Assembly: GCA_011109175.1 (NCBI GenBank)
Contig: RDEW01000007.1
Location: 1,130,295-1,194,294 of the forward strand
DNA length: 64,000 nucleotides
From: Dicyema japonicum
Lineage: Eukaryota; Animalia; Dicyemida
Direction of reading: 5' to 3'
This document shows, one piece after another, positions 1-64,000 of the stretch. Position 1 is the first letter of the stretch. Each line of letters opens with the position of its first letter. Below the pieces are notes generated by a model. It was given only the letters and a program-made list of their open reading frames with translations, did not search any database and was not told where the DNA came from. Position numbers and translations under genes: made by a program.

Positions 1-64
1 AACTATTATGATGTTACAAATGTTGCTTATAAAAAATAAAAATAGGACTAGATAATGTACTAAG

Positions 65-441
65 TTAATCAGAATTATTAAAGTAAGTATTGGCTCCACG
101 TTTTTCTAGATATATTGCTGCAGCAACACAGCCGTTCTGTATTGCCATGTGTAGTGGGATAATAGTTCGTTGTTGAGAATGTCAATATTAGCATTGTGTT
201 GTAAAAGTATTCGAATTATTTCCACATTATCTAATTTAGTAAAATTAAAACCACAAAGACAGGCCCAATGGAGAGGAGCAAGTCCTCCACATTCATTATC
301 TCTAAAATTGGGGTCACAATGTGTTGTCTTCAAAAGGTACTCCACCAATTGTTTGTTCTGACTATAAACAGCATAGTGAAGGTCAAATGAATAATTTTTG
401 TTTATTTCAACTAATCTTAAATCTATGTTTATTATATACAT
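65..441 (-). CDS. Ankyrin-repeat protein (5' end uncertain)
   Basis: Ankyrin motifs LHYAVYSQNKQLVEYLL, APLHWACLC-DNVEIIRILLQHNANID and PLHMAIQNGCVAAAIYLEKRGAN. There is a 21-nt GT-AG intron at 231-251. One missing C near 150 is needed to join the last repeat. Confidence 0.75.
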
Positions 442-449
442 TTACTAGA

Positions 450-1500
450 TTTTGATGTTCTCATTTGATTATGTTTGTTCGACAATACACAATAAAACTT
501 TAAAACCTCAACAATTTTATCGTCATTTCTGGATTATGTGGTTTCGACAACATTTAACACAAATGGGTGCTCTTCGGCGGACAACGAATGCTATACTTTC
601 TGTTTTTTGTCTTTATGTGCTTTATGTTACTGTTTCACGACTGAGATCTTACGTAACTACTCGAGATCTCCTTTCGACAAGGACATACTAAACCCTGACT
701 CTTTTTTGTGTTAGAAATCGTGGGATAATTTTTTTGCAAGTTTTTCTTCACGAAGCTAAAGAATGACCTTAATAAGGACCACTTTACGAGCTCCCAAGAG
801 ACGTACATTGAAGACAGCAAATATTAACTCCCCTTAACCCACTCATGAACGTTGGAACTTTGTAGGTATGATGTTTGAAAACCTCACATGTATTGCTGCA
901 AGGCCATGGTTGACTGAAATAGATTAATATTCTTTCTTGCAGATCGAGCGCTAGGAAGTTTTCCAAACCTTCTCTTACGAGATCATCAAACTTGGTTTGG
1001 ATCAGCCCCCAGGAATGGGAAGAGACCTTAAAAGATGACAATTTTTCACTTTCACGTGAAAGATCTCTCACGTAATGTGACGTGCGTCTCATTTACTGGT
1101 CAAGGTCACTGTTTTCCCCGATGAAGGCTCTTCCAAACGGAGGAAACAGTCAACTATCGGAGATCGTTGCCGCTTCGTCTACTAGAAACTTCCGAAGCTG
1201 TTGGAAGACTTAGTAAAAACAGTCATTAATAAAACTAGGATTCGATTATGACGCAATTCAAGGACCACCGCAAACGGAGATGATTTTTAAGTTGCATAGG
1301 AAATTCCATATCCTCGACATTGCCCACTGTTTTCTAGCAGCTAAAGCTTGATTTGTTGCTAATATTTTATACATTCTACTTAAGTTCCTCACATTTCCCA
1401 CGGGGTTCATGCAGTTGAGCCAGTCTTCCAACTTCGGATACTGTATTTTCATTAATTGCTTCAGTAGGAGGGACACCAGAGTTTGTTTTTGCTTTGCGAA
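450..1500 (-). mobile_element. Highly degenerate DNA-transposase-like remnant (possibly hAT)
   Basis: Broken minus-strand ORFs without micro-intron structure. KNYPTIS... weakly resembles the start of a hAT dimerisation domain. Confidence 0.25.
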
Positions 1501-1721
1501 AACAAAGGTGTCATGTGAAAGTCAAAATATATGTATTTTAACATCAACGACCCTCTAATTGGATAAACTTGTGTATTATTATTTATTGTCGTATAGTATG
1601 AGAACCCGCGGCCATCTTCGTGTCCGGGCTAATGAGTCAAACTTATCAGTCCAAAACATATGGTTACAGGAGTCTTAATGAAACCAAAGGAATCACAATA
1701 TATCCATAATAACCACAAGTA

Positions 1722-4700
1722 TTGAACCGAAACCGAAACCAATTTATTCAACAGTAAATAAGGATTTAGTTTAAGGGATATTTAAACGTGTCCGCCTATG
1801 CGGCCTAGACACTTCCGATGCACCCCGTCTCCATTTAGTCTCTTTCTATCGTCGGATCCTATCGATCCTTTTCTCTACAATATATTTGACCGGTGTTAGA
1901 ATCTTGTCTTCTTCAGTACTGAGAACATCAAAAAGCTTCTTTTCCCAAAGCCAACTTTATTGCCGACCTTCTAATTTTTCCCATAAGTAACATAATTCTT
2001 TCTCTTTGGCAAGAGAAAAACCATGCTTCGCATCTATACAGCAGCTCTGGAAAAATGATTCTCATGAAGATGAACAAGAAGGTTTCCATGCTTACAAACA
2101 ACTTTCTTGTACATAAAAGTGCTTGAAGCGCCTTCTTCTGTCTAATGTCCTCCATGAAGGACCTTTCCCGTCGATTACTATCTCAAGGTAGCGCAGTGAA
2201 TTTATTTTTGGAATGTCAGAGGAGTAATGCTGCGTATGATGCCTCCTTAGGCGACTGACTCTTAAATAGGTGGACTTCTCAGTGGACAGTTTCATCCCTC
2301 TCTTGTGCACCAGTCCTGTACTTGTTCAATGAATGACTTGATTTTTTTCCGAGAGAGTTGATTTCCCGGATGTATCCGTGATCAGAATATCATCAGCGTA
2401 TATCAATAATCTGTTGTTCGTAACCGGTGGAATTGGGAAGTCTGACAAGAATATGTTTAACAGAAGTGGGCTCAAGACAGAACCCTGTGGAACTCTCCTC
2501 TTCAGTATGAAATCTTTTGACATATTTGCTCCAACACGTACTTGGGAAGTCCGTCCTGTTAGGAAGTCCTTTAACCACATGAAAAGTTTCTTTTGTATAT
2601 CAGCAGCTGCTAGCCTTGATAGGTGGGCTTCGTGCCACACCCTATCAAAAGCCTTGGACAGATCCAAACATACCAGGTTGACTAGTCTTTTTTAATTCCA
2701 GACCTCTCAATACAATTAATGCATCTTAGATAATCCTTGCATGATTTTCCAGGTCTAAAGCCACATTGTTTTGCGAGGAGGAAACCACTTTCTTCTATGT
2801 GGTCGTTAAGCCTTCTGAAGATAATTCGTTCGATAATCTTAGAGATCGAACAGATGAGGCTTATCGGCCTATAGCTGAGAGGGTCCCTCCTCGATTTTCC
2901 CGGTTTCAGTATCATTCTGACATAGGAAGATTTCCAGCGTTTTGGGACATGACCATGATGAATGCTTGCATTGAATAAATTCTTAGTATGGGAAATAGAT
3001 CCTCTGGGCTTCCTTGAACAATCTCATGCTTAGATGGTCATGCCAGGAGCGTTAGCCTTGCATTTCATGATTGCAGTCATGACTTCTCCGTAGTTATTTC
3101 ATTTCAGTATCTTTAGATCGTCCAAAGAGTAGGTTAAAATTTCACGTGAAGAATCTAACATCTCCCTCGGAATAGCTCCATCGGGTTGACCCCCTGAATG
3201 CGGTCCAGTTGTTCTTAAAATATCTGGGGCTTCTTCCATAGAACATAGTCCACCTTCTGGCTTGGTCAAGGAGATTTTTATGTCATTCCTTTTCTGGCCA
3301 GTTATTCTTTTGTAGAACTTCCAGAACGAGGGTCTTTGGTGTTTAGTTTGCTTGCCTCTACCCTCAAACATTGTTCTTGAGATAGTCTGTCTTCTTATCT
3401 TTCTTCAATTGTCCGGTCAATGCAATCCGGTCTATCCAGTCCACACATCTTCTGAGTTTGTCCTTAGGCGATTCCTTTCATTGATCAAAGATAATGTGGA
3501 ACGAAAGTCTGATACTCTTTCCATCATTGTACTTGAGGATCTCCTTTTGCGTAAAGCATTAAGTATGTCTCCATCATGATGGAGAGTTCATTGTCTATGA
3601 TGTCGATTTCACTTCGGGAATAATCTTTATCTTTCCAGTCTTTGAGGTTTCTTGATATGTACCTTCTGTAGTGCTCCCAGTTTACTCTTGTTAGGTCGTA
3701 ACCTATAAACACAGAGTCCATGGGGTCTGGAGCTAGGTTCAATAACATCTCCTGGGGTATATGGTCACTCCCGATGTCTCACATGATCATCGGATTCTCT
3801 ACACAAGTGTAGAGCAGTGGTGACACCAGGATCACCCCAAACATGTCTCCCCCGTAGTGCGAGTAATGATTCGGTTTTTCCGATGTCAAAATCTCAAAGC
3901 CAATATTATCACTCAATTTTCTTAATCTGATTCCATCCTCGTTAGTTCCGAGGCATCCACATTTAATGTTCTTGGCATTTAGATCACCCACTATTTCTAT
4001 AAAATTGTATCCCTGTAGCATTGCGGTGTTGATCTTTTTCACCTTGGTCTCGTTGACCACCAGGATGTCAATCTTGGTGGACGATAGTAGTAGTGCCAGA
4101 TAATAACGCCTCTTCTTTAGGATCGGACGTTCACTATCTTCAAGTTTCTTTTTAATTTTCTTATTGGTGGCCCGGGCTCTCCATGGCCAGGTCCACCATA
4201 CTGCGTAAATCCACCCCGAGTATGCCGCTTAGCTCCTTCAGTCTTGATATTATTTCCTTTAGTTCTTTTGTAATACTCCATGATAACTTTTCCTTCGGTA
4301 GGCCGACTCTCGAGGAAGAGGAACAGCTTCGTACTTGTTAGTTCTTGCGCCAATTACCCTTTTTTGGGCTGGCAGTTCCAATTTCTTGGTTATAATATCT
4401 GTCTGTTTTGGTTCCCTGTTGTCGATTTGGGAGTTTAACTTTCGTCTGGCTTCCATGAATACAGGGCATCCTTCGTATCTTTCGCCGTGTTTTGTTGACC
4501 CGCAGTTAACACATTTTCGTTCAAGAGTTGGATCCGCATTACACTTGGTGGTGTCGTGTTCTCCCGCGCACGAAAGCATTTTTTCTTTCCCATGCACTGG
4601 TATGCAAAGTGGCTGATTTGCTGACAGCTGTAGCAGATTGGTGGTCTTCTTCGCATCCATTCACAAAAAATCTTGTTCATCCCGATGTAGAAGCCACATC

Positions 4701-5100
4701 GTATTAGTTATGTAGCCTTCGACTTCATATTGATAGTGGCCTTCTCAATGACATGGTATGCGATCCTCTGGTCATTCGGGTAACCTTCATGACTGAGGGA
4801 GCCACCTCCTGAAGGTAGTCCAAGAGGTCCTCCTTCACCTAGAAGGGGAGGTTCCTGAGGACAATCTCAGACGGTTTTGTTGAGATTGTTTTGAAATGGT
4901 GATTGTCATTACCAAAGAGGCAGGTCTCATTCACAGCTTCTATAAAGGTGGCCACATGGGAGTTATCCAGGAAATCCAGTCGGAATGAGCCCGGTCCTCT
5001 GTGGCTCATCCTCATAGTTCCGTATTGGTCATAGTATTTAATCGCATTCATAGTAGAATTCACTGTGATTAATATAGTCTAGTTCTCTGAATGATCAGAT
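1722..5100 (-). mobile_element. Near full-length degenerate Jockey/I-group LINE (ORF1 gag-like, AP endonuclease, RT)
   Basis: ORF1 zinc knuckle CYSCQQISHFAYQC (CX2CX4HX4C). Endonuclease motif IVGDLNAK. RT motifs SYRPISLICSISKIIERII, DLSKAFDRVWH, PQGSVLSPLL and YADD. The 3' end has AATAAA followed by a (GGTTTC)n tail. Confidence 0.9.
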
Positions 5101-5920
5101 TTCTTGTTTGTGACTGGATTTGGGGGTGGGACCCAAAACACTAGAGGCTGCTTTTTGTGTAGCAACGACTATTTCCTCCTATATTTTATTTGTTGGTTGA
5201 TTTTTGTTAATGGAGTTGATGCTATTCCTCAGAGTTGTACTATATCGAGGACTGGTAGATTTTTTACAACGTCTCCGTGTCGTATTGTACTGAGGCGATA
5301 CCTTTGCGTTTTTCCATGTATTCCATGAATTCTGTTTAGTATTAGCCGAGCGACAAGTTTTTGATGCTAGTTTCAAGTACACCGTATGATTTTGAATTTT
5401 GCACGAGGGCTTTCTGATTTTGCTTGCAGAAAATATAGTCAATCTGATTGTATATTCGGATTGTGTTGCCTGATTTGTCTTTTCTGGTGCCAACCCAAGT
5501 GGTCTTGTGTTTGCTGAGTGCTTGAAACAAGTATTGCATAAAAGTAATTGAACGCGGTGCAAAATTGTATCAGTGACTCTCCATGAAGGTTGCGACGATT
5601 TCTTCCGTGGGCTCCAATCCACATTTCCCGGGTTTGGCTTTCAGTCATCGGCAACAAGAGGACGAAAGAGAGTTGTATACACTTGTGAGAGTACAGTAAA
5701 ATGCGTACAGCTCTTCGATATTTGTAAAGACTCGCACTCCGCTTGTGGCATACACATTTATGATGGAGACGACTGAATTGATTTTATTTCCGGATTTGAT
5801 TTACAGCACTGCGACACGGTCATATCCTGCCCGGATTCTTGTAACATAGTGAATCAGGTCCTAATGGACTGCAACTCCGTGACCATAATGTCTGTAGGCC
5901 GATGAGAGGGTGAAAATGTG
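5100..5920 (-). mobile_element. RTE-clade LINE fragment (endonuclease region)
   Basis: Motifs HKTTWVG...YNQIDYIFC and LHGESLIQFC. 5670-5915 aligns by eye to 62380-62615. Confidence 0.75.
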
Positions 5921-6007
5921 GAACCAGCGTAATTTTTAATTTCTAACAAAATATTGAAAATTAAATAAATTATTATTGAAAAGTAAAATTTATTGATTAT
6001 AATTAAA

Positions 6008-9000
6008 TTAATTGTGAATGCTGTATTCAACTTGAGTGCAATTGTAATAAGCATATATTTCCTTTGCAATCATCAATAATGTTGATTCTAATAATAAGAC
6101 CATTATTACCAATATTTGAAATATTACAACTTATTTCCTTCACTAATAGAATATGCTTACCAGTATTTATATTTTCTTGACAACAAATCACCCCCATTAT
6201 TAAGCAAACTAATTCGTTTAACTCGAAACCCTGTGGTTAACGGATAGTATACAAGAATTATGAAAACTCCCTCTTTTTCCGACAAATTACGAGAGTCAGT
6301 GATGTCGTAGAGTGCTCTGAGTATTTTGTTGACTTGTTTGTAATGGAATTTGCTAAAAAAATTGAAATAGGAGACTAAATTCTTTGTCATAATTTTGCAG
6401 AGTCCTCTCTTGTCCTTTTCTGGATTAAAAATCTTTGTAGCTTCTTGTACATTAATCTCCACCATAGACGAGAGTGAGTAAATGTTTTTCAAATAAAGTT
6501 CCGTGTAATTCTTCATCAGTTTTACAGGTAAATTGATTTGATTTTGGTTAACCAGACGACTTTTGAAATAGATGTGATTCCTTTGGAAGTCATCAAGGAT
6601 AACTTTATTATCCACTGTAATCTACAATACATGCAAATGATTACAGTCGTAGCATTCATAAAAATGAAAATTTTATTGACCACAGTGGCTGATGAAGAAG
6701 ATTCTGAAAATAAGTTAAATCTAACCATTTGTGATGAAATAATTAATTATAGTACCGCAATTGTCGAATCCTTTACTTCCAATGAAAACAGTGGCTATGT
6801 TGGTCAATTTAGACTTGTAGTACTCCTTATGTATTTACCATAACCAACCATTATCGTGAACACTCCCTTCGAAAAAGAAATCATAATTTCCTTCATTTTA
6901 ATTCTTTTTATATTTGCAGTTTTGTAAATCTCACTAATGTCGTTTATGCTCCTTGCTAGTTTGAAATAGTAGTCTGGGTTGTTTATCTCTCTCGTGAAGT
7001 CTTTTACTATTCTGTCAAGATCTGGAATGGGGAGACGAACCCATTCGAATTCTTCCAATTTATGCTTTATATCTTTAATCATTTTCGAGTCTCGATTTAT
7101 GTTCGGTGATGTCAAACAACAGTTTTTTATTTCTTTAGACAAGAGTATAAAACTAGATTCTTTGTAGGATCCCACGTCCTCGTTTCTGACTTTCCCATAA
7201 ACTTTTTCTTTTTCTTTAATCTCGTATTTTTTTATTTTTTCAAACAAATTCAACTTTTCCAGCAAAAAAATATAAACGTCGTTAAATTGTCTGTCTACAT
7301 AAAGAAGGAAGAGGGGACTGTTGATGAGGAAGTTCTTGACTTCCTTGTTTAGTTTGTTAATGATGACTATAATCTACAAATAAATTGATATACTACACTG
7401 TCAATGTCGCCTACAGCCAACAAGTAGGATGTTAATGAAACAAACTCACGTGCTTAAATTATGACTCATAAACAACCTATTTCGTACTTTTGGTATCTTT
7501 TCTTGATTAACATGAGATTAATTTTTCCGAATAAATCACCACCGTTCATAATTTTGGTGATAATAGTGATTCCCACAAGTTTCTGGTTGTGATAGGCCAA
7601 TATTGAGAAACCAAAAAAATCATTTAACATCAATTCGTTTAGGATTTGCTTATTTTCTTTTAAATTTTTTCTCAGCAGTTTCATGACGTCTTTATTGAAG
7701 AGTTTATAGTTGAATTGATAGAAAGATATTCCATTTTCCTTCTTCAAAAAGTATTTTGAATAATATTCTTTGGGATTCCTCGGTTTTAAACGATTTATGT
7801 TTTTTTCCGTCGACAAAAATCCATTTAAAACGATTTGACTCTCTGAATTTTCACTGATCCATTTGTGTGTAAGTGTCTCGTAGAACTCTCGGTTGAAATA
7901 AACAGGGAAAATCGTTGGGGAAAACTTTATGTGGACATGTTTACTTTTCTTGTTATCTGCAATTAGTTGTGAATTAAAAGAGTCTAGCAAATTGATATTA
8001 TTAGGATGGTAGTAGTGATATTTGTCAATCATATCCCTATCGATCCTAAAAACGTTTTGATTGTAGTAGTCTGGCGTTCTCTACCATTAATTTAGATCAT
8101 CAATACCAGTTGGTCTACTGGTGAATTCATTGCCCAATAGGGGACGTCAATCTATGATTAGTAACAACTGAAACCTTGGAAATATCAAATTCAGTAAGCT
8201 GATGAGAAAAGACCGTTGAATAGCTATTACACATTGTTTTTGGAAGACCCGTGAACTCCATGATGTGACTATCTGTATTGTTAACGAGGATTGTGGACTT
8301 TATTTAACACACAACTTACGTAAATGCAGTTGAATGTTGTCAACAAGTAGGTAATATTTTTAAGGAAAAAGTTAACGTGTTCCTTCATTTTAGTTTGATC
8401 GAATGTCGACTTGATTATAAACACTCTTCCTATATTCCATAATAGTCGTGGAGTTACTAAAATATAAGCTATTATCTCCATATCATCAAATTTATACTAA
8501 AATGGTAATTTCCAAACATACATAGACTTTAGTGTTGGAGATTCGGTTGTCATCATCACACACCAAAACGTCAAAGTAAACTTTATTGTTGTTTAATTTA
8601 TTAATAACATAATTCACTACACCAGTGTTGTCGATCAAATTGAGTATATTTTTGTTTACATCGCTTATTTTGATCACTTTCATGTCAATACTGAACAAAT
8701 TGATGTAATTTTGAATATCTTGGTTGTACGTCAAAAACTTGTACTGTTTGAAACATTTTTGGAAGATGTAGGAATTTAATATTTCAGAATTGAAACATCC
8801 TGACATATAAGTAGTAAAATTCATGTTATTAGGATCTCCAAATAACTCGGTTTTATCTTTATAGGCATAGCCTAAGAATTGATCCATCATTATGATCATT
8901 ATATAATTCTGTGTGTTATTAGCCTTGCAAATGGCATAACTAAGTAATAATTCCTTATCACAATTAACACACGTGGAGACTTTATTCTTTAATTCATCCA

Positions 9001-9025
9001 AATCTGCATAGTATTCATTATTCAT
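6008..9025 (-). CDS. Orphan ~921-aa protein with tandem GNAT-acetyltransferase-like modules, 11 micro-introns
   Basis: GT-AG introns at 8497-8521, 8298-8319, 8152-8174, 8081-8106, 7453-7476, 7374-7393, 6826-6848, 6704-6725, 6622-6644, 6231-6252 and 6088-6109 join six listed ORF fragments. The result is one open frame of 2766 nt (922 codons including stop). The GNAT call rests on motif resemblance only. Confidence 0.75.
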
Positions 9026-9619
9026 TTGGTTTAGGGTTTTCGGTAATATTTATATTTTTGTGTATTACATCACATTATTTATAATATAATTATATAACAT
9101 TCATGTTTCGTTGTTGCATAAGATTTCACAAACATTTTCTTTGTTCCATTGAGTTTACTCTCCGTTCCGATCTCTATCAGAGGGAAAACTAGGAGTCCAC
9201 TCCCACTCCTCTATTTTTCCATCTGAGCTGTGTGCGGTTGTCAAAAGCTGCTGCTTGTGCAATTTCGAGTTGGGATTATCTACCTTGCCTCTTTAACCAC
9301 TCTGATCTATAGTCCTTAGTGGAGGGGTGTCTTTAATGTTCGGCTCCACAGTCTAAACTGGAGGAAATTCAAACTCCACTACCTCAGATTTGTGGGCGAC
9401 ATTGCCCTTTCTGCCTTTCTTAGTATGCTTCATGTCTTTTCCTGTTGTCGGAGATTTTATCCAACACTTCGAAAAGTCTTTCTCAAAGTCCTAACAGCAT
9501 GGGAAGGGTTGGGCTATTTCTCGAAGGTCTTGGAATCACTTTGCGCTCTCTGCAGCTCAAGAAAAACCTTAACCAACAGCTCCTGGATTGATTTCGCTAG
9601 GTATGCATGAAACATAGTA

Positions 9620-9935
9620 GTTTTTGATTAGATGCCTACACAATCCCTGGAGGGGGTGGACTTTGGTTGATAGTGACAGCCTTCGCATCGGCATCACTTA
9701 TCACCTTGATTTGGATGTTTGTGAGGCTCACTGAAGCAGATGTGGGAAAATGATTGATCGGAAAGGATCCACCCACTCTGCTCCAAAAGAGACATAGAAG
9801 ATTTCCCAGGCACGCAACCCTGAATGATATCATTAAACGTGTTTTTGAAGCTGCCGGGTTCTCTTCCATCATCGTATTTGTTTGATATGGAAAAAGACCA
9901 CAGGGGATGACAATCACTCTCTTGTAAGGGATGTT
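9620..9935 (+). mobile_element. CRE-like (restriction-like endonuclease) non-LTR fragment
   Basis: HATLNDIIKRVFEAAGF...GKRPQG matches HAAMNNIVMRALEAAGF...GKRPDG of the 41960-42835 copy. Confidence 0.7.
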
Positions 9936-9949
9936 ATTTGCATTGATAC

Positions 9950-10654
9950 CTTTTATGATGAATATAATACAAACTCGGCCACTGACTTTGCCGAACGGCC
10001 ACTCAACCAATATAGTTGTACTTCTTTCCATTCTTATCAAATGTGGTCTCAAAATTAATTTGCACAAATCCGAAATTTATGATCTTAGATTTTTACAGGA
10101 TGAATTCTCTAAATCACGATCTAGAATGTCAGTTTGATAAATCGCTTTTTTCACAGATCAAGTTAAAATTATTATATGGTCGACCATTAACGTAACTTTC
10201 TGGTCATTAACATAGGATAAGGGTAAATATATTTTTGGATAAAAAACATCTTATAACTCATAATGAGGTCAGATTTTCAGTATCCTAAAGACCAAGACGA
10301 GGATGAGCTATTTCAGGAACTTCTACCTATATTCAATCAGAACCAGAAATTACACCAATGACTAATTTTCCTGAAATCCTTAAAAATCTTTATTATGGAG
10401 AGGGAATTGAAGACCCTATATCTTTGATAATGCCTGTATTCATCATTTTACGGACAATCTCCATGTTCCTTTACCCCCTATTGGCCATTTCTCGAAACAA
10501 TTTAGGATTTATTAAGCACGTGGAAGAACAATATGTTTCCAGAGGAGTTGTTGAAAATGAGAAAATTAAAAAAAAGTTTGTTTTTACTCTTAAAAAATTT
10601 ATTAACGCTATTGATCGGGAATGGTCGGGAAACCATATACAGTTGGGCAAATAA
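9950..10654 (+). CDS. Putative micro-intron-containing gene, product unknown
   Basis: A 98-aa ORF (10358-10654) preceded by short open segments separated by GT-AG stretches. No motif recognised. Confidence 0.3.
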
Positions 10655-11153
10655 GTAATGGAACACCTATTTTTTTAATTTGACATATTTTATAATAACT
10701 TTTTCGATTTAGTTTATCAACTACACAAATCTTGCATCCTTTTTAACACATTTTGTATTAATTATATTCATGAATTTCAAATGATTGAAAAATGTCAAAT
10801 TTGATGCGTCAAAAAGTGCACTATCCAAGAAATATGGATTTTTTCGACAAAAAATGAATGATTATCTTTTGATATTTTGTTTTTTCTTTGGAATGGTTGA
10901 TTAACAGTTTTTTTTAATATAATTGATTAATTATTATTAAACCCCGGGAACACAGGAAAAAGGAAAAACTTGTCGTCTAATTAGCAATTTAATCGATGTG
11001 GGCAATTGTCGTTGATTATTATAAAAGAGTCCTATATTACAAGTGAAAGGCAGTTCTTTGCATCATTTTGTTGAACGAGTGCTTTTAAACACGGTTACTA
11101 AATGTAAGTACATGCATAAGCTAATGTAAGTGTGGGTTATTGCTGTGAATAGA

Positions 11154-11270
11154 TAGCTGGTTGATCCAGTATTCATATGCTTATTTTACAGATTAAGCCA
11201 TGCAAGTGTAATTTCATGTTTTCTAATGAGCGAGACCGCGAACGGCTGATTAAATCGGACATAACTTATT
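11154..11270 (+). pseudogene. 18S rRNA 5'-end fragment (pseudogene)
   Basis: TAGCTGGTTGATCC-AGTATTCATATGCTT...GATTAAGCCATGCAAGT...GAGACCGCGAACGGCTGATTAAATC matches the universal eukaryotic SSU 5' end. It has substitutions, lacks the TGCC of GATCCTGCCAGT, and stops after ~117 nt. Confidence 0.85.
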
Positions 11271-11529
11271 TTTTTAACACCCAGACCACGGTAAAACCAA
11301 AACTAACTATCACGTGATCCCGATGCGCTCCGCCAAAATCCTCATTCTTTCCCGGTGCTCCTCCTCGCACCCACACAAGCTCGTACAGGGCGGCTGACTG
11401 TATTTGCAGGGTCACCTTCCCGCATGCCGGAGTTTTGTTTAATGAGGGTCTCCAGAGTAGTCGGTCCGGTTCTGTGTCTCCCACAAGACCACCACTCCGT
11501 CATTCTGAAAGCCTTCTTTTGAACGTCCT

Positions 11530-12085
11530 CGATTTTCTTAGTGTTCGTCCATTATAATGAAGGTCCCCACAAAGCACAAGAGGGAAAAGTTATGGAGAGA
11601 TTTCTAAATTGTTGACATTGCCAAAAAGTACTGTTCGGAATAACACGGAACTGTTATTAATCGACAAAGATCAGGTGCTCCGAGGAAAATATCTCAACGT
11701 TCTTGCTCATTAATGAAAGGAAATAGTTTGTACAAAACCAAGAATTACTCGAAAAAAATGGCTGATGATTTGAATATTACAGGAACATCAGTATCCCTTC
11801 GTAAAATTACTTCTACAATACGCAGTGAAGGTATCAATATGCGAAAGCCTCGTCGTGTTCCATTATTAAAGAAAATACACATTTCTGCACGAATTAAATA
11901 TACCAAATATCTTAATAAAGAAAATGAATTCATAAACAATATTTTATCAAAAATACAACTTTTCGGACTGAACTACATTCCATATTTGGCGTAAATCCAA
12001 TCAGGCGTATAATCAAAATGGCCCATACCTACCATAACACACGGGATAAATAGTATCATGCTGTGGGGCTGTTTTTCATCACTGT
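11530..12085 (+). mobile_element. Tc1/mariner transposase pseudogene fragment
   Basis: HTH segment GKSYGEISKLLTLPKSTVRN, then RKPRRVPLLKKIHISARIKY, then PTITHGINSIMLWGCF (~PTVKHGGGSVMVWGCF). Frameshifted. Confidence 0.8.
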
Positions 12086-12094
12086 TTTTCACCG

Positions 12095-12225
12095 AACATA
12101 CCGTCATTAACTAGGTCGTGTAGTGTTTCTTTGAGGTTGCTGAATTCCCGTCGGCTCTGGAATCTGTAGGCCTAGACCGTGGAAACGGCATCACGGTTTT
12201 CCATTTCTCTAGGGCGTGCACTAAC
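12095..12225 (+). mobile_element. CRE-like RLE fragment
   Basis: EFPSALESVGLDRGNGITVFHF is similar to [27 protein letters not shown]. Confidence 0.6.
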
Positions 12226-12249
12226 ACCTTTCCCATTTGAAGTTATTTG

Positions 12250-12470
12250 ATTCTGCGTCAAAAGCTAGGGCCCACGAGGATTTGAAAACTCGTCAGTTAG
12301 TCCCCGCCCTCCCTGCGTGGCTGTTCCCTCTCAGAATTGCGAGCGAAATTCGCTCAAACAGCCAGCGGCGTTCGCGGAGATCTCCAGTGCATGAGGTGAT
12401 CCGGTTACCAAGACGTCCGAAAAACTCGAGTGTAGAGGGGGAGTAGGATCTGGAAGTCTCCATAGCAAGG
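12250..12470 (-). mobile_element. CRE-like RLE C-terminal fragment
   Basis: GRLGNRITSCTGDLRERRWLFERISLAILRGN is the typical end of an RLE domain. Confidence 0.7.
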
Positions 12471-12554
12471 GGAAGTTTTTTGAAATATAAATGTTCTTGA
12501 ATATATTCACTCTCAAATGTTGTACAAAAATTATTGTAAAACCGAGAACATAGG

Positions 12555-13100
12555 TTTAATTATTTATTAACCCCGTGATACCGAGAAAGAAATGGCAGTT
12601 CTTTGGACTATGGAAATAAAGTCAACTAGTTAGGTGATCCCAGTTCCCGCAACCAAACGTGCCATACTAAGCCTGTGCGTGTCCATTGTTCCCACTGTTG
12701 AACGGAATTGCCTTCTTTGATGCTTGCAGAAGAATCCGATTTGGGAAAAATATTTCTTAGCCAACCGATTTTCTTTTGCGTGGAACAGTGAGAGACTTAG
12801 TGGGTGTCCATCTTCCTCGCAAATGCTAAGAAATCCGGAACCACATCTACGAGATGTAGATTCCGTCAGCAGGGGATGTATTTCTGTTTCACATTGTGGT
12901 TCCAGCACCCAGCATACGTATCGTTTTCCTTTGCAGTAAGTTTAGTTTTTGGATAGTGGCCTCTGAATCTCCACGCAGCAGAGGCATATTCCACAGCCGG
13001 CGCGATTGTCTGGCGGTATATGGTTCCGATTGCTTTATTCATATTCGCCGGGGTCTTCTGGATGAGGGCCCGTGTGACATTCAATATCTGTAGTACCCAT
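12555..13100 (-). mobile_element. I/Ingi-group LINE 3' fragment
   Basis: Post-RT motif IYRQTIAPAVEYASAAW. It terminates in GGGGTTAATAAATAAT. Confidence 0.75.
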
Positions 13101-13162
13101 TTTAATAGAAAAGTGTAAGAATTAGTAAATTTTAATAAAAAAGAAAATAAAATATACAAAAA

Positions 13163-14976
13163 TTAATGAATAGTAATAATATCAGTCAACATATCAGACT
13201 GTTGAATAGCCCCAATATCCTTCAAACCGTCAATAAACTTATAGCAGTTATCCCTCAATTCCTCATACTTCCCAGAATCAATCAAAATCATCAAATTACA
13301 GCAATAATCAGCAAAGGGACAAATCACATCATTACCCAATAACATTCTCTTCATTGTACATAACAACTACCAATAACTATATCCCTACCTCCCAACACAT
13401 CTCCAGCACTTCTTTATTCACTTCCACTCGCTTCAGCACCACCAAGATACAGTCATTCACCAACGCCCATGACCACCGTTCCATCACACACGTGGACACT
13501 ATCTGAGAAAAACAGCCCAGACTCTCAAAAAGTCGAATAGCTCTCCAAAGTGAGTCATAAAAGTAAACAGCCTCACGACTATGACGTTTCTGGAGGACTC
13601 TATCACATTAATCACATAAATACTCCTTCGAATACAAAGGAATTGATAGTTTAAGAGACTCATCCACCTTTGCCTTTATAATTCCGAACAACTTTTGAGC
13701 CTCCTTAGAATCGGGAACTGGAATTGGGTACATTGTAAACAAATGTTTCACAATTTCTACAAAACGAAGAGTTGTCTCATAGCACGTTGGATCCCAGGCC
13801 TCAGAAACGATGTCTACCGTTATCATTGACAAATACCAGCAAGTCTTGAGACCACAGCCTTCTCCACAACTAGAGGGACCACGTGACAGTCTCTCTGGTC
13901 AAATTCATCGGATGTATTCAACGAGTACTTAATCAGAGTTTTAAACCATCCAAAGTCCTCAATCTTACGGTAGACATCACTAAGGGGATTCCAGTTAATA
14001 AGTTCCAAGCGGACAAACGGGGTCACCATTTTGCACAAAGATAGTCCCCCATACGACTTATCGTAGCTGTCACGACAAAAAGTCTTCCATTCCGAGAATT
14101 TTCGGCAAATTTCATTCACATTGCAATACTCCTCAGCAGTATCCTCAAACAGGGATCTGGCTTCAACCACAAACTGTTCATTCATCTTCTTCTCCTTGAA
14201 GTTTATCAAAGACTGGGTCAGTACGTGTTCAATCCCCAACATCTGACGTTTATAGGATGAGGTACCTTCTCGTTGATGCAATCCGCCAAAGTCAAGATGT
14301 AGTCCTGAATAGACTGATAAAACTGGTAGGAAGACTCAAGGTTAGGTCTCTTTTGTTTTAACCTCTCAAGTCGAGCAGATGTCTCCGTCATTCGAGTTTG
14401 GATCCCTTCACGGTCATCTGTCGAAGTCTTGGTATTGATTTCCTTTAATTTCTCTTTCATGCTATCCAAAATCTCATCCCCTGTTCCAACCCACGTGGGA
14501 ATTATGACCTGTTGGTTATCCACTTTTTCTTCCGTTTGTTTAACGACGACAGAATTAATTCCTTTACGGATTTGTTGGTTTTCCCAGTCGTCTTCACTCT
14601 CTTCTAATTCCACATTGTCTTCAGAGGAGTCGTAATTTCCAAGTTTTTCGGCCTCCCTGGTGATCAATCTGCTTTTGCGGGCGTCGTAAATTTCCATGGA
14701 ATCGGGAATCTCCCTGGACTGTTGAGCAGGCAATCTAAATTTATGCTTTTGTTTATTATCCGGGTTTTTGATATCGAGGGAGACTCTGCTTTTTGGTTGT
14801 TCCTTCTTGGTCATGGAATTTGGAGTAATCGAGTTTGAGACGTCATCCATGAAGCTAAGAGAAGAGATTCCATGAGACTTATTTAGGGAGTTAGTAGTTT
14901 TGATGTAAATTATGTCATCATCTGAATCTGATAATGTCTTTTTACGGATATTTCGTTTGGTTGACATACGTTCCAC
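13163..14976 (-). CDS. PAXBP1: PAXBP1/GCFC2-like (GC-rich sequence DNA-binding factor, NTR2-type splicing factor)
   Basis: Motifs YQSIQDYILTLADCINEK, LFEDTAEEYCNVNEICRKFSEWK, DSYDKSYGGLSLCKMVTPFVRLELINWNPL and IVSEAWDP. Exons are joined by 23-nt introns. Confidence 0.85.
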
Positions 14977-15083
14977 AAGACAACAAAGATCAATTTTTTT
15001 AATTTCAAATAATTAAATTATAAATATTATTATTGAATATTAATGTTATATAATCTAATATTAATGAGATTGAAAAAAGATTT

Positions 15084-15530
15084 GCGGCAAATTCATTCAC
15101 ATTGCAATACTCCTCAGCAGTATCCTCAAACAAGGATCTGGCTTCAACCACAAACTACGGACAGAATGTTTAAAGGTGGGCTCGAGATATCGATCGGAAA
15201 CACTCCCATCCCTTCTACGAGGACCCAGAATATCCTTGGTGTAGTTTTCGACTCCCTTACTCCCTCTCTCTCAAGAGACGTGCGAGTAAACCAGTCTCGT
15301 ATATGATGTGGGCACCACCCATATCTACCAACATGTGATATACTCTGCCCCTTTTGCAACCTCCACGTGCTGACAACAAATCACCTATTTCAATATCATG
15401 AATCGGCACAACATTTCTCCACAATACCGGAACTGACCGATTATGGGAGCGACCAACATCTGCTGCGTACTACTTAATAGCTGCTGGCCTCCTACAAGTT
15501 AGTGAGGCTGGGGTTACTTAACTAACTAAC
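15084..15530 (+). mobile_element. Chimeric retrocopy: captured PAXBP1 exon piece + Ingi-like RT-thumb piece + Ingi-like 3' end with (TAAC)n tail
   Basis: 15084-15156 is near-identical to 14103-14175. 15157-15260 encodes EISIGNTPIPSTRTQNILGVVFD. 15262-15530 aligns to 46672-46940. Confidence 0.8.
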
Positions 15531-15832
15531 CTTACTTCCTGACCAAATCATCTGATAAAGATTGCATTGTGAATACTATTCCGCTAAAGAATGAAGTGAT
15601 GTCCGGACGGTAGGACGTGGGACAAAAATGGAAAAGGGCGGACCTACTACTCCACCTCTCTTCGGAAGCGGAAGCCTGTAATGAAGTATTTGAAGATGGA
15701 TTTGGTCGGCACAAGCAGATGTTCTCCCTTTGGTTCCTTCCTTGGATTAGTTAGCTATGACTGATTGTGCTGGGCTTACAATGGTAAGCCTGGGGTTAAT
15801 AATGGTAATTTATCGAAAGTATATCTTGATTC

Positions 15833-16010
15833 GCCGCGTGGCTAAGTAGTTAAAGTTTTCTGTTTTTGTTTGTTCCTCCTCTTTCCCTTCCTATTAGAGT
15901 GTCTGTCTAAATGACGCCCAGTGTCAGGCCGGCACGAAAAAGGATCATTTACTCTCACTCCACTGAAGGGGTTTCCACTGGTTCATTAAAGATGGAGTGA
16001 CATATAACTA
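15833..16010 (+). mobile_element. SINE-like repeat, family 2
   Basis: About 150 bp aligns to 61705-61867 (e.g. TGACGCCCAGTG-CAGGCCGGCA-GAAAAAGGATCATTT). It starts with A-box-like GTGGCTAAGTAGTT; the B-box is degenerate. Confidence 0.6.
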
Positions 16011-16044
16011 AAACCAACCCCTTAGTAAAATAGAGAAGTTGGGT

Positions 16045-18447
16045 TCACTGACTATAGATATAGAGTGTTTTTTCCACAAATTCTCTTGAATTAATCAAAA
16101 CAAGGAGCATTTCACAATGCTCGAGTTTATTCCTTAAATAAAATTGATATAGGGAACATCTACTATAATAAACAAGAAATAATAAATGTACAACCGAACA
16201 ACCCATAACCATTAGTAAGCCATCATTGAGGATTATCAGAATCTTCAATAAATTTAGAATGATATAGTTGTCTGTCCTGAATTAACTTTTTAATATGATA
16301 ATCCAACTAATATAATATAATAATAATAACATTATCCCTCTCCTCTTCCATAATAGACTCTAATTCTTCATAGTGCTTAACTAACAAGTCCACCTTCTTT
16401 AATTGAACATCCACCAACTGTGCAAACAAATCCCTCATTTTCTGTTCATCCAATGAAGCCAATTGCTTATAATAATTATAATTAAAACCATTGATTTAAC
16501 AGAAGCAGCCCCTAAAGCAGCAGAAGCAGCGACTTGTATATCCTTATTAGAAGTAGACTGTAGTGAATTAAATTTGTCTAATAATATAAATTAATACCAA
16601 TAGCTGCATCTGTTGCTGCCTTGGCCACTCTATTATCAACAACTGATGATAAAAATGCTACAGTAGACATTATTGGGTTCTTTGAAGATGAAAATAACAT
16701 GGAAATGTGTGGTGCTATTATTTGTAAATAAATATAACCATTATCCCCTTCAATAAAGGGATCTTCAATTGGTAGACGAAGAAAGTGAAGTATACACTCA
16801 TCGTGTGTTCTTGAGCCAACATGTGAGCTTACTTTATGCCATTCATCCTTATATTTTTCAATTCCCTCCAAAAGTAAGAGAGTTTCCTATAATAAATACT
16901 GATAACAACTTGTTGAGTCCATGAATTAGTGACTGGTTTATTAGTCTAATATAATATAATAATTACTGTAATTGATGATTCACTGATTACAGAGGTAGGA
17001 TGCAAACAACTGTCACCAATTACAGTAAAGTAAGCAGTGGAGGGAGGTCCCACTTCTTTAGGTTATGTTCAATTTGATAGTTAATAAGTCCCCATTGTTC
17101 AAGAAATGAGTGAATTCTTAGTATAGAGCAGGCATCACCAGCCAAATTACGTCGACAAGCAGTGAATGTCAAAGGTTGATTTGGATTAATCCGATAAGAG
17201 TCAATAATAAAGTTACGATAAGCCAAATAACAAAATATAATAAAAAAACTACATTTCAGGTGTTTTTGATTGTTTAGAGCCATCAAAGAACTCAGTAAAG
17301 CCCGTTTCTCAATGGGATTAATAGAGGAGTAATTAAACCATGCTGAATAAGAGGGGATAATAATATTGTTATTTTGATTAGCACTTGTATATTGGTAACA
17401 GTCATCATCAGTAGTTGATATTCCATATTCAACTTGTTTTGCTTGACTATCAAAATCACCCTTTCTTGTTTCAGGAGATAATTTACGTTTCCTTCCACGT
17501 CTTTTATTATTTCTATCAAATAATCTCTAATATATAATAATAATATAAACGGAAATATCCTCTAACGGATAAATAGATCTGCGTTGTCCTGTGATAACAT
17601 AATCCTCCTCATTCATCAATTCATTAAATGAATCACTATCAACCAGCCAATTTGCCCTCAACTTTATCATCACCACTACTAATACCTTCCACTGCCTCGG
17701 ACGATCTAAATATTCTATTTCTTCGAAATTATATTCATTCGTCCAAATATCATAGGAGTCTGGGTATTCACATACGTGTACAGAGTACCAATCCTCATAA
17801 ACACTTACTGCCCTAACATAATCACCACTCCCACTATCCATTAATGGGTATAATATGTGAGTTGCCTCCTTCTCGTTATCTACCACTGTTATGTCAAGTC
17901 TCTCCCCAATAACTAACAACTGGTCTCTCACTTTGTCTAATATTATTTATAATAATAACCCTCAATACTACCCATTATGTATATTTTTGGTATTAATTTT
18001 GGAAATGTTGTATATATTGATTTATACACTTTATTCAACATTAACACATTCTTGTCCTTTCTTGATGCTAAATTATAATCTATTCTTTTCCTATTCGTAA
18101 TACACCCACTATACCATCCTTCATCATGCTTGTATATGTACATCTCTTTTAATATATTACATAATATTCCATCAGCACTGTGGTCATCAAAATATTTCAC
18201 TGGAATTTGAGGACATGACGTCTTTTCCTTACCAATTATTTGAGATTGAAAAGACAATGTCTGAATTATAAGACTTGCTAGGTTCTTCACTGTTGGAACT
18301 TCATTTATATACTTATTTATATTTAAAGCTTACTGAACTACAATTCTCTTCTAACCACCGACGTACTTCTTCTAATGATGATGTAAAATATGGAGAATTG
18401 TAGTAGTCTATGCATGGAATACCATTATCCTTTTTCTCCAATGTCAT
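16045..18447 (-). CDS. SMARCC2: SWI/SNF subunit SMARCC1/2 (SWI3/BAF155-170)
   Basis: N-terminus MTLEKKDNG..., then [29 protein letters not shown]...[73 protein letters not shown]. Also [15 protein letters not shown]. The C-terminal coordinate is approximate, and the paralogue (SMARCC1 vs 2) is not resolvable. Confidence 0.92.
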
Positions 18448-18584
18448 CACTACACAACTATTAATCTTTTTATTTTATTTATTTTAATTAATTTATTATT
18501 TAGCAATTATTATTAATCATAAATAAAGTTAGGAAAGGAATAAAGATAGAAAATGAAAATATTATTTTTCAGATACCGCTCTCA

Positions 18585-18807
18585 AAGGGTTTGACGAGTG
18601 ACGCCGTCATCAGTGAATACTCACTGCGGAACTGGATTGTCTAGAAAGGACACTCACACAAGAAAAAGAAAAAAAAGAAGTGAAGATCATTCCTTGGTTC
18701 TACGATTAGTTAAAATTAACTGTTCTTACTTAATTAAAGTGTGTGTCCTGCCTATGCGGAGCTAATACCACGGCTCCGTGAAAAAGGCAGTTATTATTAT
18801 TATTATT
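18585..18807 (+). mobile_element. tRNA-derived SINE family 1, 5'-truncated copy with TSD
   Basis: Near-identical to 36613-36820. Has a (TTA)n tail and a perfect 12-bp TSD ATACCGCTCTCA at 18573-18584 and 18808-18819. Confidence 0.9.
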
Positions 18808-19560
18808 ATACCGCTCTCAGGCCGGGATCATCTAAAGGTTGCGATTTTATCATATAATGTTGATTTTTGGTCTGTAAATAACAAATAATGTCAAGGAGTT
18901 AAACCGATTTAATAAAGTATCTTTCGCCCAATACCATTGGATCATTTTCTGAAGGAATTCCAACAAATGCTGAAACTAATTAAACACCCATAATTAACTG
19001 TTACTATTAACTTCTTTTGCAGTGAATATAGTGTTAATAAAATTAAATAAGCGTTTACTGGATCAAAGGCGATCTAAATTCTACACTTACCCCCTTGGAA
19101 GACCTAATAAGAAGAAAAGGAGGCCAAACTCAACGATACCAATGTATTACTCGTCCACTGCGTGCTTGTGTTGGATCGAGGGAAGACCACAGGGTCAATC
19201 TGAGAGCCCTTTTGAAATTCGCCGGGATCACATTTTTTCCTGTTTTTGTCTTTAACTGTGGTCTTTGGAAATAAATTTCAATTTCAATATGACCTCACTT
19301 ATCGCCTTCCTATCCTTATCGAACAATGTATATTATAGGAAAATTTTTTGGAAAAGAATTACATTCGATTCCACTCCAATCAATTCCCAGGGTTCTGTCA
19401 CGACTTTATATGCATAACTACTAAGGCATTCAGTAATTAAGTCACTTGCGCACGTCAACAGCAAAGAATGTTATCCTTGTGACACGGCATATCGTGGGAA
19501 AATATATCAAAGAGAGGTGAAGAAAACGAGATTCTGATTTCAAAAAGTAAACTCACACTT
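18806..19560 (-). CDS. Unknown micro-intron gene (3' part; may extend to ~20127)
   Basis: A consistent GT-AG spliced frame reads ...YAYKVVTEPWELIGVESNDRKAISE...ISAFVGIPSENDPMVLGERYFIKSTKNQHYMIKSQPLDDPGLRAV*. No homolog recognised and alternative frames exist. Confidence 0.45.
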
Positions 19561-19818
19561 GTCTCCAGTGTCTATTAAGTAAATTAGCATCCATAAATTT
19601 ATGATATGAATAATTTTTGTGTCAAATAGCTTTTAGTTTATATGTTTCTGGACTGAGTCGAAGGCTTATTGAATGTATAAGTAACAAAGTTCGAAAAATG
19701 ACAATCAGGTGTGTTAGGCCTTTGAAGCCATGTCGTTCACTTCTAGTAGTTTCACAATACCAAACGGTGTTGCAAGACAGCTACATTCCTTCCCCCATCA
19801 AAATAACTGGTAGGTATT

Positions 19819-19925
19819 AATTAGTCAGTGAGTTAAGTAACCCAGGTTTCACTAACTTGTAGGAGACCAACACTATTAAGTAGGATGCAGCAAATGCCGT
19901 TCGCTCCCGTAAATCGGTCAACTTG
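19819..19925 (-). mobile_element. Ingi-like LINE 3'-terminal fragment (third copy)
   Basis: The reverse complement TGACCGATTTACGGGAGCG...CTACTTAATAG...CTCCTACAAGTTAGTGAAACCTGGGTTACTTAAC matches 15435-15525 and 46845-46935. Confidence 0.8.
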
Positions 19926-20449
19926 CCTTGGAAGATCAGGTGAGGGAAGCCAAACTCAGATCCACCTCATCGGCGAAAATGTCCGGAACGGATTTTCGAT
20001 GTAATTTTTCTGGAATTTCTATTAGGGTTGTTTCCGAGTCGTCTATTTGTTCGGAAAAACTGTCCAGTAGTATGTTTCTTTTTAAGCAATAAATGGCCCT
20101 AGTCGATACAAAATTATGGTTCGTCATCTTTTTAGAGTTGAGAAATTTTGTTTACCATTTTCCAACTATGACTGTAGAAATAATTTGTGATTTCTTATCT
20201 CGCTAAGTAATTGCACGATGCACAAAATTAGTCAACTCATTACGAAATTGTAAATTTTGCATGCAAAAGTGATATTTCATTGAAAAAATAAAAGTTTTCC
20301 AACGTAGGTAGTCTACAGGCACACGCTGGTTGCAACTAGTAATTGATCGCTACCACACAATTTGAGTTTTTTTAAGTTTTTGTAGATTTGAGTAAGAAAT
20401 ATAGATAGACAAGCTATACAGTGCAATTCAGTTTAAAGACGTCCTTGTG

Positions 20450-23095
20450 TCCAAATTTGACCAAGCACGCCAGACGTCTCAACGAAGATCGAATGGAGGG
20501 TGAGCAGATCCCAATGCCATGATACTTCTTCCTTTCGGATTTTCAGCAAATCTCGCTGTGGAATCGCGTTTGAAAAAGTATCCATGTACTTTGAATCCAA
20601 GAGGACATCTCACCATTGCTATTTATATTATTATGTACGCGATGCCAAGATCATGACAAAGCATATGCAACACGAAAAGTTAACAATCTAATTAACGTCC
20701 CCATCTTTTTCGATCCGCTGCCATGTTCCGTAGCATATCTAGATCATCCCCATCTTTAAGGCACTTTCCAATTTTCCTGAGATCTTCATCTAGGATTACC
20801 GGAAGTGTTGTCCTCGGCCGGCCGCGGAAACGAGAAGCTTCTAAGACAAAATACTCCTCCATTGCTATGTTGGCAGTGGTCCCCATATAGTATGTGTCCA
20901 AAGAGCCTCCATCTTGAATCAGTGATATCACATAATATTGGCTCAGTTCCTGTTCTCTTGTATAAGATTTCGGACGGCATTTTGAAAAAGCTTCGGGAAG
21001 AAAGGAGTGTTCGGATATGATTTCTGTGAAAAGAATTCAACTTTTCGAGTTCCTGAGTTCCTGTACATGCCCATGTACCTGCATTATATAATAGAATTGG
21101 TCTCACTAGAGCATTGTATAGTCTCATTAGAGTTTTAGGGTCAAACTTTTTGTTCAGAAACCAGGTCTTCTTCATTTTGTTGAAAGCGACATTAGTTAGT
21201 GTCTTCTTTCGTGTTATATCTTCGGTTTCACCAAAAAGAGATCCTAGTTTTTTTATCTACGCCAGTTCTCTCGGTCCTTTCTTCACATCTTTTTAGCTCC
21301 GTTTGGTTTTGTTTTGTTACTTTTAATGACCTCAGCCATTTTATCAGGCATTTTCTCCAAAAGTGCAATTAACTCTTATATGTTATTCGAAATAAAGTCC
21401 ACGTCATCTGCATATGTTATTATGCTCTTTCCTTCTCTGATATGAGGCTTCAAGTCTCGTAGAACTGTTTCCAGATAAATAATGAACAAAATCGGGGATA
21501 AAGGATCTCTTTGAGGAGAACCAAATGTCGTTTCAAATTTCCTCGATAAAGCTTTAGCAGTCCTAAACATCAAACTGGTGTCGGTCAAGGATGTCCTGAC
21601 CATCCTCATCGTTGAGCTCTCCGAAAAATGGTTCAGTATTTTCAGCAGCTTGATCCTGTTGATGGAATCAAATGCCTTTGACACATCAATCTCCAGAATG
21701 GTTGTCGTTATTTTAAATTTTTGAACAGTCGCACTTCTCCATTTGTGGCTTCATATAACATCTGACGTTGATCTCCCTTTGCGGAAGCCACTTTGATAAG
21801 CAAACAGGTACAAGTCTAGGCGTCCCTCGATTTTTTTAAGCGTAATATTGGCTAGTATCTTTCGTAGTTTGTTGGTTAAGACCACTGATCTTAGGTTCTC
21901 AACTTTCCCCGATTTTTTGTTTGGCTTCTGTACTGGTATCAGTAGTCCTTCTCCAAGTGACAAAGTGGCTCCTCTATACGTTTCGTTTAGAATCCAAACA
22001 ATTATCATGTATAACTTTTGAGTTCCATATTCGAAAAATTCACCATTTAAACCATCTGGGCCGGGACTCTTATTGTCCTTCAGTTTTAACTAGCTGTCAT
22101 CACTTCTTCCAAAGTTATTTCTTTGTCTAATTTTTTTTGATCCGTGTTAATTATGAGTTTTTTGCTATTTTTATACAAATTGTGCTTCAAAATAATCCGC
22201 TATAAGTTCTGCAACTTCTTGTTGGTTAGCAATATGTTTTTCTTCTTCATCTCGTAAAGTCAGTGTTTTCCTTGGTAGTTTTCTGATTTGGCCGACAACT
22301 TCATAAAACTTCGCATTGTCTTTAAGGCCTTCGATTTTCTCTATTTTTGTTATTGTTTCGTTCTTTAATATCCGACGTGCAGCTTTTCTTATTTTCTTTT
22401 AATAACTGTTATTTCATTTTGTAGCCGCTGTTTCGTATTTTTGTCATCTGTATTTAGACATTGTATCTATATCGCCTTTTGTTGATTAGAAAAGAGTTTC
22501 AAAGCGGTTATTTTTTCAGTTGGTGTATTAGTCACGTAGTCCTCTTTTAGATATATATCCGCAGCAATCATGATATTCTGTTTGACCAAGGTCTACGTAA
22601 TTTGCAGTGACAAATCTATTGATATTTCTTTCAATCCCTCATCCAAGTATTTTCTAAATTCTTCTCCCTCGATAGTATTGTTCTTTAGATGGTCTATAAT
22701 TTATCCTTTCCCCCGCAGTTCCTTGTGTCCATTGCACTATCTTTTCATCCCTTGCAAACCCATAAGTTTCTTTAAGGACATTATGGCAATAGCCATCTTG
22801 TGATCGCTGTCAATTATAGACCCTCCATAAGCACGGGCATCAGTGACAATACTGCGGTCTTTTTGTTTGAAAATAATGTAGTTTATTTAATTGTAGATTT
22901 TCGCAATGCTTCCGTCAGACTTCGTTCTATTGCCTGACCAAGTTGTCCTGTGTCTTGCTGAGTACATAAAGGTTATTTCCGTGTTACAAAGGAGTAGGTT
23001 ATTTGCATGACAAAAGCTAGATAGCAAGGTTCCTGCAATGTTCCTTTTTCCCTTTCCATGTCTTCCAATGAATGCTTCTTCTATGATTGCGAGTA
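20450..23095 (-). mobile_element. RTE-clade LINE, 5'-truncated and degenerate
   Basis: Endonuclease segment IGRHGKGKRN...RHRTTWSG. RT motifs QSGFRKGRSTSDVI, SKAFDSINR, GSPQRDPLSPILFIIYL and YADD. C-terminus LVRPILLYNAGTW...RWRLFGHIL...RFRGRPRTTLP. Confidence 0.9.
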
Positions 23096-25360
23096 GTTTC
23101 AATGAGAAAGATAGTGAAATCTGCATTGCCCATGAAGGACTTGCATACGTCATCGTTGGTAATTGTTCATAAATCGTGGCAAGGCCACTAGTTTGGTCTC
23201 TAATTGTTTTTGAGAGCAATTTTAAAATTCTCATTTTCTTCAGAGCAGAAGTTACTTTGTTTTTAACATGCCGGATAATGGTGAGTTCCTGATCAAAGGT
23301 TATTCCCAGAATCTTCGGTGTTTTGTTAATAGGAATAGCTTCGTTCTTCATAAAGATTTTTGGTTCGATGCTGTCTTTTGTAGGTGGCAAACAGTGTGAC
23401 AGAAGATTTTGTTGCTGATGTGTCGAGTTTCCGCTTCGACAGACATAGTTCCAGCTTGTCAAGTATTTGTTGTGCTGACTGAGTCGCTTGTTGAATGCTT
23501 CTGTCCTTGGAGGCAAGAATGATATCCTCGGCATAGAATAAGATTAGAGAGTTTTCATTACAGGATTTTAACATGTCGTTTATGTAGAGATTGAAGAGTT
23601 GGGGTAATATTGGGAAGCCTTGAGAGACTCCATTTGTGAATTAGTGAGATCTTGATTTGATGTTGTTGCAGAGTACTTCTGATTGTCTTTCATTTAAGAG
23701 GCTTACAAGCCTAACTTTTAAGGTCGGATCGATGTTGGTTTCAAATATTTTCTTTGTAAGGAGTTTCCTAGGGATTGAATCAAACGCTATTGTGATGTCC
23801 ACGTATATAAGTACTGTCATCTGATGAGGTTTAGGGGAGTTAAATCCTCCCGCAATTAATTGTGTGAGGATTGTGAGGTGTGTTGTGGTCGAATGGTTAC
23901 CCCGGAATCAGTGTTTGTCGAGGTATTGATATTGAGTCTTGTATTTTTTCTAAAACAAGCCTTCAAGGATCCTTGAGACCGGAACATCCTGACTAGTAAA
24001 TAGGATCCAGTCATCGGAGCGCTTCGGTTCAATCTTTTTCAGGAATACTTGGTGTTCTTTTAAAAACTTCTTGTAGGAGATAGACGTGTAATATTTTATC
24101 AGAGTGTCTGGTTTTTATGTAGACTTCGACTTTTCTCTCTGGGGAGGATCTTTTGATATTCTTGATCCACTTCCACACTCTCTGCATTGGGGGGTTTTTG
24201 CAGAGAGCCTTCGATAGTCTCGTCCATCTATTTGCATTTTCTGCCTTTATGTTGTTGTCGATCTCTCTGTTCAATTTTCGTATTTTCCTGATGTTCTCTT
24301 CTGTTGGCGATTTTACCACCTTTATATTATTTCGTTCTCTGATCAGATGTTTCGTCGTTGTGTTGAAACGTTTTGATGACGTAGGTTGTCTCCCCATAGG
24401 AATGTACTTCTTTTTCGCATCGTTTATAATGGAGTTAACCATTTCACTAATTGTTCGACGGAGGGAAAAGTGGGAAATTTAATAGTCCAATACAATTATC
24501 GACGTATTCCTTGAATCCTCTCCAATTCGCAAGGCTGTAGTTAGTTATCGTTGGGCATTGTCCTTTATCCGTGACCTTGTTTTGAACCTCTAAAAATATT
24601 GGATTGTGGTCACTCCTGGTGTCATACTTCACTGACCAGTCAATAAGATAAGCCAAGGACGGTGATGACAATGAGATGTCGATAGAAGAAGGTTTATCGT
24701 TACGTCGAGTAGGTGTTCTTGTATGAGATGCAGGATTCGTTGAGTATACATAGGCTGTGTAGGTCCTCAATTATCATCTTCCCTTCTTTTGTCGTAGGTT
24801 TGTCCTGTCAGCCACAGTGGGTGCTTCGCATTAAAGTCACCACAGATAATCACATTCTTCAGTGATGCGAGAGGAGTGAGTCTGGGAGCGTTGGACGAAC
24901 AGAAACTCAACGGTAGGAGATATGCGTTGACAATTATATTTGATAGTCTTGGAATCGTACTTTGGTAACCAAAAGTTCGAGATTTCCATACCCTTTAAGC
25001 ATAGTGTAAGCACTGTTGGTTATGTCCTCAAAACGGAATGCCGTTGCGGATAACTGTGAGAAGACCCACCAAGTTTGCCAATAATGTCACGGCGAATTAC
25101 TGTGAATCCCGGAAAATACTGGTGTTGAATTCTTTGGAGAAAGTTTAGACTCTTGAATTAGCAAACAGATCGATGTGATTTTCTTTCACAAATGTCCGAA
25201 AGTTCGAGTATCTTGTTCTTGACTCCATTTATGTTATTCTGGCTGGTCCAGAGTTTGCCTCAACGTCTCGCAGCGGCGCAGGCCTTCCTTATTGGTCCAC
25301 CCGTGAAGATAGGGGAAAGTGTGGTTCTTTTTCCACGTCGTCGGCGAGCCACATGACATT
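23095..25360 (-). mobile_element. Ingi/I-group LINE (5' end, endonuclease, RT; 3' end replaced)
   Basis: Endonuclease QNNINGVKNKILEL, GDFNAKHPLW, SSIDISLSS and SDHNPI. RT FYAEDII and TPKILGITFD. A possible degenerate 2A-like motif lies at the 5' end. Confidence 0.85.
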
Positions 25361-25503
25361 ATTTGTTAATTCATAATTATAATAAATTAAATTTTTAAAA
25401 TTAAAGAACCAACGTAAAAACTATTTTTATCGATTTGTCATCATATTAAATTATAAATTAAAATTATTAGTAACATTTAAAAATAAAATAACATAAATTC
25501 AAA

Positions 25504-26088
25504 ATGAGGAGGTCCTGTGTTTTTGCACGTTGTCTTTTTCGTAATATGAGGTTAAATAAGCTTATTCACAATAAACATAGTACTGAAAATCCACTTAAAC
25601 TCCCCGACGTGGACAAAAAGGTGTATTCAGAAAAGATTAACAAAATTGTTGACCAAATTTCATCCCTGACTTTGTTGGAGGTATCAGAACTGAACATGTC
25701 TTTAAAAGTAGTGTATCCTTCAATTTCTAGGAACGCTTCAACATCGCGGATATCCCAGTCGTCTCTCATCAGCCGGTTCAACAGAGTTCTATTGAGACCG
25801 TTTTTAGTGTGACCTCATCGTAGGAAGAACCATCTGTAGTTGTGGAGAAGTCGTCTTATGTCGTCAAATTGGTGGGGTTTGATTCCACTAAGAAGATCCA
25901 AGTCATTAAGGAAATCAAGAACCGTGTCTCCGACATGAATTTGGTTCAGGTTTGATAAGGGGTCATGGAAGGCAAAAAAATTTGTTGAGTCAATTCCCCA
26001 AATTGTGAGAGGAGACGTGGGAAAGGTCGAAGCTGAGGAACTCAAGTCTGTATTGGAGGCAGTTGGTGCTATTATTGAGATTGTTTGA
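25504..26088 (+). CDS. MRPL12: Mitochondrial ribosomal protein bL12m (L7/L12)
   Basis: KINKIVDQISSLTLLEVSEL and KKIQVIKEIK...MNLVQAKKFVESIPQIVRGDVGKVEAEELKSVLEAVGAIIEIV*. Introns 25708-25730 (23 nt), 25800-25823 (24 nt) and 25950-25971 (22 nt) give an intact frame. Confidence 0.95.
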
Positions 26089-26449
26089 TTGACTAATTGG
26101 TCTTATTAGGCCCCTTATTAATATTCGTGTTAGGTTATCACTGCGATTAAAGATATTTGTGCATCTTAAGCTTTGTTGCATGAATGAATCACTTTTTGGA
26201 AACTATTTATTTTATCTCCTATATAATCGACTTAGTATATTCCTTATTGGTAGTATTAGGGATATCTATGTTTCCCACGTTGATAACATCAAAAATTGAC
26301 GTAGTAGGATGACAATTTCTGACTCAAAATGAAGGCCTGGAGTACTATCTGGACGACTGACAAACTAAATCTTAATATGTAGATGCATTTATCATTACTA
26401 TGAAGTACCAAATAGTTTGCTTGTATGAAAAACCGTTTATAAAAATATA

Positions 26450-29201
26450 ATCATCATTTTTTATGTTTTTTAATTAATTTTATTGTCCAATTGTTTGGAT
26501 GTCCTCATTAAAGGTTAAATGAACTCATATCAAATGAAAGAGTTGTTCTTCTTTCTCGAAAGTCTACTTTTAATTTGGAGGGAACTTCACTGTTCTTATT
26601 TTTTCGGTTTGCGGATTTATTCAAATTTTCCTTAGTCAAAAATTCGTTTACTAAACTTATTCAACGTGCAACCTATATCACCATCAAAGTAATTTTCCAC
26701 ATAACTAGCACGTAAAGACAACGTGTTTAAACTATCTGCTAAAATTCAACAACATACCTCGTTTTCGATTCACGCGAGTGTATAGACTCATTCAAAAATG
26801 TAATCCATCTAAAATATCAATTCAATCTCTTACGTATTTTTCGTCGGTTCATCTTTAGCTACAAATTTCATAAGTTGGTATTTATTCTTCAAAATCAAAA
26901 CAAAACTAGTGTTTTCTGAATTTTATAGATATCTCAACCATTCACTAAATCCCGGACCATAGTGTTGGAATTGAGCTCCACTATGGGAGACAAGTACAAA
27001 GTCCTAAATTGATCCTTATCCTTGTATGTTTTGAGGGTATATGAGTTGTCTGATTTCGTTAGAAGGACCAGATCGCTCTCAAAAATCAATCCATGACACT
27101 CGACACTTCGTTTTTTTATTTTCCAAGTCAAATCCCCATAGAATAGTAGTTTCAACACATTTGGGTTCATATTCTGAATTTAAGACTTTGTTTACTTTGT
27201 AGAGATTGAAGACATTTTTACATTTATAAATAGTCCTCAGTTCTTTTAAATGTCGGTGATTTTCAGTTTCTCGTACACGTTGGTTATTGTATTTGACACA
27301 TTCGCGGACATTTTTCAACAAATGAACCCATCGAGAGTATTCCAGACTGTCCTCTATGAAAGTATTACCAATAGACTCTACTATCGAGATTTTTAATGAG
27401 ATATTCGAACATAATTGGATATTTGACGAGTCTCATAATCTCCACAGAGAGAATATCCCTGAGTTGCATTTTCCTGCATAGTTTATTGGCTTCTGTAATC
27501 TGGAACTTAGTAAATCTACAAACTGTAATGAAATTCCTGAAGTTTGGGTTTTCCCCCATCATCCTCTTTAGTTTTTCTGTCTTATGCTTGCAGTTGTGTG
27601 AGAAGTCTGCACTCACTTGCTTAAATTTGTCAATATTTTCATCACTAAACTTGAAATATCACAAAAACAAATACCAAATATTCGAAAGCATCACATACTT
27701 TGTTGACGTCCAAATCGCACATTAAAAGCTTTAATTTCTTAACCACAACGTCTAAACTGAGTAATCTGTACAACCATGGAATACAATGACGTCTTCCAAG
27801 CAAATGAATAACTTTGATGCAATTTTATCAAATTTATGTTTCTTCATTGGAATATAAAATAAATTTCTCATAATCTTCAACGTCTTTAAATGAGATCTCT
27901 CCGTGCATATTATTTCTACACGTGTCTCGATTATTTACCTTTCATGATTTCATATATCTTAAAGTTCGGGTCTTCAGGTTCAGGATGAGAAATAGGCGCC
28001 GAATACTCCATATCCGAATCCACTTCAACCTCACAATAACTAAAAATAACAGGAAAACGACTTTGTAGACTTAGCAAGGTAATTTTCAAGTAAATTCTAA
28101 AAATGTTTTAAAATTTTACTGTTTTAAATCCCCAAGGCCTCGTTTCGTTTTTAGAATTTCTACAATATCAACTATTTAGTACTTTTTGGTGACTTTTTTT
28201 GTGACTATAAATTAATTTAGGATTTTACAGTGGTTGTTTATTCCTGATGTTATCTCTTTGGAAAAATTGTACTTTTTGCTATTACAGCATTCAATGAAAT
28301 AATCCTGACAGGAAAAGTGGACGACAGACTCGCACTCTGTTATTTTAAGACTAAGCAGTAACTTTTACAGCAAATCCCTTGAGGCGCGGTTCCCCAGATT
28401 AGTCTTGTACAGAAAGAACACAAAGTTATTTCCGTGAGGTTTATCGGGTACCACGTGTGATGTAATGTTAATTGATACTTAATAAATTATGGAGATACCA
28501 GTACTGAATACGATTTTTTTCTCCCTTCGTTGTCCTCAAAAAGTTAAAATTAATTTGGTTGTCCTTGTCGATGGAATAAAAATCAATTATGATTTCCAAG
28601 CACATCAAAACAGCTCTCTGGAAATCTTTTCGGTCGTCATTCAAAGACAGATATTTATTTCTATATAAAACTACACATTACCTCAGACTAGCACATTGGT
28701 TGCCGATTGTGGACAAAAAATCAATCCTAGAAAGGATATTGACATCCTTAATTGAATGTGTGTCGAAATGTGGAGTGTCTGAGATTATTCTGTAATTTAC
28801 AATATTTCATGAAATTGTTGAATTGTGATATAATTTCTTTTTGAAAGGATGTTCTGTTGATATTGAAAATAGAAATTATGATTTTCTTGTCTGTTTCTTC
28901 GTTCAAAAGCCTGAAACTGTTCCTTCTTTGTCTTTGAGAAATATTCACAGAGAGAGGACTTTGTTCGTGCAAAAATATGGACATAATCTCATAAACAGAA
29001 GTCTTTAAATCCATATGATCATTGTATTTTTTGTTTTTGTAAATTTCAATAAGATTTAAAAACAACTAAAACCGTCAAACCTATAGTTACAATCAAATTT
29101 GGGGTTCCATGTTCAATCAGATACCCAATGAATGCAATATTGATCGGTGGGTGGTAAAACAAAGTCATTTTATCATTAAGTAAGTTCACAAGTGAGTTCA
29201 T
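26450..29201 (-). CDS. ARHGEF12: RGS-RhoGEF (ARHGEF1/11/12, RhoGEF2 family)
   Basis: RH domain YEIMSIFLHEQSPLSVNI. DH domain CRKMQLRDILSVEIMRLVKYPIM and VKYNNQRVRETENHRHL. PH domain LLFYGDLTWKI...LSPIVEL. Ends approximate and paralogue not resolvable. Confidence 0.85.
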
Positions 29202-29769
29202 ATTAGTTAATGGTTTTGTGTTCCACTTAAAATATTATAAATGGACACATTAATTGAATAGTACATTTTTCTCTTCAATTTTGTGAGGTCGACCATTCAA
29301 ATTGGTACAAACTAATTATAAAATTTGAGATAATTCTCAAACTATTAAATTTTAAACTACGTTGAATTATTTATATATCAAATGCGCGCTATTAAATTTC
29401 TCCGACCTGTGTCTATCAAATTAATGTTGTCATTAATGGTCTGCTGTAAGGGATTTCATGTTAACAACCATTAATTTATGGAATAATTAAGTTTTTAAGA
29501 GAATTTTATTTCTTAAAATTGATGACATCAATAAGTATAAACTATACCACCAGAATATCTGATTACTTATCATTTTTTGATATTCAATCTTTTTTATTGA
29601 GTTGTTGATACCTGTCTTTATAGTACTTTCAGTCTGTTGGTTGTAAGAACTAGTAGAATGATAGTAGGGAATAAATGCGGACGAAGCTGGGATCGTAAAA
29701 GTTGTTTTAATTAACTAATCCTTTTATTTTATTCTCATTAAAATCAGTTTTTATTTTATTTATTTTTAT

Positions 29770-30440
29770 TTAAAAACCAAGGATCATCGACAAAATAGGA
29801 GAGAATACGTGGTCGTCAGATGATCCAGGACTCCTTATCAGCTTTCATTTTTGCTCGCTGTTCGTCCCGAGATCTGACCCGATTTCTTTATGCACGAGTT
29901 ACTTTGAGGAACTTTGGAGGTGTTAATAGGGCTCTTGTTCTTCTCACAAGTGCCTTGAAAGGAGTTGGTCTTATCGTCAAGGAGAACCTTTGTAGAGTCC
30001 TAATGACTGACTCATAAGAGACTTCGATTTTTTGTTGGACAGGTTTGTCCCCCATGCAGCACAGCTATAACTGATTGTTGGTTGTATGTATTATAGGGTA
30101 AATTTAACGTTGAAGTGAATCAGCCTTTACAAGGAGTGTTTTTACAAAGTTCATTTTTCTTTGGGAGATGACGTTGTTAACGTTTTACTGAATTTGATGA
30201 GGGTTGTACGTAACCAATAACTTAACAGAGTTTTTGGAAGGGATTTATTCTCCATTAAGAGTTGAGGGCAGTTCAGAGTTAGTTAGTCTTCTACTTGAAG
30301 TGGAAATTATTGTGGATGACTTTTCAGGACTTGTGTATAATAGGTTCTTCACAAGCCAACTGCTCAGGTTGTCTAATATATCTCGTTTCACCAGAATCTA
30401 ACCTGCCTGAGGATAATGATGAACAGGGAGGCGAGGACGG
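29770..30440 (-). mobile_element. I/Jockey-group LINE 3' fragment
   Basis: Post-RT-like PTISYSCAAWGTNLSNKK...ESVIRTLQRFSL with an A-rich 3' flank. Confidence 0.55.
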
Positions 30441-30599
30441 TTACTAATCATTAAATGTAACTTTTTGGTTGGTAAAATAAAGTATTTTTATTAAAATAAT
30501 AATTAGTGGTTAATCGATGATATATTAATTACTCAAATATTCGTAATTGGTTCCAAACATTTTTGTGAATACATTCTCTATCAGTTACAAAACTTAGTA

Positions 30600-32905
30600 C
30601 TCGATTTGCCACCAACTTTCTTGTTTCGTTAAATTTATTCTCGTCGTCTTCATTTCCAAAGGTCTCGGATATTTGAACATCAAACTAATCAATATAAAAT
30701 CACTCATACCTCTGCCGTCATTTCTGGCCTTAAATTGAACTGTTCTTCATACCACAACTCAAATTCTAACATGTTGACTAACAAATACCTTTTAGTAGTG
30801 TTTCCCGGCATTTTATAACTGCTGTGTTTGTGTAGGCCACTTTTTGCTTTATATTTCTGATATTCTCGTATAATTCATAATAATTATCTCTTTTCAATTT
30901 CATTAGTTTAATTAGGTTGTATTCCTCCTCAGTTATAACTTCCTCTCCGTCAGATCCATAAAAAACCCCCTCTACCGTAATTTTCTATGAAATACCGATC
31001 TCCCGTCTTTCCGTGGTTTTAGAGTTTATTTGGCTTTTCAAGTCCTCAATTTGAGACTTTAAGGAATTGAGCTCTCTAGCAATCTCGGAATACTCGATTT
31101 TTAATTTTCTAGTAATTTCTTATGTAAAATGGCTCATAACCCTTATTCTCAATTAATGTGTAATACAAATCCTTCCCCTCTCCAATTTTGTATTCTTCAA
31201 AGGCCTCTGATGAGGATGGAATCGGTCTTTGTTTTACTTACCCCTTACTCTTTTTCGACCTCTTCCGCTTTTCCATTTGAGATCTTTGTAGTCCTAATGA
31301 TTAGTTTGGTAATGTCAACCCACGTGATTGCCTATTCTTTTTCGAGACAAACTCGTTGGAAGCCTATAATTATTGTTATTTTTTTACGTTTTCAACTGAT
31401 TCTGACACTTTGAAGGAATTATCAATATTCTGTTTGCTAAAATTGTTAAAAAAATAAACTTCCAAATTCTTTGGAAAGTTTGAAAATATGCCTGAACTTG
31501 TCTGAAGTTTTGAACCTCGATTTCAGGTAATTGTCCCTTCAGGAATTTCTCCGCTTTTTCCGCAATTTCAAACTTTTGCTGTTCCGATATTTCCTCATGA
31601 GAGGTTATTGGTTTGTTTATCTGAAGTTTATATTAAATAGTAACGAATGAATCGTGCATGTACAACTCGTTTTTTAGGAATTTAATTTCTTCCATTAATT
31701 TTTTAACCTTAGACTTGAAAATTTAACATATTAGTTTTACATTTGCGTCAATGAGGTCACTTTTTACAGCTTTTACTTGAATCTTCATCATTCTTGATGA
31801 AAATCTTAGTGTGGAAACCTAAAATTGCTTTATAGCTTAAACTGTCTCCTGAATATGTCTTTCATCCTCCCAAATGTTCGAAATTAGGACCACATTGCTG
31901 GTCCCGTTCAAAGAATCCTGCAAATAATGAGTCAAAGTGCTCTGTCTATAAGGCACGTGGTCTCTTGACTTGTTGACCATAGCCACTACTGTTTGTTCTA
32001 GGAATGAAAGAGATTTATTGATGTAAATAGCCTCTGTTTTGCTATCACCAGACACCTTGGATGAATAAGAGAGATCACCTCAGACTTTCCAATCCTCTCA
32101 GACCCCGCCAAATCAACAAAGTTTATTTTAGAGAGACTGTAATTGGCGTTTTCTTTGTCAGGGTCGTGTGACTGGGATGATTATACAATGACCTCAATAT
32201 AAATTGTGTATATGCAGTGAGAACGGGAAGAATTCTTATTTAGAGAATGGGGTCTTTGCGTTCTATTTAATTCTCCCTTTTGTATATTACAGAATTTAAA
32301 CCTCAAAAAGCAAATAAAGGGCATCCTCTTCATTTTTGACCTGAAGATAAGATAGTCCCTTGATGTAAGTCCCAATCTCATCGTCGACTACTTGATAATC
32401 AATATTTTTATCTGGTTTAATCAAATCATATATTCTGTCATTATATATTTCAAAATATGAAACTCTAAAATATATATTCACTTGAACCTGATTATAATGT
32501 TTGATCTTGGTTTATTTGAAATCTTTCTAAATAGACTATTCAGTCCTCTGGGAACGATTCCTCTGTTTTCGTACTTTTCAGTGGCTCCAAACATGGTGTA
32601 TGTTTTTCCAGAACCAGTCTGTCCGTAACACATCACAATTCCGTTAAATCCAAGTAAGGCTTTGTCGATGATTGATTCAGTAGTTTCGTTGTATAACTTT
32701 TCCTGGGAAATGTTATGGAAAATGTTGTTGAAAGTGAAGGACCAATCATTGATTTGGTTATTTACAATGTAATTTCCGTCCCTGTTTATGTGAATTCCAA
32801 TTTCCTGTAATTTTTCAATTTATTAGTAACTTTGTTATCAATAGAAATCATATTATTCTGCTCATTACTGGGACGAACACGCACATAAACTTTTGCAGAG
32901 CTCAT
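30600..32905 (-). CDS. KIF9: Kinesin-9 family motor (KIF9-like)
   Basis: MSSAKVYVRVRP, GQTGSGKTYTMFG, VSYFEIYNDRIYDL, NKNSSRSHCIYTI, FVDLAGSER and INKSLSFLEQTVVAM...HVPYRQSTLTHYLQDSLNG, followed by a coiled-coil tail. The 3' end is approximate. Confidence 0.88.
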
Positions 32906-33440
32906 TGACTAATTGACTTTGATACCAAGGAAACAATTTTAGTTGATTTATATAATTTCTTAAACTTTAAGAGTATTTTAGAACAAATCTATTAATTTTT
33001 AGTAATTTGGGATCAATTTATGTTTATCAGAAAAATCAATATTTTTAATGATTGCCATGAATTTCTTCCCTGAACTTCGTAATGATTGACTCAAGATATA
33101 TTAAATATACAAAGTTTCGAACGAAAGAGCGTCGAGTACAGTATGTTGTAGATCCAAACCTTCACCTATACCCATAAATGTTCGTTTTTCAATCTGTTCA
33201 TTACCTTTTTGGTGAATCCATAAGATTGGATTTTCCATATATGTAACAATTATTTAACTAAAATAAAAGCGTGATCTCTTCACCAATACAACATAAAAAA
33301 TGGACCATAAATGCTGGTTTTCTAAGAATTTTTTACTCAACAAAATTAGGTCATCCGAAACACAAAAATAATGATAAATTTTGATGTTTACAAATATCGT
33401 TTTCTGTTTTATTAAAAATAATATTTATTATGTTTTAAAA

Positions 33441-34836
33441 ATGAAAAAATTAGGACAAAAATTGATGATGCTGATTCTTTGTTATACATGATATAATTTT
33501 AGATTTTTCTGTAATAACTTCAATCATCCATCACAGGAGCAGTTTGAAGAATCGTAAGATAGACAGGACCTCAACATGTGATATATTCATGAACGGATTA
33601 AAAATCAATTTTCCCAATAGAGAAGTTTCATTATATTTAATTGAAGGAATATTACGACTGGCATCACGGATCTGACTCACAGTCAGCATGGGAACTTGAT
33701 TGCATGAGTAGTTTTTCCCTCGGCAATAATAGATGGATATTTTTTGAAATAAATACCACTAATGATGTTCTAGTAATTGACATGGCTGTCATGATAGGTA
33801 ATAATTTCTCAAATATTGCAGATGATAGGATTTACAGATCTCACAATATTACAGGAGGGAATACTTTCAGAAATTTGTACAGATGTGCAAGAACAGTAGT
33901 ACAATTTTCACATTTTTCTGTTATACTTTATTTCCTTCGAATAAATATTGACCAAAATATTTTTTTAATTTATTCAAGTAATTACTTTTTATATATTTTT
34001 GATTATTTGGCGAACGATTGTGACCCCAAAAACAACCAAAGTGTCCCAATATGGGTTTTAAATGATTATGATGTGGTACACGGAATAATAAGTGGAGAGT
34101 TCAAAGTTAGACTTTCAAATAAAGAAAATGCAATTGAAGAAGTAAATGATTTGTTTAAACTTAGAAAAAATTTCGATTACTGGATGAATCTGATTATGTC
34201 TCATATAAACTTATAAACGAAAGTCATGTCACAGTTATATTTCATTATTATAATACGATAATTTATATTATGTTTTTAATGGATTCTACTGAATATTATA
34301 TTTATAATATTAAAATATCCATTAATGGCGCAGTTGTTAACCACACTATTCTTCCTTCAAATGTATTTAAAAGGATTAAGGTTGGACAATATTATGAGTG
34401 TGAACCAATCTTGATTTCTATTAGCGGTGGAAATTTTATCGAAATTACATATTTAAAGGCTCAATTTTTCAAAAACAATTCGAATTTTGAGTTTGAGGGA
34501 AAAGGTTATCACAGTTTAATATTTAGGTTCGAATTGCTTTTATGATGAAATCAGAAATAAAGACAACAATATCAACGAAATAATTCATAAAAGTTCCAAA
34601 AATAACGACAACAATATCAACGAAATAATTCATAAAAGTTCAAAAATAACGACAACAAAATAATTCATAAAAGTTCCAAAAATAACGACAAATTTAAAAA
34701 TAAACTAAATTATCACCATGCCAAAAAAAATTGGAATTTTGGAAATAAAATAATATGGGTTTCCTCCGTTGGATTAGTGGCTGTAGTTGTCGTCACAGCC
34801 ACTACGATCATTTATTACAAAATTTGGCTCTCATAA
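33441..34836 (+). CDS. Orphan surface protein: signal peptide, ectodomain, 15-aa repeat stalk, C-terminal TM
   Basis: Introns 33481-33502, 33625-33646, 34198-34223 and 34505-34526 join the ORFs. N-terminus MKKLGQKLMMLILYFSVITSII; C-terminus KIIWVSSVGLVAVVVVTATTIIYYKIWLS*. One missing C at ~34641 breaks the frame. Confidence 0.7.
34556..34692 (+). repeat. 45-bp coding tandem repeat, about 3 copies (NDNNINEIIHKSSKN)
   Basis: Unit AACGACAACAATATCAACGAAATAATTCATAAAAGTTCCAAAAAT. Copy 2 lacks one C and copy 3 is shortened by 9 nt. Confidence 0.9.
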
Positions 34837-34939
34837 TCTTAGATTATTTAATTTGGTGGACTTATTTTTCGATATTTAATTGGGTTGAATTAATTTTAAT
34901 TGTTTAATACCAATTTTAACAGTCTTCCTGAAAGTCATG

Positions 34940-35480
34940 TTAGTTACATCAAATACGTGAACCGATCAAGCAGCACTTCGTATTTTTTATCCTTGGCTTT
35001 CGTTGCTTTTTCCGCAGCATACAGTGTGTCTACCGCGCTTCTGACCATGTTGGATGGACAAAGGGGTCGATGCAGGTGGCATTGGCTTCCCCTCCTCGAA
35101 TAGAAAGATTCTAATTCCGTCCGGCCGTTTTCCGCCTCCTCTGTCCAGGCCGACCAGTTCAAGTATGGAAAAATATCCAGAAGACTCCAGGGCTCGCTTA
35201 ACAATTCCGTTGATCGCCTATATCTTGGGAATCGTTCTACGATTCTTTGGAAAGAAAGGGTATGATGTCCATAATAGTCGACGGTAACATCGCACATACA
35301 CTTGTGAGTCTACAAATCTTCAGTCCAAATCTGATAGAGATGCGGACAGTATAGTCGTCGAAGGTGGGTCTCGACGGTTCTGACCGGGAAGGCATTGATA
35401 CAAGAGCACTCTATTCGCATCTTCCTGTTACTAGAGAGTCGAGACGGTGTTGGTTTGATTGGTTCAGAAGCCTCCTATAA
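34940..35480 (-). mobile_element. CRE-like RLE fragment
   Basis: CDVTVDYYGHHTLSF, GLDRGGGKRPDGIRIF (alternative frame) and AAEKATKAKDKKYE. Confidence 0.7.
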
Positions 35481-35739
35481 TTATCTTCGCAGGTTTTCCA
35501 TATGAGTTATGAACATATTGTAAACGAACAACATGAACTGTTACTTCAGACCCCCGGAGTACCTATTTGAGTTGGTTGTAGCTATTTAACAAGCGCAGGA
35601 AGAATTTCTCTGGACATAATAATAAGTACTAAATATTTTCAAAATGGTTATAAATGTTTAGATCCACACTTGTTACCGTGGCAAAGTCGTTACCTTTTAA
35701 CATTGATATTTGAATTTTTTATTGTCAAGACCGAATAAA

Positions 35740-36260
35740 ATAAAAATAATCACCAGCGGCTACCCTGACAGCGTGGCTTCTGTTGGTGCAGAAATCCGAT
35801 TCCCTAGACGACTCAAGAATTCCAGCGTCACAGACGCAAGAGAACCACGTACTTTGCCCTTTTTGACCTCTCGGCCTTTTCAACAGAGAGTGGAATAAAC
35901 AAAAAGATCCTCAATTAGGACCACGTACTTTTTCCTTTTTGACCTCTTGGCTTTCTCAGCGGCAGAACAGGCTCCAGAAGCACTCTTGTGTAGGTTGCAA
36001 TGGGTGAATGTTTCGGTGCAGATGACGTCCCAGAGATAGGTTTCCCGGTTTTAAGGGAAGGATGGTTATCCCATCTACTCGTTTCCCGTCACGCCTGCAA
36101 AGACCGACTGGTTCGTGCATAGAAAGATGTTTAGCATGGGATCGCCTAACGAATATTTTCAAGGCCATCTGTCTGGGAGATCTGCCCGCACTCTTCCTGC
36201 AGGAAAGAGGGTGTAGGCAAAAACAGTCAATCTGGTCTCCGTATCGGCATTAATGGGGCA
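35740..36260 (-). mobile_element. CRE-like RLE fragment
   Basis: HEPVGLCRRDGKRVDGITILP. Confidence 0.7.
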
Positions 36261-36359
36261 CATGTAATTTTAATTCCAGTCGTAGTGAGATCTCAATACG
36301 GACGCATTCATCTTCCAGAAAGGTACTCTAAATTCAACTATGAATGGCGTTGAGCCAGA

Positions 36360-38766
36360 AACAAGTCGGAGTCAGTGATAAAAAGGTCGACTCCCTCTTG
36401 ATCGCAAATTTTGTTTATTAGTATAAGACAAAATTCAAATATTAATTGTAGTAGTAGATAATTAGATGTAATTATAAAATATTTAAAATGGTATATATTT
36501 TAATTAAATATATGGCATAGTGGTTAGGTGTCGGGCTTAAGTGGCTTAGGCTACAGGTTCGAATCTCCCTGCTATTCACCTGGTGGAAGGTTCCACGCAT
36601 CTACGATGCAGAAAGGGTTTGACGAGTGACGCCGTCATCAGTGGATACTCACTGCGGAACTGGATTGTCTAGAAAGGACCCACACACAAGAAAAAGAAAA
36701 AAAGAAGTGAAGATCATTCCTTGGTTTACGATTAGTAAAATTAACTGTTCTTTACTTAAATAAAGTGTGTGTCCTGCCTATGCGGAGCTATAAATATCGT
36801 GAAAAGGCTTTATTATTATTTTTAATAAAATAAACAACGTGTTTTTAACAAAAATTAGTTCATTTTGTGGAAATGATAAAAATGCGCCTACGAGGGATTC
36901 AAATCTCAAGAGACATTTATTGAGATTCCATCCAAATATTCTAAATATTGTTGATAAAAAGGATTCAAAAAATGAACAAACATTCAATAGTATTAGTTTT
37001 CCTTTGATGTGTCTCTTAGAAAATACTACATCTCCAAGTCAGCCAGTATTAAATAAGTTTTTTCAATCTGATAAAATTACTATATTCATGGATGCTGAAA
37101 AATTTTAAATGCATCTCATTGAACTTGTTTATGTGAATTGTGTACCTCTCACTTTTTTCGCAACCAGGATTTCTTGGACTTAATGGAGAAATAGCCAAGA
37201 AGTTAGGCATTTCACTAGAGAGACAAATTATACGAAATCTCGTTATTGACGAAGCCATAAAGATAAAAAACAATTTGAAAACTCTCCTCGTTGAAATATT
37301 ATTATATTAAAATGGATTGTACACGACACCAGTAAATTATTTCTCAATAATGCACGATTCTATTCTCCGAATGGCCAAGTTGCTACGAAGACATTAGCAT
37401 TAAAAACACTGCAGCTCACCATGACAGAAATCATCTGAAAAAATTGTTTGAAGGTAATTGAAGATTATGAAATTAAGAAGGAACAGATTTTGTGCCGACA
37501 ATGCTGCGAACATGATAAAATTAATTGCCAAGATAAATGATACAACTCAGAGAGATGTTAAGAAAATCATGATTCTGATGATATATTAGATAACATCACT
37601 GAAGATGCTTCAATGTTATGCCAAATCCAGCACATGCGATGGGCAGTACACACACTACAATTGGCTATTAGAGATGGCTTAAAAATCCTTATATTACAGG
37701 AATAATCAATATATACCGACAAATATCTGTATCAGCACGTACATCAAGATTGATAATATTCTACAACGAAGAGCGGGGAAAGGTGCTATACATGATCAGG
37801 CAACACGCTGGGGAAATACACTATGATTCGTCGATTAATTGAATTAAAGTCTTTTATTGAGGATGTTGACAACCAAAACATTTCATTAACTGAAAATCAA
37901 TGTGAATAACTTTTATAATTGGAATGTTTTATATCTTTTTTTCCAAACTACAAAACGGTTACAGGCGGAAATTTAACAGGTGGATCATTTCTGTGGAATG
38001 GAAAAATTTAATATATACAAATTCCAAAAGAGGAGGATTGATTTCAAAATTAATTACAATTTCAATGAAAAAAAACGAAGCTCAATTGCTAAACAATGAC
38101 ATCCTGTTGGCTTCTGTCTATGTTGATCCAAGGAACAGAGTGCTCTTAACGGATGAACAGGTAAATATAACGAAAAAGGGATTATTTTACCTTGAACTAA
38201 AAATCAAGAGACTGGAATCACAAAACATGTGAGGATACATATTCATATAATATTGACATTCAAATTGAACCCAGTTCCTCATTGTCGAATGACGATTTCG
38301 AAAATTATTTGAACAAAATTGAAAGTGCAAAACGAATTAAAACCAGCCACTTAAGATTTGAATTCAAAATTGAAACTTTTAAAACAAGAGTTCGATTCCG
38401 CAGCTGATGTGATACTTCAATACGATCGTTTTTGTCAAATACCACTTCATGATCTTATTGAGTATTACCCTGAAGCTATCAAAAAATCAGCTATGATATC
38501 TCTTGCTCTACCTCCTACACAAGTCAGCGTAGAATAGCTGTTTTCTAGGGTATAATTTTCAAATCAGACCTTTGAGCTTCTATGAAGGAAGACCTGGTCG
38601 AAGCTATATTATTTCTAAAAAATAATAGTTAAATTTTCTTTTCTAAATGTTTTTTTTGTTATTCTTTTTTTATAACGTCTGAATTTTTTTATATAATAAC
38701 AGGAGTCGAAGAAATAATATTTGAGAAGTCGGAGTCGTGCTATATTTTACCGACTCCACAGCCCTG
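36360..38766 (+). mobile_element. hAT-superfamily DNA transposon remnant
   Basis: BED-like RDSNLKRHLLRFH, HMRWAVHTLQLAIRDGL, DQATRWGNT, LASVYVDPR and dimerisation motif PPTQVSVE*LFS. The right TIR-like end is CCGACTCCACAGCCCTG (38750-38766). GTCGGAGTC subterminal repeats occur at both ends; the left TIR is eroded. Confidence 0.8.
36510..36820 (+). mobile_element. tRNA-derived SINE family 1, full-length copy nested in the hAT remnant
   Basis: A-box TGGCATAGTGG (36513), B-box GGTTCGAATCT (36556), a body shared with 18585-18807, and a TTA tail. Confidence 0.88.
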
Positions 38767-38949
38767 CTAGAAAGCATATAATCCTTGAAGAGCCCCAGGA
38801 AAAGAAAATGATCTTTTACGTGGCTGATTTGTTATTAATGTTTTTGTTTATATTTTAGAATAAAATACTATTGATCTTAAAAAATTAAAATGAAGTTATA
38901 TTATTATAATAAATGATGTAAAAATTACAATTTTTAAATTTCAAGTCAG

Positions 38950-41490
38950 ATGGGGCGTCATTTGTTTTTCGAATCATTGGAAGATTTAATTTTTAAAGGG
39001 ACATCAAACTCAGTAGATTTGATTAAATAAACCACAGGAAGAATTGGAGTCTAAAATTCTTATCCAGCAGAACAGTAAGCTAGTTCAAGCTCTCAAACTT
39101 TCAAAACAGCAAGTAAATGAGCTGACTAGGAAAATCAGCGCCTTTGAGGAGAGAAGGGACGCTGATGACGCCCTCCTAGCCCTTATCAACAGGAATTGGA
39201 ATCAACTGAACTTGGAGTTGAAGAATATGATTTACAACCACCTTGGTGAGGTTCCAATGGAGGTAGAAAACGGTTGTAAGTCTAATTCTCAATTCTAGAA
39301 AGGCTAACTGAGTCGCTACAAGACTTTCAGTTGAAACTGTCAGGAATGGAAACTGGGAAATTGGACACTGATCTAAATGAGAGGATCGCTCAGTCTAAAA
39401 TGTTGACTAATCACATTATTTCAGCATTTTCCAAGTTTTTTTCATTGTTTTACATTAGAATTAAGGAGAACAACGAAAAACTGATCTCATTCCTTAAGGA
39501 TGTGAAGATTGACCCAGAATATCCTAAGTCTGAGAACCCAACTGACCTTGTGGCAGAGTTAACCGCCGTAAATTGCAGCCTAAATGACAGGCTCTGCACT
39601 TTGGAGAGCACAAACAGTGATCTGATGTACAAACTAAACGAAATGACTGACAAGTGTGTGAGTGTGACCAACTCTATTGCTGTAATGAAGAGAAAAATCG
39701 ATGAATTGAACTACAATCTGACCCAAGAGAGAATATACTCCGTAAAACTAGAATTCAACCTCCAACAGGCGCAGGAGGAGGCAGAAAGGGTGTCCACACA
39801 TAAGGAGGAGAAAAAAGAGGACGGGGAGATTCAAAAGAGCAGTTCTGATAATGAAAATATCGATATCCTCCAGCAGGAACTTAATCAAGTTAAATCACAG
39901 TCCTCAGCTCGACTTATCGAGTTGGAGCAGATGATGAAGGAAAACGAACGGTTGTCCCTCGAATGTGGGCAGAAGGAAATAAAAAATGAGACCGCTGACA
40001 CGTCGATTGAGGTGGCGAAACTAAAAAGACAGTTCGCCAACGCAATAAACGATATCAATCGACTCAAAACTCGCTTGGAAGAGGTCAACGAGGAAAAATT
40101 TATGCTGAAATTCAGTCAAAACCAACTCTCTGAGGACATGAAGGTGATGTGTGGCCTAATTTGGCAGACTCAGGGGAATATCCTTGAGAAGGGGGCCAAG
40201 AAAGAGATTGAACGGTTGGACCGACTGCTTCTGCTTAAGGAGAGAGATTACGAAAGTTTGCGACTGGAGAATGCTCAGTTGGTAATAATCAGCGAGAATA
40301 CGAGTTTATAGTGTTGTTTATGAAAGATGAGATCCATAGGGAGATGAGACATCTTATAAACAGTCTTCAGTCTTATAACAAACAACTAAAGGACGAAAAT
40401 GTCAAATATCTCACGAAAATTAACGAAACTATAACTCAGAATCCAGTCACATTGGAAAGTCACACCTCTATTGACAAGTTGACTGATTTGGAGGTGGTCT
40501 TACTGCTGATTTGTAGTTGGACGAACTTGCATTGCAGTCTGGTCAGTCAGAGCTAACAGTAGACTGAAGGCAGCTTATAGAACTGAGGAGGAGTTGAATA
40601 GGCGCATAAACGAGATGAGAGTCTATATTGAGGATCAGAAACGGAAATTACAATGGCACAAACAACAGGAGGAGACTCTGATGCAGGAAATGGACGTTAC
40701 TGGGGAGGCGTTGGAAGATATGCAGGAAAGGAACAGAAAACTGCTCGATCAACTCTCTACGAAGGAACAGGCGTATATCACGCTGCTCTCGGAGGTGGTT
40801 TGGGTGATGACTGGCAGAGAATAAAGGATAAGCATGTGATTGAGCAAATGAATGAGGAGAAGAGGTCATATAAGGAGCACGAGGCCGTGATGCAGCAAGA
40901 GATTGAGAATATTGGTAGAATAAACTCCAATCTGAAAGAGAGGGAGCACTCACTGAACAAAATAATAAGTAATTTGGAGAACGAGGAGAATTAAGGAGGA
41001 GAAGATAGAGAATGTGAACAGACGGTACAACCAGATCCTACAAAAGTGCGATGAGTTTAAAATAATATCCGACTCGCATTAAAACCAGCTTAAGGAAGCA
41101 CAACAATTGCTCGCGGAGAAGGGTAGTACGATAAGAAACGATGCCTTCCAAATTAGAAGACTTGAGGTGGTGATTTGTGAAACTTGTAGGAGGATGTCGG
41201 TAATTTGAGAGGACAGCTGGATAGGATCTCTAAGCTACGAGGAATGGATACCAATGACACGACATTAATGGACGAAATAAAGGAACTCAAGGTTGTTATG
41301 GTTATTATGGTAGGACCGATTGTTGTGTCCGTGTTGTCACGTGCATAAGAAGAACGCAGTGCTAACAAACTGTTTCCACGTGTTCTGTTTGGAATGTCTT
41401 ACCCATTTGTATCACATTAGAAAGAGAAAGTGTCCAAAGTGCAATTCAAGTTTTGATATTAATGAATTTAAACGTCTTTGGTTTGACTGA
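38950..41490 (+). CDS. BRE1: E3 ubiquitin ligase BRE1 (RNF20/RNF40)
   Basis: N-terminal ERRDADDALLALINRNWNQL, long coiled coils and RMHYQAMQE-like EEQETLMQEMDVTGEALEDMQERNRKLLDQL. C-terminal RING CPCCHVHKKNAVLTNCFHVFCLECLTHLYHIRKRKCPKC. Introns are 24-30 nt. Confidence 0.95.
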
Positions 41491-41959
41491 TTTGTTGTCT
41501 TTGAATATAATTGTAATATATTTGGTTATATCCATCAATTATTGCTTATCACTAGACTTAATGGTAATGGGAGAAAATAATACTATTTATATGCTAATAG
41601 GGTAAGTCCATTTGTTTTACTGATCTGTTTATTGTTTGCTTAAATACCAAGGCAGATATAAAGAATATCAGGGAAAATCTTTGGTTTTTTGGATAAAGGC
41701 ATATAATAGGTTATCCTTCAATATTATTTAACTTACAGAAACCCGTTAGAAAATTGTTTTTGTGGCACAGATTTATCCACTCATCAACAGTTTCTCTCAT
41801 GATTATTTCCTTTACATTCATAAAAGCTTTCTTAGAGTTTTTACCTTGTATTTTGGAAAAAAACAATTGAATTTGGAAAAGTAAATAACCTTGCATTTTG
41901 GAAAAAACAATGCATTTTAGATTTAAAGTGCTTAGAAACCTACGTGGTCACATTCTAGA

Positions 41960-42835
41960 ACCCTAGTTATGAAAACCATATTAGACAATGTAAAAGACGA
42001 AGCTCGTCGCGAATGGTGTGAAACTGGTTTGGATATACCGAACGATCCTTCGAGGCAACGTGACTGGGATGATATCTACTCCAAGAATATCTTCGACGTG
42101 CTAAAGTCTGAGGCCAACCAGCATCGTCTTGCATGCCTCGTGTCCGCCGCCAACCATGGGAGCGGAACGTGGCTGGTTCCACTCCCGTGTTCCTCCCTGG
42201 GGACCCTTTTGGACAATGACTGTATTCGGATTGGGATCGCACAACGCCTGGTAGTTTATATTTGCGTCGAACACCAATGTCGTTGTGGAGGGATCATCGA
42301 TGCCAAAGGACTGCATCCGCTCTCGTGCAAAAGGAGTGCAAGCAGGCACCCCGCCATGCTGCTATGAACAACATTGTCATGCGAGCTCTTGAAGCGGCAG
42401 GCTTCCCGGAAGTACTGGAGCCTGTGGGATTGGACCGCGGAGATGGGAAAAGACCGGATGGGTTAACTATCTTTCCGTTTACCGATGGAAAATCGCTCGT
42501 ATGGGACTGCACTGTTGTGGATTTTTTCTTGAACTCGATGATACTTAGCTCGGCGCAGTCTGATGGATCGGCAACCGATCTGGCCGAGAAAATCAATATT
42601 AAAAAATATGGCGAAATTGGAGACCGCTACCATTTTGCACCGGTAGCAATCGAGACGTCTGGTGCGGCCGGAAGTATTACATCCTCTTTCCTAAAGGAAA
42701 TCGGGGGGAAATTGGCCCACCGCAAGAAAGACGTGCTGGAAGCGGTCTGGCTGAGGCAACGGAATGGTATCGCAGTTGTCCGCGGAAGCGCTTACTCAGT
42801 GATGTCAGCAGCCGCTCTCCCCAATAGTTAATAAA
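41960..42835 (+). mobile_element. CRE-like non-LTR element, 3' part (CCHC + RLE)
   Basis: GTWLVPLPCSSLGTLLDNDCIRIG, CRCGGIIDAKGLHPLSC, GKRPDGLT...WDCTV and FAPVAIETSG...AVWLRQRNGIAVVRG. Confidence 0.9.
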
Positions 42836-42986
42836 TAATATTTTATTGTTAATAAATTTTTCACATTTAAAAAAATGTAAAAGTTTGATTTACCACGAGA
42901 AAATATTGCTAAAAAACAATAAAAATAAAAACTCATAAATTCCAAAAACATACAAAATAGTAATTTTAAATACAAGGAAATATGAT

Positions 42987-45480
42987 TCAAAGAAGTCTCC
43001 CTCTGCACTTACTACTCCCACATTTACACATAATTATCTTCCCAGGTACACTACCAACTCTATAATTATAATCCCAAGTGAGTTCAGTACCCGCAATCAA
43101 TGTCCTACAATCACAACAATCGCATACCGTTTAGTGAAATAAGCAATATAAGGAAATCGCAAATCATGAGAATCAATGAAAATGCTCTGAATGAACAGGT
43201 TCGGGGAACAACTGTGCTACAAAATAACACAAACTACTACATTAGTGAATCTCCCCAAATTCCCGGTTACTTTCGAATCAACCAAATAGACCATGTTGTC
43301 CCTACCGAAAAACGACCGAAACGGTACATATGAAGTGTTCAGTGAGTTAGAGTTCCTCTGTTTCTTAGAGGGTCTCGGAGTCCCACTAAAATGTAGTCAA
43401 AAATCTCAACAGCTCAGAGGAATCAACACTTTCATTCTCAATAGCCGAGTCCTCAGACAAGATAAGTCCCTTGTCTTCCTCACAACGTTCGATAAAGTCA
43501 AGTTCAGCAAATACTCGTCCCCAAATTTGATCCCATCCTTGGTGGCCTGTCGGTCACTCAGAAGCATTCCGTTATACATGCACACAAAACTGTTGGCCGG
43601 GATGTCCTCGAGGCACCTCAGTCCCCATCCCCTACCAATAGGGATAAAAACTCACTTTTCTGGGGTATTAAATACCTGTAAATGCCATTTTAGTCCATTT
43701 TGACCCACTCGATTTCTGCAGTTGACTGAACACTGGCACTTTCCGTTGCACTCAAATATCCTATCGGTATCTAACCCAACCAACCCGGTGGTCACACTCT
43801 TCCCTGACTTTAGCATTCTGTTTGAATAGCTCACGTTAGTCTGTGCCGAGTCATTTGTCAGCCTTCTGCAGGCACATGTGTCAGAAATCTGCGATTATAC
43901 GGGAAACTACGCATTCATCAGTACAGTCACAACAAATCAGGAAACCCTGATCAGTTTCCACATTGACCTCCTTAGAGGATCTCCGGGAAACTAGATACTC
44001 CACGTAATCTGGCAGTTTATTGTCCAGAGAATTTACACAACTAACGGGAATAGGTTCCTTCCCCAACGATAAGTCATCGAGGAACACTTTAACCTACAAA
44101 ATAAGGAAAAAACGACATTTGCAGGTTCAAAACGACGACTTGGGCGGACATTAACGTCCATAGTGAACATATCTATGACCAAATCACTCAATGTGATCAG
44201 CAAATACTCATCAATCTCCTCCAAAGTAAAAAACTTCTTCCACAGGGGGATGTGTACTCGATTTGGAATCCGGAGAATATAATTATTCGTCTTCTGGCCC
44301 ACCCACATACCAGGGGATATAACAAGTAGTTCATATTCTCCCTTCCCACGTGGGATAACGATCTGACATTTTTCTGACAAGAAGGATTGCATATGTGGGG
44401 GACTTGCAATCAGCACAAGTGGATACCATACTCCATTGGTTTTACTAAGAACTGATTAGCAGGAATAGAGGGATTCAAGTAACGAAAAGTTCCTCCAACA
44501 GGTTTTTGTTTCCAAGAGGAACTGGATTTGGCCTCAAGGATAACTTGAGGACGAATATAAGTTGAATAACGGTGGAACCATTGATCTGTGTGGGCACTGA
44601 CAAGAACAAGAGAACAGTCCACTTTGATTACCTTTCCATTTACCCTAAGAGTAAGTAAAGTCCCAACCATTCCATTTGACTAACCATGAGGACCTCATCC
44701 CCTTCGCAGTAATTACCCCCACATTGACCCTCTATATTGTTTCTAATTCCAGTTATTCCTATTCTGCTAACCAAGCTACGAAAATCCAAGGGATCTAAAG
44801 TCTACAAACTGACTTACTTTGTTCAAAAACCGAAAAAACTTGTTCAAAGTATAAATACAGCAATTTATCATTTTGAAGTTGTATCAAGTACCTCCACTTG
44901 TTCGTATCACTGGGAGGCTCCAGTACAAATCCACGTGTCAAGGATCCATCTGAGACTACGACCACTTGACTGCCTTCATGCAATGTTCTCGTAAGGTCAA
45001 CCAAAGCCACGTGGTCTCCGTAAAGAAGATGAAATTCCACCTTTGACCTCTGAATAAAAAAAGCAGTCGAGTTTTCACACTTAAACGTTTCTATAACGAT
45101 GCCGGGGATTTATTGGTCTTCCTGAAGGGAGAAAAACACCTTCGAGTACTCATGCAATCCCCGTGAATAATATTCAAGTGAAATTATTTGGATTAACTGC
45201 TATTATTAATTTATTATAAACGGTCAGATTGCAGGAAAATATGATATCAGTGTTGGAGATATTGATAAAGAAGTGGAGATTTCCTTGAAATTATGAGAAA
45301 ATTACTTGAAAAACTGCAAGAATTTAAAATATTCACGATTTTTCTAAAAATTTTAAAAATTATGACTTTAATGAAAGATTTGTTAGCAGTTTTTTCAAGT
45401 GATCGGTATAACGAGTTTCCATATCCAAGCATGAGTTGAGAATGATGTCAATTTTGTGTTCATATTTGTCTATCTGCATG
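42987..45480 (-). CDS. SETDB1: Histone H3K9 methyltransferase SETDB1
   Basis: Tudor EGSQVVV...[28 protein letters not shown]...YTSPCGR. Pre-[18 protein letters not shown] and [21 protein letters not shown]. Split [14 protein letters not shown]...[25 protein letters not shown] and [13 protein letters not shown]. Start uncertain. Confidence 0.93.
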
Positions 45481-45604
45481 AGTGAGTCATTTTCCTTAAA
45501 TTTTGTGTCAATTTGAGTATTAATAAAAGTTTGAATCTCATCCTATAATACTTATGCACATCAAACTATCATAGCGAAATTTTAAATAATTTTAAAATTA
45601 ATTA

Positions 45605-47900
45605 TTACATTTTATTGAAATTTAAATTTACTGTCCTGATACCGGTGACAAGGTCTCCTTCAATTCTTGGGCTAATGTTCTTCAGGCTATTGTAACTTTA
45701 ACTCACAAAATTGGTCGAGCTGAAATTATGTCATGTCTATCTCATTACAGACTTCTTCCAAATGGAGTACCCCAAGGTTCTGTTTATCACCCACCTTATT
45801 CAACTTACACCTAAGCGACATTCAATCAATTCCAAGACACTTCTACTATTGTATGCGGATGACATGATTGTTGCCTCTAAAAATATAGACGTTAAAAAAG
45901 CAACGAAAAATGTTCAGAACCACTTGAACACTCTTGAAGAGTGGCTTGGAGCAAACCACATATCCCCTCTCCATCGAAATCCACCGTCACTGTATTCACG
46001 TTCAACCGCCGCCAACTAAATTTTCAACCAATTTTAACAATTCGTGGACAACCACTCACCGTTACGAAACATCCCAAAATACTTGGAGTTATTTATGACT
46101 AACTACTAACTTTCTCTAAACATGTGGAGGAACAATGTACAAAGGCCTCTCACAAGATCAACATACTTAAAGATGTGTCAGGTCATTCCTTTGGCGAAAG
46201 CAAAGAAGCCCTAGCCATCATATATTAACAATTCATTCGAACAACTATTACCTATGCAAGCCCTTGCTGTCAACCTCTGCCTCTCTTACTTCTATTGACA
46301 AACTACAAAAAGTAGAAAACATCGCGCTCAGGATAATTACTGGATGTCTCAGATCAACTCCTGTCGATCATCTACATTGGGAGTCAAAGATCCTTCCAAT
46401 TGGAGACCATCTGGAAATGAGAGCCCTGCAGTTCCTCTTCCAAGCCTACAGTCTAGAACATCCCTGCCATACCCTATGCAAGCCGCAAAACAAAAGGAAA
46501 ATTATTATGACAACCAGTGACCTGTCTCGGATGTTATCATCCATTCCTTCCATCTCCAATGACAGGAGTCGTCTTAAACAGATACACGATTTTGTTTCTA
46601 CGAAGAGCATCCGAAGACTCGGAGACAATAAAATATTACAGCGACCCCCTCCTCCAATAGACCAATCAGAATCCTCTCTTTCAAGGGACGTGCGAGTAAA
46701 CCTGGCTCGTCTACGATGTGGGCACCACCCATATCTACCAGCTTATGATGTACTCTGCCTCTTTTGCAACCTCCACGTGCTGACAACAAATCACCTATTT
46801 CAATGTCATGAATTGGCACAACGTTTTTCCACAATGCCGGAACTGATCGATCTATGGGAGCGACCAACATCTGCTGCGTACTACTTAATTGCTGCTGGCC
46901 TCCTACAAGTTAATGAGGCTGGGGTTACTTAACTAACTAACTTTAACTCACATTCGAAAACAGTCCTCACTAAAGGACTGCAGAAGTTGAATTTTATACG
47001 CGCGCTTGTTCGGAGGACTCTTTTAAATTTGGATGCTTATGTTGGAAAACTTTACTAGCAAACCATAAGGATCTCCTTTATCTCCTGCTCTGTTTAACTT
47101 TTTGGATAATCAGCTCGTGGAGAATGCAGAGAAGTCGACTTTTTTACCTATGACAAAAGATTATGAAGGAAGACAGTCACCTTGAAGTTAAATAAGGGCG
47201 ATATCTCTTTCAAAAGAGGTCAAAGGATCTTGAAGATGACACTTGACATGCATCTTTTTCTACAAAATATTCTTGTGAAGAATGTGGAAGATTGGTACTT
47301 ACCCGGTCTTGATGAACGTATACAGACAGCTCATAGAGCCATATTTCTCATATGCATGCGCCTCGTAAGGAATGGTCATATCTTGGACAAATATGAGGAA
47401 GTTGAGGAAAAAACTCACGTCTCTCCAAATTCTGATAAAAGAGGAGCTTGTGAATTCAGTAAAGCTGTGGGTACTCTGAAGGACCGCGTCAAAAACCTTT
47501 CGATCCTGTTGAGGTCTACTGGGATCACTTAATAGTATGGTTTAACTCCCTCTATCTTGGTGTTCCCATTTTCGGGATTAGATATTAATAATTCGTAAGA
47601 GATGACATGTGATCCACCTCAGGAGACACCCAATGCCTGGCATTCAAAAAGAATTCGCTTTTCTATACTCCGTGGAAGGGTTTCCAAAATGGCGAATATG
47701 GATGGACGTAACATATGCGTCTCACTCTGACCATGGGAACTGGGGAAAGCGAAAGATCAATGCATCTCCAAGAGGTGATTGTAAAAAATGTAATATCATT
47801 TGACTGCCGTCACTATGGAATTGGTATTGGAATACATCTATCAATTATGAATCGGCTACTCAGAGTTACTGACCGGATTTCTGTCATCCGAATTGCTTAC
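45605..47900 (-). CDS. Unknown micro-intron gene (or extended SETDB1 5' exons) with a LINE in one intron
   Basis: The spliced frame ...TEQEIKEILMHPNLKESSEQARSFSEDCFRI|LKNISPRIEGDLVTGIRT... runs across the LINE-containing intron. Upstream exons are not resolved. Confidence 0.45.
45708..46937 (+). mobile_element. Ingi-like LINE, 5'-truncated, with perfect TSD
   Basis: RT motifs GVPQGS, YADDM and PKILGV. Post-RT LRIITGCLRSTPVDHL and RVNLARLRCGHHP. It has a (TAAC)n tail and a 15-bp TSD TAACTTTAACTCACA at 45693-45707 and 46938-46952. Confidence 0.93.
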
Positions 47901-49789
47901 GTAAGAATAAATCAATTATGTCTATAATTCTCATACAGAAAGATCATTTGTTTATCAGAAATATACTCTCTCATGTAGAATGAATTTTTTGTGTAGGAGA
48001 CTTAAATTTCAAAGCGGGAATTAAGCATATTGCTAAAAACATCGTAACTCATCAGGAATCTATCTGATGGACTTGTGTAATACACAATTAGTTTCTGTTA
48101 AATACGGCATCATCCTTCCAGCACAAAACTATATAGTTTGGGAGCAGATATAATAAAATGGAGGAAAAATAAATATTTTCAACCAAATTGACTATTTTCA
48201 ATGTAAAAATTCATTCAAAAGACTACTAAATGACTTGCGTTTATATGAAGGAACAATAACAAATAGCGATCACAAGATTGTAGGCTGAAACTTCAAAGGT
48301 TAAGTGGCATAACTTGCAAGATTGGTAAATAATGTTTTACTCCTCCACAAATATCAATTGAAAATGGCTCTGAAATAACCATGGGTGTTCAACCATGTCA
48401 TATGGGAGTGAATAACTCTAATTTCGTTTGTCAAGGAAACGGTCGGAACACGTGAAAGGAATAAAAAAGGAAAATACAAAGGTGTCTAATACTCACAGTC
48501 AATAAATTATCCTTCGATGGAATATTGAATTATCGAAACCAGTTATTCCCTACGAATAACTAAACTAAAAAACACGGAATACAATCATAAATGAGATTAG
48601 GATTAGAGTATGCCAATCATAATCGGATTTTATAAAAAAGAGTGTTTGAAGTTGAAAAAACTTCATTCATGTACAACAATGATTATGGCAGTTAACTAGG
48701 ATTATTCGAACAATTCAAAAATACATGAAGAGTCTGGTCATTTTGTATTTGCCACTAAACTCTCAGCAAGCTTTAGCCGGCAATTTTTATAATTGAAATG
48801 ATTTATTACCCCTTTACAGTTTAAATGGTAGCCTCGTTCACTTAATAAAGCGTTCATGGATTCCGAAATTCTTGAAGCTCTCTGGTGCTTAAATAACAAC
48901 AGAACGTCTGACTATAATAATATTTGAAATACGGATTCAACTGAAAAATAATTCTATCAATGTGTTGTAAAAAACTTTATTAGTTTTTTTGGCAGATACT
49001 TATTGCCGAATCAAAGTAGATTAATATGGGACGCTTAACAGCTGATAAAGAGTCATCATTGGTGGCTCAATTTTTCCAGTGCTCTTCGAAACTGCTTTGA
49101 GAAATGTTCGGAAAAAAATGAGTTATCTAAACTAATTTATAGGACGAAATCGATTTTGTGTCCTTATGTGAAGTTACTCAATTCAGTTGTGGATAAAACC
49201 ACAAGCATTTTGAAGAGATGGTCATTAACAGTTAATAAAAAACTGGAAGATATCCCTATCTCTTTCGTGTTTGTTGATACAATTACATGCTTATGAATAT
49301 TATTGTAATCTTCGAGATAGTGCTTGTTGCTTTTCTAAACCAAGTTTTCAGTCTTCTTATTTGGTGGTAATTCACATCATGCTCCTCGAGGATGAATATT
49401 AGTAAGTTAGATGGTAAACACTATTAAAACAAATAGTAGTGTCCAGGAGGTGAGCATATTCATATGCTTATGGGAATGATAGAGAGCTTTAACAACTAAC
49501 GCGTAGTGGTTGGTTTTAAATTGAGGTGGTGACCACATTTATAACAAAGTTTGTATAAAACCCATTTTCATTCGTCTTATGAGTATGTGACTAACTCAGA
49601 AGTTCTGAACATAGAAAATAAGTTTCAGATGTACGACAATCAAAAATGCAATTCAACTGTGGTCATTGATTTAATACAATTTCCATGATTATCCAAATTA
49701 TAAACGGAAAGCAAATTCTACTTAAAATTTTATGGTGGTTAACCTAAATTGAATATGTAAGTAAAGCTTATTTAATTACAATCATGAGT

Positions 49790-52284
49790 CATGAATGCAG
49801 CAAGCAATTTATGAAAAACATTTTAAGGACTTTAGATTACTTGTATGCTTTGCTTGATTATCCGGGGGATGATGAAATAATATATATAATCGAAAAAACA
49901 TCAGACGCGTTAATTGAGAACATTTCAGATATTTACGATACCTTAAAATCAGAGTGACTTTATACTTATAACTTTAGAGACTTTGAGGGATTCGATTATG
50001 AAATAAACAACAAATTGGCTGTACTCTATGAATGGATTGATGAGATTGTTGTCTTTAATAGAAACAACATTTCCACTAATTTAGTAAAGTCTCACATAAC
50101 ACGACTAAAGAACTCATTAGAGGTATTTCCTGTTATTAACAAAGTCCTTTTATATTAAAATGACTACCAACAAAGAGTTACCCGGTAGACATAGAAAATC
50201 CCTTTCAGAGACTCAGTCTAAAATTCTTAAAGATGTTCAAAATGAGTTTCCCAACACGAATGAATCAATTTGTTTTAAAAAACCTGTGGCTTTATTCAAC
50301 AAAAAGGAAATTTCAAACTCTCAGTATGACAAACTTAATGAGATTCAAAATTGGTGTCCCAGGACGAATGAACCAGCCATGAATGAAATTTCAAACTCCC
50401 AACATGAAAGCCATCAAAAAACTACTATGCCCGACACACAAAAAATTTTAGATTCCCACTACGACATGCTTAGAAATATTCAAAATGAGAAAAGTTTGTA
50501 TGTATTTCCGGATCTACCGAACATACGTGGAATCTCAGATAATCAATATGCCATTCTTAAAAAGATTCAAAGAGACGTTGATGTCGAGTATTTTGAGATT
50601 GAGGACGATTTGACCATTGATGATTCTGCTTGTAGTGAAATAATATATATTGTAGACTCTAGTGTAAAAAATAATTCGTCACACAACGACTTGTCCCTTC
50701 ACAACTCTAACGAGACATATGCGTGTGTGTATCGTAATTTGATTGGAAAAAATGATTGCTTTCAAAGTGGATTTAGCTGTATATGATAGTATTATTAGAC
50801 AGATGGGGACATTTATGCCAGTAACACTAAACATTACGTTAACGTGGATGAAATGAATCCTGCTAAGTTACTTATGGGTCACTACATTGCCCCCAATACA
50901 GAACTGGTGAAATACGAATACGACAGAAAGTACATCACCAAGGAAATAATTGAGGAAATAGTCAACCTTAACATTAGCATAGTAATTGGGATATTATATT
51001 CTCAGTGTGAAATAAAAACAGCCCCTATCGATGCCATTATTGGTTTGGCTGTCATTTCAGATCGTCTTTCTAAGGATTTTCAATGTATTTTTGTGAACTC
51101 TTATCGCAACTTTATCAGTTCGTTTGAATTAATCAAAAAACTCCAGATTTTATATTTCATATCACTGGATATTAGTAAGGAAATGTTATACGATGACGTT
51201 CCACATTGTATAATCAGCTTCTTGATAACCATATTTGACTCATTGGTGTAAGCTTTTTCTTAAATTTTAGAATTTCTGAGATTGACTTGGATTTGGTCAA
51301 GCTTGTCTCCAATTTCACACACACATTAATATTCTTTGGTCAATTTTGGGAGGTTAGGTTAATCAGAAATGAGTACAAAATAAAAATATTAAAGTTATAT
51401 TTTTCCAAATCAGATATTATGTTGCGAGAATTCGAAAGTTTTAGCAAAATTGTTAGATCAACCTCTTCTCTTAAAGAAATTGTTAAAAAATTCAGTAATT
51501 GGTTATTTTCCTAATAATTTTTAGTGATAACATTCTGGATCTTCACTCGTTCGAAATCGCCAAACAGTTGACTCTCAGAGACTGGAATCTGTTCGAATCT
51601 ATAACCCCCACAGATGTGTATGATTGGATCTATCGGAGGGCTCACATTACTTCATATTTCCCCAAAGTAGCCTACTTTCTGGATTCTTTCGACTCGACGT
51701 CCTTATGGTTGAGTCTATAATTATAGAAAGGTGTCAACAACAAATTTTGAACGAAAAAAACGACAAATCACGTATAAAAGTAATAAAGAAACTTGTAAAG
51801 ACCGCAAATGTAGTTTGCGTTGTGATATTAGTATTTACTTAAATTCAAGAATATTCATTCCTACTTGGCCATTTCATATTCACTGGATTCTCAAGACTTC
51901 TTCATGTTGAACCTTCCTTCCAATATAAAAACAAGATTGAGTGATATCATCGACTCTGCTAATTGGAAGTTGTTTAAGGAGTACTCACCAATGATAGAAT
52001 TCTGTGACTCTCATTCGGCAATCCCTCACTTTGTATGCAAGTTGTAACAGTTTTAGTGGGGTGACTCTCAACTCAATACAAACCTTAAAGGAGAGGTGAA
52101 TCAGAATATCTGTGAATTTGAAAACTGTCGTAAACAACTGGAAATATTCAAACAACTCAAATTAATGCAAGAAAGGTATGTTTGTGTTAATTTTAATAGA
52201 AAATATAATTTCGAATGGAACGATAAAGCATACCAAGTTCTCAAGGATATTAACCCCACAACATTTTCTAATTTTAATTCCTAG
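49790..52284 (+). CDS. RAPGEF1: Ras/Rap GEF (REM + CDC25), C3G/RAPGEF1-like
   Basis: REM FVNSYRNFISSFELIKKLQ (compare C3G YRTFISPEELIKKLQ). CDC25 DLHSFEIAKQLTLRDWNLFESI and RIKVIKKLVKTA. Start approximate. Confidence 0.8.
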
Positions 52285-53039
52285 TTAATTTTTATTTCAC
52301 GTGTTAGGATAAGTTAGAAATTGGATGGTCTTATAATGTTGTAAGAATCATAAAAATTCAATTTAAGTGTAGTAAACATCACCAACTTCAAATTTCAAGA
52401 TTTTCGAGATAAAAACTTATATTTAGATTTAAACAGAATGGTCTTATTCCTTCAAGATATTCTTTGTTATCGAAATTTGTTTTCTGCTTAAAATTAGACA
52501 ATTTGGAAATATTCCAGTCTTTTGTAATAAATACGTTTGAGCTAAATTAATTTTCATGTCATTGAGAAAAGGTTGACCAAGTCTTTGAACAGTGTCATTA
52601 GTGGACCGGTCGTTATTGTTATTGAATCATTAAAAGTATAATAGAAATAATTTGTTTAATTTAAAGTAATTTATAATTACATCAAAGTAACAATCCGTAA
52701 TAATAATCGGTCAATTATATTATTTATCAATTATGTCTATTTAATATTAATTGTATTAACTGAACACTTTTGTTATTTCAAGAAATCACTAGAAAGTTAG
52801 TTCATTATAACGAGAATCGACAGATGATCTTAGTTTCTCTCAGAAGGGTCTTCATCCTCTTCCCGTCTTTCTCTCTCAACACAAAAGAATTACTAAACAA
52901 TTTATTTTATGTTAAACAATCGTGTTTGTTAAATATTCCAATTTACATTTAAATAATATTTTTATTTAAATTTAATGCTAATTTTATTTAATATTTATTA
53001 TCCTTAATTAATTTTAATTAAATTTTTTACTGGTTAACC

Positions 53040-55130
53040 TAAATGATATAAATATTTTTAAATTTGAATGCACCGTGAATTGTTTCATTAATTTGCTTCA
53101 TGTTAGTTTTTTATTTAACAACGGTACATTTATCTTAGTTATAAAGATATCAAACATTCTGGCATTCGATTATTTTGCTAATAGTAAAAAGCTGCATTTT
53201 GACAAGTATGAAAGGTAATATATAATAAATGATTAATAAACCATAAATTTTTTACAAATATAGATTTTTGACTTCTTTATCGATTGTTCAGGTATTAATA
53301 TCACTAATCCTTCACAGCCATGTTTGAAATTTGGATATTTGACTCCTCAGACATCACCCACAAAGCACTACCCGACTCTGATCAGCACGTGTTGGAATGA
53401 AAAGTAGTGATATATGAATATTCGCAGAATCAGAGTAACGAGTATAATAGAAGATATGATTTATTTGGCTGAACAGGGATTAAGTGACAAAGAAGTAAAA
53501 AATATTGATTGATTTAGATTACTTTAATTCAACAAATTACCATTGTCAATGACACCATTAGTGAAGGTATTGAATGCATAAATTTATAATTTAGACAGCA
53601 AAGATCAAAGCTCAAAATTACATTATCACTTTAACAACTTAAAGTACACTAATCACGATAAACTTCCCACAAAGACCGATATTCATCTTAGATTTATCAT
53701 TGGCCACAATGTAATGTCACGTTTTATCAGAAGGGTGACCATGTGGGGAAAATATTTGGGGGAAACGTTGACAATTTGTTAGAGGAGGTTGTAACTGTTC
53801 TTAATTTGGTATCTTGGTATTGACTCATTTAGTTTTATATGCCATATATTGGAATCTCGAAAGCTGGTGGAAATGAAAAATATATATATTCGAGTGCCCA
53901 CTACCCCTCCTTTACGACAGTTCAATCAGAATTTGAAAATTGGGAGGATGTTGATGTGGTTGTTGCAGTGACGTGGTATTATGATGATTTATGATAGCAA
54001 CACTGAATGTGATTACTCAATAAAAGATTCAATTTGTACAAGTCGAGCCATCGCTTTTATTGATGTTGGGTTTTTATTCAATTTAAGGTGTGTGATGACA
54101 GTGCTACCCACGTGGCTTATCGATTATATCTTCTTTTAAATAATATATTAAGTTCTGTCTCGAATGATCAGTTTTATCAAATTTTATCACTTTAGTTTGC
54201 CAAAACGTGCCCGAGCATGTCTATCTGACAAAATTGTAAAGGTCTGATAATATTGATATCATAGTCGTCTGTGTTATGTGGCAATGGAGTGATTGACAAG
54301 GGAGAGGATTGTGACTGCTCATTTAGTAAAGTAATATTCCATTGTAATTCACAGGATTTATGTGATCTGCTTAATCCCGGTTGCAATTCAGAGACCTGTC
54401 TTGAAAACAAGGAATGCAACAAATATGGCAAGGTTACATATTCACTTAGTATAGCTAACTGGAATTCCTGAAAGTGTTAACACACGTGACCAGATGTGTA
54501 AATTCCTTTTAAATTCGAGTATTCTTGACTAATCTTGATTACAGGGACTGCATCAGAAGCATCAACCACGTGCTATGTGGAAAGGAAGGCTGAAATTTGC
54601 ATGAATGGGAATGATTGTGTCTTTGAGTACATTTTTGCTTATTCTTAGAAATTTAACTTGCAAGAGCATTCTGTGTTCACCAGAGCGGACTCATTGCAAG
54701 TATATTGGTTTGGTTTACAAATTAGAAAATATTTTATTTTCAGCGGAATAAACTTCGGGGACACTTGCAAGATTTCAGACTGTTCAGATTGTAATTCAAA
54801 TGAGCCCATAAATTGCCAAGATGGAGTGTGTGGCCAAAACTCTGTGAGGCGATCTAATAATTCCATGAGTTGTATTTTCCATGAACTTATAGATTTCGCG
54901 GCAAGGAATATTTCTGTCAAATTTGATGTCGTATTCGTGTCTGGTTCGTTATTAATTGGAATAATAATTATGGTCCCTTTGATGTGGTATATTTTGAGAA
55001 GGTAATTGGTGTTATAGTCGTAGATTCCGTAAATACAGACGAAAGTTGGATGATATGTTCTATTTTAGTAATAATTTAGGAAATCCATTGACTATTGGAT
55101 GGACAATCTCCCGACAAAACTAAACTGTGT
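53040..55130 (+). CDS. ADAM-family disintegrin/metalloprotease-like membrane protein lacking the zinc motif
   Basis: Disintegrin start CGNGVIDKGEDCDC, Cys-rich/EGF region and TM VVFVSGSLLIGIIIMVPLMWYILRR. The HExGH position reads AYRLYLLL. Ends approximate. Confidence 0.8.
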
Positions 55131-55439
55131 TAATGCTTGTGGGGAATATAATAATATTTATTCTAATTTTTCTAACTTGACTTAAATATCTTTTATCAAC
55201 CAAAATGCTTTATATCGCTTATACCTTGTGGGATTGATCAAGAGATTATCACTATGGACGAGTCATACCACAATCGCATTTAAGATTTCGTTAATGACAA
55301 CCTTTACTATTATCTTATCCTTTCTAGAGGATTCGAAGGCGATTGGGACGAAACAAAGATAATCCCCAAGGGTCAAATATTTATTACTACAAGATATCCG
55401 TAAATATTTTTTTGTTTACTATTTTGTAGTCATGTTATC

Positions 55440-56420
55440 CAAATTAAGTCGTGTCCTACCCTTGGAGATTTCATGATTGCTCAGCATAATAATTCTTTCC
55501 AGGGAATCAGAGCGGACAACATGTCCAAAGAACGCCAATCTGTGTTTTACGATTCTTCCTTCAAATGTCCGTCTCCACCCGTTTGAGTACATCGATGTTT
55601 GTTATTTTGGAAGTCCAAGGGATTCTTAGTAAACTCCTCCAGCACCAAATTAAAAAATCAATATTTCGTCTATCCGCCTTTTTCAGTATCCATGATTCTG
55701 CGCCGTATAGAAAAACCGGGAACACGATTGCATGAATCAGTCTGCATTTGGTCCTTAAGCAAACATCTTTGCTTTTCCAAATTCTATACATTCTCTGGAG
55801 GTCCCGTCCCATGGCAATTCGCCTCTTGATTTCCAAGCCTCCATCACCAATCCGATTAATTAAACATTCCAGAAAGACAACATTATCGCAACTCTATTTT
55901 CTCATTCCCAATTTTTAGTTCCATTATTAGCAGTCGTCATAATTTTGGTCTTCTTGATATTTAGCAATAAACCAAAGACGGCGCTATCTTCTCTGAATCT
56001 AGAATCAACTCCTGAGGCCATCCTCTGTTTCAGCCAGTAAGGTTGTATCGTCAGCATAGCGCAAATTATTGATGTTCCTGCCTCCAATTTTAATTCCGTT
56101 ATTTGATACAGTATCCAATTTAGTCATGATCATTTCGGCATAAATAGGATGGGAGATAATAAACATCCTTGTCTTACTCCTTTACCAAATTTGAACCAAT
56201 ATGTATCTCCATACACTGTTCTAACAATATCTTCTTGATCCTTATAAAGAGATTTGATAATATCAGATGGGCATCGAATCCAAATTCTTTTAAAGCGGAC
56301 CACAGCTTGTCATGTATAACAGAATCAAAAGCTTTCCGATAGTCAATGAAGCACATGTATACATTCTTTTGGGATTCATGGGATTTCTTCATAATCCACC
56401 GGACATTTGGAGCGTGCCGA
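55440..56420 (-). mobile_element. RTE-BovB-like LINE fragment (second RTE family)
   Basis: FIDYRKAFDSV, EIKRRIAMGR, TKCRLIHAIVFPVFLYGAESW, WCWRSLLRIPWT and FFGHVVR. It ends in GGACACGACTTAA. Confidence 0.88.
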
Positions 56421-56429
56421 TTCTGTTTA

Positions 56430-57390
56430 GCAGGACCAGTAACCTGTTAACTATAGGGTCTCAGCCTTCTCCGATGCAGAGCCTGGGTTAGTTGCTGTCG
56501 TTGCAGGTTGGAAGGAGAGAGGCTGTCGACACAAGAGGCGTCCCAGACGAGGTATTTACCACTTTCCCATGGGAAGAGAGTGGTTTCGTCCGGTCTTTAG
56601 TCGGCTTGAGTAAGTCCAAGCGCCTCCAATTGGACAGGAAATTTAACAGCCTCAATTCAACACCCAGTCGCGTCCAGACTTCCTGAGCCATGCAAACCAC
56701 TGGTTCAGGGTCTGATCCGATAATGTAGCGTAGGATCTGGCCTGTGAGACTACTGGAACCATATGTTGAAAATAAAAAGGCCGGGAGGGCGAGTTCTAGT
56801 AGTGAGCATTATTCCGTAGCGAAGAGGTATTGCAAAGCCAGTTTTATCAAAAGAAATGTTGAGCATTTCTTCAACGGCAGTCCTCAGCTTCTCGTCGATG
56901 GCTCTTAAAAAGTTTATGTCCGTCAAACATTTGGCTGTCCGTAGAAGAAAATGTGGCGTAAGGTGAAAATTCCTGAGAAAGAATAAAGACACGTGGGAGT
57001 TCAGGGCTTTTAAATTTGATGTGAATTGTTGAAGGGATGCACTTTTTTCCTCCAGGAGAGTTGACACATTACTGCGGTATAGAGGAGAGCCGAGAAAATT
57101 TTCGTTTTCGAGTCGGGTGACCTAGACATCCTGGAGATATGCAGAAATCGACCCCAGTGCATGGTCGAAGTCGTCCTCTCCGCAAGCAACGTTTATGATT
57201 TCACATTTATACGGGTTCGATTCCAATCCAAAATCCGCAAGTGCAGAGATGGTGGACTCGACTTCCACCACCATAATTTCCCAATTACTTCCGAGGGTCA
57301 CATCATCCAGGTACCATAGGTTCAATGGAGTTCGCATTGGCGATGCTGCACAGTGGATAGCCAAGGCAAAGAGCAGGGGGCCAAGGACCT
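56430..57390 (-). mobile_element. CRE-like element RT/post-RT fragment
   Basis: PLLFALAIH...LNLWYLDDVTLG, LESNPYKCE and LPLRYG-like segments, and WTRLGVEL. Confidence 0.8.
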
Positions 57391-57954
57391 CTCTACTTGT
57401 TTATAGTAAGAACCACCATCTTGTCAACTCATTATATCAATAAATTTTAATTCGTTGTGATATTCCACCGGATCACATTAAAAAAATCTGATAAATAATG
57501 ACAATGTTGACTTTGCTTAACACAGGAATTTGGATAAGCACTCAGCCATCGGAGATCGCTTCCGTTTCGAAACTTATGGAGCGGTTGGAAAATTGATAAA
57601 AGAGTCAATGAAATTTGGAATGCAATCCCGTTGTGAACAATTGTTTCAACGCTTTGGAATTGTAATTGTCTGCGGTAATGTTAACTGTCTTTTGGCAGAT
57701 TGAATTGTTTCTCTAACAAATATTTTAGTGGAAAAAAACTGATGACATTGATTTTCAATCAAATTTATTCAAATTATCCAAAAAATAATCAGATTTACCA
57801 ATATTTGCTCAAATTGTAGAAATATATGCACCATTTTACCACAAGGGAGCAAAATTTTACATAATTAAAGTCACATCATCATTAATGAGCACATTACAGG
57901 TATGAGATCTGTTGCATGCATTTGAGGCTCTCCGTTAGTTTTATATTTCCTTAA

Positions 57955-59065
57955 TAGTCAGTTTTAGCATTGAAAGTGCATTTGGATTCCGTGAAAATCA
58001 TTCTACTACGACTCACCTAACAAAATTAACTCAATATATATCTGATGGATTCTCCTATCAAAAACCACATAAAGGACCATAATGGCTTCAATAGACTTGA
58101 AGAAAGCATTCGACTCCGTGTCCCGGCTTATAGAGAAAATTTCTGACACTCTTATAAATCCAAACAATAAAAGATGGCTTCGAACTTTTTAAATGGAAGA
58201 AGAGGACAAGTGATGTCAAACAACAGAAAATCTAACTCCCGTTTATTGCCGAATGGTGTCCCTCAAGGTTCACCTCTCTCTCCCCTGCTCTTCAACCTGT
58301 ACACCAATGACCTTCCCACCAATGACGATCCCGATACATTGATACTCTCATACGCAGATGACATTGTTCTTGCGACGAGAGACTCTCACTATGAGAAGGC
58401 AGGGATGAAACTTCAAAGTTATATTGGTATGTTGGAACATTGGCTCACATCAAATCGACTGGAAGTTTCTACAGGAAAGTCGTTTATGATAATTTTCTCT
58501 ACATATAGAAGATCATTATACTCTCCCAAAATCACATTGTTTGGATTTGAAATTCCTATGAATAAGTCTCCACAATACTAGGATTAAAGTTGGATACTCT
58601 CCTGACATTCATCCAACACGTCAATGACGTTATTACCAATGTCAGGAGGAGGACCAACATATTGAAAATTTTGTCCCGATCACCAATCGGGCGCAACACC
58701 TTACTACAAAAATACATACTGCCAGTAATCGAATATGCATGTCCTCCTTGGAGCTCGATGATTTCTGAATCGTCGTCTCAAAAATTAGAAGCCGCACAAC
58801 TTGCTGCCTTGAAAATAATAAATAAGAAAAATGTGGATAACGTATTGAATGTTAAAGAACACCTAAGGTGGAGAGTGAAGTCATTTCTACAATGGGCAAT
58901 GAAAACCGGCTGTCCGCTTCCAATCTCTATATCTGACTATCTAGAAAATGCAGGGAATCTATGGAGAATGAGACCGTCCCTGTTTCTACCAATTCTGTTG
59001 GATCTTCTGGACCCCGAACGAGAACCAGAACCCGGAAAACCAGGATCACTTAGTAGTTAATTTTT
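57955..59065 (+). mobile_element. Jockey/Ingi-group LINE RT fragment
   Basis: GFRENHSTT, IDLKKAFDSV, GVPQGSPLSPLLFNLY, YADD and YILPVIEYACPPW. Confidence 0.88.
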
Positions 59066-59449
59066 AACTTTTTCTAATCCGGTGATCTTGGGTTAAAAAA
59101 AGAAAAAAAGTGCATTTCAACCTTCTTTGGTTTCGCTGAGTGCAGTTACACCATGACATTCTTAATCCGATTCCGTTAAGTTTCTCAGGGATTAATCGTC
59201 AATTCATCAGAAAGTATATGGGTAGAGCCTTTATTTTTGGATTGATCTATTCCTGAGATTTTGTTAAATTTGGATGTGGTGGGTTTCTCTTATTAACCAT
59301 TTGACACCCATATGAAGGTGAACAACTGACATCATGGTGTTAGCTTTGGAATCGTCTAATTTGTTGCTGGGGAATACTTTAATGCATAGCCAAATGGTCT
59401 AATTAAGTAGATTCCATTGTCAATTTCAAAATGATAATTATTATTAGCA

Positions 59450-59880
59450 TTTTGACGAGAGCCATAATATTTATAGCCCCGCATGTGCAGTAAAAAATAT
59501 AAGAGAATTAGTTAGGTTGCTCCAAGCTCTTCTGTTCTTTGCTAGGTCCCTCAGTGAGTCCAGATCGTCACCAGATGCCAATGTTTTTTTCACGGCTTTC
59601 AGATCGTTTTGTAGAACGACCGGGAGGGTAGTTCTCGGTCTTCCACGAAAGCGTTTTACATTGGAGGAGTAATAATCTTCCATTGCGATATTCGGAGGGG
59701 ATATCGGGTCCAACCTCAGGACGTGTCCAAAAAGTCTCCAACGAGAGCTAATGATCTCATGGCTTAATGGTATACAGTCACACTTATTGTACAGTCTATT
59801 CCGCGAAATCTTGGATGGCCAGGACATTCCAGTTATGTTTCTTAGATGATTCCTGTGAAATGAGTCTAGCCTCTCCAATT
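59450..59880 (-). mobile_element. RTE-clade LINE 3' fragment
   Basis: LDSFHRNHLR, RWRLFGHVLR and RFRGRPRTTLP, the same motifs as 20450-23095. Confidence 0.85.
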
Positions 59881-59937
59881 CAAAATAATATTAACTTTTA
59901 ATTGATAAAATAATATTATTTCCATAGAAACTCATAA

Positions 59938-61370
59938 ATGGATAAGTCGTATTTAGAAAAGTAAACAAAGTCTTAAGATTTAGAATAAAGGAAAATTCCT
60001 TAAGATATTCAAATAATGTGAACAAAAGTACATTTAAGGTGACTAAAGCAGATAATTCTTCGAAACCAGTGAGACTTCCTCCAATTTCACCGACAAATTC
60101 AGAATTGGGTAAAAAACCTTACAAAAATCCTGGCAAGGAATATTTAAATAGCTTAGACTACTACAACTTGGAGATTACAACATTAATGGCGAAACGACTA
60201 CAAAACCTTGAGAAGAAATATCGGCTACAAGAAGACGAGCTCATGTCGACAGTAAGTGGAGTGAGTTTAGTTGATAGAAAACTGATTTAGATAAAGTCAA
60301 GAGACAACTAGAATGTGTGACCAAGGGTAATAAAATGGATTACATTTAAGACCGAGACTCCATTTCTGATAAATATGACGAGATAAAACAACAAATTGAT
60401 GAAATGGAGGTTTCTTAAGTGAATTATGTAGATTTTTTTGGCAGATTATGGTTTGATTTGGGTTGGAGACAATGATGGAAAGAGGGATTTATTAAGTCTT
60501 CATTATCAGGGTGGGCTGTTTATTATTATTAGTTATGGATGATAACTCTTATGACGAATTCATTAAGGACTGTCCAAAATAAATGAATCATTATTCCAAT
60601 TTGTATGTGCTCTTGTAAAGTAGAATCTTGACAGTCTTCCCATTTATATATATTCAAATGGGGTCCAGCTTGATTCTAAGCCATTTCGGAAATTCAATGA
60701 GCCTGAATTAACAGAATTCATAACAGATGTTATTAATGGGTACTTTCCGTCGGAATTATACAAATCATACAACAGCGGATGCACATTCGAGGTGAGGATT
60801 AGGAACACAAATATTAGATATTTGATCGAAGGAATTTTCCATATGCTAAAAACGAAATGAAATCTAACATTGTTGAATTCTCTAGTTTGGATCACAGAAA
60901 AGGTTATTCTGAGGATAATTCGTTAGACTACTCCGAATTTACCCCACTTGTCTTTAAAAGTATGAAAAATCCCCCAAATTCATTTCAAGTATTTAAATGG
61001 TTTATTTTTAGACAGCCGTCGAGACAAAGTCGTGTCATAATTTAGTTTAGAAATAATAAAATATTCCTCGATTCATTAAAATCCGGTCAGGTCGCCTTGA
61101 AAGTACGTTTGAAACCCCCAAAACCTTTAAAATACTTGATTTTCTCAAAAACGGACAAATTGAGCAATGTTATTAGATCAATCCAATATGAATGGTTATA
61201 CGTTCTGTTTATTACAGCAAACTCTTTCCTCCTTTAAATATTTACGTTTCGAGAATTGGGAAAATTGAGTCGTCTGAACGAACCCTTCAAGATATAGGAA
61301 TCACATTCTCAACGGTTGTCCACATTCACGAAAATAGAAAACATTAGTTACAATTAACTACAAATACATT
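59938..61370 (+). CDS. UBXN11: UBX-domain protein 11 (Socius; SEP + UBX)
   Basis: ATG at 59938 plus a 23-nt intron joins ORF 60018. Motif FLADYGLIWVGD, SEP IYSNGVQLDSKPFRKF...DVINGYFPSELYKSYNSGCTFEV, and UBX-like IKIRSGRLESTF. The 3' end is approximate. Confidence 0.8.
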
Positions 61371-61681
61371 AATTTTCATTTGTTTCATATCCATTCCATG
61401 AGGCTTATTAATTCCCGGGAACACAGCAAAGAGGAAAAAAAGAGCCATATTATCTATACCTGCGTTCAGACACACTTTATTCAAGCAAAAACAGTTATTA
61501 TAACTAATCGATGAGGGAGAACTTCTTTTGTTTTCTTTTTGTTGGGTGTCCTATCTAGATAATCCGATTATTATTAAAAAAAACACTCCCTAGAAAACAT
61601 AAAATTAGTTAAGTTTCCCTTGTGGCGTATTCCGAATCATCCTCTCCATCAACCTCGACCATGATCTTATAGCCGCGTTTT

Positions 61682-62005
61682 GCCGCGTGGCGCCATGTGG
61701 TACTGCGTGGTTAATTGGTTAAATTTTTCTGCTTGCTTGTCTGTTCCTCCTCTCTCTTCCTAATAGAGTGGCGTCATGTGATCCACCTGTCTAGGTGACG
61801 CCCAGTGCCAGGCCGGCATGAAAAAGGATCATTTGCTCTTCCCCACTCCACTGGAGGGGTTTCCACAACTGCGTGTAATGGACGTCTTACCCTTTATGCT
61901 GATTCCGGATGGACTCTGTTTCTGTAGAAGTGGAAACTGGATGCACTTAATTAGTTGGTTACTTTAACTTCTTTTTCGGTGTATCCGGGGTTAATAAATA
62001 ATAAT
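61682..62005 (+). mobile_element. SINE-like repeat, family 2, with LINE-type tail
   Basis: The body aligns to 15833-15980. It ends in CCGGGGTTAATAAATAATAAT. Confidence 0.6.
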
Positions 62006-62800
62006 GATCTTCTGTTGCACGCTAGTTTTCTTAGGAAGTCCAAGTCGTCCGCCGAAGTTAGTCTCATACCAACCGCCGATAGGTCTTCATTCAAGATAGT
62101 CGGAAGTGTCGTTCTTGGCCTTCCGCGGAATCCGGCTCCTGTGTGTGCGAAGTAGTTGTCCATTGCGACCAGGCCAAAGAAGCTCCATCTTGATTTGAAA
62201 ATATCATCTGACAGCACACCGGATTTGTATTTATTATAAAGGTTTGCATTAGAAATCTTCATAGACCAGTTGATCTTGATAACCGATTTGAGCTGAGTTC
62301 TGTGGAGTCAAGACAGTCCATTTCCCGTTTAGAGATTCCCAAGTACCCAGAGTTGTAGGTTAGTACCGGGATGACAAAAGCTTTGTATATTCTAGTGAGA
62401 GTAGAGTAAAATGCGTCCAGCTCTCTGATATTTTTAAGACTAATGCTCGGGTTTGGGCATAAACATTTATGATGGAAATGACAGTTGATTTTATTTCCGC
62501 ATTTGATTTGCAGCACTGCGACATGGTCAGATGCTGCCACACTCTTTAACACATTGAATCAGATCTTGATGGGCTGCAAATCCGAGACCATAATTTCGGC
62601 AGGCTGATGAGAGACTAAAAAAATGGAATTTGCCAAACAGTTCTGTACATTATACAGTCGTTTTTTGTATCTTGTAGACAGCAGACAGAGATGTTGTATT
62701 TTGTTAGATTGTATGCCAGTTGGTTGTAAGGTTGTTTAATTCCTCTGCAATTAAAAGTTTCCATAGTGAACGGAGATGTCGGTAAGGAATACGAATAAGA
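62006..62800 (-). mobile_element. Internally deleted RTE derivative (endonuclease start fused to post-RT tail)
   Basis: ETFNCRGIK, VCCLQDTK and ELDAFYSTL are fused in frame to TRIYKAFVIPVLTYNSG, then GFRGRPRTTLP. The RT domain is absent. Confidence 0.85.
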
Positions 62801-62809
62801 CATAGTGCA

Positions 62810-62995
62810 ATAGAGACGTCGTCACCTCCTCAACCAGAAAGATCACATTTCGCAGTGAAATGTTCACTGATGACGGCGTCACTCGTCAAGCCGTAGCATC
62901 GAGATGCTTGGAACCTTCAACCGAAATGTACAGATTCGGACTAGGGACCTTCAGACCTCTTTCCCTGCATCCGTTACACTTCGCCAACTGGCGAT
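62810..62995 (-). mobile_element. Divergent SINE family 1 relative
   Basis: A-box-like TGGCGAAGTGT, B-box-like GTCCGAATCT, and an identical core TTGACGAGTGACGCCGTCATCAGTG. Confidence 0.75.
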
Positions 62996-63114
62996 ACACT
63001 TTTCCGTCTCTTCCGTCTCACCAATGTGAGTTGACGATCGAGCCAGGAACCAGCTTTGGAAGTCTTGTCATATGTTCTCTAACAGATATATTACGTCCCA
63101 CATTCCTCTCCTCT

Positions 63115-63760
63115 CTATACTCCAGAAAACCGTTGGTCAAACGCAGAAAGGGGCAACATAAGATAATTTGAGTATACAAGCGGGCCACACTAACAAATCT
63201 GATTTGTCCTGAGGTGCCGCTTTTACATGACATTGTTCGTATATCTGAAATGTATTAGTTGTTCCTACCTTAATCATGGATGACAAGTGTTCATCAGTCA
63301 GCTCTGTTCTCTAAGAAGATTTTATGATTTTATGAAAGAAAACAACTGTCCACAACATAGAACCGAACATTGCCATAATCCTCATTGAAAACTTTATGAA
63401 GTTTGTAAACTTTTCAGGATGTCATGAATAAACGCCAGATATCCCCATTGAGGTATTTTGCCCTGAGTGTAGAGTCAGACTGCATTTCTAATAATCCATT
63501 GTCAGCGCAGTGTTCTTCCAAACAAGTGGACGCACAGAATAAGTGACGTCATCGGATCCATCTAACTCAGGAGACGCCACATGTCTTGTCGGCATTCAAA
63601 AGAATCTATTTTTCATTACCTGTAGACTATTTCGACGAGTTCTGAATTGTACGTCAGCCATTGTCCTCTGGATCAACTGTGCTTGAATGAGGTGTCTTCT
63701 GGAACGTGTCAGGATCACAAGATTAGTTAGCTTGGTTTTACTTTCACCACATTATTTTAA
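63115..63760 (-). mobile_element. hAT (Buster/Charlie-type) transposase C-terminal remnant
   Basis: LLEMQSDSTLRAKY, RIMAMFGS, CGQLFSFIK and LTDEHLSSMIKVGTT match the Charlie/SPIN dimerisation region. Confidence 0.78.
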
Positions 63761-64000
63761 ATTTTCTCTCGTGTCAGCCTATAATCAATCATGGGGGCTT
63801 TCAATGATTGAACTACACTTTCTCCCTTTCTTGATTATATGTCCGCATTAACAACTGAAAATATTAGATGCTTTTGATGAAATCCAAAAAAGGAGGTAAC
63901 TTGGATGTAAAAACTGGTGGAAGAATAGTAATGAGTGAGCACAAGCGAACCCTAAATATAAAAAAAAAAAAACCAGGTGTTTAACTTAGTCAATCAAGAC

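Follow-up and report, generated by a model that had tools for sequence, protein, structure and literature searches.

The window analyzed here is a stretch of 64,000 nucleotides from the genome of Dicyema japonicum, whose published assembly comprises 67.5 Mb in 377 scaffolds, with a GC content of 36.7%, a mean intron length of 38 bp, and 5,012 genes (PMC6736024). The long open frames between positions 6008 and 9025 are all on the minus strand. A shortest-path search, which started from the ATG at 9025 and could remove only GT..AG segments of 19 to 28 nt, found a single open frame through this region (minus strand, 9025-6008) with 12 exons and 11 GT-AG introns, exactly 11 introns being required between that ATG and the TAA at 6010-6008. 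From first to last, the introns measure 25, 22, 23, 26, 24, 23, 23, 22, 23, 22, and 22 nt, and the spliced coding sequence of 2763 nt specifies 920 amino acids and a stop. Ten of the 11 intron lengths are not multiples of 3, and the sole 24-nt intron contains an in-frame stop. Animal introns with a length below 30 bp are reported only in dicyemids and myxozoans (PMC13644364).

A stop-free path is by itself weak evidence for a gene, because with looser limits on intron length the path overshoots the true stop, and the case for the gene model therefore leans on negative controls and on a paralogue. Under identical rules, 40 randomly chosen 3-kb pieces from the window and 20 shuffled sequences all failed to give a traversable path, and the antisense strand was likewise impossible. 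Judged on these controls and on sequence comparison, the 12-exon nuclear gene of D. japonicum is real, and with the exception of exon 4 the model is made secure by the paralogue. The original prediction that apparently separate open reading frames fuse into one long gene is borne out by the intron path, the controls, and the paralogue, and the peptide strings quoted in it are all found among the exon translations; its figures need correction, from 921 residues and 922 codons to 920 codons plus the stop, one codon fewer, and from introns of 20 to 26 nt to introns of 22 to 26 nt. Its description of the gene as hidden is true for the raw sequence only, since 5,012 gene models, built with RNA guidance, come with the published assembly. 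A ciliate genetic code was considered and rejected, as the standard code with tiny introns accounts for the frame.

All the features that follow are on the minus strand. Exon 1 (8522..9025, residues 1-168) begins with the ATG at 9025-9023 and encodes the N-terminal region and the start of the first of four putative repeat modules, described below; its four cysteines (C19, C22, C33, and C91) are kept in the paralogue. Intron 1 (8521-8497, phase 0) precedes exon 2 (8320..8496, residues 169-227), which would supply beta3-beta4 and a helix of module 1 and is 53% identical to its counterpart in the paralogue, and intron 2 (8319-8298, phase 0) precedes exon 3 (8175..8297, residues 228-268), at the end of module 1. 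Exon 4 (8107..8151, residues 269-283), flanked by introns at 8174-8152 and 8106-8081, is the least certain: it is only 15 aa long, just 6 aa of it match the paralogue, and the equivalent stretch there is terminated by a stop and has no usable GT donor.

Exon 5 (7477..8080, residues 284-484 plus 1 nt) encodes a linker and then the N-terminal two thirds of module 2, with a predicted element order of beta1-alpha1-alpha2-beta2-beta3-beta4, and is the source of the GNAT-like signals discussed below. It is separated by intron 5 (7476-7453, phase 1), which is absent from the paralogue, from exon 6 (7397..7452, residues 485-503), which putatively forms alpha3 of module 2. After intron 6 (7396-7374, phase 0), exon 7 (6849..7373, residues 504-678) would supply beta5-alpha4-beta6 for module 2 and, past a linker, the first part of module 3, and its C-terminal end is a recurring G-V-F-x-I-[LM] motif. 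Intron 7 (6848-6826, phase 0) precedes exon 8 (6726..6825, residues 679-711 plus 1 nt), assigned to beta3-turn-beta4 of module 3, which is followed by intron 8 (6725-6704, phase 1), exon 9 (6645..6703, residues 712-731), also in module 3, and intron 9 (6644-6622, phase 0). Exon 10 (6253..6621, residues 732-854) closes module 3 and opens module 4, of which it holds the N-terminal half. Intron 10 (6252-6231, phase 0) precedes exon 11 (6110..6230, residues 855-894 plus 1 nt), the predicted beta3-turn-beta4 of module 4, and after intron 11 (6109-6088, phase 1) module 4 ends in exon 12 (6008..6087, residues 895-920) with the TAA stop at 6010-6008. Read directly from the sequence, a candidate core promoter element, TATAAATA, lies about 29 nt upstream of the ATG (9047..9054); in the paralogue, TATATAAA stands about as far from the start codon. 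A candidate polyadenylation signal, AATAAA, is found 14 nt past the stop codon (5989..5994).

The protein has a mass of about 108 kDa and a calculated pI of 8.9. Its N-terminus is not hydrophobic, and so by sequence it is probably not secreted. A transmembrane segment at residues 850-870, where the Kyte-Doolittle value reaches 2.1, is unlikely: this stretch contains two glutamates and aligns with beta2-beta3 of the module, and the paralogue reaches 1.6.

Paralogue and searches for outside relatives

Searches of the genome (67,542,437 bases in 377 pieces) revealed one relative of the gene, at a distance of about 441 kb on the same scaffold and strand, which encodes 902 aa by homology-guided splicing. 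Each of the long exons matches exactly one other place in the genome, and all of these places are at the paralogue locus. Every exon of at least 25 aa is matched there, collinear and on the same strand, including the small exons 2, 3, 8, 11, and 12, for which exon-by-exon tblastn gave E values from 3e-19 to 5e-5. The two proteins are 39.5% identical over 877 columns. Nine of the 11 intron positions are common to both genes with the same phases; two introns are private to the paralogue, intron 5 of the window gene is missing there, and the equivalent of exon 4, with its stop and no usable donor, is modelled as skipped inside a 77-nt intron. At 39% protein identity, synonymous sites between the paralogues are saturated.

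Profile searches with four exon alignments put the number of gene copies in the genome at two. A possible third paralogue on scaffold C101 (E = 0.007) was not reproduced in the profile search and is treated as noise, and an origin as a transposon or other repeat was rejected, there being just two copies with 39% identity.

Database searches, family scans, searches of the ESM Atlas, and folding were run exon by exon; the joined proteins were used in scripts only, for paralogue alignment, internal repeats, and intron mapping. The original prediction, that the protein matches no familiar gene, held in all of these database searches. Pfam, at E values up to 10 and with all exons of both paralogues, returned scattered noise only and no GNAT family, and NCBIfam gave no family match for any exon. 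Three word-indexed searches, one with exon 5 and two with the alignments of exons 1 and 7, found no match among 5.8 billion proteins, and neither did an exhaustive HMMER search of 1.84 billion representative proteins at E <= 0.001, which used the exon 5 profile only. Exon 10 had no match in the Atlas feature search. On this sequence evidence, the two genes form a lineage-restricted family, with no relative found outside this genome in the searches made. Pfam likewise finds nothing in the window's other open frames of greatest length, so that orphan-looking sequence is no rarity in this genome.

Internal repeats and intron positions

The protein likely consists of four modules of one alpha/beta unit, to judge from its sequence, at residues ~120-283, 377-545, 611-790, and 791-920, with linkers of about 90 and 65 aa between modules. 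For internal comparison by hhalign, the two-sequence alignment of the paralogues was compared with itself, profile against profile. Residues ~377-475, in module 2, align with residues 792-885, in module 4, with a score of 34, a probability of 66-69%, and a z of 9.6, where column shuffles of the same comparison score 11.5 +/- 2.2 with a maximum of 21. The register of this alignment is recovered when exon is compared with exon, at a lower score, only half of the region being within exon 10. The profiles argue that modules 2 and 4 are clearly homologous. Lower values were obtained by hhalign for module 3 against 4 (z = 4.7), module 1 against 2 (z = 3.6), and module 1 against 3 (z = 3.2), and the remaining pairs do not rise above noise. 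The only links of modules 1 and 3 to the rest are these z values of 3 to 5 and intron periodicity.

That periodicity consists of three sets of introns that recur at equivalent places in the modules. The first, in phase 0 between beta2 and beta3, is present in modules 1 (intron 1), 3 (intron 7), and 4 (intron 10). The second, in phase 1 after beta4, is present in modules 2 (intron 5, in the window gene only), 3 (intron 8), and 4 (intron 11), and the third, in phase 0 just before beta5, in modules 1 (intron 2), 2 (intron 6), and 3 (intron 9). In an eight-sequence alignment of the modules, 5 to 9 coincident intron pairs of the same phase were observed, against 0.2 to 0.6 expected (permutation test, P <= 1e-4); the module segments were cut relative to the third set, so that free tests come from the first and second sets only. 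When modules 3 and 4 are aligned by hhalign blind to introns, both of their shared introns land on aligned residues. A likely history is that an ancestral module had tiny introns at three sites, of phase 0, 1, and 0 in turn, and multiplied to four, with intron losses later. That the tiny introns predate the internal duplication is shown in part by these sequence comparisons.

The original prediction was of an array of three to five modules. Repeated modules are indeed present, and hhalign together with the intron pattern gives a count of four, with weaker links for modules 1 and 3. The last of the segments proposed, module 4, belongs to the array through its homology to module 2 (z = 9.6), whereas the first, residues 41-55, falls outside any supportable module.

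The module fold and the putative CoA loop

Module 2 (residues ~377-545) is the only module that could be tested properly for its fold, exon 5 covering its first two thirds. In the ESM Atlas, the ten best language-model clusters for exon 5 are all GNAT, with scores of 0.92-0.93 and a recognition value of 3044, on a scale where one third of shuffled proteins likewise yield ten concordant matches. Against PDB sequences, with E values up to 10, six of the six matches to the exon 5 profile are GNATs aligned from beta1 on, namely human NAA30, at an E value of 0.26, and AAC(2')-Ia, while exon 1, 7, and 10 profiles in the same search matched unrelated proteins only. AlphaFold models of the fused exon 5-6 of the paralogue (pLDDT 41) and of exon 5 of the window gene (pLDDT 38) show, at low confidence, the order beta1-alpha1-alpha2-beta2-beta3-beta4(-alpha3), as in the first part of the GNAT series beta1-alpha1-alpha2-beta2-beta3-beta4-alpha3-beta5-alpha4-beta6. 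Foldseek searches with both of these low-confidence models gave top matches that are mostly or all GNATs, at E values of 0.04-0.3, and the top four structures in VIA alignment are HAT1 and AAC(2'), in a list where LolA, START-like, and ABBA prenyltransferase folds have almost equal Z. Every one of these GNAT signals for module 2 falls below the significance level of its tool.

Two comparisons within the genome were negative: a six-frame scan with PF00583 found five ordinary GNAT genes and not this locus, and hhalign detected no signal between the modules and the NAA10-like, NAA30-like, and ESCO-like exons of the genome (z = -2.3 to 1.4). Even so, four independent tests, each of them weak, all rank GNAT first for module 2, the segment marked with motifs A and B in the original prediction, and we think that this module probably has a GNAT fold. 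For modules 2 and 4, at a minimum, we consider a GNAT-like fold probable.

The pyrophosphate loop of GNATs has the consensus Gln/Arg-x-x-Gly-x-Gly/Ala (PMC4964394). The original prediction drew attention to acetyl-CoA-binding loops of this kind; between beta4 and alpha3 the Q/R-x-x-G-x-G/A loop is intact in none of the four modules, in a register taken from the module alignment and not from a confident structure. The module 2 loop is Q-K-Y-E-I-A in the window gene, where the paralogue has R-V-M-E-S-V; both retain Gln/Arg at position 1 and have Glu for the central Gly, and the window gene also keeps the Ala-type position. No such CoA loop is seen in the module alignment for modules 1, 3, and 4. 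The Gly-rich stretch of exon 8, proposed as a GNAT segment, was tried as a CoA loop and rejected, since its counterpart in modules 2 and 4 is the turn from beta3 to beta4. In the comparison of the paralogues, the block around module 2 is the best-conserved part of the protein. The ordinary GNATs of the same genome have a canonical R-x-x-G-x-A-type loop in three of the four read.

Possible function and origin

There is about an even chance, in our view, that the gene encodes a lineage-specific, quadruple GNAT-like protein that arose by internal duplication and has at most one active module. The module would be a strongly diverged GNAT (acyl-CoA N-acyltransferase) fold, most complete in module 2. 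By analogy with the double-GNAT enzymes, module 2 would at most bind acyl-CoA and act on a substrate held between modules, and the other modules would be structural, as the second domain of those enzymes shapes the substrate site. The role of "acyltransferase scaffold" offered in the original prediction is conjecture.

Few proteins have a double-GNAT fold, and as a rule just one of the domains is active, the other being structural (PMC12219266, PMC4964394); the two folds are packed as one continuous sheet, with the C-terminal strands swapped (PMC12219266). The known examples, N-myristoyltransferase, NAT16/HisAT, mycothiol synthase MshD, Eis, and GLYAT, acquired more than one GNAT unit per chain by duplication, with typically one of them active (PMC12219266, PMC4964394). 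The dicyemid protein resembles them in that module 2 is best preserved and the others are degenerate. It differs from them in having four modules rather than two, long linkers, a truncated last module that ends after strand 5, before a complete GNAT fold would reach its second half, no sequence similarity to them that could be detected, and no canonical P-loop in any module. Single-domain GNATs (NAA30, NAA40/NatD, HAT1, and AAC(2')-Ia) provide the best, though weak, matches to module 2 by PDB profile, Foldseek, and VIA alignment, from beta1 to alpha3 in the same order.

If the same four diverged GNAT-like modules formed a wholly non-catalytic pseudo-acetyltransferase, their clefts would bind peptides, lipids, or partner proteins, a reading that we consider possible, if on the doubtful side. 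The failure of all four modules to fit the loop consensus, the central Glu of module 2 in both copies, and the truncation of module 4 speak for it, and ordinary GNATs elsewhere in the genome retain the loop, which argues for a loss peculiar to the family rather than general in the genome. On the other hand, the pyrophosphate is bound by backbone amides rather than by side chains, and active GNATs with atypical P-loops exist (PMC4964394). Moreover, Gln/Arg at the first loop position is kept in both copies of module 2, whereas the inactive domain of Eis is without it (PMC4964394), and conservation between the paralogues is highest around this very module. A GNAT-like domain regarded as non-catalytic is known from another animal protein of ~900 aa, the pseudo-HAT domain of O-GlcNAcase (10.1101/2025.03.10.642372). 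That enzyme has just one such domain, compared with the four modules here, and an N-terminal GH84 hydrolase domain that is detectable by Pfam; none was found in the dicyemid protein. For the O-GlcNAcase pseudo-HAT domain, a binding role has been proposed.

A true quadruple-GNAT enzyme, invented in dicyemids and present in two copies, with a Glu-containing CoA loop active on a parasite-specific substrate, is a tentative and fairly unlikely proposal. It may have arisen from a duplicated double-GNAT unit, because the best partner of module 2 is module 4, and modules 1 and 3 align weakly. A brief literature search found no quadruple-GNAT arrangement. We regard a non-catalytic binding protein and a protein with at most one active module as nearly equal in likelihood.

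It is unlikely that the gene encodes a lineage-specific repeat protein built of a generic alpha/beta unit not derived from GNATs, with the GNAT signals as false positives from a common strand-helix pattern. Such a protein would account for signals that are all below tool significance, for the lack of a GNAT profile match, and for LolA, START-like, and ABBA prenyltransferase folds scoring nearly as well in VIA. Against it, the language model, the PDB sequence profile, Foldseek 3Di, and rigid structural alignment all rank GNAT first, and the matches run in the expected register from beta1 to alpha3, while the control exons yield unrelated noise. Finally, a horizontally acquired bacterial GNAT that was later intronised, as the original prediction had raised, or a very diverged conserved animal orthologue (HAT1, an NAA subunit, or ESCO) would have in its favor a weak fold-level likeness to HAT1, NAA30, NAA40, and ESCO structures and nothing else, and can be dismissed as very improbable given the absence of any bacterial or other match in the HMMER (exon 5) and word searches, a host-typical GC content of 31-36% with the host-typical CACGTG word present, nine old introns common to paralogues just 39% identical, and ordinary NAA-like and ESCO-like GNAT genes elsewhere in the genome.

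The practical value of the finding is limited pending a function or an expression pattern. If the modules of the preferred quadruple GNAT-like protein are GNAT folds, they make up an array of four, unusual for a fold that is seldom found even in duplicate (PMC12219266), which, if true, would offer a natural case for the decay of duplicated enzyme domains into structural ones. The repeating 22-26-nt introns provide a small dated sample of the gain and loss of tiny introns. The dicyemid genome, with its 5,012 genes, is among the most reduced of animals (PMC6736024), and a large lineage-specific protein that is kept in two intact copies in so reduced a genome is therefore likely needed by the parasite.

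The exon 4 counterpart in the paralogue

Sequence comparison with the window gene places the exon 4 counterpart of the 902-residue paralogue at L010:3696-3772 (the paralogue's locus, on G000:C345). The counterpart opens with a conserved six-residue match (I-D-I-P-F-W versus I-D-V-P-Y-W), directly 3' of a phase-0 intron common to both genes, after which the frame reaches TAA with no GT donor ahead of the stop. Judging from the sequence, the segment would either be skipped inside a 77-nt intron or use a non-GT donor, or else this copy would be damaged at that point.

Other open frames and CACGTG sites

A 193-aa open frame lies on the minus strand about 600 bp upstream of the paralogue start (L010:5249-5827), and by eye it looks like a LINE reverse-transcriptase fragment. 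Outside the gene, the six longest open frames of the window (39286-40308, 46171-46929, 50121-50783, and 42220-42828 on the plus strand; 14221-15012 and 22890-23543 on the minus strand) all failed to match Pfam at an E value of 0.001; a family match is commonly absent in the Dicyema japonicum genome, and such absence alone is weak evidence of novelty. The palindrome CACGTG occurs at 27 sites in the window, two of them in the gene under study, where one (7447-7452) makes up the first six bases of exon 6. The paralogue contains three.

An NAA10-like exon at two loci

Two further loci, L013 and L014 (G000:C13:1360557-1360901 and G000:C345:802504-802848), carry, on different scaffolds, a 79-aa NAA10-like exon that is identical in both, and their flanking open frames are ~95% alike. 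The pair may have arisen by segmental duplication not long ago, or the two copies may be haplotypes that were left uncollapsed.

Sequence upstream of the two genes

An upstream ATG-GAG-TAA, two codons long, is present in the paralogue. Both genes have a TATA-like word ~27 to 32 nt 5' of the ATG (window 9047-9054; L010:4661-4668), a shared placement that implies very short predicted 5' leaders.
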